From an uncultured delta proteobacterium (lineage in GTDB: Bacteria > Desulfobacterota > Binatia > UBA9968): a stretch of DNA of 64,000 nt. Within the stretch, counting starts at the first letter, position 1; each line of letters starts with the position of its first letter. Below are positions 1 to 64,000 of this stretch, one piece after another. A program made the translations under genes and the position numbers. The stretch is taken from contig CAVUVW010000013.1 in NCBI GenBank assembly GCA_963745035.1, positions 672,001-736,000 of the forward strand, given 5' to 3'. The notes beneath the pieces are model-generated. The model searched no databases, was not told the origin of the DNA, and worked only from the letters and a program-made list of their open reading frames with translations.

Positions 1-42
1 GCCGATAAACCCGCATCCGCCCGTGACCAGGATGGTTTTCAT
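1..42 (-). CDS. rfbB: 5' end of an NAD-dependent epimerase/dehydratase, probably dTDP-glucose 4,6-dehydratase (runs off the window)
   Basis: The reverse strand from ATG at 42 reads MKTILVTGGCGFIG (Rossmann GxxGxxG) and lies downstream of rfbA and rfbC. Confidence 0.75.
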   Translation of the reverse strand, partial: MKTILVTGGCGFIG

Positions 43-50
43 ATTACTTG

Positions 51-65
51 GCAAGAGAGGCGCCA
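51..65 (-). promoter_or_regulatory. Candidate sigma54 -24/-12 promoter (TGGCGC-CTCTC-TTGC)
   Basis: GG-N10-GC with a good consensus match, but only 8 nt above the ATG, which would imply a leaderless mRNA. Confidence 0.4.
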
Positions 66-227
66 GAGCGCCGCAATCGCCGAATTATTCTTTTCGACCT
101 GGAATGGAATTTTTCGCAGCGAAATCATGGGCAACTATCTTGCGGATCTGTTCATATTGCAAGCATGTCACGATCGGACCGGATCGCAGATAGATCGTCG
201 TTCCCGCGTCACTCGCGTGTCCTTGCG

Positions 228-803
228 CTATTCCCTGCGTCCCGCGCCTGCATAACTAAAGGTATGATCCGCACTGTTGAAGCCGGGCCAGCGCCGGTCC
301 CGGTCCGAAAGTCGCGGGTTACTTACGGGCCAGTCGATCCGGAGATCGGGATCATTCCAAAGAATGCCGGCTTCCAGATCCGGGGCGTATTCCTCACTGG
401 TCATGTAGACAATCTCGGCCTCGGCGCTGAGCACGCAGAACCCGTGCGCAAACCCGGCCGGGACATAGAGCATTTTTTTGTTTTCCGCGGATAAAATTTC
501 TGCAATCCATCTCCCATAGCTGGGTCCGTGGCGGCGTAGATCGACGATCACGTCGTAGACGACCCCGGACGACGCCCACACGAGCTTCGCCTGCGCCATG
601 GGATTTTTCTGATAATGCAATCCGCGCAGGATTCCCTGCGCGGATCTCGAGCGATTGGTCTGGACGAAAGTTTCCGTGATACCCGCGGCCGTGAACTCCG
701 AGCGCTTATACGCTTCCAAGAAAAATCCGCGCTCGTCGGCAAACACCCGCGGATCGATGACCACCGCTTCCGGAATCGCGGTTCTGGTGAAGCGAAAGGG
801 CAT
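228..803 (-). CDS. rfbC: dTDP-4-dehydrorhamnose 3,5-epimerase
   Basis: DERGFFLE, GILRGLHYQ, VYDVIVDLR, VPAGFAHGF and WNDPDL motifs. Confidence 0.95.
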   Translation of the reverse strand: MPFRFTRTAIPEAVVIDPRVFADERGFFLEAYKRSEFTAAGITETFVQTNRSRSAQGILRGLHYQKNPMAQAKLVWASSGVVYDVIVDLRRHGPSYGRWIAEILSAENKKMLYVPAGFAHGFCVLSAEAEIVYMTSEEYAPDLEAGILWNDPDLRIDWPVSNPRLSDRDRRWPGFNSADHTFSYAGAGRRE

Positions 804-1882
804 TAGAGCAGGACTTCGGAATCATCGCCGATCGTCAGTCGATAGGCTTGATGGCTTTTGTGATATTTGAGGACGACCGAATTCTTGCCGATCAGGCTGT
901 CTTCGAGCCGATCGACCTGTTCAATGCGCGCGTTCTCCAGCAGCACACAGTGCTCCAGGACGGAGGAAACGATTTGGCAATCGTTGCCGATCGAGGTAAA
1001 CGGACCGACAAACGAATTGCTGATCAGAACGTTTGCGCCGATCACCGCCGGACCGCGCACGGTGCTGTTTACAATGCGGCTCCCGGGCGCGAGCTGAACT
1101 CGACCTGTCACGTGGCTTTGTCCGTCGACTTCGCCTTCGATGCGCCGCTGGACCCATTCGTCGAGCACCACCGTATTAGCCGTGAGAAGATCGTCTTTCT
1201 TGCCGGTATCGAGCCACCAAGTATCGATACGCTCGCTTAAAACCTGGCCGCCGTTCTCCAAAAGAGCCTGGATCGCATCGGTGATTTCATACTCGCCGCG
1301 CGGCGACGGAGCGAGTTTTTCGATCGCCTTGTGGATCATCGGCGTGAAAAAATAGATACCGACCAGAGCAAGATTGGAAGGCGGGGCCTTCGGTTTTTCA
1401 ATCAAACGGACAACGCGCCCAGACGCATCGATGTCGGCGATCCCGAAGTCGGCGGGGTTGTCAACTTCTCTCAGCAGAATCGACGCATGGGCAGCCGATT
1501 TTTCGAATCGATCTCGATAGTCTTTGATCCCCGCACCGATCAAATTATCGCCCAAATACATCACGAAGGAGCTCGATCCGATGAAGGATTGAGCCACTTT
1601 GACCGCATGGGCGAGTCCCAGCGGATCGGGCTGCAGAATATATTCGATTCTCATTTGCCATTCTTGGCCATTGCCGACGGCTTCGCGCACAGCGCTGCCG
1701 GTCTGCGGCGATATGACGATGCCGACCTCCTCCACTCCGGCGTTCTTGAGATTGTCCAAAACATGAAAGAGGATCGGCCGGTTCGCCACAGGCACAAGTT
1801 GCTTGGCAGCCGTGTGCGTGAGCGGCCGCAATCGCGTGCCGCGGCCGCCGCTCAACACCAGTCCCTTCAAAGTCCCAGCCAT
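803..1882 (-). CDS. rfbA: Glucose-1-phosphate thymidylyltransferase (long form with C-terminal beta-helix)
   Basis: LSGGRGTRLRPLT, AKQLVPVANRP, YLGDN, EKP, RGEYEITDAI and WLDTG motifs. Confidence 0.95.
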   Translation of the reverse strand: MAGTLKGLVLSGGRGTRLRPLTHTAAKQLVPVANRPILFHVLDNLKNAGVEEVGIVISPQTGSAVREAVGNGQEWQMRIEYILQPDPLGLAHAVKVAQSFIGSSSFVMYLGDNLIGAGIKDYRDRFEKSAAHASILLREVDNPADFGIADIDASGRVVRLIEKPKAPPSNLALVGIYFFTPMIHKAIEKLAPSPRGEYEITDAIQALLENGGQVLSERIDTWWLDTGKKDDLLTANTVVLDEWVQRRIEGEVDGQSHVTGRVQLAPGSRIVNSTVRGPAVIGANVLISNSFVGPFTSIGNDCQIVSSVLEHCVLLENARIEQVDRLEDSLIGKNSVVLKYHKSHQAYRLTIGDDSEVLL

Positions 1883-2107
1883 TGCCGCTCTTATAGCAGT
1901 TTGACGCCTGATTGATAAGGTCGAAGAGCTTACGCTCGCCGCGTCTACACGGATTCGCGGGAATCGATCCGTAAAATGGTTATCAACGCGTGGGGCTCAG
2001 CCCCGTGTCGAGGAGCGATGACACGCAGGTCTTTGACGCCCGCAGGCTGTACGAGCTGGCAGCGTCTCGCTATCCCACCGCGAAGAAAGCAATTGCACGC
2101 TTAAGCG

Positions 2108-3382
2108 CTAGCCCGCCACATCGCTCTCGCTTTCGGCGTCGGCCGTGGCCTCATTGCCGCGGGACGCGGCGTGTTGGATGGACGCCGGATCGTCTGCGAG
2201 GATCTGGACGATCCGCTTGGCCGCGTTACCGTCCCATAACTCCGGCACGTCCGCCGGCCCTCGAGGCCTCTGAATTATACGAGTAAATTCCCGAACGATC
2301 TTTCCTGGGTCGGTTCCAGCCAAAACGTTAGTGCCGACTTTCAGCGTCACCGGTCGCTCTGTGCTCTCCCGCAGGGTGATACACGGAATCCCGAGGATGG
2401 TAGTTTCCTCTTGGATCGCGGCGGAATCCGTCAGCACGACTCGGGCGTGAGACATCAACTGAAGAAAGTCCAGATAACCGAGCGGCGGCACCAGGCGAAT
2501 GCGCACGCGGGAGTCCCACGGCTCGGGACCTTCCATGAAATGATCGATCAAATAATCGCCCAGATCCGTCTCCTGAATGTGCCGCAAGACGTGCGGATGG
2601 GCGGGAAAAATAACCGGCATGTGACGCGAGACTTCCAAACACGCTTCCAGCAACTCGGCGAGAGTCTGCGCATCGTCGATGTTGCCAGGCCGGCGTAATG
2701 TCAAAATCGCGTAGGGCCGCACGTCGGCGCCTGCGCTCAACTGCAAATCGTTGAGAATTACGGATTCCCGAGCTCTGCCGAGATGACGCAGCAGGGTATC
2801 GACGGTAACGTTGCCGACGAAATAAATTCTTTCGACTGAAATGCCTTCATGCAGCAAATGACGATTGGCGCTTTCCTCGGTCGTGAAAAGATAGTCTGAG
2901 AGCGAGTCAGTCACGATTCGGTTGAGTTCTTCCGGCATGGTTCGATCAAAACTTCGCAGGCCCGCTTCCACGTGGGCCAGCTTGGGAAGGAAGTCGTTTC
3001 CTGCAGCGCCGCGCGTGCAGCGGGTTTTTTTTGTAGCGACAGCGCAGGCGACAACCGCATCCGCATCGCCGGCGACGAGTACGACGTTTGGTTTCTCGGC
3101 CAGGATTACTTTCTCAAATCTCTCCATGACATTGGCGATCTGCGCGGTGTCGGAGCCGAGCCCGACGCCGAGAAAGATATCCGGCTTAGGCAGCTCAATA
3201 TCGTTAAAACAAACATCCGAGGTGTTGACCTCGCAATGCTCCCCCGTGTGTACCAGAAGGTGTCGGATTTCGCGCGCGCCAGGCTGCCGGTTGTGGGAGT
3301 TAATCGCGTCGCAGATCGTCGCGATCTTTATGTGATTGGGCCTGGCTCCGACCACTGAGAGGACCTTGCAGGTCATCAGCAC
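2108..3382 (-). CDS. wecB: UDP-N-acetylglucosamine 2-epimerase (non-hydrolysing) homolog with degenerate motifs
   Basis: GARPN, HVEAGLRSFDRTMPEELNR, VGN, QEETT and TERP motifs are present; several conserved residues are altered (see findings). Confidence 0.85.
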   Translation of the reverse strand: MLMTCKVLSVVGARPNHIKIATICDAINSHNRQPGAREIRHLLVHTGEHCEVNTSDVCFNDIELPKPDIFLGVGLGSDTAQIANVMERFEKVILAEKPNVVLVAGDADAVVACAVATKKTRCTRGAAGNDFLPKLAHVEAGLRSFDRTMPEELNRIVTDSLSDYLFTTEESANRHLLHEGISVERIYFVGNVTVDTLLRHLGRARESVILNDLQLSAGADVRPYAILTLRRPGNIDDAQTLAELLEACLEVSRHMPVIFPAHPHVLRHIQETDLGDYLIDHFMEGPEPWDSRVRIRLVPPLGYLDFLQLMSHARVVLTDSAAIQEETTILGIPCITLRESTERPVTLKVGTNVLAGTDPGKIVREFTRIIQRPRGPADVPELWDGNAAKRIVQILADDPASIQHAASRGNEATADAESESDVAG

Positions 3383-3472
3383 ACCTCGTTCTAAATACTG
3401 TCCAGCGCTTTCTGAAACATGCGTTTTGAAACTAATCGATTGGGAAAAAAATTGTCATCGAGCGCGAAATGC

Positions 3473-3487
3473 GCAAATTCGGAGCCA
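3473..3487 (-). promoter_or_regulatory. sigma54 promoter upstream of the wecB-like gene (TGGCTC-CGAAT-TTGC)
   Basis: GG-N10-GC about 90 nt above the start, next to sigma54 activator genes. Confidence 0.6.
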
Positions 3488-3833
3488 TAATCGCGCGGCG
3501 GCATTTTGACGGCGCGGCGATGCTTTTTTGGGCAGTTTTCCGTCGAGAATAATAAAGAACGCCGCTAGATTATGCCCTACGGCCAGAGACCCTGCTTGAA
3601 ATGGGCAATTTTACCCTGTGAACAAGATGGCCTGAAATCCCCCCGATGCGGGACCACGAGTCATCGGCAGCCGGGCCAACTCAAACGGCTTGAGCATCTC
3701 ATCCAATTTGTGACTGGAACAGTGTAGCGGGAAACTCAAGATACCGCGGCAAAGAAGCACCGCCGATCTTGTAAGCGGCGTTCGCCGGCGCGCCACTCAG
3801 AGCGAATTCAACGACGCGGCGCAGCAGCCTTTG

Positions 3834-5216
3834 CTAGCCGAGCTCCTTGAACGATTCTTTATGCAGTCCGTGTCGTCTCATCTTCCTGTAGAGCGTCTTA
3901 TTGTCGACTTTCGCCTCGACTGCGGTTAAGGAGATCGCGCCCTTGTGTTTGATTAACAAGTTGCGCAAATAGTCTTTTTCGCTGCGCAGTAACCAGTGCT
4001 TCAGCGACAAGTCTTGGCCGCCGTCATTTTCGAAATGACGGTCGATAATTCGTTGGGGAGGCGCGGGCAAATCAACGTCTTCGATCAGCTCGCCCTGGCA
4101 CTTAACGATGGCTCGCTCGATGATATTCTCCAACTCTCGAATATTACCCGGCCAGTGGTATGCCAACATCTGGTCGAGAACTCTGGGCCCGACCTGCTTG
4201 ATCCGTTTTTCTTGAGCGACCGGGTGTTTGCTGAGAAGGTGATTGATCAAGATCGGCAGGTCTTCCAGCCGTTCACGCAACGGCGGAAGTTGCAGCGGGA
4301 TCACATTGATTCGATAGTAAAAATCTTCCCGCAAGGTGCCGCGAGTGAGACAGAGCTGCAGATCGACGTTGGTCGCGGCTACCACTCGCATATCGACCTT
4401 CACCCGGCGATTGCCCCCGAGCCGCTCGACTTCCCGCTCCTGCAAGACGCGCAAAAGCTTGACCTGCATGGGGGGCGCCATGGTCTCGATCTCATCGAGA
4501 AATAGCGTGCCGCCGTCCGCCAACTCGATTTTTCCGGAGCGGCTCTGCACGGCTCCGGTGAATGCCCCTTTTTCGTACCCAAACAATTCGCTTTCCAGCA
4601 GTGTCTCGGGAAACGCGCCGCAATTGATCGCCACGAACGACTTTGCTTTGCGACGGCTCAAATTGTGGATCGCTCGAGCCACCAGCTCTTTACCGGTGCC
4701 GGTCTCGCCGGTGATCATCACCCCGGAATCGGTCTCCGCCAGGGATCTGATGAGATCGAAAACTTTCGACATCTTCGGGCTCTTGCTGAGGATGTTCTCG
4801 AGGCCCTGCTCATTTTGAACTTTTTGCCTGAGCTCGCGAACTTCGTCCAACAAGCGCCGGCGCTCGACCAGCTTCTCGCTCACCAAACGGATTGCCTCGG
4901 GTTGAAACGGCTTGGTGATGTAATCACTGGCGCCGAGCTTCATCGCCTCGACGGCCTGCTTGATGTTGCCAAAGGCGGTGATCAGGATCACGTCCGTATC
5001 CGCATATCTTTCGCGCACGTGGCGGGCCAATTGGAAACCGTCGATTCCCGGCATTTTCACGTCGGAGACGACGATGGCGAACTTATCTTCGCCCAGCCTT
5101 TTTATCCCCTCTTCGCCGGAAGACGCGGTGGAGACGCGGAAACCTTCTTGTTCGTAAAACTGCCCTAATTGTTCTCGCAGGCGGTCATGATCCTCAACGA
5201 TTAAGACACTGTACAT
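3834..5216 (-). CDS. sigma54-dependent response regulator (REC-AAA+-Fis HTH, NtrC/AtoC family)
   Basis: SDVKMPG receiver, GETGTGKE, GAFTGA, FLDEI, WPGNIRELEN and a C-terminal TLYRK HTH. Confidence 0.95.
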   Translation of the reverse strand: MYSVLIVEDHDRLREQLGQFYEQEGFRVSTASSGEEGIKRLGEDKFAIVVSDVKMPGIDGFQLARHVRERYADTDVILITAFGNIKQAVEAMKLGASDYITKPFQPEAIRLVSEKLVERRRLLDEVRELRQKVQNEQGLENILSKSPKMSKVFDLIRSLAETDSGVMITGETGTGKELVARAIHNLSRRKAKSFVAINCGAFPETLLESELFGYEKGAFTGAVQSRSGKIELADGGTLFLDEIETMAPPMQVKLLRVLQEREVERLGGNRRVKVDMRVVAATNVDLQLCLTRGTLREDFYYRINVIPLQLPPLRERLEDLPILINHLLSKHPVAQEKRIKQVGPRVLDQMLAYHWPGNIRELENIIERAIVKCQGELIEDVDLPAPPQRIIDRHFENDGGQDLSLKHWLLRSEKDYLRNLLIKHKGAISLTAVEAKVDNKTLYRKMRRHGLHKESFKELG

Positions 5217-5243
5217 AGATTAACGAAGCCTCACGTGCGCGTA

Positions 5244-6380
5244 TTACCGCTCGGCATAGCCTGTAATCCCGCGAACCGGAAGCGCCACTTCTACTTCCGT
5301 CCCGCGATCTTGCCTGCTCGAAATGCTCAACCGACCGCCGTGTAATTCAACAAGTCGCGCCGCTATGCTCAAGCCCAGCCCGTCTCGCTCGGGTTTTAAG
5401 GTAAAAAAGGGCACGGCGGCCTTTTGCAAATGCGCATGCTCAATCCCGCACCCGGTGTCGGCGATCGAGACCTGCGCGATGGATTGCTCGGCCAAGCATG
5501 TCGCCTGGACGGCGCCGGTTATGATCACCTGGTCCCCCGCTGTCGTAGCATCAAGCGCATTCTCCAGAATCGCGCGCAAGCCGAGCTCGAGAAGCACTGG
5601 GTCACAAATCACCAGGGCGCCGTTGAGCGCATCGCCCACGTGATCTTTGAGCACCACCTTTTTTTCTAGAAAGACCGGAGCATGCGCATCGATCACCGAG
5701 CGCAGGATCTGCCCCAAATCGATCGCGGACGAATGGGCCGAAATCTGGCTATAGCTGGCAAATCTCTGTATAAATTCGACGGCCCGGTCGACTGTTTCCT
5801 GGAGCGCTTCGATGCGATCGGCAGGCACGCCCCGCTTGAGCGAACTGATCACCAAATTAATAAGCTGAAAGTGATTGCCGATTTTGTGGATGAACTCCGC
5901 AATGACCCTGCTATCAAGCCAATTGGACCGGCGCGCGGTTGCAAGCGGAATCATGCGACCGCGAATCACCGCTCCGCCCGCTGTAACGACCTTGCACAAA
6001 CTATGGGCCACCCAAACTGGCAAACCACGATCATCGATGATTTGATGCATCTCGGACGCAAGCTCGCCGGGCTCGAGCTGCGTCGCTCTGGCGAACAGGG
6101 AATACCGGTCATCGCCCACTAACCGCTTATCCCAAAGCGTGCGGTTTCCGAGTAGATTCTCTTGCCTGATACCGAGCAATTCCGTGACATTGGGGGAAAC
6201 CGAGATAACCGTTAGATCGCCATCGCACTCGTAGGCGACTGCTGGAGCCGCGGCAGCCTTGTAGTCCTCCCACTTCTTCTTATTGGAGTCCACGCTTGTC
6301 GACCGCAAAGCATCTTGCGCATGGAATAGCGGGCCGCCGATGGGAGGATCACCCGCAACCGGTTTCGGTGGATTAGGCAA
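5244..6380 (-). CDS. Cytoplasmic PAS-domain sensor histidine kinase
   Basis: PAS-like N-terminus, H-box IHKIGNH, ENALDA, DTGCG, PFFT and GLGL motifs. Confidence 0.85.
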   Translation of the reverse strand: MPNPPKPVAGDPPIGGPLFHAQDALRSTSVDSNKKKWEDYKAAAAPAVAYECDGDLTVISVSPNVTELLGIRQENLLGNRTLWDKRLVGDDRYSLFARATQLEPGELASEMHQIIDDRGLPVWVAHSLCKVVTAGGAVIRGRMIPLATARRSNWLDSRVIAEFIHKIGNHFQLINLVISSLKRGVPADRIEALQETVDRAVEFIQRFASYSQISAHSSAIDLGQILRSVIDAHAPVFLEKKVVLKDHVGDALNGALVICDPVLLELGLRAILENALDATTAGDQVIITGAVQATCLAEQSIAQVSIADTGCGIEHAHLQKAAVPFFTLKPERDGLGLSIAARLVELHGGRLSISSRQDRGTEVEVALPVRGITGYAER

Positions 6381-6597
6381 CCGTTACCCCTCCCTTTGAT
6401 TGAATCCGTTTAAGCATTGGCTCCGGAGCGAACTAGCTGGCATTTTTGCCATATCGGCACTTAGAATTCAAGAAAATTTGGCACCCATAACAACTTTCGG
6501 CACCGTAAATGACCATGAAGAAAATCGCGCAAGTTACTAGAAATACATTGATATTCTGTAAAGCCTCAAGAGTTTTCAGGTAACCCGCGCTGAGTTC

Positions 6598-6614
6598 TGT
6601 AAACTCCTCTTACA
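6598..6614. promoter_or_regulatory. TGT-N11-ACA palindrome (TGTAAACTCCTCTTACA), candidate PrsR/PEP-CTERM-box enhancer
   Basis: TGTAA..TTACA inverted repeat in the divergent intergenic region, with a second TTCTGTAAA half-site near 6554. Confidence 0.55.
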
Positions 6615-7043
6615 GCCTTTGAGATCATCGGCCAACAAGACCCGGCAGAGGTGTTTGATAGCAGCGCGCTGCGAATGCTTCCGAAAGATCCGCTCGCCGC
6701 CTGGAGACGGAAGTTCGCGATTGCCAAGCTTACGCAGTCATCGAAACGCTCCTTTTTTCTTCCGCTCAATCAGAGGCTATTGATAGCTTGCCGCCATCCT
6801 GAACTCTCCGGAGGTTGGACGAGTCCTGCTTGGAGGTCGGGCACTCTTGACCTTCCATCAGGACGGCGCAGGGAACTCGGTAGTTGTGACCGGCGCCGCA
6901 TTAGGCTGATTTTTTGAAAAGCCCGGCAACCATAGCAACAAATCGTCGGGACCGTGAATTCCCGCCCCTCAAGTCTCTTAAAAATAAACCCGAGAGTCTC
7001 TCCCACCCGAGTTCAAGTCAGCAAGATTCCCGTGACCGGACAA

Positions 7044-7059
7044 TGGCATATAGCTTGCT
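7044..7059 (+). promoter_or_regulatory. sigma54 promoter upstream of prsK (TGGCAT-ATAGC-TTGCT)
   Basis: Near-perfect -24/-12 consensus 33 nt before ATG 7093. Confidence 0.8.
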
Positions 7060-7092
7060 CTGTCAGGAAGAATTTCTTTTCATGAACGGGGA

Positions 7093-8382
7093 ATGGATTC
7101 AGTTTCTAATTTGAACAAGCTGCTCATGGCAAACCCAAGCGCGCCCAGATGGCTACCTTTGCGTGAGGCGACACGCATCATGCGACGATTCGTCAAGCAG
7201 CGTTTTGTCCACCGTAAAAAATACGACTACAACGACTTGTGGATGAAATTCTCCGACCAGTCGAGCGGCTCGCTCCACATCCAGGACTTGCTGCCTCGAG
7301 TCGCCGAGTTCATCGCCGCAGCCATGTCAGTGCGTCAGGTCGCTTTTTGGCTTCACTCAACGCCAGAGAGCTATCGCCTGGTTTATTCCCGCAGCCCTGC
7401 ATCCAGCGCCGCAACCGCCACGCTTCGCTTGGCTCATTCTCGCACCAACGATTCGACTCTCTTTCACGTATCGCGGGACGGCTTTCGGCCCGACGCGAAA
7501 GATTGGTCCGCTGAAAGCTTGCAAACCGTGCGCGCTTTGAACATACAACGCTTGGTTCTCGTCGAGAACCGCGGCGAGGTGTTGGCGCTGATGGGCATCG
7601 GCGCGCCCGGACAAGCAGTTTTATTGCCCGAAGACGATCAGTTCTTATTGAGGGTCAGCGATCAGCTCGGCCACCTCATTCTGACTCACAAGCTTTCCGA
7701 AGAGCTGCTCCTCTCGCGCGAATGGGAGTCGTTCAACCGTTTTGCTTCTTTCATACTTCACGATCTCAAGAACCTTGCCACGCTGCAAAGCATGACATTG
7801 GAAAACGCCAAGTATCTCAGTCATGACGCCGCATTTATCAAGGATGCCTTCGCCACTTTCAGCGAGACCACTGAGAAGATGATCAATCTGATCGCCAGCC
7901 TTTCTGTTCAACGGGGCCATTTTTCGCTCAAGCAACAGCCGCTCAATATCCTCGAAGTTCTCACCCATACGTTCGACGATCTCAAAGTGGACCAGAGAAA
8001 CGGCGTGAAAGTTTTGACGGCCTTCCCTCCAAAGGACCGACTACCCATCGTTTCAGGCGACCCCGAGCTGCTGCAAAAGGCTTTTACCAATTTGCTCCTG
8101 AACGCGATCCAAAGCCTGCCCAAAGGCAAGGGCGCCGTGGAGATCACGGTCGCGCAAGAGGCCGCCGGAAAAATCACCACGTCGATTCGCGACAGCGGAT
8201 GCGGCATCGCTCCCGAGCGGCTGGAAACTCTCTTTCGGCCATTTCAAACGACCAAGGAAAACGGCCTCGGAATCGGTCTTTGCCATACCCGTTCGATTAT
8301 TGAAGTTCACGGCGGCCGGATCCGCATTGAAAGTCAGTTAAATGCCGGCACTAAAGTCGAGGTTGAGCTACCGGCGTTGTAG
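7093..8382 (+). CDS. prsK: PrsK-like (PEP-CTERM/exosortase system) histidine kinase lacking the N-terminal membrane domain
   Basis: KKYDYNDLWMKFS, a GAF-like region, ESFNRFASFILHDLKN H-box and HATPase motifs; followed by a PrsR-like gene. Confidence 0.75.
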   Translation: MDSVSNLNKLLMANPSAPRWLPLREATRIMRRFVKQRFVHRKKYDYNDLWMKFSDQSSGSLHIQDLLPRVAEFIAAAMSVRQVAFWLHSTPESYRLVYSRSPASSAATATLRLAHSRTNDSTLFHVSRDGFRPDAKDWSAESLQTVRALNIQRLVLVENRGEVLALMGIGAPGQAVLLPEDDQFLLRVSDQLGHLILTHKLSEELLLSREWESFNRFASFILHDLKNLATLQSMTLENAKYLSHDAAFIKDAFATFSETTEKMINLIASLSVQRGHFSLKQQPLNILEVLTHTFDDLKVDQRNGVKVLTAFPPKDRLPIVSGDPELLQKAFTNLLLNAIQSLPKGKGAVEITVAQEAAGKITTSIRDSGCGIAPERLETLFRPFQTTKENGLGIGLCHTRSIIEVHGGRIRIESQLNAGTKVEVELPAL

Positions 8383-8401
8383 ATCGGGGAGGAAGGCAAC
8401 T

Positions 8402-9805
<1,404 letters not shown>

Positions 9806-9806
9806 A

Positions 9807-11180
9807 TTGAACACTTTGAGAACCAAGCTCGAACAGCGCCACGCGACGGCGGCCGTCATCGGCCTCGGCTACGTCGGTTTGCCGCTGGCGATGGAGATTG
9901 CCGCCGCCGGATTTGACGTGATCGGCGTTGATCTCGACGCCGCCAAGATCGCGACCCTCAAGCGCGGCAAGTCGTATATTCTCGACGTGCCGGAAAAAAC
10001 CGTCGCCGGCGCCGTTCACTCGGGAAAATTTACACCGACCTCGGATTTCAGTGCGCTCGCCAAAGCCGACACCGTCAGCATTTGCGTGCCGACCCCCCTC
10101 AGCAAGAGCCGGGACCCCGATATTTCCTTTATTCTTTCGGCGACCGAAGAGATTCGCAAATACCTCCACAGCGGCCAACTGATCGTGCTCGAGAGCACGA
10201 CTTACCCGGGTACCACCGACGAGCTGATCGTGCCGGAGCTCGAAAGCACCGGCCTCAAAGTCGGGAGTGATTTCTGCGTCGCCTTTTCGCCCGAGAGGAT
10301 CGATCCCGGCAACGCGTCCTTCACGACCCGCAACACCCCCAAGATCGTCGGTGGGATCACGGCTGAGTGCACCGAAGTCGCCCGGCTTTTCTATTCGCAG
10401 TTTATCGAACGCGTCATTCCAGTGAGCAGCACCAAATGCGCCGAAATGGTAAAGCTCCTGGAAAATACCTTTCGCAGCGTCAATATCGGCATGGTCAATG
10501 AGCTTGCCTTGATGTGCGATCTCTTGGGCGTGGACGTCTACGAAGTCATCGACGCCGCGGCCACCAAACCGTTCGGCTTCAGCCCATTTTATCCGGGCCC
10601 GGGACTAGGCGGCCACTGCATACCGATCGACCCGCACTACCTAGCGTGGAAACTGAAAGCACTCAATTTTCAGGCGCGCTTTATTGGGCTGGCCGCCGAG
10701 ATCAACGGCATGATGCCCGCCGTCGTCAGCGCGATGACCGCCGACGGCCTCAACCGCTTCTCCAAGAGCATTCGCGGCTCGAAGATCCTCATTCTCGGCG
10801 TCGCCTACAAGAAAGACGTCAGCGACTGCCGCGAATCGCCGGCCCTCGACGTCATGCGCCTGCTCAGCGAGAAAGGCGCGATTCTTTCCTACAATGATCC
10901 GCTCGTGCCCACGGTGCGACTGGGCGGGAGCACGCTCAAGTCGGTGGCGGCGAGCCCGCAGACGGTCGCGGAACATGACTGCGTGATCATCCTTACCGAT
11001 CACAGCGTCTACGACGTGCGCAGCATCGTGGAAGCGTCCAAGCTGGTGATCGACACCCGGAACGCAACCAAAGACCTGCGTGCATTCAAGGATCGAATCA
11101 TTAAATTAGGCGCGGGCAAGAATCCGCCGCGGACCGCGCATGACGATCATGAAGCCCCGATAGAGATAACAACGCACTGA
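9807..11180 (+). CDS. UDP-N-acetyl-D-glucosamine/UDP-glucose 6-dehydrogenase family protein
   Basis: IGLGYVGLP, ICVPTP, ESTTYPGTT, SPERIDPG, KLLENTFR, GGHCIPIDP (catalytic Cys) and RESPA motifs. Confidence 0.93.
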   Translation: MNTLRTKLEQRHATAAVIGLGYVGLPLAMEIAAAGFDVIGVDLDAAKIATLKRGKSYILDVPEKTVAGAVHSGKFTPTSDFSALAKADTVSICVPTPLSKSRDPDISFILSATEEIRKYLHSGQLIVLESTTYPGTTDELIVPELESTGLKVGSDFCVAFSPERIDPGNASFTTRNTPKIVGGITAECTEVARLFYSQFIERVIPVSSTKCAEMVKLLENTFRSVNIGMVNELALMCDLLGVDVYEVIDAAATKPFGFSPFYPGPGLGGHCIPIDPHYLAWKLKALNFQARFIGLAAEINGMMPAVVSAMTADGLNRFSKSIRGSKILILGVAYKKDVSDCRESPALDVMRLLSEKGAILSYNDPLVPTVRLGGSTLKSVAASPQTVAEHDCVIILTDHSVYDVRSIVEASKLVIDTRNATKDLRAFKDRIIKLGAGKNPPRTAHDDHEAPIEITTH

Positions 11181-11348
11181 CGGGATACTTAGGCAAACGA
11201 AACGATCTTTGAAGAGCCGAGCGCGCAAGACAATCAGAAAACTCCATGCGGTCAGCCTTCGAGCAAATTCGCTGCCTTCAAGGGCGAATACGGCGAGCTT
11301 TACTGCTCCAAAAAAGAAACTGTGGTGCGCTCGCCGGTGGCGTGAAAT

Positions 11349-14949
<3,601 letters not shown>

Positions 14950-15071
14950 GCGCTGCTGGCGCTCCTTGCTGGGCCGCGAAAAGAAGAGTTTAAAAATCAG
15001 TAGATAGCGTCAAAATACATGATTCGGGAAGCAACTGAAAGGGTTTTGCAGCAGGCGCAAAGCAGCGCTGC

Positions 15072-15872
15072 TCAACGCTCGATGCGCACCGCCGACTCGA
15101 CCTTTTCGCCGAGAAAGCGGCGGCCAACTTTAATGAAGCGATCCGGCGCGTCGGTGACAAAAAAACTATGCGCCCCCTTGCCTGCCTTGCGCGCGAGCGC
15201 GGATTTCTTGAGCAACGCCGCGACCTCTCCGGCCGTCTCCTCGGCGGAATCGACGAGCCTGACGCCGCCGCCCAGGAATTTTCGAATAGCTTTCTTGAGC
15301 AAGGGATAATGCGTGCAGCCAAGGATCAATGTGTCGATGCCGCTCTGTTTGAGGCTTTCGAGATACGCCTTGACGGTCATTTCGACCACGGCATTGTCGG
15401 TCCAGCCCTCCTCGACCAGCGGCACGAACAGCGGGCAGGCGCGGCTGTACACTTCGACCGCCGCATCCGCGGTCTTTAGCGCCCGCGTGTAGGCGCCGCT
15501 TTGAATCGTCGCTTCGGTGCCGATCACGCCAACTTTTTTATTCCTCGTGCTCGCGAGCGCCCGCCGCACTCCCGGATGAATGACGCCGATCACCGGAAGA
15601 TCCAGCTCGGATTGCAAGCGCTCGAGCGCGACGGCGGTTGAGGTATTGCACGCGACGACGAGAATTTTGACGCCCTTCTCCACCAGAAACTCGCTGTTCT
15701 CGAACGAATAGCGCAGGACCGTATCCACCGACTTGGTGCCATAGGGCGACCGCGCGGTGTCGCCGAGATACACGGTATTTTCCCGCGGCAGCGCCTCGAT
15801 GATCTCGTGTAATACGGTCAGGCCGCCGATCCCGGAATCGAATACGCCGATGGCGCTCTCGTGATTACCCAT
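15072..15872 (-). CDS. murI: Glutamate racemase
   Basis: FDSGIGG, PYGTKS, VACNTST and LGCTHYP motifs; start at MGNHES. Confidence 0.95.
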   Translation of the reverse strand: MGNHESAIGVFDSGIGGLTVLHEIIEALPRENTVYLGDTARSPYGTKSVDTVLRYSFENSEFLVEKGVKILVVACNTSTAVALERLQSELDLPVIGVIHPGVRRALASTRNKKVGVIGTEATIQSGAYTRALKTADAAVEVYSRACPLFVPLVEEGWTDNAVVEMTVKAYLESLKQSGIDTLILGCTHYPLLKKAIRKFLGGGVRLVDSAEETAGEVAALLKKSALARKAGKGAHSFFVTDAPDRFIKVGRRFLGEKVESAVRIER

Positions 15873-16971
15873 GAATCGTTGGTTGAGCTTCCGGGGCCAT
15901 CTGGTTGCCGAGGTCTTTCTCGCAAGCCGGCGCAAAGCCGAAAACCTGTTTCCACACCTGACGTGATTCCATGCAGAGATAGATTTTCACGGTGGGCGCC
16001 GACCGGCGAATCCAGCGCACCATCTTGCGGTACATGGCAACCCGTAGCGGTTGAAAGTAGCGAAACTTGCCGTCCGGACAAAGCACCTGCTCGCCGGTCA
16101 AAAGCCCGGTCCGGGGGAAGCGCTGGCGCATCGCGCGCTTGAGCCCGGGCGTCTGGCGCAGCACGCCGAGGCTCAGCCAGGAGAGCCCGCGCCAATCGAC
16201 GGCGGCAAAAATCTGCTCGAGCATGTTTTCGTAATCGGTCTCCCAGCCGGGGTATTCGATCATGGGATCGAAGTGAAATCCCAGCCGGTAGCCGGCCTCC
16301 TGACAAAGCCGCGCCGCGCGCAGTCTTTGGTCGAGCGATGCCGTGCCATGCTCGTCGAGATCGATGACGCGCTGGGGATTCATCGACCAGCCGACGACGA
16401 TCCGGCCCTTTGGATCGAAGCGCAGCAAGCTCTCGACGCAATCGCTCTTGGTCTTGAGCTCGAGCAGAACGTTGGGCTGCTCGGCGAAATAGGGAATCAG
16501 CTCGCCGACCATGCCGGTGTAAGGCTCGAGGGCGAGACTGTCGGTGATCTCGCCCGTGCCGATGCGAAAGAAAACGCCGCGATGACGCGCCAAGGTGCGA
16601 TCGGTTTCGTCGATCATATCGCCGACGTTGCTGAAGACTTTGAGCGACGAGTTATCCGCCAGGTATTCCTGCAGGTAACAATAGCTGCAATCCATCGGGC
16701 AATTGCTCGCGAAGTTGATGACGAAATAATTGCAGCACACCTGCCCTTCGCTGCCCGGACATTTCTTTAAAAAATCTCCCTTGTGCCGGGTAAGATAAAG
16801 CGTTTTCTTCGCCGCCCCGAAACCGTCGCCGCCCGCCGGAGCCCGAGAAGACGCGATATCCTCGATCGTTCGAAAAGGCATGTCGGGCAACTTTTGCCGC
16901 AGGTTGCGATAGATCGGACTCGCCTCCGAGCCGCGCTCGACGATCACTTCGTCGAATTGGAAAGATTTCAT
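15865..16971 (-). CDS. Spore-photoproduct-lyase-like radical SAM protein
   Basis: CPMDCSYCYL (CxxxCxxC), GTGEITDS, ELKTKS, GFHFDP and YLCMES motifs. Confidence 0.85.
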   Translation of the reverse strand: MKSFQFDEVIVERGSEASPIYRNLRQKLPDMPFRTIEDIASSRAPAGGDGFGAAKKTLYLTRHKGDFLKKCPGSEGQVCCNYFVINFASNCPMDCSYCYLQEYLADNSSLKVFSNVGDMIDETDRTLARHRGVFFRIGTGEITDSLALEPYTGMVGELIPYFAEQPNVLLELKTKSDCVESLLRFDPKGRIVVGWSMNPQRVIDLDEHGTASLDQRLRAARLCQEAGYRLGFHFDPMIEYPGWETDYENMLEQIFAAVDWRGLSWLSLGVLRQTPGLKRAMRQRFPRTGLLTGEQVLCPDGKFRYFQPLRVAMYRKMVRWIRRSAPTVKIYLCMESRQVWKQVFGFAPACEKDLGNQMAPEAQPTIHG

Positions 16972-16974
16972 GAA

Positions 16975-17595
16975 TTACTCAGCGTTCTTCAGGACGGATT
17001 GTGCCACGGGCTGCAAATCATTCTCGACGCGGATTTCAGCTTCCTTCCGACCGCTCTCGCCGCGTCGTCCGGCCAGCAGCGCGAAAATTTCCGCCATCTC
17101 ATCGGTCGCCGCCGCCGCGCTCAAACGCTCGCTCAGCTCTCGCAGCTCGGTCGTGCTCCCGGCGTCAAACTCGACCCTGAGCCGGCCGCCTTCCAAACCC
17201 GGCGACGCGCTCAAGCGCAATCCCAGCGGGAAGCTTCAACGCCTTGATGGTTGCGGCCAGCGAATCTTCGAGCGCGGCCAGACGAGGGAATCGCCGACGC
17301 CGCAATTGCTCTTTGATGCGCTTGAGCTTGTCGGCGCGGCCGAGGCGCGGGTCGGTGCGGATCGCGCATCGATCGCCGGGCTTGCGAGAACTTCATGGAT
17401 CTTGGCATCATCGCGCAGCGCGATTTCTTCCAGCCAATCCATCATGTCGCGCAGGTGATTCTCGCTGGCTTTGAGGCCGGCGGCGATCGCTGCGAGGACA
17501 TCGCGGTCCGCTTCCTCCCATCCGAGCCAGCGCTCAAGCGTCTGCCGGTGAAAGCCCCTGCCCCGCGCGTAATCGCGAATCGCGCTCTCGCTCAT
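16975..17595 (-). CDS. Conserved hypothetical helical protein (resembles the C-terminal part of ParB-like proteins); frameshifted
   Basis: MSESAIRDYA...ENHLRDMMDWLEEI, then RRFPRLAALE and PGLEGGRLRVEF in shifted frames; tightly packed between its neighbours. Confidence 0.55.
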
Positions 17596-18430
17596 CGGTT
17601 TTCTCCAACTCGAACTCGCCCAGCATCGCCTCGAAGCCCTCCGCCTCGGCAATTTTGCCGCGCTTGCGCGCGCCGGCGGCGAGGATGGCGGCCTTCTTCC
17701 GCAAAACCTCGAGCGCCGCCTTTCGCCGCGCTGCCGCCGATGCCCGGCCGCAGAAGCTTCTGCAGCGCCCGCACGCGATATCGATCCATGCCCCACGTGG
17801 AGCGCGACAATTGGTCGGCGTGGCCGCCGCGCTTGACGACCAGGGCCTCGGGAATCAATGGAATCGGCCGCTCTGCGGCGATGCGCAGCCATAGATCGTA
17901 ATCCTCGCACACCGGAAAGCTCTCATCGAACCCGCCTGCCCGCTCGAACAGCTCTCGGGTCATCATCACCGCCGACGGGCTTACCAAGCAAAGATCGAGA
18001 CTGCGCAAAAAGACATCGCCCGAAGGCTTTCGGTGCGCCGCCTTGGGGTTTACCCGGACGCCGTTGCGGATCCAGATCTCTTCGGTTTGGCAGATCTCCA
18101 CGTCGGGACGGCCGATCATGAAGGCGGTCTGGCGCGCCAGCTTGCCGGGCAGCCAGAGATCGTCGGAATCGAGCAGCGCGAGATAACGACCGCTCGACCG
18201 GCTGACTCCCGTGTTGCGCGCCGCCGACGACGCCTTTTCTCGCCGTGCAAACGATTCGTCAATCGCGCGCCGAATCGAGCCAATGCGCGCGCCGTTCCGT
18301 CCGTCGAACCGTCGTCGACAACGACGAGCTCGAAGTCCGCAAAGCTTTGCGCCAGCACCGACTCGACGGCTGCGCCGACCATGGGCCATCGATTGAAGGT
18401 GGGAAGGATGACGCTTACGAGCGGCGGCAC
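17534..18430 (-). CDS. Glycosyltransferase family 2; frameshifted near 18250 and 17740, ends approximate
   Basis: VSVILPTFNR, VVDDGSTD, SAARNTG, LDSDDLW and CEDYDLWLR motifs. Confidence 0.85.
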
Positions 18431-18502
18431 GATCTCAACCGGCTGCCGGCACGAAGCCAAAGTCGCCGGGCAGCGTCAGGGAGTTTCTCATCATCGCAGC
18501 GA

Positions 18503-18934
18503 TCAGATAAAAGTCTCGATTTTTTTGAAGAACTGATCTACCATCATCTTGGTCACGCCGTTCATCATGCGCTGGCCGATGCTGGCGATCAATCCGCCTA
18601 TTTTGGCGTCGGTGCTGTACTTCAGGATGGTTTGGCCATTGTGTTCTTCCAGGTCGATGGACACGTCTCCTTGCATAAATCCCGGCCCGCCCGACCCTTG
18701 TCCGCTCAAGACGTAATGCGACGGCGGCTGCTTGTCCTTGATCGCGACCTTGCCCTTGTAGGTCCCTTTCACCGCGGCGATGCCGACTTTCATCACCGCT
18801 TCGTACTGGTCCGGGCCCGCCTCGGTCATGCTCTCGCAGCCCGGCATGCACTGCGCCATGATTTTCGGATCCTGCAGCACCTGCCAAACCCGCTCGCGCG
18901 GCGCCTGGAACGTGTAGCTACCTTCGATCTTCAA
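18503..18934 (-). CDS. CoxG / SRPBCC-family protein
   Basis: KIEGSYTFQAPRERVWQVLQDP, CMPGC and IGGLIASIGQRM motifs. Confidence 0.85.
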   Translation of the reverse strand: MKIEGSYTFQAPRERVWQVLQDPKIMAQCMPGCESMTEAGPDQYEAVMKVGIAAVKGTYKGKVAIKDKQPPSHYVLSGQGSGGPGFMQGDVSIDLEEHNGQTILKYSTDAKIGGLIASIGQRMMNGVTKMMVDQFFKKIETFI

Positions 18935-19123
18935 AAAACTTTTCCTCAGCTTTGCTTTCTTCGCCGCTTGGAATGCCGCGGCGATGCGCAAAAACCATAA
19001 CGTTCCGGGCACCAAAAGACAACCGGCGCGCCGGCGGCGCGGCAGTTCGTCCCTCTTCTTCGCGGCGGTCCTTGGGACAATTTGCAATTGAATCGCCGCG
19101 CGACCTTCGCTAAGATTTTCGCG

Positions 19124-21163
19124 ATGAGTCCGCGATGTGCCTTGATCCTGACGTTTCTCCTAGCTTTGCCGGCGGCGGCTTTCTGCCAAAGCCGCGATCC
19201 GCGCGAAGCGTTCGCCGGCGCCTACGCCCACTACACTTCCGGCAGGCCGGCGGAAGCGAAGGAGCTTTTCCGCAATACGTTGAACGGCGATTTTCGTCTC
19301 GCCGACTACAGCTTGTATTATCTCGCGGTCATCGCCTTTAACGAAGGCAATTGGGATCAGTCGCGGCAGCGCCTGAATCAGCTCAAACAGCGATTTCCGC
19401 AGAGTCTCTGGTTCCAATCCGCCACCCTGCTTCAAGCCAAAAACGAGCTCGCCGAAAAAAAATATGACCGGGCGGGCGAGATCCTGCGCCAGCTTCGCGC
19501 CGAGAAAACGATCCGGCGCGATATCGCCGACGAGGCGCTCTATCTCCAGGCGCAAGCGCGCGACGGCCAAGGCGAGCCGCGGCGCGCCTATGCGCTCTAC
19601 GATGAGTTGCGCGACAACTCGCCAAACTCGCGCTGGACGCCGGCCGCAAGAAAAGCCCAGGCACGCTTACGCGAAAAGCATCCCGAGCTGTTTCCCTTCG
19701 GGACTTTGCAGTCGCTGGCGGAAGAGGCCGACCGGCTCGCCCGCGAGCGCCAAACCGGTGAAGCCGAAATTCTTTATAAAAAACTTCTCAACAACGCCGC
19801 TGACGCGGAGACGCGGCTACGCTTCCTAAGCAAACTCTCCACGCTCTATCTTTCGGCGCGCAACCGTAATGAGGCGATGCCGCTGCTCGAGCAGATCGCC
19901 CGCGACTACCCGCAAAACGCCGAAGCGTCCCGAGCGCTTTACCAGATCGGGCAGATTCTCTGGAATCGCCACGATAATGCCCAGGCGCTCGACTATTTTA
20001 AATCTGTGATCGAAAAATATCCCGCCAGCGCTTTCGTCGACCGCAGCCAATATGCGGCCGCGGATATTCACGAGTACTTCGGTCGCAAAGACGAAGCGGC
20101 GCAGGCATACGCCAACGTGGTCAAGCAGTTCCCCAAGAGCACGGTGCGCGACGAGGCGCAGTGGCGCCTCGCCTGGCTGTATTACCGCGCCGGTGAGATG
20201 CCGGCGGCAACGGCGACATTCAAGGCGCTGGCCCAGCAATCGAAGAACGGCCAGTTCGGCACCGCGGCGCTCTACTGGCAGGCGCGCAGCGCCGAAAAGG
20301 CGGGCGAAACCGAGACCGTCAAGCCGGTTTACCGGCAGATTCTAAACGGCGGCGCGGAATCCTATTATGAGGCGCTCGCGCTGCGAGCTCTCGAGAGGCT
20401 GGGCGAATCGATCGACGAGCCGCTGCAGTCCAGGCCGGCGGCGGCTACAGAGGGCGATCCGGCAGTGACGGCAGAAATCGAGTTTCACCTGACGCGCGCG
20501 CGCGAGCTCGCCGTCCTGTCGCTGCATCCGCTGGCGGTGGCGGAGCTGGACGAGATCAACGCCAAGACCAAGCCTGCGGGCCGGCTGCGCGCGCTGCTCA
20601 TGCGCGAATATTTTCGCAACCACGCCTATGGCCGCAGTCTCAGCGTCGCCAACCAGACGCCGCTCTCGCAACCCGAGCGCGATCTCTACCGCTATCCGCT
20701 GGCGTTCTGGGAATTGATTCAGCAGAAGTCCCTGGAGCGCGATCTTGATCCGTATCTGATCTTGGCGCTGATCCGCCAGGAAAGTTTGTTCGATCAGCGC
20801 GCGCGCTCGCCGGCGGCCGCGCTCGGCTTGATGCAGTTGATCCCGCCGACGGCAGCTCGGGTCGCCAGGCAGCTCGGCCTCGCTCCGCCCTCGCAGGACA
20901 AGCTCTTCGAGGCCGACGTCAATTTGACCCTCGGCACCGAGTATCTGAAAGACCTGCTGCTTCGCTACGGGAACAACTGGCAAAAGGCGCTGGCCGCCTA
21001 CAACGCCGGAGAGGCCGCGGTCGATCGTTGGGAGCGCGAGATCGTTACCGACGACATTGAGGAATTCGTCGAGCGCATACCCTATGTCGAAACCCGCGGC
21101 TATGTTAAACTCGTTCTCCGTAATCATCGAATCTACAAAAGGCTCTACAATCAGAAAAAATGA
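19124..21163 (+). CDS. slt: TPR-containing soluble lytic transglycosylase
   Basis: Signal peptide, TPR repeats, IRQES, ALGLMQL, AAYNAG and ETRGYV motifs. Confidence 0.9.
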   Translation: MSPRCALILTFLLALPAAAFCQSRDPREAFAGAYAHYTSGRPAEAKELFRNTLNGDFRLADYSLYYLAVIAFNEGNWDQSRQRLNQLKQRFPQSLWFQSATLLQAKNELAEKKYDRAGEILRQLRAEKTIRRDIADEALYLQAQARDGQGEPRRAYALYDELRDNSPNSRWTPAARKAQARLREKHPELFPFGTLQSLAEEADRLARERQTGEAEILYKKLLNNAADAETRLRFLSKLSTLYLSARNRNEAMPLLEQIARDYPQNAEASRALYQIGQILWNRHDNAQALDYFKSVIEKYPASAFVDRSQYAAADIHEYFGRKDEAAQAYANVVKQFPKSTVRDEAQWRLAWLYYRAGEMPAATATFKALAQQSKNGQFGTAALYWQARSAEKAGETETVKPVYRQILNGGAESYYEALALRALERLGESIDEPLQSRPAAATEGDPAVTAEIEFHLTRARELAVLSLHPLAVAELDEINAKTKPAGRLRALLMREYFRNHAYGRSLSVANQTPLSQPERDLYRYPLAFWELIQQKSLERDLDPYLILALIRQESLFDQRARSPAAALGLMQLIPPTAARVARQLGLAPPSQDKLFEADVNLTLGTEYLKDLLLRYGNNWQKALAAYNAGEAAVDRWEREIVTDDIEEFVERIPYVETRGYVKLVLRNHRIYKRLYNQKK

Positions 21164-21921
21164 CCAGCGGCGCTTTGCCTTTGATCGGCATTACGGCAGA
21201 CTTCTCGCGCGCTTCCACTGCATTTACCGAGACAGCCAAAGACTCCACCTTATTCCTGCCGGGGCGGTATCTCGCGGCGATTGAACGCGCCGGTGCCGTC
21301 CCGCTTGTCTTGCCCGCTTGCCCCACCAAAGCGGCGGTCCGCCGCTTGCTCGGCGTATTGAACGGTCTGGTACTGAGCGGCGGGAACTTCGACATTCACC
21401 CGCGTTACTACGGCGAAAGAGCAATGAAGCAGCTCGGCGCCATCAAGACGACGCGCACGGAATTCGAGTTGGAGATTGCCGCCGCAGCCATGGATCGTGA
21501 TTTGCCGGTTTTGGGCATTTGCGGCGGCGCTCAGGCGATCAACGTGGCCCTGGGCGGCTCGCTCTATCAAGACATCGCGGCCCAACTCGGCAAGCGCGGC
21601 GCCAACGAGCACACTTCCAAAAACGCCGACGGCGGTCATGCGATTCGGATCGAGCCCGGCACCCGACTGTTCGATATCGTCCAACGTTCGCGCGTGGCGG
21701 TGAATACCAGCCACCATCAGGCGATCAAGCGCCTCGGGCACGGGCTCATCGTCAACGCCGTCGCCGACGATGGCGTGATTGAAGGCATCGAAAGCGCGCG
21801 CCACGGTTTGGTCCTGGGCGTGCAGTGGCATCCGGAGGCGCTGGCGCCGCATCAAACGCTGCAGCGCCGTCTGTTCTCCGCTTTTGTGTCCTTCTGCAAA
21901 CGACGTTCGCGGAGGCGCTGA
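21160..21921 (+). CDS. Peptidase C26 / gamma-glutamyl-GABA hydrolase-like class I glutamine amidotransferase
   Basis: LSGG, LGICGGAQ, NTSHHQA and GVQWHPE motifs. Confidence 0.9.
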   Translation: MTSGALPLIGITADFSRASTAFTETAKDSTLFLPGRYLAAIERAGAVPLVLPACPTKAAVRRLLGVLNGLVLSGGNFDIHPRYYGERAMKQLGAIKTTRTEFELEIAAAAMDRDLPVLGICGGAQAINVALGGSLYQDIAAQLGKRGANEHTSKNADGGHAIRIEPGTRLFDIVQRSRVAVNTSHHQAIKRLGHGLIVNAVADDGVIEGIESARHGLVLGVQWHPEALAPHQTLQRRLFSAFVSFCKRRSRRR

Positions 21922-21938
21922 TCGCGCGTCCCTTGATC

Positions 21939-24266
21939 ATGGCCACGCACATTTTCACTCCCGACTCCTACGGCCTCAGCTTGTTCGCGCTGCCACCTAT
22001 GCTCACCGCGAGCACCATGCTCGCTCTCGGCGTGGCCGTGTTGCGTCGCGAGCGCGACTCGCGCGTGAGCATTTCGTTTTTTCTCGTGACTCTCACCGGA
22101 GCGGTCTGGCTGTCGAGCTATGCGCTCATGTACTGCGCGCGCAGCGCGGGCGTCGCGGCGACATGGGGCCAGCTCGGCCACGTCGGCATCACATTCATTC
22201 CTGCCGCGGTGTACCACTTTGCCGCCAGCGCGCTGCAGGTCTACAAGCGCCACCGGCTGCGAGTGTGGCTGACCTGGATCATCTCCGCGGCGTTTCTCGT
22301 GAGCGTCTTTGCGGGCGATACCCTCATCGCGGGAGTTCAGCTTCACTGGTGGGGCTATTATCCGCTCTACGGCTGGATGGGCGCGCTGTTCGTCGGCTTC
22401 TTTTTTGCGCTGATGGCTTTGAGCCTGCGCGCGTACTGGAGTGCCTGCCGCTCCGCTCTGCCGGGGCCGAGTAAGTTTCGCAGCCGCGCTCTGCTCGCCG
22501 CGTTCTGCGTCGCTTATCTGGGATCGTTCGATTACCTCGCAGCGTTCGGTGTGCCGGTCTATCCCTTCGGCTACGTTCCAGTCTTGGGCTTCATCGTGAT
22601 CGTCGGCCGCACCATCCGCCGCTATCGCCTGGTGAGCATCACTCCGGAGTTCGCCGCCCGCGAGATCCTGCATGCGATGGACGACGCCTTGTTGATCATG
22701 GACAACGAGGGCATCGTGCGGGTCTGCAATCACGCCGCGTGCCGGATATTTTCCCGCGCCGAAACCGATCTCGAAGGCTCCTCGGCGGCAGACCTCGCGC
22801 GGGCTTTGATCTCGCCCGTCGATCGGTTGGCGCAGCGCATGGTCGGAGGCTCGCTGCGCAATCATGAATGCGCCGCTCACGGCGGCCGCACCGCTCTCAA
22901 CCTGTCGTCCTTTGTCATGCGCGACCGGGAAAACAATCACATTGCCACCCTCTGCATGATTCGCGACGTTACCCAGGCCAAAGCGGTACAGCGCCAGATC
23001 GAAGGACACACCCGTCGACAAGCGGCGCTTTACGAATTCAACCTCGCGGCCACGTCGACGTTGGAGCTGAGCGCGGTGCTGCAGGTGCTGCTGGAGCGGC
23101 TGGAGGCTTTGGTGCCGTCCGCCGCTACCACCGTCATGTTGCTCGGCGGGCCCGGCGAGGTGCTGCGCAAGCTTGCCTGCCGCGGTATCGACGAAACCGC
23201 CTGGAAAGCGACGCCGTCCAGAGAAACCTCGCTCCATCCGGTTCTGCGCCTCAAAGAACCGGTTGAGATCACCGATATTCGGGACTATCCCGCCGGCGGC
23301 CTCGATTATGTTTTTTTCAGCAGTCGCGGATTCCGCTCCTATCTCGGTTTCCCTCTGATCGCGCAAAATCGAGTGATTGGCGTTCTGTCGTTCTACTCCC
23401 GCGAAGAGCGCCGCTATGGCGAGGAGGAAAAGAGTTTTTTGCGCAGCCTCGCCGGACAAGCCGCGGTGGCGATCCACAACTCCGAGCTCTACGAGCAAAT
23501 CCATCGGCAGGCCGCGGCGCTGGAAAAAGCCAACCGCGTGCGCGACGATTTCCTGAGCGTCATGTCGCATGAGCTGCGCACCCCGCTGAACGTGATCTCT
23601 GGCTACACCAGGCTCGTGCAGGAGGGCCTCATGGGGCGAGTGAGCGCGGAGCAATACAACGCGCTCGACAAGGTGAGCCGCCACGCCGATGAGCTTTTGT
23701 TCATGGTGAGCAGCATTATGAACGCGGCCAAGATCGAGGGCGGCGCGCTGGCCTTGGACCGCCAGGAGTTTCCTCTCACCGAACTGCTCGAGGAGCTCCA
23801 ATCGCTTTACGATTACCCGCGCGGTAAAGCAGTCGCCCTGGAATGGGACTATCCCGGCGACTTGCCCTCGTTGCAAAGCGACCGCGACAAATTGAAGCAT
23901 GCGCTGCAGAACCTGATCAATAACGCGCTCAAATTTACCGACGCCGGCAGTGTGACGGTCACGGCGCGTCACAACCAAGAACAAGACACCGTGGAGCTTA
24001 CGGTCGCGGACACCGGAATCGGCATTCCCGCGGAGGACTTACCGCTCGTCTTCGACCGTTTTCGCCAAGTCGACAGCTCGAGGACGCGCGCCCACGGCGG
24101 CGTCGGCCTAGGCCTCCATATTGTCCGGACGTTCACGGACATCCTGGGTGGACGGATCGAAGTCGCAAGCGCGCCGGGCCGAGGCTCGACTTTTACGATC
24201 ACGCTTCCCTGTACCTGCCGCAAACCCTCCGGGATGAATCCCGGCGGCGCACTTATTTCCAGCTAA
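21939..24266 (+). CDS. Sensor histidine kinase (7TM-PAS-GAF-HisKA-HATPase)
   Basis: Multiple N-terminal TM helices, SHELRTPLN, NNALKFT, DTGIG and GVGLGL motifs. Confidence 0.9.
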   Translation: MATHIFTPDSYGLSLFALPPMLTASTMLALGVAVLRRERDSRVSISFFLVTLTGAVWLSSYALMYCARSAGVAATWGQLGHVGITFIPAAVYHFAASALQVYKRHRLRVWLTWIISAAFLVSVFAGDTLIAGVQLHWWGYYPLYGWMGALFVGFFFALMALSLRAYWSACRSALPGPSKFRSRALLAAFCVAYLGSFDYLAAFGVPVYPFGYVPVLGFIVIVGRTIRRYRLVSITPEFAAREILHAMDDALLIMDNEGIVRVCNHAACRIFSRAETDLEGSSAADLARALISPVDRLAQRMVGGSLRNHECAAHGGRTALNLSSFVMRDRENNHIATLCMIRDVTQAKAVQRQIEGHTRRQAALYEFNLAATSTLELSAVLQVLLERLEALVPSAATTVMLLGGPGEVLRKLACRGIDETAWKATPSRETSLHPVLRLKEPVEITDIRDYPAGGLDYVFFSSRGFRSYLGFPLIAQNRVIGVLSFYSREERRYGEEEKSFLRSLAGQAAVAIHNSELYEQIHRQAAALEKANRVRDDFLSVMSHELRTPLNVISGYTRLVQEGLMGRVSAEQYNALDKVSRHADELLFMVSSIMNAAKIEGGALALDRQEFPLTELLEELQSLYDYPRGKAVALEWDYPGDLPSLQSDRDKLKHALQNLINNALKFTDAGSVTVTARHNQEQDTVELTVADTGIGIPAEDLPLVFDRFRQVDSSRTRAHGGVGLGLHIVRTFTDILGGRIEVASAPGRGSTFTITLPCTCRKPSGMNPGGALISS

Positions 24267-24394
24267 CATTCACGCCAGAATTTCTCTATGCGCGGGCGCT
24301 AACCCGCGCGGTCTACTCCAGCCGCGGTTGCAATCCTCACTGGCCTGGGGCAAAGAGAAAGCGAATTGACCGGCTCGCGCTGAAAGGAGCAATC

Positions 24395-25532
24395 ATGCCC
24401 AATAACATCGGCGGCGATGTGTTCGACAAAGAGCAGGCGGAAAGACTGCTCTATCCGGCGCAAGGTTTATCCGGCGGCGGCCAATTGGAAGTCCGCATGG
24501 AGATTTCGCCGGACCATCCCGATCCGGACATTCGCGGCGTCGCTCGCCGGGTAAAGTTTTTCAATCTCGAAAGCTGGCACAAGGAATGGGTCGAAGTCGC
24601 GAAGAAAAACGAAGAGTTGGCGGCCGGGTTCGAGCAGGAAAAGCGCCACCAAACCGCCCACGAGTTTTATCTTGCGCGCCGCCGACTTTTACCGGCGCGC
24701 CGTCGTCTACTTGCCCGACACCGACGGCCGCATGCTGCCGACTTTCCAAAAGCTCGAAGAAAATTTCGAGAACGCTTGGCGCCTGGTCAAACCGCCTTTC
24801 GAGCGGGTGGAGATCACGTATGAGGGCCATAACTTACCGGCGCTTTTCTGGCCCGGCCGCGGCAAGGCGGGCGCGAAGCTCCCGGTGGTCTACAACTACG
24901 GCGGCGCCGACGGCATTTTGCTGCGCGGCGAAGACGGCGGGGCCGGTCAGTACGTGCGTCGCGGCATGTCGTTCATCGACGTCGACGGCCCGGGCCACGG
25001 CGGCACCCTGCGCCATCACAAGCTCTATGCGCCGCCCGACTCGGAGCGGGTCGCCAAGGCGGTGCTCGACTATCTCGTCACGCGCCCGGATGTGGATGCC
25101 GAGCGCATCGGTCTGCACGGCTCAAGCATGGGCGGCTACTCCGGCCCGCGCTGCGCGACCGTAGAAAAGCGCATCAAAGCGGTGGCGGTATGGAGTGGCG
25201 CGTATAATTTGGTCGAGGACATTTTCGATTATTACCCGCCAATTCAGGATCGCTTGCGCTGGCTCATGGGCGCCAAAGACCTGAAGGAAGCGCGCGAGCG
25301 AATGAAGGAATTTTCGTTGGTCGGACGCGCCGACAAGATCGAATGTTCTCTGTTGGTCGGTTACAGCATCGACGATCGCGTCATGGACCCGCGCGGCGCG
25401 CTCCGGCTTTACGAAAACGCCGTCAATTCGCCGGACCGCGCGATGCTCGACGGTGTCGGTCACGGCCAGAAGCGCTTCGACCGGCGCACCTACATCGCCG
25501 ACTGGTTCATGAAACAGCTTCGAGCCGGCTAG
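24395..25532 (+). CDS. Alpha/beta hydrolase (FrsA / 2,6-dihydroxypseudooxynicotine hydrolase-like); frameshift near 24672
   Basis: GGADG, DGPGHG, GSSMGG nucleophile elbow and GVGH motifs; RBS aggag before 24395. Confidence 0.8.
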
Positions 25533-25577
25533 AGCGCTCCAGGCATTAAGCGGCGAGCGCGCCGCGCGGAGGAACAG

Positions 25578-26411
25578 ATGTCAGCGCTAAATCTAGCGGA
25601 ATCCCTCGATCACTTCGTCGTGCCGGTGGACGACCTGATTGCCGCCGAAGAGTTTTATGTGCGCGTCTTCGACGGCGTGATCACCAAGCGCAACGGCTTG
25701 AACGTGCGCCAGCGCAAGCGCGGCGCCGTGCCGCATACTTTCATTCAGATCGGCGGCAAGCGCATGGGCGTCTACCTCCAGAGCGACGAGCGGCCACGAC
25801 CGGCGAGCCCGCGCGGGCTGCCAACCTATTCGTTTACGACCACGTCCGCGGGGCTCGAACAAACCATTTCGGATCTGCGCGCCTTGCATGTCGATTTTGA
25901 AGGACCGGTGGCGCATGCGCAGAGCTTTGCCGATCGGACGATCTTTCTGACCGATCCCGCCGGCAACCATTACGCCGTCTATGCGCCGAAGACTTCGAGC
26001 GCGACTGCCGCCAAAACCGAAAGGCGCATCACCGGCGTCGGCTACATTGAGCTCGAAGCGCCCGACGTCGGCGCCTCGATCAATTTTTACGCCAAAGTGC
26101 TCGGCTTCGAAGTGCAGGCAGAAAACAATTCTCAGGCAACGCTCAAGATGGCGAGCGGTCAGACGCTGATCCTGACGCGCTCGCCGTTCTCCTCCAAGGG
26201 ACTGGTGATGAGCCGCAAGGTGCCCGGCCCGCACATCGCATTTTATGTTCCGGCGGCTAAATGGAGCGCGGCACTCGCCCATCTCGCACGGCTCGGAATT
26301 GCCAATGGCGATCGCGGCGCCGCCAAAGAACGCCACGACGGGCAAGGCGGAACCTACATGGACGATCCCGCCGGCTACGTTATTCAATTCATCACCGATG
26401 GAATGGAGTGA
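25578..26411 (+). CDS. Double VOC (glyoxalase/extradiol dioxygenase fold) protein
   Basis: LDHFVVPVDDLIAAEEFY, DPAGNH, FYAKVLGF, HIAF and DPAGY motifs. Confidence 0.8.
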   Translation: MSALNLAESLDHFVVPVDDLIAAEEFYVRVFDGVITKRNGLNVRQRKRGAVPHTFIQIGGKRMGVYLQSDERPRPASPRGLPTYSFTTTSAGLEQTISDLRALHVDFEGPVAHAQSFADRTIFLTDPAGNHYAVYAPKTSSATAAKTERRITGVGYIELEAPDVGASINFYAKVLGFEVQAENNSQATLKMASGQTLILTRSPFSSKGLVMSRKVPGPHIAFYVPAAKWSAALAHLARLGIANGDRGAAKERHDGQGGTYMDDPAGYVIQFITDGME

Positions 26412-26421
26412 GCGACCGCCC

Positions 26422-27258
26422 GTGACCGACCGGCAAAAACGCGCGCGCTTGCGCGAAATCCTCGCCGATCCCAAAGGTGCACTTGCGCCCGGCGTGACCG
26501 ACGCTTTGTTTGCGCGCCTGGCGCAGGACTGCGGCTATGCCGCCGTGCATCTTTCCGGCAACGCCGTTCATAAGAATTTTTGCCTCCCCGACCGCAACCT
26601 GTTGGGCGCCCATCAGATCGCTCAACGCGCCGCCGAGATTGCCGAAGCTACGGCGATACCGCTGATCGTCGATGGCGGACCGGCATGCATCGAGCCGCTC
26701 GCGCTCGCCCGCGCGGTGAGATTTTACGAGCGCGCCGGCGCCGCCGCGATCCGCTTCGAGGACGGCCTGCTCAACGAATACGGCGCGCCGGCGGAGGACT
26801 TGGCGGTTGCGCCGCAGTCTCTGATGACCGACCGGATCAAAGCCGCGGCGGATGCGCGCCGCGATCCATCTCTGGCGCTGATCGCTCGCTGCGACTCGCG
26901 GCCGAAGGAATCCTTGGCGCAGGTCGAGGACCGCCTGGCGGCGTACGCCGAAGCCGGCGCCGACGCTCTCGGCGTGCAGCTCGACGCCGCCGAAGAATTC
27001 CGGCGCATCGGTGCGGCGCCGCCGGCGCCGCTGGTCAGCATGTGGCCGCGGCCGCTCATGAGCGCGTTCGAGTTTTTCGACATCGGCTTCCGCGTCGCGC
27101 TCATGCCGTCGAGCGTGCCGCTGGCGGCGCTGACCGCGGCGCGCGAAATGCTTCTCCAATTGCGCCAAACCGGCATCGACCGGGGCTATTTCGCCGAACA
27201 AAAGGAATTTTCCCCGACCGAGCGCTGGTATAAAAATTTAGGCAAGGCCGGCAACTGA
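26422..27258 (+). CDS. Isocitrate lyase/PEP mutase superfamily protein with a divergent active site
   Basis: APGVTDAL, LSG, LPD, IPLIVD, AGAAAIRFED, IARCD and YAEAGAD motifs. Confidence 0.8.
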   Translation: MTDRQKRARLREILADPKGALAPGVTDALFARLAQDCGYAAVHLSGNAVHKNFCLPDRNLLGAHQIAQRAAEIAEATAIPLIVDGGPACIEPLALARAVRFYERAGAAAIRFEDGLLNEYGAPAEDLAVAPQSLMTDRIKAAADARRDPSLALIARCDSRPKESLAQVEDRLAAYAEAGADALGVQLDAAEEFRRIGAAPPAPLVSMWPRPLMSAFEFFDIGFRVALMPSSVPLAALTAAREMLLQLRQTGIDRGYFAEQKEFSPTERWYKNLGKAGN

Positions 27259-27287
27259 CGGCGCCGAAAGATTCACGAGGAAACCGC

Positions 27288-27788
27288 ATGCTCAATGAAG
27301 TCGCGCTGCCACTCGCCTACCGGGTGACGCCCACCGGCCTCTATCTGATTTCCACCGCCCATGACGGCAAGCGCAACGTACAGTTCGCCTTTCGCGCGTT
27401 GGGCATCTCGGATGATCCGCCGCTCTTGTTGATCGGCATTCAGGAAAATAATTTCAGCCGCGAGATGATTCAGAAAAGCCGCGAATTCGTCGTCAACGTC
27501 TGCTCGGAAAACCAACTCCATGCCGTCAACCGCAGCCGCGATCTCTCCGGACGCAACGTGGAAGACAAATTTTTGGCCCTGGGCTTGGAAACGCTTGCGG
27601 CAAAGCATGTGCAAGCGCCGCTCGTCGCCGGCTGCCATGCCAATGTGGAATGCCGGTTGGTTCAGGAATTTTCCGTCGACGGCTTGTTTCTTTTCATCGG
27701 CGAAGCGCTCGCCGCCCACGTGGATGAGCAGGTGCCGCCTGTGGGCCGACTGGCGGGAAAAACTTTTCGGCTCGGCGAGCAGTTCTAG
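27288..27788 (+). CDS. Flavin reductase-like FMN-binding protein
   Basis: PPLLLIGI, EFVVNV, SGRNVEDKF, ECRL and LFIGE motifs. Confidence 0.85.
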   Translation: MLNEVALPLAYRVTPTGLYLISTAHDGKRNVQFAFRALGISDDPPLLLIGIQENNFSREMIQKSREFVVNVCSENQLHAVNRSRDLSGRNVEDKFLALGLETLAAKHVQAPLVAGCHANVECRLVQEFSVDGLFLFIGEALAAHVDEQVPPVGRLAGKTFRLGEQF

Positions 27789-27814
27789 TCCGCTCGAGCG
27801 TCAAAGGAGCACCC

Positions 27815-28882
27815 ATGGCGAAACAATCTAGATGGATCGTTCTGGCTTTGCTGAGCTGCGCGATGCTCGAGCCCAGGCCGGCCGGCGCCACGCCGTCGGA
27901 AGACGCTCTGGCCAGGATCAATCGGTTGCCGCCGGCAGAGCGGCAAGCGGCGCTGGTCAAAGAAGCAAAAAACGAAAAGAGCGTTGTCTGGTATGCGCCG
28001 ATGAACCGTGAAGATCTGCGCCAGTTCACCGGCGCCTTCGAGGCCGAATACCCGTTTCTGAAAGTCGAGATTCTGACCGGCGGTCCCCAGAGCCTGCTCA
28101 ACCGTATCTTGACCGAGCATCGCGCCGGGCGCCACAATTACGACACTCTCAATATCCGCAGCTCCGCGCTCTTTACACTCAAAAAAGCCAACGCCGTTGG
28201 GCGCTTCGATTCGCCCCACCGGCGCGGCCTGCGTCCCGGGTTTTACGATAAAGACGGCTACTTCAACGGCATATGGGCGTCGCTCATGGTCTTCCTGTTC
28301 AATGCCAAGCAGGTCAACAAAGCGGAGGCGCCGAAATCGATCAACGATCTATTGCAGCCGCGCTGGAAAGGGAAAATGGGCATCGATCAGGACGCCGACG
28401 ACTGGCTCGCCGCTTTGCTGGAATACTATGGCGATGACAAAGGCAGGCAAATCGCGCGCAGCCTCGGCGCGCAGGCCCTTCATATAAGAAAGGGCCGCAC
28501 CTTGGTTTCTCAACTCGTGGCGGCGGGCGAGTTCCCGTTGCAGATCGATGCCCATCATCACGAGGCCACTGCCCTGCGCCGAGCCGGCGCGCCCGTCGAC
28601 TACGTTTTTCCCGAGCCGTTCGTTCCGGTGAAATCGGTTTCTTCGCTCGTCATGTCCTCGCAGCCGCCCCATCCGCACGCGGCCGCGCTCCTGGTCGATT
28701 TCATGATTTCGCGCAAGGGCCAGGAGATCGCGTTCAAGCAGCGCCGCTGGCCGGCTCTCAAAGATCTCGCCGCCGGCGGTCCCGACGACGTCGGCAACCG
28801 CAACACTTTGGTCCCGGACGCGGAGAAGTGGGGTAGCCGGTACGAAGAGTTGGTCCAGTTAACGAAGGTGCTAGGCAGCTAG
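27815..28882 (+). CDS. Extracellular solute-binding protein (Fe/thiamine/polyamine type)
   Basis: Signal peptide, FEAEYPFL, DLLQPRWKG, LVAAGE and PHPHAAALLVDF motifs. Confidence 0.85.
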   Translation: MAKQSRWIVLALLSCAMLEPRPAGATPSEDALARINRLPPAERQAALVKEAKNEKSVVWYAPMNREDLRQFTGAFEAEYPFLKVEILTGGPQSLLNRILTEHRAGRHNYDTLNIRSSALFTLKKANAVGRFDSPHRRGLRPGFYDKDGYFNGIWASLMVFLFNAKQVNKAEAPKSINDLLQPRWKGKMGIDQDADDWLAALLEYYGDDKGRQIARSLGAQALHIRKGRTLVSQLVAAGEFPLQIDAHHHEATALRRAGAPVDYVFPEPFVPVKSVSSLVMSSQPPHPHAAALLVDFMISRKGQEIAFKQRRWPALKDLAAGGPDDVGNRNTLVPDAEKWGSRYEELVQLTKVLGS

Positions 28883-28940
28883 AGAGCGCTACATCAAGGC
28901 GTAAAACACGGGCTGCTATCACGCCCGGGTGAAGACTCAC

Positions 28941-30113
28941 TCACGATTCGTTCGACCGGCGCGCGCGGTGTCTTTCTTCTAAGCGCTCCGCCGCCACGAT
29001 CTGGCTCGATCGCATGCGTTCGAAGGAACGCGCGATCTCGCCGATTTCATCGGTTTGTTGAAGCGCCAGAGACGCGGAAAAATCTCCCTGGCTGATCCGC
29101 TCGGCGCGCTCGACGAGCTCGGTCCACCGTCGCTCCAGCGAGCGGGCGACCCGCAGTAACGCCGCGACCACGCCGAGTAACGAGAGAAGCGTCGCCGCCG
29201 CGACCAATACGACGACCCGCCGGGCTTCCGCCTCGATATCCTGCCGGCCAACTGCGACATGGACAAACCCTGATTCGCCTTCACCGGTGCGCCGCGCCGT
29301 TTCGTAAACGGTTACGCCGCGATACTCGTCGTCCATGCCTTGCAGTGCCCGCTCTGCCGAATCTGGAAAATCCCGGCGCAGATAACGCGGCAAATCCTTG
29401 GGCCAATGGCCGACGATTTGCCCGCTCGGGTCTTCAACGTAGGCATACGTCAGCTTGTTCTTCGAAGCGTACTTTTCAACCGCGCCGGCCACCTCGTTCA
29501 CGCGCCCGGCCGCCAATGCCGGCGCGATGATCTCGCGCAGCCCGAACACCATGACGTCGACGCGTTCTTTGGCTTGTCTCTCGATCGCTTGGCTGAGAAA
29601 GCCGTAGACGATCACGCAGATCACGATTCCGAATAGACTTGCGAGAGCGCCGATGAAAAATACCAGCTTGCGGACCAAGCCGAAGTGCTGCCGAGCGCCC
29701 GGCGCAGGCGCGGCATGACGCGGACGCCCCATGGACGAAATCGCCGGCGCTTTAGTACGCCTCCAGACGGGATCGTTCACGGTAACTTCGGGCGTGGCCT
29801 GGCTCATCGCCCGCTTCGCCCGGCCGACCATGAACCACAAAAGTCCGAGCGCAAGCGCCGCTCCCAAAACCGGCAATAAAAGAGCGCTGATCCGACTGTT
29901 GAGAACCGGATCGGACGGCGGCGCAAAAATCGCGGCGAGGGTGGCAAGAGCCCTGCCGAGAAAACGGCTCGCGCTCCAGCTCCACTGGCTGGAAAACGAG
30001 TAGTCCGCCAGAAGAGCGCAGAGGGCAAGCGAGATTATCGTCGGACCGGCTAATCTTCGATGTCGCATCAACTCAGATCGTCCTAGTTTTACCGAGGGCG
30101 CCGTGAGAACCAC
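28941..30113 (-). CDS. Membrane protein with a periplasmic region and C-terminal HAMP domain, no output domain (start uncertain)
   Basis: TM helices; ends with AERISQGDFS...DEIGEIARSFERMR. Confidence 0.7.
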   Translation of the reverse strand: MVLTAPSVKLGRSELMRHRRLAGPTIISLALCALLADYSFSSQWSWSASRFLGRALATLAAIFAPPSDPVLNSRISALLLPVLGAALALGLLWFMVGRAKRAMSQATPEVTVNDPVWRRTKAPAISSMGRPRHAAPAPGARQHFGLVRKLVFFIGALASLFGIVICVIVYGFLSQAIERQAKERVDVMVFGLREIIAPALAAGRVNEVAGAVEKYASKNKLTYAYVEDPSGQIVGHWPKDLPRYLRRDFPDSAERALQGMDDEYRGVTVYETARRTGEGESGFVHVAVGRQDIEAEARRVVVLVAAATLLSLLGVVAALLRVARSLERRWTELVERAERISQGDFSASLALQQTDEIGEIARSFERMRSSQIVAAERLEERHRARRSNES

Positions 30114-30233
30114 CCGGCGGAGCGCGCCAAGCCGCTCTCCCGGGCGCCAAGCGAATTTAAGAAACCGAGCGCTTCGCCCGACGTCACAAGCCGCGCGCTC
30201 CGCGGCGCGACTCCCAGGCAGAGATCTTACTTC

Positions 30234-31523
30234 TTATTCGCTCTGCCTGCCATCGCTTTGCAGCGCCTCCAGGGCTTTCTCAATCAATTGCCGTCTCAAC
30301 TTTTTTTCGTCCTCCGGCAGGAGACTCGCGTCGCCCACCACGTGCACGATGCCGTTGCCGAGCACCAGGCGATTGGCCCCGATCATTTTTGCGACCGGTA
30401 AAGCCGAGGTGATTTGCACCGTCGGGATACCGGCCTTTTCCAATTCAGTGGTGATCGCAGCGCCGCTGCGCGTGCTCGTCCCTCACGTGGAAGTGAGAAT
30501 CACCGCATCGACGCCGAGCTTTCTCGCCTTCTCCGCCATCTCGCGCCCCATGCGGCGGGTGTTGGACAGCGGATTGGCGAGACCCGACGTCGAGATGAAT
30601 TCACCGCACAACGCACCGATGGCGCCGTCGCTTTCGAGCTCGCGCATCACATCCAGCGGCACCAGCCGGTGGGGATCTTGCCGGACGAATTGCGGATCGT
30701 AGCCGCCGTGCGAGATCTCATAATCTTCGCCGCGCAGATCGTCGCGGCCCTCGATGTTGTAGGCGCCCCACCGTGTCGCCGCCGAGCCCTGGATCTTGTC
30801 CGGATTGCCCTTCGGCACCAGACCGCCGTCGGTGATCAGCATCACTTTCGCTTTTGCGAGGTCGCCGACCGGCGGCGGCATCGGTATGGGCGCGAACGCC
30901 GCCGGCGCCATTTCCGATTCGAACGGCCGGCCGGTGAATTTGGCCAATGCCATTTCGACCAACCGCTCTCCAGCGGTCTTCTCCACGAACTGATCGCGAA
31001 TCAAGCCGCGCGGGATGTAGCCCTCCTCTTTTGGCGAACCGATCCGTTGTTGCTGCATCAGCTTAGGGGCAAATTGCCCCATCTTCGCCAAGACCTCGCG
31101 CATCTTCCCGGCGTTGTCTCCCGAGTCGATGATGTACAAGGATTCACGGTAGAGATCGACGCCGGGATTCTCCGGCGCCATGGCCGTGATCGCCGGAATG
31201 CCGAGCTGCGCCTGCGCCGCGGCACAAAGCGCGCCGGCCGCCATGCCATATCGTCCGGCGAGAAAGCACGGACCTGCGACGAGCAGATCTGCGCGGCTCT
31301 CACGAATTTTCTCCAGCGCCGCGCCGACAAACGCCTCCTGCCGCTCTACCGCGTAGTTATCGCCGCACACCAGCGTGAGCACCACCTGCGAATCGGCGCC
31401 GAACGCCTGCGCGAGCAGCTGCCCGGGCCCGACCGCCTGCGCGCGCGCTTCAAGCGCCGCTCCCGCTTGCTCCTCGCCGCCGAGCCCGCCGAAAAACTGA
31501 TTCAGATAATGGGCGATGCGCAT
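30234..31523 (-). CDS. grdB: Glycine/sarcosine/betaine reductase selenoprotein B homolog; Sec at TGA 30483-30485
   Basis: RIAHYLNQFFGGLGGEE, VCGDNY, AGPCFLAGRYG, HGGYD and DAVILTST-TGA-GTSTRSGA, continuing in frame into EKAGIPTVQIT...IGANR. Confidence 0.9.
30456..30470 (-). promoter_or_regulatory. SECIS-like hairpin CGCAGC-GGC-GCTGCG, 12 nt after the UGA
   Basis: Perfect 6-bp stem with a G-containing loop at a typical bacterial SECIS distance. Confidence 0.6.
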
Positions 31524-31578
31524 ATTCAACACACTCTCAGGCACGGCATTCCCGTGTCCTGTTGTTGCCTGTTGCCTT

Positions 31579-32853
31579 TCAATACATTACCGACCGGAGC
31601 CGCGACGCGCCCTGCTGGTTGGCGACACCGACGACGTTGAGGGAATCGATCTCGAACGGACCGGCGAGCAGCTCCGCCAATCCGCTGTTGGCCGCAATCA
31701 CGCGCTCCACCCGCGGCAGCGTCCAGCTCGTGCTATTGCCGCCGATGCAGACGATCGCATCGACTTCGGGGAAGTTGAACAGCAGCGCCGATTCAACTCG
31801 CCGGTCGCGCGCTAGGTCGGTGACCTGCACCGAGGTCTTGACGCCGTCGCATTCCAACAACCGGGCGGTCTCGGACAAATCCGTATGCGGCACGCCGCCG
31901 CCGAACTTAGTCAGCACCGCGGCGTCGGCCTTGAGCGCCCATTTGACCAAATGGGCGGCAAAACGCGTGTTGCGCTCGCGGTCGAAATTGTCGGCCGACG
32001 CAACAGTGGCGACCGTGCCGACGAAATTCAACTCGCACGCCCGATGGCGGCGGTAAAGCGCATTGATGACGGGATGGTTCTGATAGAAATACGTCTCTGC
32101 GCCGCCGAGCGATGCGTGATACGACGGCAGCAGCGCCCCATCGAGCCATTCATTGGGATGGAGCACGGTCGGTAGCATGCCCTCGGTGTCCGCGCCGTAA
32201 AGAATCGATTCGCCGGCCTCGGGCTTTCTCTGGCGCGAGAAAATCTGGCCGACGTAGGCGAAGCGCGGCAAGGCGGCGCGATCGGCCCCGACCTCCGTGT
32301 CGAGATTTTCCAGGCGCGCCGGGCGCGCTGAAAATGCCGCCTGTGCCAGACGCACGGCGACTTTGAGTTGCGCCAGCCGGTAGGCCCTGAGGCGCGCGTG
32401 CGCCGGCAAATCGACCCTCGTATGCGGGACGATGATCAGATGCAGAAGCTTCCCATATTCCGAGCCGGCGGCGGCTTCCCCGCTCATTTCCAGAACGTAG
32501 CCCGTCGCGCCGCGCGATTCCCCGGGCGATTGCTCGCGCACCGCGGCCACGGCCATACCGGCCAGAACATGGGTCGCGCCCCCGCCCGCGGTTTGCGGGG
32601 CGCCGAGCACGCCGGGCCAGTCCGGACTCGCCCCGGGCTCCTTCGCCCGCGGCTCGACGATATCGAATACCGGGCCCGCGCGGCAGCTCTCGCCCGGTCG
32701 AACGATCTCGAAATCCACCGACTCGATCGACGCATCGCGCAGCACTAGATTGCGCAATTCCTCTTTGTCGAGCGCCAGCGTGGCTCCATTCAGGCGAGTT
32801 TCGGGGCCGAAACCAATCTCGTCGATGGGATGAACAGCGAGTGTCAAAGTCAT
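31579..32853 (-). CDS. Glycine/sarcosine/betaine reductase component B proprotein (GrdE/GrdG/GrdI family)
   Basis: RPGESCRAGPVFDIVEPRAK, LHPNEWLDGA, YQNHP, LNFVG and GGGVPHTD motifs; directly upstream of grdB. Confidence 0.85.
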   Translation of the reverse strand: MTLTLAVHPIDEIGFGPETRLNGATLALDKEELRNLVLRDASIESVDFEIVRPGESCRAGPVFDIVEPRAKEPGASPDWPGVLGAPQTAGGGATHVLAGMAVAAVREQSPGESRGATGYVLEMSGEAAAGSEYGKLLHLIIVPHTRVDLPAHARLRAYRLAQLKVAVRLAQAAFSARPARLENLDTEVGADRAALPRFAYVGQIFSRQRKPEAGESILYGADTEGMLPTVLHPNEWLDGALLPSYHASLGGAETYFYQNHPVINALYRRHRACELNFVGTVATVASADNFDRERNTRFAAHLVKWALKADAAVLTKFGGGVPHTDLSETARLLECDGVKTSVQVTDLARDRRVESALLFNFPEVDAIVCIGGNSTSWTLPRVERVIAANSGLAELLAGPFEIDSLNVVGVANQQGASRLRSVMY

Positions 32854-33116
32854 GGCAGAGTCGCCTAGAGTGGGATTCCGTGGCAATGCGATGATTTTAG
32901 GGCGGCACGAAAGAGAATGTCAATTGGATCGCGAGCTGACGCGGTCAAGCGGCTCTTTGCTGATGAGGCATTTCAGTGACTCCGCGCCCCGTTCTGAGAA
33001 AAGGGCATCCCCTGAGCGCAGTGAAGATCCGCTTTCAACTGAACCACCGCAAATCTTTGTCCAACTTGACATCGGCTGGCACCCGGCATTAGGCTCATGT
33101 CATCGGGAAAGCCACC

Positions 33117-34286
33117 ATGGCGAAAGACGGATTCAAAGTCTTCGACAGCGACATGCACATCATGGAGCCGCCCGATCTTTGGCAACGCTACATCGATGGC
33201 GAATTTCGCGAGCGCGCGCCGCGCGGCCGGACGTCTGAAAACGTGCGTGATCTCGGCATGATTTTCCCCGACGCGCCGCCCGACACGCGGCGCACCAACG
33301 GCACGCCCCACCGCGGCCGCAATTTCAACAAGAACCAGGAAATTTATCGCGATCACGCGGAGCGCGGCTGGACCGGCGAGGTGCAACTCGAAGCGATGGA
33401 TACCGAAGGCATCGACCGCGCCGTGCTCTTTCCCACGCGCGGCCTGGGCATCCTCACCTATCCCGATCAAGACCCGCGCTTTGCCGCGGCGATGGCGCGG
33501 GCGTACAACGACTGGCTGCACGACTTTTGCCAAGCTGATCCCGATCGCCTGCTCGGCGCGGGCATGATCTCGGTTTACAACATCGGCGATGCCGTCGCCG
33601 AGACGCGGCGCGTCGCGACGGAATACGGATTTCGCTCAGTGTTTCTTCGCTCCAATATCATCAACGGCAAAAATTGGTACGACGCCGATTACGAGCCGCT
33701 CTGGAACGCGCTGGAGGAGCTGAATCTGCCGCTCGGCTTCCACGAAGCCTCAGCATCGCGCTCACGCCAATGCGCCGAGAACTTCGAGCCCAATTTCGGC
33801 ATGCGCCGCGTGTATGCCCAGCCTTTCGAGCAAATGCTCGGCCTCGGCAGTTTTATCGGCGGCGGCATTTTGGAGCGCCATCCGAACATGAAGGTGGCGT
33901 TTCTTGAAGCCAACTGCTCCTGGCTGCCGTGGCTCTTGTGGCGCCTGGATGAAGGCTACGAGCGCGAAGGCGATATCTTCATGGAAGATCTGAAAATGGC
34001 GCCGAGCGAATACTTCAAGCGCCAATGCTTTATATCGGTGGAGCCCGACGAAACGCCGGCGCGCCATACCATCGAAGAATTCGGCTGCGACCAATTGGTA
34101 TTTTCCACCGACTACCCCCACGGCGACTCCAAATACCCGCACGCGGTCGAAAGCTTTCTCAAGCTCTCGCTGTCCAATGAAGAGAAGCGCAAAATCTTGT
34201 GGGACAATTGCGCGCGCTTCTACGGCGACGGCGAGAATGGTGGCAGCCGGCTCGCTGAAACCGTACCAGCAACACTGCACCGATAG
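33117..34286 (+). CDS. Amidohydrolase family 2 protein
   Basis: DSDMHIMEP, RAYNDWL, LGFHE, FLEANCSW and FSTDYPHGD motifs. Confidence 0.9.
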   Translation: MAKDGFKVFDSDMHIMEPPDLWQRYIDGEFRERAPRGRTSENVRDLGMIFPDAPPDTRRTNGTPHRGRNFNKNQEIYRDHAERGWTGEVQLEAMDTEGIDRAVLFPTRGLGILTYPDQDPRFAAAMARAYNDWLHDFCQADPDRLLGAGMISVYNIGDAVAETRRVATEYGFRSVFLRSNIINGKNWYDADYEPLWNALEELNLPLGFHEASASRSRQCAENFEPNFGMRRVYAQPFEQMLGLGSFIGGGILERHPNMKVAFLEANCSWLPWLLWRLDEGYEREGDIFMEDLKMAPSEYFKRQCFISVEPDETPARHTIEEFGCDQLVFSTDYPHGDSKYPHAVESFLKLSLSNEEKRKILWDNCARFYGDGENGGSRLAETVPATLHR

Positions 34287-34295
34287 GAGGATGTC

Positions 34296-34937
34296 ATGGA
34301 AACGCAAATGGAAACTCCCATGGAGAAACTGGAGCAAGGCGAGAATGCCATGGAGCGCTTCATCCGAAAAACCCGCGCGCTGTTCGCCAAGGAGCCGGAT
34401 CTGGAAAAGCGCTGGAACTCTTTGCGGCCGATCCTGGCGGAACTGTTAGCCGATCCGGCGCTGATGGAGGCGGCAAAGCATTGGCCCGATTGCGTTCCCG
34501 CCAACGGCCGGGCGGAAAATCTGCTGTTCTACGCAGATCCGGACTACGGCTTCGCCATCAACGGGCTCACCAAAGGCGAGGCCCGCCACGGGCAGCCGGC
34601 GCGCATCCACGATCATGCGCACATCTACACGCTCTATGGCGTGCTCGACGGCCGCGAGCGGGTCGTGCGCTACGACCGGCTCGACGATCGATCGAAATCG
34701 GACTATGCCGAGATTCGCGAGAGCAGCAACGTGCTCGTCGGTCCCGGCGAAATCGACCTGGTGAAACCTTACGAGATCCACACCGAGATCACCGTCGGCG
34801 AACGCACCGTGGCGGTCATCATTCGCAGCCAAAAGGGCGGCGACTTCAATCAAGGCCGCTACATCCCCGAGAAAAACGGTTACTACGAGAGCCTGGGGCC
34901 GCGCCAGACGCCCTGTGAGATGCTCCCTAGGCGCTGA
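34296..34937 (+). CDS. Cysteine-dioxygenase-like cupin metalloprotein
   Basis: IHDH...YGVLDGRE and EIHTE; RBS aggagg. Confidence 0.7.
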   Translation: METQMETPMEKLEQGENAMERFIRKTRALFAKEPDLEKRWNSLRPILAELLADPALMEAAKHWPDCVPANGRAENLLFYADPDYGFAINGLTKGEARHGQPARIHDHAHIYTLYGVLDGRERVVRYDRLDDRSKSDYAEIRESSNVLVGPGEIDLVKPYEIHTEITVGERTVAVIIRSQKGGDFNQGRYIPEKNGYYESLGPRQTPCEMLPRR

Positions 34938-34960
34938 AAGCAACCTCAACGGAGGATCTT

Positions 34961-35797
34961 ATGTCGCGGCCCGAACCGAGGCAGGAATCAGCGCCGGCAA
35001 TCGAAGCTCTGCTTAACTATCTGATCGATACCGGCGAGAAGCCCGCGAGCTACGGCGGGGTCAGCGCCGGCGAAGCCGACCGGCAGCGCAAGGGCAAATA
35101 TCAAGAGTATCGGATGCCCGTTTACGACGGGCGCGCTCTCGTCGACCAGCTTTCGCTGGAGCGCGAAGGTTTCATCTTCGTCGAGCATGAAACCAAGGTC
35201 AAAGATTTCTACGACGAAGCGGAGGTGCGCTCGGTCTACTATCCCGAAACCGAGCAGTTGATAAAACACTATTCCGGCGCCCGGCGCGTGCTGGTCTTCG
35301 ATCATACGCTGCGCTCGGCCGACAGCGCCGCGCGCGAGACAAAGCAGATCAGCGGTCCAGTCCGGAACGCGCATAACGACTACACCGAATGGTCGGGGCC
35401 GCAGCGAGTGCGCGATTTGCTCCCCGATGAAGCCGAAGATTTGCTGCAGCGCCGCTTCGCAGTCATTCAAACCTGGCGGCCGATCCGCCATATGGTCGAG
35501 CGCGAGCCGCTGGCCATCGCGGATGCCCGCAGTATTGGCACCGAGGAATTGGTTCCCAGCGCGCGTGTCTACCCGGATCGCGTCGGTGAGGTCTATCACT
35601 GCACGTTCAACCCCGAGCATCGCTGGTACTATTTTCCGAAAATGCAGCGCAACGAAGCGATGATTTTTAAATGCTTCGATTCGATGAAGGACGGCCGCGC
35701 GCGCTGGACCGCGCATTGCGCCTTCGACGATCCGGGCAGCCGCACCGATGCACCGCCGCGGGAAAGCATCGAAATGCGTACCCTGGCGTTTTTCTAA
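34961..35797 (+). CDS. CmcJ/NvfI (AsaB-like) family oxidoreductase
   Basis: FDHTLR, AHNDYT, QTWRPI, PLAIAD, HRWYY, AHCAF and RESIEMR motifs. Confidence 0.85.
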   Translation: MSRPEPRQESAPAIEALLNYLIDTGEKPASYGGVSAGEADRQRKGKYQEYRMPVYDGRALVDQLSLEREGFIFVEHETKVKDFYDEAEVRSVYYPETEQLIKHYSGARRVLVFDHTLRSADSAARETKQISGPVRNAHNDYTEWSGPQRVRDLLPDEAEDLLQRRFAVIQTWRPIRHMVEREPLAIADARSIGTEELVPSARVYPDRVGEVYHCTFNPEHRWYYFPKMQRNEAMIFKCFDSMKDGRARWTAHCAFDDPGSRTDAPPRESIEMRTLAFF

Positions 35798-35813
35798 TTT
35801 GTCGCGCTTCCAG

Positions 35814-35854
35814 ACAAACAAAAGGCCTGCACTCCTTTCGGAGCATAGGCCCTT
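35814..35854 (-). terminator. Intrinsic terminator GGCCTATGCTCC-GAAA-GGAGTGCAGGCC followed by TTTTTGTTTG
   Basis: GC-rich stem, GNRA loop and a U-tract on the minus strand. Confidence 0.7.
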
Positions 35855-35904
35855 GTTGACTCCTATCGCGGCCTGAGAGGTGGCTTTTACCTCCCAGAAT
35901 CGCG

Positions 35905-35970
35905 CTATTTATTCCTCTGTTTTTTCCTTGGCCGTTTCCGGCAAATCGTGCAGTCGATCTTGGCAGCCAT
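35905..35970 (-). CDS. Putative 21-aa small protein MAAKIDCTICRKRPRKKQRNK (or part of an sRNA)
   Basis: GGAGGAG RBS directly upstream, a TTGACG-16-TAAGTC promoter candidate and a downstream terminator. Confidence 0.35.
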   Translation of the reverse strand: MAAKIDCTICRKRPRKKQRNK

Positions 35971-36422
35971 ACTCTCCTCCGTAGTCTGCATAAGACTTAT
36001 CACTCGAACATTAGACGTCAATGAGGAATCCGCGATCTGGAGATCGGAAAGTTCCAATTTTCATCATGAATTCAAAAGGTTGAAAAAGTTTGGAGCCGTT
36101 GCGGGTCAAGTTAGCAAACAAATATTAAACAATAAGTTTAGTAAAATAATGTAAGCATCTCAATCAGCAAGATTTTCTCGACGAGCACGGATTGGCTCAT
36201 TGCGCCTCATGAGGCCGAAATTCAACGAGCACTGCAGCCAACGCGATGGAACTTGGTGCCGTATTCCGCACCGGGCTGAAGAATGAAAAACTTTTCTGGC
36301 ACCGTCCGTAGCCGTCAAGAAGCTTGAGTTTGGCCTAATGACGCTTGTCTTGGGGCAACGAGTTCCGGTAAAGTCCACAGAGAAGTTGCACTCAATCCAG
36401 CCACACTGAAAGGGAGGAATAG

Positions 36423-36869
36423 ATGCCTAAAATTGATAAAATCACCGTAGTCGACGTGGAAAAGGAAGCGAAATGGGGACGCCCCACCGGACGCAATTAC
36501 GCTCGTCCGACCCAAACCGACAAAGTGCATATTGCGCTCAACAGCTACGAGCCGGGCGTCAACGACGAGCTGCACTGCCATCCCGGCTCGGATCACACCT
36601 TCTTCGTCGTCCAGGGCGAATGCACGATGAAGGGCCTCAAGGATGACGAAGAGTTCGTCCTCAAGCAACACCAAGCCGTTCACGTTCCCGCCGGCTTTTT
36701 CTATCAGTTGAACAACACCGGCACCGAACGCTTGATCCTCTATCAGGTCAGCACCGAGCCGCTCAAAAAACCCAAGATCGGCAAGGTCATCTACGGGGTG
36801 CACACCGGTTTGAAGGATCACTTGTTTCATCCGGTGCAGCCCAAGGCCGCCGAGACGCAACGGTCATGA
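36423..36869 (+). CDS. Cupin domain protein
   Basis: LHCHPGSDHTFFVVQGE and VHVPAG motifs; RBS gggagg. Confidence 0.85.
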   Translation: MPKIDKITVVDVEKEAKWGRPTGRNYARPTQTDKVHIALNSYEPGVNDELHCHPGSDHTFFVVQGECTMKGLKDDEEFVLKQHQAVHVPAGFFYQLNNTGTERLILYQVSTEPLKKPKIGKVIYGVHTGLKDHLFHPVQPKAAETQRS

Positions 36870-37123
36870 CCTTTGCAGACGTGCTGGATTGGTGCCGAAA
36901 GAATCGCGCCGACGTGCGCGGAGTTTATCGGAACAAAGATATTTCGATTTCGCACAAGGATGCAGAGCTTCCCGCCGCGCTGCCACCCATCAGCGCCATT
37001 TTTCATTGGGATCTCAAAATGCCCGAGTTGGATCACTACGTCAGCAGCTCGGACTTCGAACGCATCGTCGACGGCAAGCTGACCATCGACGGATTCAAGA
37101 GCACCTTGCGCGGCGGCGATTAG
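36866..37123 (+). CDS. Hypothetical protein (85 aa)
   Basis: ATGA overlap with the cupin gene; followed by a terminator. Confidence 0.7.
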   Translation: MTFADVLDWCRKNRADVRGVYRNKDISISHKDAELPAALPPISAIFHWDLKMPELDHYVSSSDFERIVDGKLTIDGFKSTLRGGD

Positions 37124-37147
37124 TAGGGATATCGATTCGTTGTCACG

Positions 37148-37186
37148 AAAGCGCCACTTCGCAGCCGGAGTGGCGCTTTTGTTTTT
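37148..37186 (+). terminator. Intrinsic terminator, probably bidirectional
   Basis: AAAGCGCCACTTC-gcagcc-GGAGTGGCGCTTT then TGTTTTT, between convergent genes. Confidence 0.8.
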
Positions 37187-37200
37187 GATCGCGGGAAATC

Positions 37201-37959
37201 CTACGCGGGCAGATTCGGGTTATCGACTTGCGGCGAGCTCCACTTCAGGTGGCGCTCGAGAAAATCCACGACCAGCGGCCACGAGAGATCCGCTGCGTGC
37301 GCATTATACCCAGGCGCCCCCGGATCGACGTAGCCGTGCCCGCCGAAAGGAAAGAAATGCCACTCCAGGGGTTGGCCATTTTCCTTGAACGCTTGCCACA
37401 TCTGCTCCTGCACCGGCAGCACGGTCGTCACGTCGTCGGCGCCGTAGAGGTTGATCGACGGACAGCGAATCTTTCTGGCGCTCACGGAAGGATGGACCGG
37501 GCGGAGCGGCGAGTCGGGCTCGGCGCGCACCGTGGGATAGTAGCCGATAAAGGCGCGCACATCCGGCGTCGCCGCGACGAAGTGAATCGCGATGCGCCCG
37601 CCCATGCAGTAGCCGCAGACCGCCACCCGGTTTTTGTTTACCGTCGGCTGCTTGAGCAAAAATTGCCAGCCTTCGGTCAACACCCGGGTAAACTCCGGGT
37701 CCGGCGTCTTAGCTTGGATCTGCGATCCTGAAACGATATGGGTCGGCTCGGGATAACCCAACTGCTCAAAAACGTTAATGGCGAATGTCGTGTAGCCCAG
37801 CTTGGCGAATTTCCGCGTTTCGGTTTTGATATACTCACCCAAGCCGCCCTTGGGATGAATCAAATACAGCGCCGGCCCGGGCTCGGCACGCTCCGGATAA
37901 GACAAGAATCCCGCCACTCCATGCTCTTTGGTCGCAAAAGCCCTTTCAATGATGCGCAT
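37201..37959 (-). CDS. Dienelactone hydrolase family protein
   Basis: GYCMGG nucleophile, YGADD and GHGY motifs. Confidence 0.9.
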   Translation of the reverse strand: MRIIERAFATKEHGVAGFLSYPERAEPGPALYLIHPKGGLGEYIKTETRKFAKLGYTTFAINVFEQLGYPEPTHIVSGSQIQAKTPDPEFTRVLTEGWQFLLKQPTVNKNRVAVCGYCMGGRIAIHFVAATPDVRAFIGYYPTVRAEPDSPLRPVHPSVSARKIRCPSINLYGADDVTTVLPVQEQMWQAFKENGQPLEWHFFPFGGHGYVDPGAPGYNAHAADLSWPLVVDFLERHLKWSSPQVDNPNLPA

Positions 37960-38267
37960 CGATCGCTCCTCGTGGTTTGATTGCTCGAATCGATACCTAG
38001 CACGATCGCGCGAGAATCGTAAAGGGCGTGCTCAGGCGAAACTCCGTCAGGCCCGCATCACTCCCCTGGCGCTCGGCTTCGTCGCACAAAAGCAACGTCC
38101 ATGCTCTCCGTGTAATCCGCCTCGTACCCGCAGAGCGCATCAACTCTCCGCAACTCACCAAGACTGAACACTATTGGGCAACCCGTATGGAATCACAATC
38201 CTCAGGAGAATTTTTCACTGGTTCGTAGGCGAGCATTTTCAGCAACTTACGTGAATTACCTGAAAGC

Positions 38268-39236
38268 ATGACTGATGGAATAAGATTTGCTGCCGTCCTG
38301 GTCACCAATTTCCGGGAGTTTTTGGTGCCCCTGCAAAACGACCTCCAATCGCCGCGGAGCCTGAGCCAGTCGAAATTGCCGCACAAGAGCAAAGGGGAAC
38401 TTGTTGCCCTCCCCGCCACTCCATCTTTTTCGCTCGACGAAGCCAGTACGATTGTCGAAATCGAGGTTCGGGCCGACCAACTTCTGAACTACATCGACAA
38501 GCTCACGTCTTTCGCCGACCGGGCTTGCAGCGCAGCGATTCGTCAGACTGAAACGGCCCATCGCATAGAAGATCGGTTCACTGAAATCGCCGATTTGCGC
38601 CGCACGCTCGAGCACCAGAACGCAAAGCTTCAAGAGCAGCAACTCGCCATGGTCCGCTTGGAGCAACAGTCGAAGGCGCAAATCACTGCCCTGGAAGTGC
38701 GGCTGCGCCAGAACGAAATGCAGCGAGCCGAAGAGAAACGACAGGACCTCTTGCGCGGCGAGAACGCCGGTCTCGTAAGCCGCCTCAAAGAAGCCGAAGC
38801 GCTCGTCCCACAAGTCCAAGAACGCAATCACGACTGGAGCGAACCGCTCGGTCAAGAGCTGGAAGCTCTGAAACTTCAATTGGCCGAACGAGACGAAACC
38901 ATTCAAGCCAAGAATGTCATGATCAAACAAATCGAGAGCGACTCACGCGCTAAGATCCTAGACATCGAGCAGCGCTTGCGCGACGCCGAGAAGGCACTCG
39001 AAGGTCATGAGGCGATACTGAAAGAAAAAGACGCCGTGATTCGAGCCACAGCCCTCAAAGAGGCGGAGATGGGCAACCTGATCAAACGTCTGTCCGCCGA
39101 ATGCGCCAAGCTCAACAACGAGCTTCAGGAACGAAACCGAGCCCTTTCCCAGAACCACGGCACCCGCGCAGAACCCCGCGCCGACGCCAACATTTGGCGT
39201 CGGGTGATCGGCCGCTTGCAAGAAGATCCGCAGTGA
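38268..39236 (+). CDS. Long coiled-coil hypothetical protein (start uncertain)
   Basis: E/Q/K/R/L-rich heptads over about 230 aa; C-terminal IWRRVIGRL. Confidence 0.7.
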   Translation: MTDGIRFAAVLVTNFREFLVPLQNDLQSPRSLSQSKLPHKSKGELVALPATPSFSLDEASTIVEIEVRADQLLNYIDKLTSFADRACSAAIRQTETAHRIEDRFTEIADLRRTLEHQNAKLQEQQLAMVRLEQQSKAQITALEVRLRQNEMQRAEEKRQDLLRGENAGLVSRLKEAEALVPQVQERNHDWSEPLGQELEALKLQLAERDETIQAKNVMIKQIESDSRAKILDIEQRLRDAEKALEGHEAILKEKDAVIRATALKEAEMGNLIKRLSAECAKLNNELQERNRALSQNHGTRAEPRADANIWRRVIGRLQEDPQ

Positions 39237-39272
39237 AGAACAGTCGCATCAGTTTAGCTGGCTGTCAGTCCA

Positions 39273-40265
39273 TTAATCGAACATGCCGGCGCGATCGAGA
39301 CGCTCGACGAAAGACGAATCGATCAGCGACGCGACATTGATGTTCTTCGCCTTGGGATTGGATTCGGCGATCATTTCCAAAAGCAGCTTCATGGCGGCCG
39401 GGTCCGCATACGGCTTCTTGAGCATCATGTCTCGGTAGGTTTCGTAGCCTTCCTCGATCATCGCGCGATTTTTCTCCAACGGCAGCCGCAGATATTTGGC
39501 CAATATCCGCATGCTTTCCTCTTTGTTGGCCTTGTTCCGATTGAACTGCATCCCTTCGACCAGCGTCGTGACGAACCGCACAACCGTGGCGGAATCGTCG
39601 CGTAAAGTTTTCTCCGAGACCGCGACAATGTTGCGCAAATACGGCACGTCGAGCGGCGCCAGATCCACCAGCAGCCGGTAACCTTCCTTGGCGGCCATCG
39701 TGGTGTACGGCGGATCGAGAATGGCCGCGGCAACCCGATTGGCGAGCAGCGCCTCGAAGCGCGCGGTTTTGCCGCCGATATTGAGCGGCACGACTTGATC
39801 TCGGGACATACCGAGTTCCTTCAAGCTTAGCAGCAGCCCGGTGTATGGCAGGCCGGAAAAACCGGTGATCGCCACAGACTTGCCGCGTAGCTCGGCCGCG
39901 GAGCGGATCGATGGGTGAACGACCAGTGCGAGGTTCAAGCCGCGCGCCGTCCCCATGACCATCTTGACCGGGAACCCGCCAAGAGCGCTATGCACGACTT
40001 TGTCCGGCGACGTGAGATCGAACTGAATATCGCCCGATACCAGCGCGTTGATGTCGTTGCTGCGGCTGAATGTCACCATGCGCGTATCGAGATCGCGCTT
40101 CTTGAAAAATCCCTTTTCCTCGGCGATGTACGCCGGCAAGAACATCGCGCCGCGCACGCCCTCGCCAACGATGATCGTCTTGGTTTGCGCGCAAACGTCA
40201 CCGGCGAATGAGGCAACATATAGCGCGGCGGTGACCAAGCAATATGCAAATCGATTCATAACCAT
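39273..40265 (-). CDS. ABC substrate-binding protein, NMT1/SsuA family
   Basis: Signal peptide, EEKGFF, ALVSGDIQF, ELRGKSVA and IDSSFV motifs. Confidence 0.88.
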   Translation of the reverse strand: MVMNRFAYCLVTAALYVASFAGDVCAQTKTIIVGEGVRGAMFLPAYIAEEKGFFKKRDLDTRMVTFSRSNDINALVSGDIQFDLTSPDKVVHSALGGFPVKMVMGTARGLNLALVVHPSIRSAAELRGKSVAITGFSGLPYTGLLLSLKELGMSRDQVVPLNIGGKTARFEALLANRVAAAILDPPYTTMAAKEGYRLLVDLAPLDVPYLRNIVAVSEKTLRDDSATVVRFVTTLVEGMQFNRNKANKEESMRILAKYLRLPLEKNRAMIEEGYETYRDMMLKKPYADPAAMKLLLEMIAESNPKAKNINVASLIDSSFVERLDRAGMFD

Positions 40266-40294
40266 TCTCCCCAGACTAACACCTCATTGGTCCA

Positions 40295-41903
40295 TCATTC
40301 CGATCTTTCCACTGCCACCGTCTGCAGGTGCGTCCCTGTGCGCCCCGGGATGTACGCGGATTTCGCGCCGGCACCGCCGGCGACAACGATCCAGATGTCT
40401 TCGGGACGATCCACGGCGCCGACTTCGCGCGCCGACTCGTTGTTGAACCACATCGGCCGGCGCTTCGAAAGCAGCTCGAGATTTTCGTCCGAGATCTTTT
40501 CATACGGGACTCGAGCCATGGCGAACAATTCCTGGCGGATGGCAGCCTTCGAATATCCCGCAGCCGCAAAGATAGCTGCGTGCTCCGGACAGACGACAAA
40601 GAGAACTTCGGTCGTCGTCACTCCGCTCGCCAGACCGCCGGCCATGGTCAGCGCGAAGGTTTTCAGCAGTCCTTTAGCGGTCTGACTCGCCATATCGACC
40701 GCGCTGTAAACCCCGCTGCAGCCGGTTACGTGCACCGTATCCATCGTTGCACGGCAACCGCGCTCGACATGCAATGGCTCCCAGGGATTCTCCTCCTCGT
40801 TTTCCCCAAAACAGAAAGTATATTTCGCGGGCTGGCCGACCGTCGATTTATCGAACTCGCCGGGAGCCGCGCCGCCGACGTTGGTCAGGGTCAAGCGCAA
40901 CGCTCTGCCGATGGTGGCGTTCGCGCGCCAGCCCTGGCCGAGCACGTTGGCGCCGCAGTTGAGTGTCCAGGCTCTTGCGGCAAGGACCGTTGACGATAAT
41001 CATCGGCGCGACGTTGCCGGTGGTGGTCTGCACGCCGTCAAGATTGAAGCCGGGCTTCAGCACACCTTTTACCGCGGCGACCACCAACGGAAAATATTCC
41101 GGCAAACATCCCGCCATCACCGCATTAGCGGCGATCTTTTCGACGCTCGCGACGCCGTTCAACGGCGGCAGCACACCGAGCACGAAATTTCCGTCCAAGC
41201 CACCGGCCGCGATCATTTCATCGACCGCCGCCCGTGTCGGCGGCAGCACCGGCAGACCGTCGCTCCAGCCGCGGCGTATCAGCTCTGCGAACAACGCGCC
41301 AGGATCGCTTGAAAGCTTGATCGCAGAATCCAAAGTCGGAACTCTGTCGCCGGACGCCTGCGCTGCGGGCCGGCTTTGACGGAGCAGATCGTTCACGATC
41401 GAATCGACCGTCGACTCCGCGAGCGCCTGCAATTGAACCAGTGAGATCGTCCCCACCGGATGCGGCACTTTCACCAACGGTAAATCTGCCATGCCGCGAT
41501 TCTGCGCTTCGGTTTGCGCCAGCTTGAGAAACTCCGTTGAAACCACCGTCGCGGTGGGTATGCCGGCGCCTTCGAGCTTGACCGAGTCGTGGATACTCCA
41601 CGACGTGCACGAACCTCAATCGGCGAACGCGTTGATCACCACATCGCAGCGACCGATCAGCTCCGGCAGGCACTCGGCTTCCGTGCGGCTCATCTTGCGC
41701 CTGGGCACCAGCTCGATATCGCTGTATCGCTGCGTGAGCAACGCGCCGATCCATTGAAGAAATTTGTCGGCATTGGGTTTGTTGTTGTCGAGCAAGCCGA
41801 CGCACAGTCCGTGGAGACTGCCGCCCCGGCGCTCCGCCACCCCGGTTCTCTTGCCGGCGCGCTGTCCGACCGGACTGATGATCTCAATAGTGTCCGCGCT
41901 CAT
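40295..41903 (-). CDS. UGSC-family selenoprotein fused to a WSDGLPVLPPT-type partner domain (~535 aa); Sec at TGA 41616-41618, frameshift near 40964
   Basis: GLLDNNKPNA...NAFAD-TGA-GSCTSWSIHD...AGIPT reads in frame into ORF 40848..41546. Removing one base restores NCGANVLGQGWRANATIGRA. Confidence 0.85.
41586..41604 (-). promoter_or_regulatory. SECIS-like hairpin GTCGTGGA-GTA-TCCACGAC, 11 nt after the UGA
   Basis: Perfect 8-bp stem with a G-initiated loop at canonical spacing. Confidence 0.7.
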
Positions 41904-42085
41904 TGACGCCTCCCGAAGCACGCGCCTGCACTACGTGCGGCGATGACTCGCAACATGGGTTTCACTCGGAATCTTGGGGCGCATGATGGTCAACTCTGGG
42001 CCCACAGTAGTCCCGTTGAACGCCGCCGCGCAAGGCTGATCGAGGCGAAATTAATTATGAAAAGAGTTGGCGAGGATTTTAGAGT

Positions 42086-45000
42086 TTAAATGCCGTCGAC
42101 GTTCGATGCGACCAAGCCCATCTGGTCGTCGGATTGACTCTTGTCGGCGGGCCGCGCCGCCGCTGAGCCTGCGCTGACCGGCAGATGCACGATAAACGTC
42201 GAGCCGCGTTCGAACTCGCTTTGCACCGCCACACGCCCGCCCAGCAGATCGACATATTTTCGCACGATATAAAGCCCCAGGCCGACGCCGCCAAACTTCC
42301 GCGTAGCGGAACTGTCCACCTGCTGAAACATGTCGAAAATGGTCTGGATCTTTTCCGCGGGGATGCCGATTCCGGTATCGGCGACTTTCAACTCGATCTC
42401 GTTGGTCGCGGCCAGGTGGCGGACGGAAATCGTCACCACGCCCCGATCGGTGAACTTGATCGCGTTGTTGACCAGATTTTGAAGCACCGCCTTCAACTTT
42501 TCGTCGTCCGTCGCCATCGACGGCAAGTCGGTCGCATATTCCCAAGCAATCGCCAGGTCCTTGCCGAAGGGGATGTTGTAGTTTCGCCGCAGCTCGTCGA
42601 GCAGGCCGACCAGGTCCACCGGCCGCGCGCTTGTCTGCACCGCGCCGGCCTCGATCCGGGTGACCTGCAACACGCCGCTGATCATGTGGAAGAGGTCCAT
42701 GGCCTGGCTGCTGATCGTTTCCAACGCTCTTTTCTGCTCCTCGCTCACGTGGCCGAGAATCCCCTGCATCATGATTTCAGTGTAGCCCTTGATGACGTTC
42801 AACGGCGTTCTCAGCTCGTGCGAGATGACGCCGAGAAACTCGTCTTTCCCTTGGCTGGCTCGCTCAAGCTCGATGGTCTTTTTCTGCAATTGCGCGAACA
42901 GCCGCGCGTTACCCGCCGCGACGCTGAGATGATAGGCGATGGCGTTAATCAGTTGGACCTCGCTGTCGGAAAAGTAATAGGGTTTGCGGCCGAGAAAATG
43001 CATCACTCCCAGTCCTTCGCCACGAACCTTTAACGGAATGAGAAACGAGCTGCGAAACCCCGCCTTGAACAAGTATTTGTTGTGCGCCAGTTTATCGTAG
43101 ACTGGATCGGAGGCCATGTCCTCCACGAACGCTGCCTTGCCGGTTTGGACCACCTTGCCTAATTGGCCCTCTCCGGCGCCGTAGCGGAACACGAGCTGGA
43201 CGCCCTCAGGCATGCCGCAGTGCGCGACCAGACGCAGGTCGCCGTTTTCTTCATCGCTCAAATAGATCCGCGCCGCGTCGAAGTCGAAAATCGCCAATAC
43301 CTTTACCATGGTTTGGCCGAGCACGGCGTCGATGTCCAGGGACTCGCCGGCGATCCCGGCAATCGAGTACAGCGCGGACAGCTCTTTAGCTTTGGCGGCG
43401 GTTTGAGAATAGAGCGTGGCGTTTTCGACCGCGATGCCGATTTGATGGGTCATCGACATCAGCAGGCGCGTCTCATGGGCCTGGAGTCGGCGCGCCTCGC
43501 GGCCGACAAATACCGCCACACCCCATGTCCTGAGCTTGGTCGCGACCGGAAAAGCCGCAAAGAAGCCGGCGCTCGTGGACTCGAGAATTTTGCTGTGACT
43601 GAGCTCCAAATAGCGCGGGTCGTTTCTGACGTCCTCGAAAACGAAAACCTCGCCGGTTTCCGCGGCTCGACCGACGATGCCCTGCCCGCGCTGGAAGCTA
43701 CCGAGCTTGGTCCACAGCTCGGGTTGCTCCTCGAAAACTGCGGCGACGCGCAGTTCGGTCATCTCGGCGTCAAAAAGAAAAATCCGCGTGGCGTCGAAAT
43801 GAAAAATCTCGGTGACCTTTTCTATCGCCGACCGTAGGGTCTCGGAGAGGTCCAAAGAGCGGGTCGCCGCAATCGTGAGCGCGTGCAAGGCCGAAAGCTC
43901 GCCGGCGCTCTGCCGCGTTTCGTCGTAGAGCATGGCGTTATGGATCGCGATGGCGGACTGTCCCGCCAGGGTGGTGAGGAATTCGATTTCTTCGTCGCTG
44001 AAGGAATGCTCCTCCTTGGTGAAGAAGGCGATGAGCCCGAGGAGCTGATTTTTCGCGACCAGGGGAATTCCGAGATACGAGACCAGCCCCCAGCGATGGG
44101 CGAAACGATGGTCGTCGCTGCGCGGGTCGGTCCGCAAGTTGGCAATGGTGAGAGGAATCTTGTTTTCGAGCACGATCTTGGCAAAACCATGCATCGGGCG
44201 CGGATTGCCCGTCCGCCACTCGCTCTCGCTGATATTGCGGCACGCCGCTGGCTCCAAGGTTCCCGTTTCCTTGTTGATCAGGCGGACGGTGGTCACGGCC
44301 CCGGGTAAGACCAGTTCGACTTTCTCGAGCAACAGATCGAGCATGGAGCGGAGGTCCAGGGTCGAAGTAATCGCCATTTCGATATCATGCAGCGCTTCGA
44401 GCCGCTGGAGGTTTCGTCCAAGCCGCTGGCCGGCGGCGACGGCCTCATCCCGCCGGGTTTCCAGCGTGGCGGCCATCCGGTCAAACGACGCGGCGACCCG
44501 TCCGATTTCATTACGATCGTGCGGCAATCCGGTGCGCGCGGCGAGATCCCCGGCGCCGAGCCGCTCGCTCGTGCTCACCAAAGTGCGCAGCGGCGCCAAT
44601 ACGAACGTGTCGCCGCCATACCAGGCAGCAATGAGCGCCAGCGCAGTCACAAGCAGCAGTGCTGCCAGATTGCGCCGCAACAACCAATCGGCGTCGGCCA
44701 AGGCAACGTCCGCCGGTATGCCGAGGCGCAGAAAAATCTGACCGTTGGCGGGAGTGTCGCCGATCGCTGTAAAGCCGTAGAACCGTTTCTTGCCGTCCAA
44801 CCCCGAGACTTCGGCAACACCTTCTTGCGCGGCGGCCGCCTTGCCGGTCCCCGCTTGCGGCCGATATTCGCCGATAGATGCCTCATCGTCGGGGTAACGG
44901 GCGAGCACGGTTCCATCGCGGTCATAGATCTCGAGAGAAGCATAACCGGGTAAGGCGGCGTTGCCGGCGATTTGCTTCAGATTGGCCACATCGAACGCGG

Positions 45001-45523
45001 CAAAAACCACTCCGATGACGCGCCCATCTTTTTCGATGATTGGATACCCTAGATTCAAGACGGCCTTGGCGACGATCGGTCCGGCCGGAAAGTTGTCGAT
45101 CGCCAGGCCCTTGTGTTTTATGGCGAGGCGAAAATGGCCGCGCTCCGCGATATCCACCTGCTGAGTCATCGGCAGCCCGCTGCAATACTGTCGCCCATGC
45201 ACATTCGCGGCGCCGAGATTGACGTAGAGCGGATATTCGGCCAGCAGATTCGCGAAAAGCGCGCTGCATGCCGGTTCATCTGGAGCACGCACCTCCCGCA
45301 GCAATGACAGCGCAACGAGAAGCTGGCGCGTGCCGTCGATCAGCCCCTTCTGACTTCCGGCGACGACGCGCGCCAGCCGCAGCGCTTCCCGTTTAGCGCG
45401 CTCGCTGTCTCGTACCCGTTGCTCGCCGGCGCTGTAGAGAATCAACGCGAGCGCCGGCAAGACAGCGAGCAGGACGAGGTGGATGAGCCGGGTGCGGAAA
45501 CTTGGTTGGGAAATTTTTTTCAT
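42086..45523 (-). CDS. Sensor histidine kinase (TM-Cache-TM-HAMP-3xGAF-HisKA-HATPase)
   Basis: Two TM helices, HAMP NEIGRVAASFDRM, three GAF repeats ending IAIHNA/IAVENA/VAAGNA, SHELRTPLN and NAIKFT. Confidence 0.9.
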   Translation of the reverse strand: MKKISQPSFRTRLIHLVLLAVLPALALILYSAGEQRVRDSERAKREALRLARVVAGSQKGLIDGTRQLLVALSLLREVRAPDEPACSALFANLLAEYPLYVNLGAANVHGRQYCSGLPMTQQVDIAERGHFRLAIKHKGLAIDNFPAGPIVAKAVLNLGYPIIEKDGRVIGVVFAAFDVANLKQIAGNAALPGYASLEIYDRDGTVLARYPDDEASIGEYRPQAGTGKAAAAQEGVAEVSGLDGKKRFYGFTAIGDTPANGQIFLRLGIPADVALADADWLLRRNLAALLLVTALALIAAWYGGDTFVLAPLRTLVSTSERLGAGDLAARTGLPHDRNEIGRVAASFDRMAATLETRRDEAVAAGQRLGRNLQRLEALHDIEMAITSTLDLRSMLDLLLEKVELVLPGAVTTVRLINKETGTLEPAACRNISESEWRTGNPRPMHGFAKIVLENKIPLTIANLRTDPRSDDHRFAHRWGLVSYLGIPLVAKNQLLGLIAFFTKEEHSFSDEEIEFLTTLAGQSAIAIHNAMLYDETRQSAGELSALHALTIAATRSLDLSETLRSAIEKVTEIFHFDATRIFLFDAEMTELRVAAVFEEQPELWTKLGSFQRGQGIVGRAAETGEVFVFEDVRNDPRYLELSHSKILESTSAGFFAAFPVATKLRTWGVAVFVGREARRLQAHETRLLMSMTHQIGIAVENATLYSQTAAKAKELSALYSIAGIAGESLDIDAVLGQTMVKVLAIFDFDAARIYLSDEENGDLRLVAHCGMPEGVQLVFRYGAGEGQLGKVVQTGKAAFVEDMASDPVYDKLAHNKYLFKAGFRSSFLIPLKVRGEGLGVMHFLGRKPYYFSDSEVQLINAIAYHLSVAAGNARLFAQLQKKTIELERASQGKDEFLGVISHELRTPLNVIKGYTEIMMQGILGHVSEEQKRALETISSQAMDLFHMISGVLQVTRIEAGAVQTSARPVDLVGLLDELRRNYNIPFGKDLAIAWEYATDLPSMATDDEKLKAVLQNLVNNAIKFTDRGVVTISVRHLAATNEIELKVADTGIGIPAEKIQTIFDMFQQVDSSATRKFGGVGLGLYIVRKYVDLLGGRVAVQSEFERGSTFIVHLPVSAGSAAARPADKSQSDDQMGLVASNVDGI

Positions 45524-46063
45524 TCGCTTCAGCCTGCGATCGACGGTTGCAAGTCGCGCGGCAAAATCCGGTTGCCGGGCAAAAAATCTAGCAACCTCCG
45601 TAAGAACTTTCCGCGCGACGGCGCAAACGGCGAATTCGACCCGGTCTGACGCATTCTCGGTAACCAATCGTGACCGCTCCGGAACGAATTTTTGATCCTC
45701 GGCGATCGCCGTTCAATCCAAGGCTTGTGCCATGGGCTGGACGAGCGACAATGATGGATTTCCCCGCCAATTCCCGCCTCAGCCCACACGGGCGTGTTAC
45801 TTAACCTCCAAAAATTGGCAAATTGGAGCACATGTTGACACGAATGATCGCGACAACTCGCCTGCGGCGGGTAGAAGCCAAGTTGCTGTGTACACGCGCG
45901 CGCCCTTCAGGCTGATTTCCAGCTCGGGGCGAGATCGTCAGAGCACGCAAGCGCGATCTGCGAGCGCCAAGCCGATTGCTTACGAAATTTTCCTGCGAGT
46001 GTTAAATTGAGCAATTCCACTGGGAAATCGCCGCTCGCACTGTGACGCGCCGCGGAGACGCAA

Positions 46064-47347
46064 TTGAAAAAGGCGATAGGACTCGACTTCGGCACGACCA
46101 ACAGCGCGCTGGCGTTGGCTGCGCCGGACGGCAGTGTGCGTCTGGCGCAATTCGGCGGCGGCGCGACCTTTCGCTCGGTCCTCTACTTCCATGAAAACGA
46201 CAGCACACGCAGCAGGTCGCGCGTAGTCGCCGGACCGGACGCGATTCAAAGTTATCTCAACGCCACGACTTCAGGCCGGCTGATCCAGTCGATGAAGTCC
46301 TACCTCGCCAGCCGTCTATTTAACCAGACACAGATTCTCGGTGAGACCTATGCGCTCGAAGAGCTTATCGGCATCCTGCTGCGCTACTTGCGCAAGTCCG
46401 CTGAGGAGCAATTTGGCGACCTCGGCTCTGCGCTGGCTGTCGGCCGACCGGTCCACTTCAGCGGCACCAAAAACGATGCCGATGACGCATTCGCTCTCAG
46501 CCGCTTGCGCAGTGCCTTTGCCAATGCTGGATTCGACGATGTGCACTTTGTGCCGGAGCCGGTTGCCGCAGCCTACAAGTATCAGCAGCGCCTCGACCAC
46601 GACGAGCTCGTGCTGATCGCCGATTTCGGCGGCGGTACGAGTGACTTCTCGCTCGTGCGGTTACAAGCGCATTCGTCGGCCTCACAAAACGCCGCGACCT
46701 CCGTCATCGGCACCGATGGAGTCGGCATAGCGGGCGACACTTTCGACAGCAAGCTGGTGCGCCATCTGGTGGCGCCGATGCTCGGCCTCGGCTCTCGTTA
46801 CACTACGCAGTTCGGCAAAATATTGACGGTGCCGAATTGGCTCTACGAGCATCTCGAGCGCTGGCATTATCTTTCGTTCCTCAAAACCCGAAAGAACCTG
46901 GAGATCTTGCGCAAGATTCGATTTCAAGCCGTTGAGCCGCAGAAAATCGACGCCCTCATCGGCCTCGTCGATCATGATCTTGGCTACCGACTCTACCAGT
47001 CAATCGAGCGGGCTAAATGCGCGTTGTCCGACGAAATGCAGACCGGCTTTTGCTTCGCCGAAGCGGCCACGACCATCGAAAAGACCGTCGCGCGCAGCGA
47101 GTTCGAGAGTTGGATCGATCCTGAAGTGAGAGAAATCGGCGACTGCGTCGATCGCCTGCTTGCCGGTTGCAACGTCACGCCCAAAGACATCGACGCTATT
47201 TTCATGACCGGCGGCTCCTCGTTCGTCCCGGCGATCAGAGGCCTCTTCGAAAACAAATTCGGCGCCGAGATTCCGATTCGCGCCGGCCAGGAATTCACTT
47301 CTGTCGCCGAAGGCCTAGCGATCGACGCGCTCGAATCGTTCGGCTGA
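46064..47347 (+). CDS. Hsp70-family protein (YegD-like)
   Basis: IGLDFGTTNS, GRPVHF, EPVAAA, ADFGGGTSD and TGGSS motifs; no substrate-binding domain. Confidence 0.9.
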   Translation: MKKAIGLDFGTTNSALALAAPDGSVRLAQFGGGATFRSVLYFHENDSTRSRSRVVAGPDAIQSYLNATTSGRLIQSMKSYLASRLFNQTQILGETYALEELIGILLRYLRKSAEEQFGDLGSALAVGRPVHFSGTKNDADDAFALSRLRSAFANAGFDDVHFVPEPVAAAYKYQQRLDHDELVLIADFGGGTSDFSLVRLQAHSSASQNAATSVIGTDGVGIAGDTFDSKLVRHLVAPMLGLGSRYTTQFGKILTVPNWLYEHLERWHYLSFLKTRKNLEILRKIRFQAVEPQKIDALIGLVDHDLGYRLYQSIERAKCALSDEMQTGFCFAEAATTIEKTVARSEFESWIDPEVREIGDCVDRLLAGCNVTPKDIDAIFMTGGSSFVPAIRGLFENKFGAEIPIRAGQEFTSVAEGLAIDALESFG

Positions 47348-47846
47348 CCCGCCAAGCACAACCGCAACACGATTAGTTATCTTGTGCTCGCCAGCGCTAA
47401 TGAAAAAGCCTGAGAAAGATTCCTCGCGTTCGCGCTTGAACGGACAGCGCGGGCAATGCCTGTCATCTCGAATGGAGGTGAGAGATCTTTCATTATCTGC
47501 AAAGGCCCGCGGCATTAGCTGAGCATAGCCGAGTTCTGTGAGCGGTCCGCTGCCGACAGTCCATTCACCAACGATCCAGTTTCGGGACGCACGCAACCAC
47601 TTTTCCCACAACCGAGACAGAGGGCGATCAGCTCTCGTGAATTCGCGTGCACCTTGGAGAAGATCCACCCTCAATTCCGGCACGTCAATTGCTGACGCAA
47701 CCTTTTGGAGAGTTGCACTTTCAGGAATCCTCAGATGCAAGTACCGTGACGGGAGTCCGCACAAATAATTGGAAACAAGTTCACGCAGCCTTCGATTCTC
47801 CGCAGCTCCCGCCTGACCGTCTGCCTACACTCTTCGATTTGCTTCA

Positions 47847-48842
47847 ATGACCATACATAACGCAACCCGTTTCTTTTACAGCTTTGCATGCGGGCTCATG
47901 TTGGCGGCCTGCGACGGACCGCAATCGGCGTTGGCGCCCGCCGGAGAGGCCGCCGAGCGCATCGCCGGACTTTTCTGGTGGATGACCGGGTTCGCCGCCG
48001 TGATATGGATCGCCGTTATCGTGTTGGCGCTGTATGCCGTCGGCTCGCCAGCGGAACGACACAACCGGCGACGCTCGAATGTCTTGATCGTCGGCGGCGG
48101 CGCAGTCGTGCCGACCATCGTCGTAGCCGTGCTGGCGATGTTCGGGTTGGCTCCGATACCTACTCTACTCGCTCCCGCGCCGGAGGGCAGTCTACGCATT
48201 ACCGTCTCGGGCGAACAATGGTGGTGGCGCGTGCAGTATCAACACGCAGAGGACGAGTCGGTAGTGCTGGCCAATGAAATCCGACTCCCCGTGGGTGAGC
48301 CGGTTGAGTTTCGTCTGGAAAGTCCCGATGTCATCCATTCATTTTGGATCCCATCCCTCGGCGGCAAAATCGACATGATCCCCGGGCGGGTCACGCGGCT
48401 TGCGTTGACGCCAACCAAAACCGGCGTGTTTCGCGGCGCGTGCGCCGAGTACTGCGGCACCGCCCATGCGTTGATGAATTTCACGGTCGTCGTCGAGGAG
48501 AAAGCGGCGTTCGATCGCTGGCTCGCCCATCAACGAACACCGGCATCGATTCCAAACGAACCCGTCGCGCTACGCGGCCACGAGCTTTTTCTCGCCAACG
48601 GCTGCGGAGCTTGCCACCAAATTCGCGGCACGCCCGCCAAGGGCGTGATCGGACCCGATTTAACCCACGTCGGCAGCCGGCTCAGCATCGGCGCTGGCAT
48701 GCTGCCGAACAATTCGGCAACACTCCTACGCTGGATCACTCGCACCGAAGAAGTGAAACCCGGCGTTCTCATGCCGTCGTTCAGCATGCTGCCCGATGAA
48801 GATTTAAAGGCGCTCGCAGTGTATATGGAAGCCCTCAAATGA
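47847..48842 (+). CDS. coxB: Cytochrome c oxidase subunit II with fused cytochrome c (caa3-type)
   Basis: Lipobox LAAC, QWWW, DVIHSFW, CAEYCGTAHALM (CuA) and CGACH heme motif. Confidence 0.93.
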   Translation: MTIHNATRFFYSFACGLMLAACDGPQSALAPAGEAAERIAGLFWWMTGFAAVIWIAVIVLALYAVGSPAERHNRRRSNVLIVGGGAVVPTIVVAVLAMFGLAPIPTLLAPAPEGSLRITVSGEQWWWRVQYQHAEDESVVLANEIRLPVGEPVEFRLESPDVIHSFWIPSLGGKIDMIPGRVTRLALTPTKTGVFRGACAEYCGTAHALMNFTVVVEEKAAFDRWLAHQRTPASIPNEPVALRGHELFLANGCGACHQIRGTPAKGVIGPDLTHVGSRLSIGAGMLPNNSATLLRWITRTEEVKPGVLMPSFSMLPDEDLKALAVYMEALK

Positions 48843-51370
48843 AAGCGGATCGAGAGCCGCTTCCCGAAGCTCCGCCGGCGGAAATCCGCCGGGCACAAGC
48901 GGAGCGCTTGCTGAAGGTGTGGGAGACGCCGAGCGGCTTGCGCTACTGGTCTTCGGTCAACAACTCCGACGTCGGCGTTTGGTATACCGCCGCGACTTTC
49001 TTTTTCATGTTTTTCGGTGGCGCGCTGGCGCTGCTGATGCGCATCCAGCTCGCCCGGCCGAACAACGATTTTCTTTCCGCCGAGCTTTATAACCAGGCTT
49101 TCACCGTACACGGCTCGGTGATGATGTTTCTATTCGCGATTCCGATCTTCGAAGCGATCGCGGTTTTGTTTCTGCCGCAGATGCTCGGCGCCCGCGATCT
49201 GCCTTTTCCGCGCCTGTCCGCGTTCGGTTTCTGGTGTTTTCTGCTCGGCGGCGTTTTCTTGTGCGGCTCGATATTCTTCAACGCCGCGCCGCGCGGCGGC
49301 TGGTTCATGTATCCGCCGCTCACTTCGACCTACCAGACCGACATCGGCGCGGACATCTGGTTGCTCGGCTTTTCTTTTATTGAAATCGCCGCCATCGCCG
49401 CCGCTGTGGAAATGGTCGTGGGCTCACTCAAGACCCGCCCGCCGGGGATGCGGATCAACCTCGTGCCGCTCTACGTCTGGTACGTGCTCGTGGCGGCGGC
49501 GATGATCGTGTTCGCTTTTCCGCCGCTCATCACCGGCAGCATGCTGTTGGAAATCGAGCGCGCTTTTCATTGGCCGTTTTTCAATCCCGCAGGCGGCGGC
49601 GATCCGCTCCTGTGGCAGCATCTGTTCTGGCTGTTCGGCCATCCGGAAGTGTACATCATCTTTCTGCCTTCGGTGGCACTGATCGCGATGATCGTGCCCA
49701 CGTTCGCGCGCCGGCCCATCGTCGGCTATAGCTGGATCGTGCTGGCCGCGGTGGGCGTCGGATTCCTTAGCTTCGGCCTCTGGGTGCATCACATGTTCAC
49801 CACCGGCTTGCCCGGCATCACCTTGGGCTTGTTCGCGACCGCATCGAAGGCGATCGCACTTCCCACCGGCATCCAGATTTTCTGCTTTATTGCGACCCTG
49901 GCGGCTGGACGAGTAGTGCGCTCGACCGCCATGCTTTATGCCTTCGGCAGCCTGGTGATCTTCGTCCTCGGCGGACTGACCGGCGTCATGGTCGCCGTGG
50001 CGCCATTCAATTTTCAATCGCACGATACGTTTTTTATCGTTGCACATCTGCATTACGTGCTCATCGGCGGCGCGCTCTTTCCCATTCTCGCCGGCTGCTA
50101 TTACTACTATCCGCTCGTCACCGGCAAAATGCTCAGCGACAAACTGGGAAAGATCGCCTTCTGGCTTGCGTTCGTCGGCTTCAACGTCGCGTTCCTGCCC
50201 ATGCACTGGACCGGCCTGCGAGGCATGCCGCGGCGCGTCTTCACGTATCCTGCCGGGATTGGCTTCGACACATTAAACCTTATCTCCACGATCGGCGCTT
50301 TCATCCTCGCAGCGGGACTTGTAGTGGTTCTCTGGGACATGGTCCGGCCCAAGCGAAAGCAGCCGCATGCGAAGCGCAATCCTTGGGACGCCGGCACCAT
50401 CGATTGGGTGCAAGAGATGCCCGGCCAACCTTGGGGTATTCGCTCCATCCCGGAGATCGACAGCCGCTACCCGCTGTGGGACCAGCCCAATTTCATGCGC
50501 GACATCGACGAGGGGCGTTTCTTCCTGCCGGATGCCGAGGAAGGAAGGCGCGAAACGATTATCACTTCGGTCATTGACGCCGAACCGCAACAATGCCAGC
50601 GGCTGCCCAGTTCGTCGTTTATAACCATGTGGGCCGCGCTCACCACTGGCGGCTTTTTTATTTTCGGCACATTTCATTGGTGGTGGCCCGCGCTCGCGAG
50701 CCTCGTGATCGCACTCGCCGTGATCATTTACTGGCTCTGGACGGGAACCGCCCTCATACCCGAGAAGGAAGACGAAGTTCGTCGGACTCGGCTTGACCTT
50801 GCCGCTCTACGTCTCGGGCCGCAGTCGGTCGGCTGGTGGGCGATGTTCATCACGATGCTGGCGATCCTGGCGGCGTTCGTTTCGCTCATCTTCGGTTATT
50901 TCTTTTTCTGGACCGTGCGCGCTGATTTTCCCCCGAAGCCGTTTCCCGGGCCGGGGCTTTTCTGGCCGCTTGTCGGCGCGGCACTGATACTCACCGCGTG
51001 GTCGCTAACGTTGCTCGCGCGGCGATGGAATCGTTCCGACAACTCCTATCTATTCTACTCCGGATCTCTTATTGCAGTTGCGGCGGGATTGGCCGGAGCG
51101 GCGGCGCTGATCGCGGCGCCCTGGGTTAGCGATCTCGACCCGAAGAGCCACGTCTATCCCGCAATGGTGTGGCTGATCATGATCTGGACCGCCGGTCAAA
51201 TTGGGGTGGGATCGATCATGCAGCTTTATTGCATCGCGCGCAGGTTGGCGGGTCGCATGACTGCGCGCTACGACATCGATATTCACAACGTCGCGCTCTA
51301 TTGGCACTTCACCGCATTCACCGCGGTGATCGCGGTGGCGGTCATCACCGGATTTCCGCTGGCGGCATAA
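48839..51370 (+). CDS. ctaD: Cytochrome c oxidase subunit I fused to a subunit III-like domain; likely compensating frameshifts at ~50770-50820
   Basis: FTVHG, GHPEVY, WVHHMF, HDTFF, AHLHYV, GMPRR and a C-terminal ALYWHF. Confidence 0.93.
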   Translation: MKADREPLPEAPPAEIRRAQAERLLKVWETPSGLRYWSSVNNSDVGVWYTAATFFFMFFGGALALLMRIQLARPNNDFLSAELYNQAFTVHGSVMMFLFAIPIFEAIAVLFLPQMLGARDLPFPRLSAFGFWCFLLGGVFLCGSIFFNAAPRGGWFMYPPLTSTYQTDIGADIWLLGFSFIEIAAIAAAVEMVVGSLKTRPPGMRINLVPLYVWYVLVAAAMIVFAFPPLITGSMLLEIERAFHWPFFNPAGGGDPLLWQHLFWLFGHPEVYIIFLPSVALIAMIVPTFARRPIVGYSWIVLAAVGVGFLSFGLWVHHMFTTGLPGITLGLFATASKAIALPTGIQIFCFIATLAAGRVVRSTAMLYAFGSLVIFVLGGLTGVMVAVAPFNFQSHDTFFIVAHLHYVLIGGALFPILAGCYYYYPLVTGKMLSDKLGKIAFWLAFVGFNVAFLPMHWTGLRGMPRRVFTYPAGIGFDTLNLISTIGAFILAAGLVVVLWDMVRPKRKQPHAKRNPWDAGTIDWVQEMPGQPWGIRSIPEIDSRYPLWDQPNFMRDIDEGRFFLPDAEEGRRETIITSVIDAEPQQCQRLPSSSFITMWAALTTGGFFIFGTFHWWWPALASLVIALAVIIYWLWTGTALIPEKEDEVRRTRLDLAALRLGPQSVGWWAMFITMLAILAAFVSLIFGYFFFWTVRADFPPKPFPGPGLFWPLVGAALILTAWSLTLLARRWNRSDNSYLFYSGSLIAVAAGLAGAAALIAAPWVSDLDPKSHVYPAMVWLIMIWTAGQIGVGSIMQLYCIARRLAGRMTARYDIDIHNVALYWHFTAFTAVIAVAVITGFPLAA

Positions 51371-51411
51371 AAACAATTTTAAGAAAACAGCGTCGCGCGA
51401 GCGAATACCTG

Positions 51412-51795
51412 ATGGCGACAACTTATCTGTCCGAGCAAAATGAAAGTCTACTGTTCATGGTCGCCGGCCCGATCACTTGGGCCGCGCACTTCTTGCTTTC
51501 CTACGGCACCGCCGCAATCTGGTGCGCCAAGGTCGTTGGACCCGGAGGTTCACTCGCCACCGTTCGCATGGCGATCTTTTTCTACTCGTTGGCGGCGCTT
51601 GTCATCGTCGGGGTCGTTGGCTGGATCGGCAAACGCCGGCACAGTTACGGAGTGGCCGAATTGCCGCACGACGACGACACGCCCGAAGATCGTCATCGCT
51701 TCCTGGGATTTGCCACGCTGCTCCTGTCAGCGTTGAGCGGCGTGGCGATCATTTATGAAGCGCTCGTCATTGTTTTTATCGACCGGTGTACCTGA
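51412..51795 (+). CDS. Small oxidase-associated membrane protein
   Basis: Three hydrophobic segments, WAAHFLLSY..C; inside the cox operon. Confidence 0.75.
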   Translation: MATTYLSEQNESLLFMVAGPITWAAHFLLSYGTAAIWCAKVVGPGGSLATVRMAIFFYSLAALVIVGVVGWIGKRRHSYGVAELPHDDDTPEDRHRFLGFATLLLSALSGVAIIYEALVIVFIDRCT

Positions 51796-52436
51796 TGCGC
51801 CGCGTAAGTTTTTTGCTGGGACTCATCACGCTTGCCGCCGCCTGGCTCGGGCCGCTGCCGGTGTTGGCGCGGGAATTTTTCTCCGCGCACATGACGATGC
51901 ACATGGCGGTGGTCGCGGTGGCCTCGCCGCTGCTGGCACTCGCGCTCGGCGGAGGGCCGTTCGATCCCGCGCGCAAAGCGCCGCATTGGTTTGCGCCGAT
52001 CCAGGCTTCCATGGCGGAGCTTGTCGTAGTCTGGGCTTGGCATGCGCCCGCGCTCCATCATGCGGCGCGCCATCACGGCGCAGCGCTCATCGCCGAGCAG
52101 GGAATGTTTTTCGCCGCCGGCCTTTTCCTTTGGCTGTCCGCTTTTGGCGGCGATGATGGCGCCGCTGGAAAGCGCAGCGCCGCGGGAATCGTCGGACTTC
52201 TGCTCACTGCCATGCACATGACTTTGCTCGGCGCGCTTCTCGCGCTTTCGCCGCGCCCGCTTTATGCACATTTTCAGGAACGTGCAACTGGATTCGCCGC
52301 CCTTACGCCGCTCGACGATCAACATCTCGGCGGCGCGATCATGCTCGTCGTCGGCGGCGCCTCCTACCTCGCCGGCGGTCTTTGGCTGACCCTCCGGCTT
52401 TTGCGCGGACCTTCATTCGTGCCGAGGCGTTCATGA
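51786..52436 (+). CDS. ctaG: Cytochrome c oxidase assembly factor, Caa3_CtaG family
   Basis: SAHMTMHM, WAWHAP and DDQHLGGAIM motifs. Confidence 0.85.
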   Translation: MYLMRRVSFLLGLITLAAAWLGPLPVLAREFFSAHMTMHMAVVAVASPLLALALGGGPFDPARKAPHWFAPIQASMAELVVVWAWHAPALHHAARHHGAALIAEQGMFFAAGLFLWLSAFGGDDGAAGKRSAAGIVGLLLTAMHMTLLGALLALSPRPLYAHFQERATGFAALTPLDDQHLGGAIMLVVGGASYLAGGLWLTLRLLRGPSFVPRRS

Positions 52437-53679
52437 GCCGCATGCTGAGAAATATTTTCTTAGTCGGGATTTTCGGCGCGGCCACGCTGCGCGCGCTGGT
52501 GCGCTCCCTTCGGCCGCACATCTGAAGGGGCAAGTAAGACGCATCCCCATCGCAACGGCGCGCACGGCAACGCCAAACGCGCCGCATGGACGATCGCGGC
52601 GTTTCTCGCCGTTGTCGTTGTCGGTGGCCTACTAACGGTCGTCGGCGGGCTCGTACCGATCAAAGCCAGCTCGGGCCATTGGACCATCACGGCGGCGCTG
52701 TTGAACTTTACCATGCGCCGGTCTGTGATCATGCACTCGCTGGGAATCGAAACGCCGCCGCTCAACGACCGCGCGCTTGTCTTGAAAGGAGCAGGCCATT
52801 ACGAAATCGGCTGTAGTCCCTGCCATGGCAGTCCGGCGCTGCGCCAACCGGTTATCGTCCTGGCGATGACCCCACATCCGCCGGAGCTTTCCAAAGAAAT
52901 CCCCAAGTGGCGCCCCCGGGAGCTTTTCTACATTGTAAAGCACGGCGTGAAATTCACCGGCATGCCGGCGTGGCCGGCGCAGGAACGCGATGACGAAGTC
53001 TGGGCGATGGTGGCGTTTCTCCGCACGTTGCCGAAGCTCAGCGCCGCTGAATATCAACGCTTGATCCGCGACGATGCCGGGACCACAGGCGCCAATGCCA
53101 CCACTGGAATTCTATCGCGCACAACCGATGTTGCTCGCCTGGTGAACGACAACTGCTCGATGTGTCACGGCAGCGAGGGCGACGGTCGCGATTCGAGCGC
53201 CTTTCCGAAAATTGCCGGGCAAAAGCCCAACTACTTCTATCTGAGTATGCAAGCTTATGCGCGCGGTCAACGGAACAGCGGCATCATGGAGCCGATTGCC
53301 GCAGGCGCTGCATCCCGAGATCATGCGCGACCTCGCCCGCTACTACGCCGAGCGCAAACAGTCAAATCCCTCCGCGCGGAAATCACATGACGCCGCGGCG
53401 ATCGCGCGCGGCAAGCAGATCGCGGGACACGGCATTCCGAGCCAACGCGTGCCTATCTGTGCTGAGTGTCACGGTCCGGGCCCCGATCCCCGAAACCCGA
53501 ATTATCCCGAGCTTGCCGGACAATACGCCGAGTATCTGGTATTGCAGCTCACGCTTTTCAAAAACCAGCAGCGCGGCGGCACCGCGAATGCGCACCTTAT
53601 GCGCCGGGTCGCGCACGGACTAACCGCCGAGCAGATGAGGGACGTGGCGAGTTATTACGAGTCCCTGCCGTCAAGCTAG
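52433..53679 (+). CDS. Membrane-anchored tri-heme c-type cytochrome (c4-like); start uncertain, frameshift near 53300
   Basis: CSPCHG, CSMCHG and CAECHG; GVKFTGMPAW, PKIAGQ and PELAGQ; the frame extends upstream through a TM helix and ASSGHW. Confidence 0.8.
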
Positions 53680-53715
53680 ACATCAGCGTTGGGCGAGAAA
53701 AACATCGAGACCGCT

Positions 53716-54501
53716 TCAATACAATTCGCCTTCGCCCTTTTTCTCCTCCCTAGGCCTCCAGCGCAAAAGGTAGTTTTCGGCGCGGTCGATCGCTTCGTTG
53801 CAGATAACGACGACGAGCGCGAGGATGAGAATTCCACCCAGCGCGCCGGTGGTCGAGAACAGCGACGTGTTGTGGTTGATAAGATAGCCCAGCCCCTTGC
53901 TTGCGGCGATGAATTCGCCGACCACGGCGGCGACAATGGCGTAAGGCAGGCTGATCTTCAAACCCGTGGTGATCCAAGGCACGATCGCCGGCAAGGTAAC
54001 CTTCATCAGAATCTGCCGTTCGGTGGCGCCCATGATGCGCAGGATATTTTTCAGCTCCGCGTCCACGCCCTTGACGCCGGCGTAGGTGTTGAAGAAGGTC
54101 AAGAAGAACACCACGCTGATGACGAGAATGACTTTGGAGGTCGGCCCGATGCCGAACCAGATGATGAACAGCGGCGCCAGCGCGATGCGCGGTATGCCGT
54201 TGAAAGCGACGACATAGGGATCGAGGATCTGCGCCAGCATTTCACGCCGGCCGAGAGCGAAGCCCAAGCCGATCCCGAAAAGCGCGCCGATGAAAAACCC
54301 GGCGAAGGTTTCGTAAAGCGTGATGCCGAGATGGCCGAAGATCGAGCCGTCCGCGAAGACTTCGTAAATATAGACAAACACCTTGGACGGGCTCGATACC
54401 CAGAAAGGATCGATCAATCTTCCTGAGCTGAACTCCCAGAACGCCAGGAGCAGCAGACCGAAGATCAGCCGGTAGACAAACAGTCGTCCGCGGCCGATCA
54501 T
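53716..54501 (-). CDS. ABC permease, NitT/TauT (SsuC-like)
   Basis: PRIALAP, WFGIG and VVGEFIAASKGLG motifs. Confidence 0.92.
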   Translation of the reverse strand: MIGRGRLFVYRLIFGLLLLAFWEFSSGRLIDPFWVSSPSKVFVYIYEVFADGSIFGHLGITLYETFAGFFIGALFGIGLGFALGRREMLAQILDPYVVAFNGIPRIALAPLFIIWFGIGPTSKVILVISVVFFLTFFNTYAGVKGVDAELKNILRIMGATERQILMKVTLPAIVPWITTGLKISLPYAIVAAVVGEFIAASKGLGYLINHNTSLFSTTGALGGILILALVVVICNEAIDRAENYLLRWRPREEKKGEGELY

Positions 54502-55511
54502 TTGCCCAGGAACTCGTTGGTGACCAGCTCGGCGTAGGACGTGCGCTTCTTCAAGATTCCCGCCTGTTCCAGTATGTCCTGGGTCACTTGAAAGCTTCGC
54601 TCCGTGGTGCGGCCGTCCGGGCTAAGCGCCGGCAGCACGGCGGCGGCGCCGGACAGGAGCAACTCCGGCGGTGTTTTTCCCAGCGCCGGCTTCAGCGCCT
54701 CGGCGAGCTGCTCGGGCGTGCTCTTGAGCGCCCATTGATTGGCCCGCACCAGCGCGCGCACCATGCGCCGCACTAAATCCGGATCCTTGGCCACCGTCTC
54801 GGGACGCGCGACGAGATTCTCCATGAGGAATTCCGGTATCGAGGGATCCTCGCCTTTCGCATTATTGATGAACATGATCGCAAAGCCGCGGCTGATCGCC
54901 GTTTCCGGCACCGGCGGCGCAGTCAGAGCGACGTCCACTTTGCGATTCTCGAGAGCGGCGAGCCAGGTCGGTCCGGCTCCGATGGGAATGATCTGCACGT
55001 CTTGCTGCGGCGTGTAGCCGGCTTTGCGAATGACAAACGCGGCGAGATGCGCTGTCAGAGCGCCGGGGTTGGTGACGCCAACGGTCAATCCCTTGAGCAA
55101 TTTGATCTTGTCGGCGAGCGGCATGGATTCGCTGACGTTCTTCGCCTTGGCCGCTTCGCGGTGCATCGCCCAATTGATAAAAACTTTGTTGAGGCCGCTC
55201 ATGACCATCAGCAGACGTTTCCCCTCTTGGTGCGCGAGGATCACGTTGTCGCCGGTGGTGAAGCTGAATTCCACGTCGCCGGCGATGAGCGCCCGGATGT
55301 CGGGTCCGCCGCCGCCCGTCGACGTGATATCCGGATCGAGCTTCTCATCGGCAAAAAAGCCCCTGCTCTGGGCAACGTAAACCGGCGTCATCGAGTGCGC
55401 CACGACGGGAATCGTCATTTTCACCTTGCGCGGCGCTTGCGCGCCCGCGGGCGTCGCGCACCAGGCAATGGAGCAACTTATTGCGAGGACGATTCGCATG
55501 AACGGTCTCAT
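54498..55511 (-). CDS. ABC substrate-binding protein, NMT1/SsuA family
   Basis: Own RBS (aaggag) and signal peptide MRPFMRIVLAIS; GGGGPDIRALIAGDV. Confidence 0.88.
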   Translation of the reverse strand: MRPFMRIVLAISCSIAWCATPAGAQAPRKVKMTIPVVAHSMTPVYVAQSRGFFADEKLDPDITSTGGGGPDIRALIAGDVEFSFTTGDNVILAHQEGKRLLMVMSGLNKVFINWAMHREAAKAKNVSESMPLADKIKLLKGLTVGVTNPGALTAHLAAFVIRKAGYTPQQDVQIIPIGAGPTWLAALENRKVDVALTAPPVPETAISRGFAIMFINNAKGEDPSIPEFLMENLVARPETVAKDPDLVRRMVRALVRANQWALKSTPEQLAEALKPALGKTPPELLLSGAAAVLPALSPDGRTTERSFQVTQDILEQAGILKKRTSYAELVTNEFLGK

Positions 55512-55525
55512 GGAAAGTCTCCTTT

Positions 55526-56309
55526 CTACGCTTCTGTCAATTTTACTTCCGGGCGGAGTTCCTGCCACAACCTCTCGTAGGACGAATGAAACTCCGGGCT
55601 GTCGTGGATCTGAAACACGTCCCGCGGCCGTGGAATGGCCACTTGTTCGATGAACTTGATCCGCCCCGGCCGCGAGGACATGAGCACCACCCGATCCGCC
55701 AGCGCAATCGCTTCGATCAAGTCGTGAGTAATGAAGATGATCGTTTTCTTGGATGCCGACCAGAGTTTCAAAAGCTGGTCCTGCAATACGATGCGCGTCT
55801 GCGCGTCGAGCGGGCCGAACGGCTCGTCCATCAAGATCAGCTCGGGATCGTAGATCAACGTGCGGATGATATTGGCGCGCTGGCGCATGCCGCCGGAAAG
55901 CTCGTGCGGGTAATGCTCCTCGAAGCCGCTCAATCCGACTCGTTCGATGATATTCGCGCGCCCGCGCTCTGCGCTCGGCGCCATCGACGCCTCTGATTTC
56001 CAGCGCGATCCCGACGTTCTCGACTAACGTGCGCCACGGCAGAAGATTGTCCTTTTGGGTGACGTAGCCGATCTTCGTGCAGATTCCCTCGATCGGCGCG
56101 CCGTGAAAACTGATCCGGCCGCTGCTTGCGCGCAGCAGGCCCACTATCAAGTTCAGCATCGTCGATTTGCCGCACCCCGATGGACCGACGATGGTGACGA
56201 ACTCGCCTTCGGCGATGTCGAGATTGATCGAGTCTAGGGCGACAACTCTGCGGCCGCGCGCGAAGTATTCTTTACCGACGCCCTCGATGGACAGCAATGC
56301 CACAAACAA
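55526..56309 (-). CDS. ABC ATP-binding protein, NitT/TauT; frameshift near 55960
   Basis: GPSGCGKS in one frame; LSGGMRQR, LMDEPFGPLD and FITHD in another. Confidence 0.9.
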
Positions 56310-56311
56310 AC

Positions 56312-57307
56312 CTACGGCGTGATCCGCGCGATCGAGGCGCCGATGCCGTCGAGCGCGGTTTTGCCGTTGGCGTCCATGTTATCGCGCCGCGGTGTGTCGA
56401 AGTTCGCGACATAGCCCGTGTCACCGACAAAAACGATTGCCGACGGAAATTCGAGCGGCCCTTGGCCGCTGTTTTTGGCCACTTCCCGGACCGTCCCATC
56501 CGGCGTGACTGTGAGCAACGCGTTGCGCTCGTTGGCCGTCACCCACAGATTCCCGCTTCGATCGAAAGCCAATCCGTCAGCGCCTTCCAGCAGCGGACTC
56601 TGGGCAAGCAGTAACGGCTTGCCGCCCTTGCCATCGGACCCTATCTCTACTTTCCAAACCGCGCCGCGCGATGTGTCGGCGACGTGGAGCACGCCGTTAC
56701 GGTCGATCTCCAGACCATTCGCAGTGATCGCCTGCTGGGTCTTGCCGTCCGGAAGCGTGCGAGAATTCTTATCGATTTGGACCGCCTGCTGCGCAGCACC
56801 GCCATTTGCCCCTACCCGGTAAACAATTCCGCTGCCGCCGCCGGACACGAAAAGATTTCCTTGTCGGTCAAAGACGATACCGTTGGCTCCCGGCGTGCCG
56901 GTTGCGAATGTTTGCGCCGATCCCGGCTTGCCAGGATTGAGTTCGCTTGCCCTGATGTGCACGACTTCGGCAAACGGGCCCACCGCGACAAAAAGATCGC
57001 CCTGCGGGTTGAAGGCTATGCCCGACGGTTCGGCGTTGACTTTCTTGCCTTTGATTTCCCGCGCCTCGATCCGGCCGACCACTGTCGGTTTGGGCGACTT
57101 GGGATCGACTCGAAGAATGTTACCCGTCACACGATCGGGAAGATAAAGCATACCGTTTCGGTCGGCGGCGATGCTTTCGACGATCACGGTCCGGTCCGCG
57201 CTCACCGGGTCGAGATCAACGAGTACCGAAGGCGCCGACCTTCCAGCCTGCATGGTGGAGCAAGCGCCGAGAACCAGAGCGAGCACAAGTATCAGGAAGA
57301 CTTTCAT
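56312..57307 (-). CDS. SMP-30/gluconolactonase-family beta-propeller lipoprotein
   Basis: Lipobox LGAC; ANGIVFDRQG, ANGLEID and ADGLAFDRSG repeats. Confidence 0.85.
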   Translation of the reverse strand: MKVFLILVLALVLGACSTMQAGRSAPSVLVDLDPVSADRTVIVESIAADRNGMLYLPDRVTGNILRVDPKSPKPTVVGRIEAREIKGKKVNAEPSGIAFNPQGDLFVAVGPFAEVVHIRASELNPGKPGSAQTFATGTPGANGIVFDRQGNLFVSGGGSGIVYRVGANGGAAQQAVQIDKNSRTLPDGKTQQAITANGLEIDRNGVLHVADTSRGAVWKVEIGSDGKGGKPLLLAQSPLLEGADGLAFDRSGNLWVTANERNALLTVTPDGTVREVAKNSGQGPLEFPSAIVFVGDTGYVANFDTPRRDNMDANGKTALDGIGASIARITP

Positions 57308-57378
57308 TAGACCTCCTTCTACGAACCACTCTTGGATGTTTTCGGAATGACTGGACGGGAAGGCTTATCGCGTCGGCG

Positions 57379-58359
57379 CTAAAGTTTCAAGGCTTGCTTC
57401 GCGTTGGCGCCAAGAACAAGCTCCCGATCCTCCGCCGACAATTTCACCTCGCTAATTTTGGTTACGGGATCGCAATCACCCATGGCCATTGGATAGTCCG
57501 TGCCGATCACCACCCGGTCGGCGCCGACGACTTTGAGCAAATAGTCCAACGCTCTCACCGAATGAACGATGGTGTCGAAATAAAGGCTCTTCAAATATTC
57601 GGACGGTTTTCGCGGAACGGTCTTTTTCAATTCGGGCCGCAATCGGTAGGAATGATCGAGGCGCCAGATATTGAAGGCGAGCAAGCCGCCGCCATGGGAC
57701 AGACACAAGCGGAGGTTCGGATACTTCTCGAACATTCCCGTCAAGATCATGCGCTCAACCATCATGGTCGTGCGGAAGGTAAACTGCAGCACGTTGCCGA
57801 GCACCGGCGACAGCGGGTCATCAGCATCGAGCCCGCCCTCCAGCGGATGGACGAACAGCAACATGCCGAGCCGCTGCGCCACTTCGAAAAATGGCTCTAA
57901 GCTTGGATCGTCGAGCGGCTTGTCGCCAACTGCATTGCCGATTTCCAGTCCGCGCAGGCCCATGGCCTTGGCTTCTTCCGCGATGGCGATGGATTCCGAA
58001 ACGCTTTGCAGCGGCACGCTGCCGAAGCCGACGAAGCGATCCGGGTGTTTTTGCACGATCGCCTGAATCGCCTCGTTTTGCTTGCGCGTGAAGTGCGCGG
58101 CGACCGCCGGCTCCTCCCAGTAAAAGAGCAGGATTGGCGACGGCGAGATCGCCTGCAAATCGATCTGCATCTCATCCAGCGCCTTAATCCGTGCCAGCGG
58201 ATCGTAAGCGCCAGCGCCGAGGCCCGGGCGGAAACCGATTTGCGACCGAACGGAGAGTTTGCCGCCATTCAATACGATCTCCGGCGCACGGTCTTCATAC
58301 TTGCCGGGATTTTGCAATGCGTCCACTGGAAAGAAATGGGAATGCAGATCGATGTTCAT
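57379..58359 (-). CDS. Amidohydrolase family 2 (ACMSD-like decarboxylase)
   Basis: IDLHSH, FVHP, SHGGG, YFDT and GTDYP motifs. Confidence 0.9.
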   Translation of the reverse strand: MNIDLHSHFFPVDALQNPGKYEDRAPEIVLNGGKLSVRSQIGFRPGLGAGAYDPLARIKALDEMQIDLQAISPSPILLFYWEEPAVAAHFTRKQNEAIQAIVQKHPDRFVGFGSVPLQSVSESIAIAEEAKAMGLRGLEIGNAVGDKPLDDPSLEPFFEVAQRLGMLLFVHPLEGGLDADDPLSPVLGNVLQFTFRTTMMVERMILTGMFEKYPNLRLCLSHGGGLLAFNIWRLDHSYRLRPELKKTVPRKPSEYLKSLYFDTIVHSVRALDYLLKVVGADRVVIGTDYPMAMGDCDPVTKISEVKLSAEDRELVLGANAKQALKL

Positions 58360-58556
58360 AGCTCGCCTGATAATCTCGGATCGCTCAATTTGTGGGACGT
58401 CTGTAATTACCATAATGTCCGGTCAACAAACTACCGGCGCAGCAATGTCGACGCAGCCATTAGATTGACAACCCCGGGGGCCGTCGATAGACTTCAAGCG
58501 GTTTTCACCGCGGGTGAACGCACGTTGATGGATCAAAACTTAAGGAGCTTAGCGCG

Positions 58557-58919
58557 ATGATCTTATCGAAGAATTCAGACGTCAAAGGAATCGTGGTGAA
58601 GGCCATTGAAGGCAAGCCCATGTACGGCGGCGATCTGGTCGTCAAGCCTTTGATCAAGGGCGACGAGATGACATTTTTGGAAATCCACTACACTCCGGGC
58701 GTGGGCGCGCCGCTCCACGTGCACTCTCATGAGTCACTCGCCTATGTCGTCAAAGGCAAAGTCAAAATGACCGTAGGCAAGGAAGAATATATCCTTGGCC
58801 CCGGCGATGTTTGCCGTCATCCCAAGGGCGTGCCGCACGGGGTCGAAGGCATCGAAGAATCCATCGTTGTGGAGATCAAATCCCCCGCGCCGGATATCTC
58901 GAGTTTTCTGGGCATGTAA
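58557..58919 (+). CDS. Cupin domain protein
   Basis: PLHVHSHE and PKGVPHG motifs. Confidence 0.88.
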   Translation: MILSKNSDVKGIVVKAIEGKPMYGGDLVVKPLIKGDEMTFLEIHYTPGVGAPLHVHSHESLAYVVKGKVKMTVGKEEYILGPGDVCRHPKGVPHGVEGIEESIVVEIKSPAPDISSFLGM

Positions 58920-58954
58920 TCGCGTTGCACAACACTGACGAGGAGACTGGAAGA

Positions 58955-59308
58955 ATGGCCGGCAAAGCGAAGTATTTGATGATCGCGAGCATGGATGTGG
59001 ATCCGGAGCACGAAACCATCTTTAACGAAGTCTATGACAAGGAGCACGTGCCCAACTTGAGCAAAGTGCCGGGAGTTGTCGGCATCACCCGCTACAAGCG
59101 CGGCACACTCACCATGAATATCGGCGGCGAGCGCAAAACGATCGAGATTCCCAACGAGCCGACCTTTACGGCCATCTATGAATTGGAAAGTCCCGATGTA
59201 CTCACCAGTCCGGCTTGGGACAAAGCAATCGAAGAAGGCCGCTGGCCGAGCCAAGTCCGGCCGTTCACCAAGAATCGCCGGCACGTGCTGCTGAAAATCA
59301 TGGACTGA
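58955..59308 (+). CDS. EthD/DUF4286-like dimeric alpha-beta barrel protein
   Basis: FNEVYDKEHVPNL..VPG and AIYELESP motifs; RBS gagga. Confidence 0.7.
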   Translation: MAGKAKYLMIASMDVDPEHETIFNEVYDKEHVPNLSKVPGVVGITRYKRGTLTMNIGGERKTIEIPNEPTFTAIYELESPDVLTSPAWDKAIEEGRWPSQVRPFTKNRRHVLLKIMD

Positions 59309-59319
59309 CTAAGCAACCC

Positions 59320-59778
59320 CTAGCTTCCCTTCAAGGCCTTATCGATTTCGATGCCGACGGCGTCTGCTTTCGGCCCATCCAGCTGCTGCTCGAACAGCGG
59401 GAACAGCTCGCGCTCTTCCTTGCGGATATGCCGTTCAAGCAAATCCCCTAGATCGAAGATTACCTTTGCTAAGCCCGCACCGGATCTGATTTGCTCGATT
59501 GCACCGCGCATCTGCTCATGCTCGCCTACAAGCGACTCCACCAACGGCCCGCTCTGCTCCGTCAAAGTGCGAAGCTCCGGGAACAAGACTTCCTCTTCGG
59601 CGCGAAAGTGCGCGCATAAATTCTTGTCGTAAAATTCCAGCACCTCTGCGGCGCGTTCACGCAATCCAGCAGCGCCCATGGGCTTGATCTGTCCCAGCGC
59701 CTGTTTTCGACATCGCAGCGCGAGGGCCAAGCCGTGGTGATGATCGTGCGAGAGAGGAACCAAACTCGGATGACGCAT
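59320..59778 (-). CDS. Hemerythrin-domain protein
   Basis: LSHDHHH, HFRAEEEVLFP, EH and HIRKEERELFP motifs. Confidence 0.88.
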   Translation of the reverse strand: MRHPSLVPLSHDHHHGLALALRCRKQALGQIKPMGAAGLRERAAEVLEFYDKNLCAHFRAEEEVLFPELRTLTEQSGPLVESLVGEHEQMRGAIEQIRSGAGLAKVIFDLGDLLERHIRKEERELFPLFEQQLDGPKADAVGIEIDKALKGS

Positions 59779-59790
59779 GGGGAAATACTC

Positions 59791-59850
59791 TGGAGTGTTG
59801 GAGTTATGGAGTACTGCTCCCACCCATCACTCCACCCTTCCAATACTCCA
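59791..59850. repeat. Inverted array of 8-nt TGGAGT/ACTCCA units (REP-like intergenic hairpin)
   Basis: TGGAGTGT-TGGAGTTA-TGGAGTAC followed by ATCACTCCA-CCCTTCCA-ATACTCCA. Confidence 0.7.
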
Positions 59851-59856
59851 ATTCTT

Positions 59857-61033
59857 TCAGACCGCTCCCTTACCGCGCAACTCGGCAATCGCCGCATGGT
59901 CATAGCCGAGCGTGCCGAGAACCTCGTCCGTGTGCTCGCCCAGCATCGGCGGCGGACGATCGATGCTGGGCGGCGTGCGGCTCATATCGACGGCGTTGCC
60001 GATCAATTTCATCTTGCCCATCTTCGGATGTTCGACCTCGACCGGGAACCCGTACGTCTTCACTTGCGGGTCGGCGAACACTTCGTCGAGGGTGTTGATC
60101 GGCGCGGCGGGCACATCTTTTTCCATCAGTCGGCGCAGCCAATCCTCTCTTTCGCCGTCTCGGAAGATCGGTTGCAACTGTTCCACCAGCGCGTCGTAGT
60201 TCTCGGTGCGCGCCTTGCGATTGTTGAAGCGCGGATCCTTCGACCATTCCGGCTTGCCGACCACGTCGAACAAACCGAACCAAAACTTGTCCGGCGACGA
60301 CATGTGCAGCACGAACGGCAGTCCCTTTCGGTCCTCGAACGCGAATACTCCGGCGGTCGTCGTGCGGTGCTTGCGCCGCGGCACGTGTCCGGTTTCAAAG
60401 TAGCGTGCGCGCATTTTCGCTGACGAACGACACCGAAGCGCGCAACAGCGACGTTTCCACGTGCTGTCCCTCCCCGGTGAGCATGCGATTCATCAACGCG
60501 CCGAGAACCCCGTAGCAGGCATACATCCCGGTCAAGTGATCGGAAAAAGATATGCCCATCCCCTGGGGCTTGCCCGGATCGGTGAGCAGGCTCAGCAGGC
60601 CGCTGCGCGCCTGGCCGATGGTATCGTAGCCTGGCATGTCGCGGTAGGGCCCGCTTGGACCAAAGCCGGAGATCGAACAGTAGACAATCTTCGGGTTGGC
60701 TTTCCGAATATCCTCGTAGCCCAAGCCGCGTTTATCCATCACGCCCGGACGGAAATTCTGAATCAATACGTCGGCGCCGCATGCGAGCTTGAACGCAATA
60801 TCGCGCCCTTCGTCGGTGCGCAGGTCGAGTGTGATGCTCTTCTTGTTTCGATTCAAACTGCAAAACGTCGCCGCATAATTGCGCTCGCCCCAGCCGCGAA
60901 ACGGGTCGCCATGCTTCGGTTCCTCGACTTTGACGACCTCCGCCCCCATGTCCGCCAACAACTGTGAGGCGAACGGTCCCGTGACATAACTCGCCGCTTC
61001 GACGATTCTTATTCCCGCCAGCGCGCCGCTCAT
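59857..61033 (-). CDS. CoA-transferase family III (CaiB/BaiF); frameshift near 60410
   Basis: GPFASQLLADMGAEVVKVE, NRNKKSITLDL, NFRPG, GYD and PPMLGEHT motifs. Confidence 0.92.
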
Positions 61034-61221
61034 GAATTTTTCCTACCTCCGCGAAATTTTTGCCGGTCTATTCTCCTAGCGTTCACGCGCGCGCGAAGTC
61101 AAGAGCACACGGGTGCGCGGCCGCCGCAGCGGCGGGCGTTCGGCCGCCAACCGCCAAAGCGATATTCAACTCGCCGGCAATGAGTCGGGAAATGGGACGA
61201 AGGTAGTAAGGCGAACTACAA

Positions 61222-61425
61222 CTAACGTTCTTCTGTGTGCAGCTTGCGCGGCGGAGGAGGATTACCTTGGGGCGATACCATCGCAAGAATCTCCGACCTG
61301 CTGAAACGCCAGCCGCCGCCGAATTTGCGCCCCGGCAAGGACCCTTCTTTGACCAGCTTGTAAACCGTACGGGGATGAATCTGTAAAAGCTCGGCCACTT
61401 CGCTCGCCGTTAGAATTTCATCCAT
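61222..61425 (-). CDS. Excisionase-like helix-turn-helix (HTH_17) DNA-binding protein
   Basis: ILTASEVAELLQIHPRTVYKL...GGGWRF; RBS GGAGG. Confidence 0.88.
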   Translation of the reverse strand: MDEILTASEVAELLQIHPRTVYKLVKEGSLPGRKFGGGWRFSRSEILAMVSPQGNPPPPRKLHTEER

Positions 61426-61469
61426 GTGAAACGATCCTCCAAAATTTGAGTCGCATGGCGAAAATTGAG

Positions 61470-61484
61470 GCAGATTCCGTGCCA
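61470..61484 (-). promoter_or_regulatory. sigma54 promoter (TGGCAC-GGAAT-CTGC) for the HTH_17 gene
   Basis: GG-N10-GC with a full TGGCAC, about 45 nt above the start. Confidence 0.65.
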
Positions 61485-61711
61485 GCGACTAAAATCTAGA
61501 CGTAGACAGCCAAATTACGACAGAATGTTGAATTTGAGTCAAGCTTCCGAAGGAAACCCCTACAGATAAGTGCAGGAAAAGCGAAGATTCGCACAATTTG
61601 AAACAACATCACGAATCGCGCGCGTTCGAAATCAAGCCGCGGTCATTGAAGTGCCGCCACTGCTAAGACCGGCGGCAGGCGCCGAACTCGGGCGATGTTG
61701 TTCTTCCTGGG

Positions 61712-62419
61712 CTAGCGTCCCAAGTAGGCCTCAATGACCTTCGGATCGTCGAGTACATCACCGCTCGATCCCTGAAGCGCAATGTTGCCGTTTTCCATCA
61801 CATACGCGAAGTCGGCGACTTGCAACGCCAGCCGAGCGTTTTGCTCTACAAGAAGAATCGTCAGTCCGCGCGCCTTGAGCGCGCTAAGAGTCGTGAAAAT
61901 CTCCCTAACCAGGATCGGGCCAAGCCCCATCGACGGCTCGTCCAAGAGCAGCAGTCTAGGCCTCGACATAAGAGCCCGCGCGATCGCCAGCATCTGCTGC
62001 TCGCCGCCTGAGAGATTTCCCGCCGAGCCGTCCAGCCGATCGCGTAAGCGCGGGAACAGCGCGAGCACCTCTTCCAAGTCGCCGTCGATCCGGTCTCGGC
62101 GCAGGTAAGCGCCCAAGAGCAGATTGTCCCGCACCGAAAGCGTAGTGAGAATCTCCCGACCTTCGGGAACCTGGATAAGCCCCACCTCGACGATACGGTG
62201 GGGAGCGAGATTCCGCAATTCGACGCCGTCGAAGAGAATCGAACCCGCGCTCGCCCGCAGCAGTCCCGAAAGGGCCAACAAGGTAGTCGATTTGCCGGCG
62301 CCGTTGGCGCCCAACAATGTGGTAATTCGGCCGTCCGGGAGCGCGAGGTCGATGCCCTTGACGGCTTCGATGGCGCCGTAATGCACCTGAAGTCCCGACA
62401 CCGTGAGAAGCGCGCTCAC
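61712..62419 (-). CDS. livF: Branched-chain amino acid ABC ATPase
   Basis: GANGAGKS, VPEGR, LSGGEQQM and LDEPSMGL motifs. Confidence 0.92.
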   Translation of the reverse strand: MSALLTVSGLQVHYGAIEAVKGIDLALPDGRITTLLGANGAGKSTTLLALSGLLRASAGSILFDGVELRNLAPHRIVEVGLIQVPEGREILTTLSVRDNLLLGAYLRRDRIDGDLEEVLALFPRLRDRLDGSAGNLSGGEQQMLAIARALMSRPRLLLLDEPSMGLGPILVREIFTTLSALKARGLTILLVEQNARLALQVADFAYVMENGNIALQGSSGDVLDDPKVIEAYLGR

Positions 62420-63198
62420 AGCGATGTTTCACCCCCCGCGGCCTGTTCGTCCCGTCCCAAGTAGGCCTCGATTACCGCCGGATCCTGGCGAATTTCGTCC
62501 GGTTTTCCCCGCGCGATGACTTTGCCGAAGTTCAACACGGCGATCTCATGGCACACGCCCATGATTACGCCCATGTCGTGATCGATGATTAAAATACTCA
62601 ACCCGTCCGCATTGAGCTTGACGATTTCATCGATCAGTTGCCGCTTCTCGGCGTCGTTCATCCCGGCCGCCGGCTCATCGAGCAGAAGCAGCTTCGGCTT
62701 GGTCGCCAGCGCGCGGGCAATTTCCAATCTTCTCTGTTCACCGTAGGACAGAGTTCCGGCCAGACGATCGGTCTTACCCGCCAAGCGCATTTTTCCCAGA
62801 AGATTCAGCGCCGTTTCCCGGTCCAGCCGCGCCGCGTTGCGATAGCTCGACGACGATAACAACGCGCTCATCGGCCCAGATCCGTGCCGCCCGCCGAGCG
62901 CCACTAGCACGTTTTCCATCAAGGTCATTTCCTTGAAGAGGCGAATATTTTGAAACGTCCGCGCGATGCCCAGACGAGTAATGCGATGGGGCGGCAGGCC
63001 GTTTAGCCGCTGGCCAAAAAACTCGACCGCGCCGCGGCTCGGCGTGAGTAAACCGGTGACGAGATTGAAGACGGTCGTTTTGCCAGCGCCGTTGGGTCCG
63101 ATCAAGCCGAAAATACCGCGCTCGGGCGCGGTCAAGCTCACTTCTTCCAGCACCTTAAGACCGCCAAAATGGATGGAAACCGAAGAGAGCGCCAGCAT
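62416..63198 (-). CDS. livG: Branched-chain amino acid ABC ATPase
   Basis: GPNGAGKT, ARTFQNIRLF, LSYGEQRR and LDEPAAG motifs. Confidence 0.92.
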   Translation of the reverse strand: MLALSSVSIHFGGLKVLEEVSLTAPERGIFGLIGPNGAGKTTVFNLVTGLLTPSRGAVEFFGQRLNGLPPHRITRLGIARTFQNIRLFKEMTLMENVLVALGGRHGSGPMSALLSSSSYRNAARLDRETALNLLGKMRLAGKTDRLAGTLSYGEQRRLEIARALATKPKLLLLDEPAAGMNDAEKRQLIDEIVKLNADGLSILIIDHDMGVIMGVCHEIAVLNFGKVIARGKPDEIRQDPAVIEAYLGRDEQAAGGETSL

Positions 63199-63200
63199 AT

Positions 63201-64000
63201 TCAGCCCATTTCTGGCGGACGCAGGCGAGCGCGCGCGGGCTGGAAGAGATGCCAAATCCCCTTTGGCGAATAGAGGATGATGAGGATCAGGATCACGCCG
63301 TTGATGAGCGGCCGATAGTGGCCGAGCCCGCGCAGAAGCTCGGGCAGAATCGTGATCAGGGCGCCGCCGATGACCGCGCCCCACGGGCTGCCGGTGCCGC
63401 CCAAAACACCCATGGCGAGAATTTCCACGGCGCGCTCAAAACCATATTCATTGGGGCTGATGAAAAACGTAAAGTGCGCGTTGAGCCCGCCCGCCAAACC
63501 GGCGAGCGCACCGCCCAGAACAAAGGCAAATAATTTATACGCGCTCACGTTGAGGCCCATGAGCTCTGTCGCCGTCTCGTCCTGGCAGATTGCCGTCATG
63601 GCACGGCCGATGCGCGAGCACGCCAGCCGCAACAGCGCATAAAGGGTCAGCCCGACCGCCAGCGCCACGTCGAACCAATCCGTTAGCTGTGGAATGCCGT
63701 TGAGCCCCAAGGCGCCGCCGGTCACACCTTCGGAGTTGAGGATCAAGATGCGCACGACCTCGCCGAAGGCGAGCGTCGCCATCGCCAGGTACACTCCCGA
63801 AAGGCGGAGAGTCGGCCGGCCGATGACGAGAGCCACCGCCGCAGGTAAGGCGGCGCCGAGCAACAGCGCGACCCAAAACGGCGTCGCCGTCTGCGTCGTG
63901 AGCCACGCCGCCGTGTAGGCGCCGATGCCCATGAAGGCGGCGTTGCCGACCGTCAGCAGGCCGGTGGCGAGGGTCAAATAGATCGAGAGCGCGAGCAGCG
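63201..64000 (-). CDS. livM: Branched-chain amino acid ABC permease (5' end outside the window)
   Basis: GNAAFMGIGAY, LRLSGVYLAMATLAFGE and VLGGTGS motifs. Confidence 0.9.
   Translation of the reverse strand, partial: LLALSIYLTLATGLLTVGNAAFMGIGAYTAAWLTTQTATPFWVALLLGAALPAAVALVIGRPTLRLSGVYLAMATLAFGEVVRILILNSEGVTGGALGLNGIPQLTDWFDVALAVGLTLYALLRLACSRIGRAMTAICQDETATELMGLNVSAYKLFAFVLGGALAGLAGGLNAHFTFFISPNEYGFERAVEILAMGVLGGTGSPWGAVIGGALITILPELLRGLGHYRPLINGVILILIILYSPKGIWHLFQPARARLRPPEMG

Follow-up and report, generated by a model that had tools for sequence, protein, structure and literature searches.

The minus-strand region 41903..40295 of the window, the stretch of 64,000 nucleotides of DNA that was analysed, is a single gene, and it is predicted to encode a selenoprotein of 535 residues in which an N-terminal UGSC domain is joined by a short linker to a partner domain of about 340 residues at the C-terminus (Table 1). 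The boundaries 40295 and 41903 are exact. Three entries of the ORF list, all on the minus strand (41616..41921, 40848..41546 and 40295..40945), are merged in this gene. The first two share a common frame and are split only by a TGA (41618-41616), and the third sits in the +1 frame. The earlier note had already taken the three entries for one gene, which is borne out by the shared frame, the position of the TGA and the ortholog alignment. It had also described a frame that runs through the linker into the long C-terminal domain; this holds once an extra base at position 40963 is removed, the read-through product then having 535 residues.

On balance, and with some reserve, we favour the explanation that this is a recoded UGSC-partner selenoprotein with a GrdB-related Sec module, which would act by a reductive mechanism on an imported substrate. 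The gene is a clean test case: both domains are on one polypeptide, and an ortholog has a confident two-domain model. A conserved neighbour with a predicted ligand-binding function could reveal the substrate, and the likeness to GrdB would provide a measurable link of UGSC proteins to glycine and proline reductase chemistry.

Table 1. Features of the UGSC-partner gene and of the adjoining downstream gene (positions are those of the window).
Feature	Position	Strand	Basis
Shine-Dalgarno-like GGGAGG	41909..41914	-	read from the sequence; 5 nt before the ATG
ATG start codon (MSADTIEIISPVG...)	41901..41903	-	ortholog starts at the equivalent M..IEIV
UGSC domain, residues 7-173, predicted Rossmann/flavodoxin-like alpha/beta fold	41385..41885	-	PF24696, NF041046; AF2 model of ortholog L026 and fold searches
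In-frame TGA, predicted to be read as selenocysteine U96, motif U-G-S-C	41616..41618	-	translation, orthologs, X2 contig
SECIS-like hairpin, 8-bp stem, loop GUA	41586..41604	-	begins 11 nt past the UGA; arms invariant in 12/12
Low-complexity linker, residues ~174-196	41316..41384	-	pLDDT 57-80 in the corresponding part of the L026 model; poor conservation
Partner domain ("Unknown_1"-type), ~340 aa	40298..41315	-	without Pfam or NCBIfam model
Extra base breaking the frame (a[c]tc versus the Ile codon of orthologs)	40963	-	ortholog alignment; contigs of X1, X2 and X6
TGA stop codon of the gene	40295..40297	-	ORF end, read-through translation
NMT1/SsuA-like solute-binding protein gene, hydrophobic N-terminus	39273..40265	-	PF09084; 29 nt downstream of the stop

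UGSC family membership and previous description

The UGSC model search proposed in the earlier note places the N-terminal domain above the curated cut-offs of both PF24696 (157.6 bits, cut-off 25) and NF041046 (137.3 bits, cut-off 125), a result that was repeated on the read-through product. The motif U-G-S-C is found at the conserved position of the family (NAFAD-U-GSC). UGSC is among the commonest selenoprotein families of environmental bacteria, the text of the GOS survey giving 255 genes with Sec versus 21 with Cys (PMC2398784). In the same survey, Zhang and Gladyshev 2008 reported a fusion of UGSC with a domain called Unknown_1, and we infer from their wording that Unknown_1 is the partner domain of the present gene. 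For this reason, the two-domain protein is not "undescribed", as it had initially been called. The locus is essentially no different from the rest of the UGSC family (same motif, same scores, Sec far commoner than Cys, fusion to a conserved unknown domain). It represents an already catalogued kind of gene and adds no new one. That UGSC proteins have no assigned function is still correct: reviews up to 2026 name the family without a function, and in the literature searched, neither a function nor a published link between UGSC and GrdB was found, only survey and review listings.

Coupling of the UGSC and partner domains

Among 80 loci that were anchored on the partner domain, 72 hold a UGSC domain. 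A Rosetta-stone relation between the two domains had been proposed, together with a count of fused versus split and of Sec versus Cys orthologs. In the 84 UGSC matches that cover the Sec column, the count gave 26 fused (25 with UGSC first, one with the partner first) versus 58 split forms, and Sec (TGA) in 80 versus Cys in 2, with 2 others. The proposed relation is supported by the coexistence of fused and split forms, which are found together even in a single genus. In 51 of the 58 split cases, UGSC is within 300 nt of the partner and on the same strand. A sample from the phylum contains 16 fused matches and 7 split pairs, with the partner at a distance of at most 540 nt in all seven. Partner-first fusions are also found in P0155 and P0184. 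This distribution identifies UGSC and its partner as the two halves of one predicted unit, which in many phyla are adjacent or fused, with either of them first.

Most of the 84 matches have the motif UGSC (68), UGAC (6) or UGGC (3). Sec and a second Cys are thus mostly kept, consistent with the redox-pair pattern that Table 2 of the survey gives for PrdB-type UxxC proteins (PMC2398784). The Sec column was also inspected in 40 long representatives, where CGSC occurs in 21 and CGNC in one; five keep the Cys and have no second Cys, and nine have another residue at the Sec position. The C11 paralog from the same genome retains Sec and has lost both cysteines of the partner domain. In view of the fused members that have neither Sec nor Cys, and of the cysteine loss in the C11 paralog, a fixed Sec/Cys relay is not universal.

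The partner domain and the predicted structure

The partner domain has no match to Pfam and NCBIfam models at E-values up to 5, and sequence comparison assigns it to a large, unnamed family. It has two Cys residues that are conserved to at least 90%, in the motifs AVMAGC and YTFC-x-ENE. An AF2 model of both domains was computed for ortholog L026 (pLDDT 94.1, pTM 0.93). The best fold matches of the UGSC part (residues 27-180) are generic Rossmann/flavodoxin-like chains with Z-scores of up to 11.6. Flavodoxin, AzoR and CheY are further matches, and thioredoxin is not among the matches listed. A thioredoxin-like fold is suggested for UGSC in the text of the survey (PMC2398784), whereas the matches listed for the present model are to flavodoxin/Rossmann-like folds.

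When the partner part was searched alone, no chain reached a Z-score of 8 or more among 48,161. A sequence search of solved structures returned a single chance match (E 0.77). As judged from the model, the partner domain appears to lack a clear solved relative. The sole solved folds that cover most of it are class I (Fe-S) fumarate hydratases (7xky_A, 6mso_A), on which two independent aligners agree. The Foldseek match is borderline (E 1.7e-4 and 7.9e-4), and VIA gives Z-scores of 5.1-5.3 over 180-196 residues; the similarity is weak, with a TM of 0.2-0.33, an rmsd above 5 A and 6-12% identity. Class I fumarate hydratases have three Cys ligands of the 4Fe-4S cluster, while the partner domain has only two near-invariant Cys. 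Weaker fold matches are to cyclic amide hydrolases (E 0.013 or worse) and to MmgE/PrpD-type pieces.

Relation to GrdB and PrdB

A likeness to the C-terminus of GrdB had been noticed from the motif pattern, and it is supported by profile-profile alignment. When a UGSC profile (43 sequences) was aligned by hhalign to a GrdB-like profile (27 sequences), Sec was set on Sec over 99 columns (Prob 86, E 5.1e-6, score 45.1), while the controls (reversed and 20 column shuffles) had scores of at most 16.4 and E-values of 0.17 or worse. A GrdB-like selenoprotein is encoded in the same window (...VILTST-U-GTSTRSGAAITTELEKAGIPTVQI; PF07355, 417.5 bits). UGSC shares with GrdB/PrdB a beta-strand, U-G-[ST]-x-T and ...LE-x-x-G-I-P-T over about 100 residues around the Sec. 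The arrangement may also be analogous: in both cases, a reactive Sec would be combined with a second, larger polypeptide that is next door or fused.

UGSC differs from GrdB, however, in that it has no counterpart of the GrdB body of about 320 residues, and PF07355 has no match to the UGSC gene at E-values up to 5. Its partner shows no profile relationship to the GrdE/PrdA partners (PF09338) of GrdB/PrdB: the partner profile reaches only a Prob below 0.2 against the GrdE/PrdA-like profile and the GrdB body (0.17 for GrdE-like), and PF09338 has no match to the read-through protein. The GrdB analogy is, therefore, limited to about 100 residues around the Sec. Also, GrdA is lacking from the UGSC unit, and nothing points to a pyruvoyl group. 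We infer that UGSC is a trimmed relative of the Sec module found at the C-terminus of GrdB/PrdB; by profile comparison, the relation is one of analogy with local homology and not of membership.

Genomic neighbourhood

The downstream gene had been recognized as an NMT1-type binding protein at a distance of 30 nt, and the observed gap is 29 nt. It scores 67.7 bits with PF09084 and 76.6 bits with TIGR01728, the latter being below the cut-off of 163.5. Like SsuA/TauA/ThiY-type NMT1 proteins, it carries an NMT1 domain, and its N-terminus is hydrophobic. It differs from the SsuA family in staying below its cut-off and in being an orphan binding protein, as none of the 19 neighbouring ORFs scanned (selected by a crude GC3 filter) is a permease or ATPase gene. 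The NMT1-like gene is downstream in 8 of the 10 congeneric loci searched and is near the partner in just 3 of 80 diverse loci, the latter according to an HMM built from three sequences and of low sensitivity. On this count, a family-wide association with NMT1 was rejected, and the adjoining binding protein is, from the loci compared, a predicted lineage-specific association.

Amidohydro_2 is found within 1.4 kb upstream in three of four extended ortholog loci and is also upstream of the gene's own paralog. The immediate neighbours in the 80 loci are heterogeneous (134 families among 139 nearest-neighbour ORFs). Recurring ones are TctC (8), SBP_bac_5 (4), NMT1 (3), Pyr_redox_2 (5), DSBA (3), MmgE/PrpD (5) and Amidohydro_2 (3).

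Proposed function

UGSC and its partner are most likely a Sec-dependent reductase. By analogy, the partner domain would bind a small substrate, which the selenol would attack or reduce. The Cys three residues past the Sec might then resolve the intermediate, with formation of a Se-S bond, and an external dithiol or flavoprotein reductant could re-reduce this bond. In this genus, NMT1-like binding protein and Amidohydro_2 genes accompany the unit, so that the substrate there is probably a small organic acid or heterocycle that is imported. It is tempting to speculate further that the unit represents a widespread class of Sec-dependent reductases, with a Sec module of GrdB/PrdB stock and a substrate domain that has neither a fold with a clear solved relative nor a pyruvoyl group. 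Soil bacteria, among them the present one, might use it for the reductive transformation of a small imported organic acid or heterocycle, with orphan NMT1/TctC proteins for delivery and Amidohydro_2 enzymes for further processing. This broader proposal is tentative, and we would sooner doubt than accept it.

We consider it unlikely that the unit is redox-neutral, the partner domain being a hydro-lyase, isomerase or hydrolase for small carboxylates or cyclic amides, and the Sec serving as a nucleophile or acid-base group or UGSC having only a structural or regulatory role. Such a function would fit the fumarate hydratase matches, the next-best ones to cyclic amide hydrolases and MmgE/PrpD-type pieces, the MmgE/PrpD, TctC and Amidohydro_2 neighbours, and the members without any Sec or Cys. 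However, the structural matches are all weak, Sec is present in 80 of the 84 UGSC modules and a second Cys in most of them, as in a redox pair, and Pyr_redox_2 and DSBA-like neighbours recur.

The frame break at position 40963

In the window, four bases (actc, 40964-40961) are found versus an Ile codon in the orthologs, which are unbroken across this site (...IVNGPCRNxLxINYGANVLGQGWRANATIGRA). An indel at about 40964 had been suspected and a check of the reads advised. The contigs of all three DNA runs restore the frame, having one base fewer at 40963-40967, and the extra base is the one at 40963. It is omitted in the X1 and X2 contigs, while the X6 contig has +1 and -2 there, net -1. The X1 contig has 0.95 of the words, with identical flanks. 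The orthologs from the same genus are intact at eight loci (535-546 aa, with one TGA each) and cut or broken at two others. As neither the contigs of the three DNA runs nor the congeneric orthologs have the extra base, the frame break is either a minor variant or an error of the assembly, to be placed outside the biology on sequence grounds. A programmed +1 frameshift was rejected, the extra base being found neither in the orthologs nor in the contigs of the three runs. Parts of the gene are also covered by contigs of RNA run X15, which, coming from an RNA library, are no proof that the gene is transcribed.

If the insertion were real, the gene would be a true pseudogene in this strain, its product consisting of the first ~313 residues and a nonsense tail. 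The window as assembled contains the extra base, the G003 ortholog is broken as well (at a different place in the gene), and so are related paralogs in the genome (par3 and the GRDB copies on C15 and C27). Even so, a pseudogene is quite improbable: the contigs of the three runs and the eight intact orthologs stand against it, 64-74% identity to the orthologs persists past the break over the full length, and the numerous breaks in one assembly are explained by indel errors no less than by decay.

Predicted recoding of the UGA codon

The TGA has the context ...NAFAD-U-GSCTSWSIHD, and its reading as part of a UxxC motif agrees with the translation and the orthologs. A TGA is found at the same position in every match covering the site (41 genomes). 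Confirmation of this codon in reads had also been advised, and an independent run has it as well (X2 record 20, 0 differences over 41520-41643).

The 8-bp SECIS-like hairpin that had been reported 11 nt past the UGA is present at 41604-41586 (GUCGUGGA-GUA-UCCACGAC). In bacterial SECIS elements, the loop has to contain a G and to lie 16-37 nt past the UGA. Both arms are the same, at synonymous positions too, throughout the 12 sequences compared (the window, nine orthologous loci and, at ~37% protein identity, two paralogs from the same genome). This set does not include L032 and the C11 paralog, which the motif pattern used had missed. The folding energy of the 62-nt hairpin stretch is ordinary (z = -0.63; 55 of 200 shuffles fold equally well) and, being indistinguishable from shuffles, leaves the case for the hairpin to conservation. 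An Rfam scan of 40000-42200 gave eight matches, all far below the gathering scores. The hairpin stretch is very deep in metagenome contigs.

A genome devoid of Sec machinery would have spoken against a selenoprotein, as the earlier note had pointed out. All of selB (346.9 bits), selA (592.3), selD (384.6) and tRNA-Sec (76.7) were found above curated cut-offs, and selD itself carries a TGA. The UGA is thus predicted, on consistent comparative evidence, to be recoded via a conserved downstream hairpin in a genome with selA, selB, selD and tRNA-Sec. It is hardly credible that translation simply stops at this TGA and that the locus consists of a gene for a 95-residue peptide and a separate downstream gene without selenocysteine: public gene callers do start close relatives after the TGA (400-437 aa, with a partial PF24696 match), and TGA serves as the true stop of the same gene and of several orthologs, but the UGSC models match across the TGA without a change of frame (residues 7-173), Cys occupies the Sec column in 27 of the 40 long non-Sec representatives, the hairpin is conserved at synonymous sites and the genome has the full Sec machinery, including the TGA-bearing selD.

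The starts chosen in databases are an annotation problem: as the listed proteins begin after the UGA, the active-site half is missing from public protein sets.

One gene for a UGSC domain and a partner domain

The minus strand of the window codes for one polypeptide with a Sec-x-x-Cys module (the UGSC domain) and an obligate partner domain. Three ORFs that are listed separately form this gene, as the earlier note had proposed. The first two share a frame and are parted by a single TGA, the UGSC family match spans this TGA, and eight congeneric orthologs are open throughout. The third ORF is in the +1 frame relative to the two preceding ones (see below). When TGA is read as U, the translation is ...CDVVINAFAD-U-GSCTSWSIHDSVKLEGAGIPT... 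The earlier note placed start and stop codon exactly (see table). The protein has 535 residues, with an X placed at the frame break. Its first 173 residues match PF24696 (157.6 bits) and NF041046 (137.3 bits; curated cut-off 125), so that the assignment to UGSC holds.

The partner domain (residues ~197-535) has no Pfam or NCBIfam match even at E up to 5, either in the window protein or in an intact ortholog, and no sequence relative was found among solved structures. The partner family nevertheless has many members: of 8,000 candidates scored, at least 7,943 have E <=1e-5, and a search with the whole ortholog returned 5,773 cluster representatives at E <=0.001 (1,294 at <=1e-30). Conserved motifs include W[ST]DGLPV.PPT, NAVMAGC, RANATIGRA and YT.C..ENE, and two partner cysteines are kept at 90% or more. 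The gene had been called hidden, and indeed the closest database entries (400-437 residues, with a partial PF24696 match) begin just past the UGA and are annotated as "hypothetical protein" or "UGSC family (seleno)protein, partial". The earlier observation is confirmed, and its interpretation is right in part: the locus belongs to a family that is known yet unsolved, and it is mis-annotated.

Features of the fusion gene, of its surroundings and of related loci in the same genome (G000; C, contigs of G000; other positions are those of the window)
Feature	Position	Strand	Remarks
ATG start	41903	-	GGGAGG five bases upstream
First ORF	41616..41921	-	
Sec codon (TGA)	41618-41616	-	
Second ORF	40848..41546	-	same frame as first ORF
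Third ORF	40295..40945	-	+1 frame
TGA stop codon	40297-40295	-	
Histidine kinase, 1193 aa	42086-45667	-	dCache, HAMP, three GAF, HisKA, HATPase; directly upstream of fusion gene
322-aa ORF	38268-39236	+	rich in E, Q, L, R; no Pfam match
GrdB-like gene	31544..30234	-	PF07355, 417.5 bits; Sec354 at TGA 30485-30483
PF09338 (GrdE/PrdA-type) gene	31582-32886	-	directly upstream of GrdB-like gene (region 30234-32886)
selA	C17:315264-319742		592.3 bits; position is that of the whole group with selB and selD
selB	C17:315264-319742		346.9 bits; position is that of the whole group with selA and selD
selD	C17:315264-319742		384.6 bits; in-frame TGA; position is that of the whole group with selA and selB
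tRNA-Sec	C17:371273-371363		76.7 bits; ~52 kb from selA/selB/selD group
Frame-split GRDB and UGSC/partner paralogs	C15:302335-303440, C27:167171-168458, C13:568427-570554		
ORF in degraded pair	C13 ~569400-570100 (~7400-8100 of locus L076)		...YIVDFVCLEKRLIIELDGGQH...

Selenocysteine

(a) All four components of the Sec machinery score above curated cut-offs in the genome (28 contigs, 7.4 Mb, 92.6% complete). As selD carries an in-frame TGA, it is itself a selenoprotein gene.

(b) The perfect 8-bp hairpin described previously (GUCGUGGA-GUA-UCCACGAC) was found, starting eleven bases past the UGA. Its folding energy is ordinary (z = -0.63; 55 of 200 shuffles fold equally well), and an Rfam scan of the region gave no matching family. 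Both arms are identical, synonymous sites included, in all 12 sequences listed, which are those of the window, of nine orthologous loci and of two G000 paralogs with only ~37% protein identity; variation in the loop is limited to GUA versus GUG.

(c) In 41 genomes of the order (G000 included), every covering match has TGA at the Sec position, and none has Cys. In an independent DNA run, a contig (X2, record 20) agrees with the window at every base of 41520-41643, the TGA included. Among 84 covering UGSC matches in partner-anchored loci, the Sec column holds TGA in 80, Cys in two and another residue in two. Family members without Sec usually have Cys in this column: 40 long representatives comprise 21 with CGSC, one with CGNC, five with CG[AT]S, nine with neither Sec nor Cys, and four that are not alignable.

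(d) The 39-base stretch 41586-41624 comprises the Sec codon, the GSCTSWS codons and the whole hairpin. In run X1, its summed contig depth is 728 (5-10 in the flanks), and many loose contig ends begin exactly at its borders. The stretch is common, almost letter for letter, to many different soil-metagenome genes.

The frame break

In eight congeneric orthologs the frame stays open over 535-546 residues, and the sequence at this place is ...IVNGPCRNxLxINYGANVLGQGWRANATIGRA; of two further ones, one is cut by a contig end and one (in genome G003) is broken elsewhere. At the site of an Ile codon in the orthologs, the window reads actc (40964-40961), one base too many. The indel suspected near ~40964 thus is an extra base at 40963, and it is absent from the contigs of three DNA runs from three studies: those of X1 and X2 omit one base at 40963, and that of X6 has one base inserted and two omitted at this place (net minus one). 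X1 contains 0.95 of the words sampled, and contigs of this run that flank the site show no difference from the window. Relatives in the same assembly are also frame-split (par3 and the GRDB copies on C15 and C27), which suggests either that indel errors are frequent in this assembly or that the genes are truly decaying. Because the orthologs are open, the three runs lack the base and sibling genes are split too, the break is taken to be an error of the consensus or else a minor variant; most likely the frameshift is an artefact. That the gene is truly a pseudogene in this strain is unlikely. A programmed shift was rejected, as orthologs and the contigs of all three runs do without the extra base.

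Fused and split organization

(a) In the 41 genomes of the order, reading of the match rows gave 10 orthologous fused matches and 20 distant ones (24-31% identity, one in G000), each of the latter with one TGA. Many UGSC genes of ~180-210 aa adjoin partner genes of 355-416 aa, and both forms occur within one genus. The counts from these 41 genomes and the counts of GrdB-like genes (see below) include the unpublished genome G005, on which no conclusion depends.

(b) In an even draw of the phylum, 10 of 81 genomes have the family, with 16 fused matches (15 with TGA, one without) and seven split pairs, all with TGA and with the partner within 540 nt. One genome of the phylum (G074) has 15 matches to the fusion protein on many contigs, mostly fused with one TGA, and is a case of large paralog expansion.

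(c) The partner-anchored set is the best 80 of at least 600 loci and spans Chloroflexota, Methylomirabilota, Binatia, Proteobacteria, Actinobacteria, Bacillota and others. A UGSC match is present within the available sequence in 72 of the 80; two of the eight exceptions are without upstream DNA. Of the 84 UGSC matches, 26 are fused (25 UGSC-first, one partner-first) and 58 split (51 within 300 nt on the same strand, six within 1 kb, one further). Among protein representatives (P0155, P0184, P0152, P0178, P0229), P0155 and P0184 are fusions in reverse order, with the partner ahead of UGSC, which gene callers have truncated at the Sec codon. The partner also occurs duplicated in tandem (713-741 residues, two partner stretches, no Pfam domain).

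(d) G000 has four UGSC/partner units. One is the fusion in the window and another a split pair; the third is a degraded pair into which a gene is inserted, and the fourth a distant fusion of 590 residues, in which the motif is U-S-T-C and both partner cysteines have been lost. The ORF between the UGSC and partner genes of the degraded pair presumably is a DUF559-type endonuclease-domain gene.

Relation to GrdB

The window also contains a GrdB-like gene, a hidden selenoprotein gene (...DAVILTST-U-GTSTRSGAAITTELEKAGIPTVQI; 436 residues, ended at 353 aa in the ORF lists) with the motif U-G-T-S rather than UxxC. In relatives, there are four to seven GrdB-like genes per genome, and nearly all of these have a single TGA. 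The likeness of the UGSC domain to the GrdB C-terminus had been noted before. A profile alignment of 43 UGSC domains with 27 GrdB-like proteins covers 99 columns (Prob 86, E 5.1e-6, score 45.1) and joins UGSC 73-175 to GrdB-like 325-424, with Sec on Sec and LE..GIPT on LE..GIPT. As controls (a reversed template and 20 column-shuffled ones) score at most 16.4, with E 0.17 or worse, the likeness is supported as local homology. It does not extend to family membership: PF07355 matches neither the window protein nor its read-through, and UGSC lacks the GrdB body. The partner profile is unrelated to the GrdB-like and GrdE-like profiles.

Predicted structure

An intact ortholog (locus L026, 67% identical to the full-length window protein) was modelled from an alignment of 146 sequences. 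The two-domain model has a mean pLDDT of 94.1 and a pTM of 0.93, being low in the linker only; the partner alone gave a pLDDT of 95.9. The UGSC domain is predicted as a three-layer alpha/beta fold and matches many Rossmann/flavodoxin-like chains (Z up to 11.6), none of them a specific relative. No thioredoxin was seen among the fold matches listed; these do not bear out the Trx-like fold suggested in 2008 (PMC2398784), which may nevertheless apply.

For the partner model, no chain among 48,161 representatives reached Z 8 or more. Only class I fumarate hydratases match it over most of its length, and weakly (Foldseek TM 0.2-0.33, E 1.7e-4 for the full model and 7.9e-4 for the isolated partner; VIA Z 5.1-5.3 over 180-196 residues); cyclic amide hydrolases and YjgF/chorismate-mutase-like pieces come next. 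These matches to a predicted model may serve as leads, not as assignments.

Proposed mechanism

PMC2398784 (2008) names the UGSC-containing family and reports a "UGSC/Unknown_1" fusion, in which Unknown_1 probably is the partner domain. PMC1976440 (2007) describes a selenoprotein of unknown function, and the lists in PMC9312934 (2022) and PMC13188914 (2026) include UGSC with no function given. No paper in the literature searched assigns a function to UGSC or describes the link to GrdB.

The partner domain may bind a small molecule, which the selenol would attack or reduce; the Cys would then form a Se-S bond, to be reset by an external reductant. We give this reductive Sec/Cys cycle as a whole an about even chance, based on the local homology to GrdB/PrdB and on the near-universal Sec and second Cys. 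A redox-neutral reaction of the lyase or isomerase type, which is unlikely, would be the alternative to the reductive cycle. A caveat is that no single relay fits all members, since some are without Sec or Cys and one G000 paralog has Sec but lacks the partner cysteines.

Gene neighbourhood

(a) The NMT1-type binding protein reported downstream is encoded 29 nt from the fusion gene and is kept in eight of the 10 loci searched; of the exceptions, L023 breaks off within this gene and L032 is a paralog at 40%. Conservation of the NMT1-like protein (74-88%) is above that of the fusion (64-74% in eight of nine ortholog loci); the L031 fusion aligns in two pieces (55% and 77%). An NMT1-like gene also follows the other two close G000 units (~0.1 kb and 1.1 kb off), one of which is preceded by Amidohydro_2 and TPP enzyme genes. 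No permease or ATPase gene was seen among the window neighbours scanned. In 80 diverse partner loci, only three have NMT1-like matches (by a weak HMM). The link to the binding protein is thus local to this lineage and fades outside.

(b) Amidohydro_2 genes are found upstream in three of four extended ortholog loci, with further NMT1 genes in places. Two of the four (L034, L037) have Amidohydro_2 and binding-protein genes at the place of the histidine kinase; L035 has a homologue of the kinase ~6 kb upstream.

(c) A survey of 139 crudely picked nearest-neighbour ORFs of the 80 partner loci (one very long ORF left out) matched 134 families, the commonest being TctC (eight ORFs), MmgE/PrpD and Pyr_redox_2 (five each), SBP_bac_5 and DAO (four each), and DSBA, Amidohydro_2 and NMT1 (three each). 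Recurring themes are orphan organic-acid binding proteins and, occasionally, disulfide-reductase-type flavoproteins.

(d) The 322-aa ORF converges on the binding-protein gene, and its synteny is kept (44-47% identity) in three of the four extended ortholog loci.
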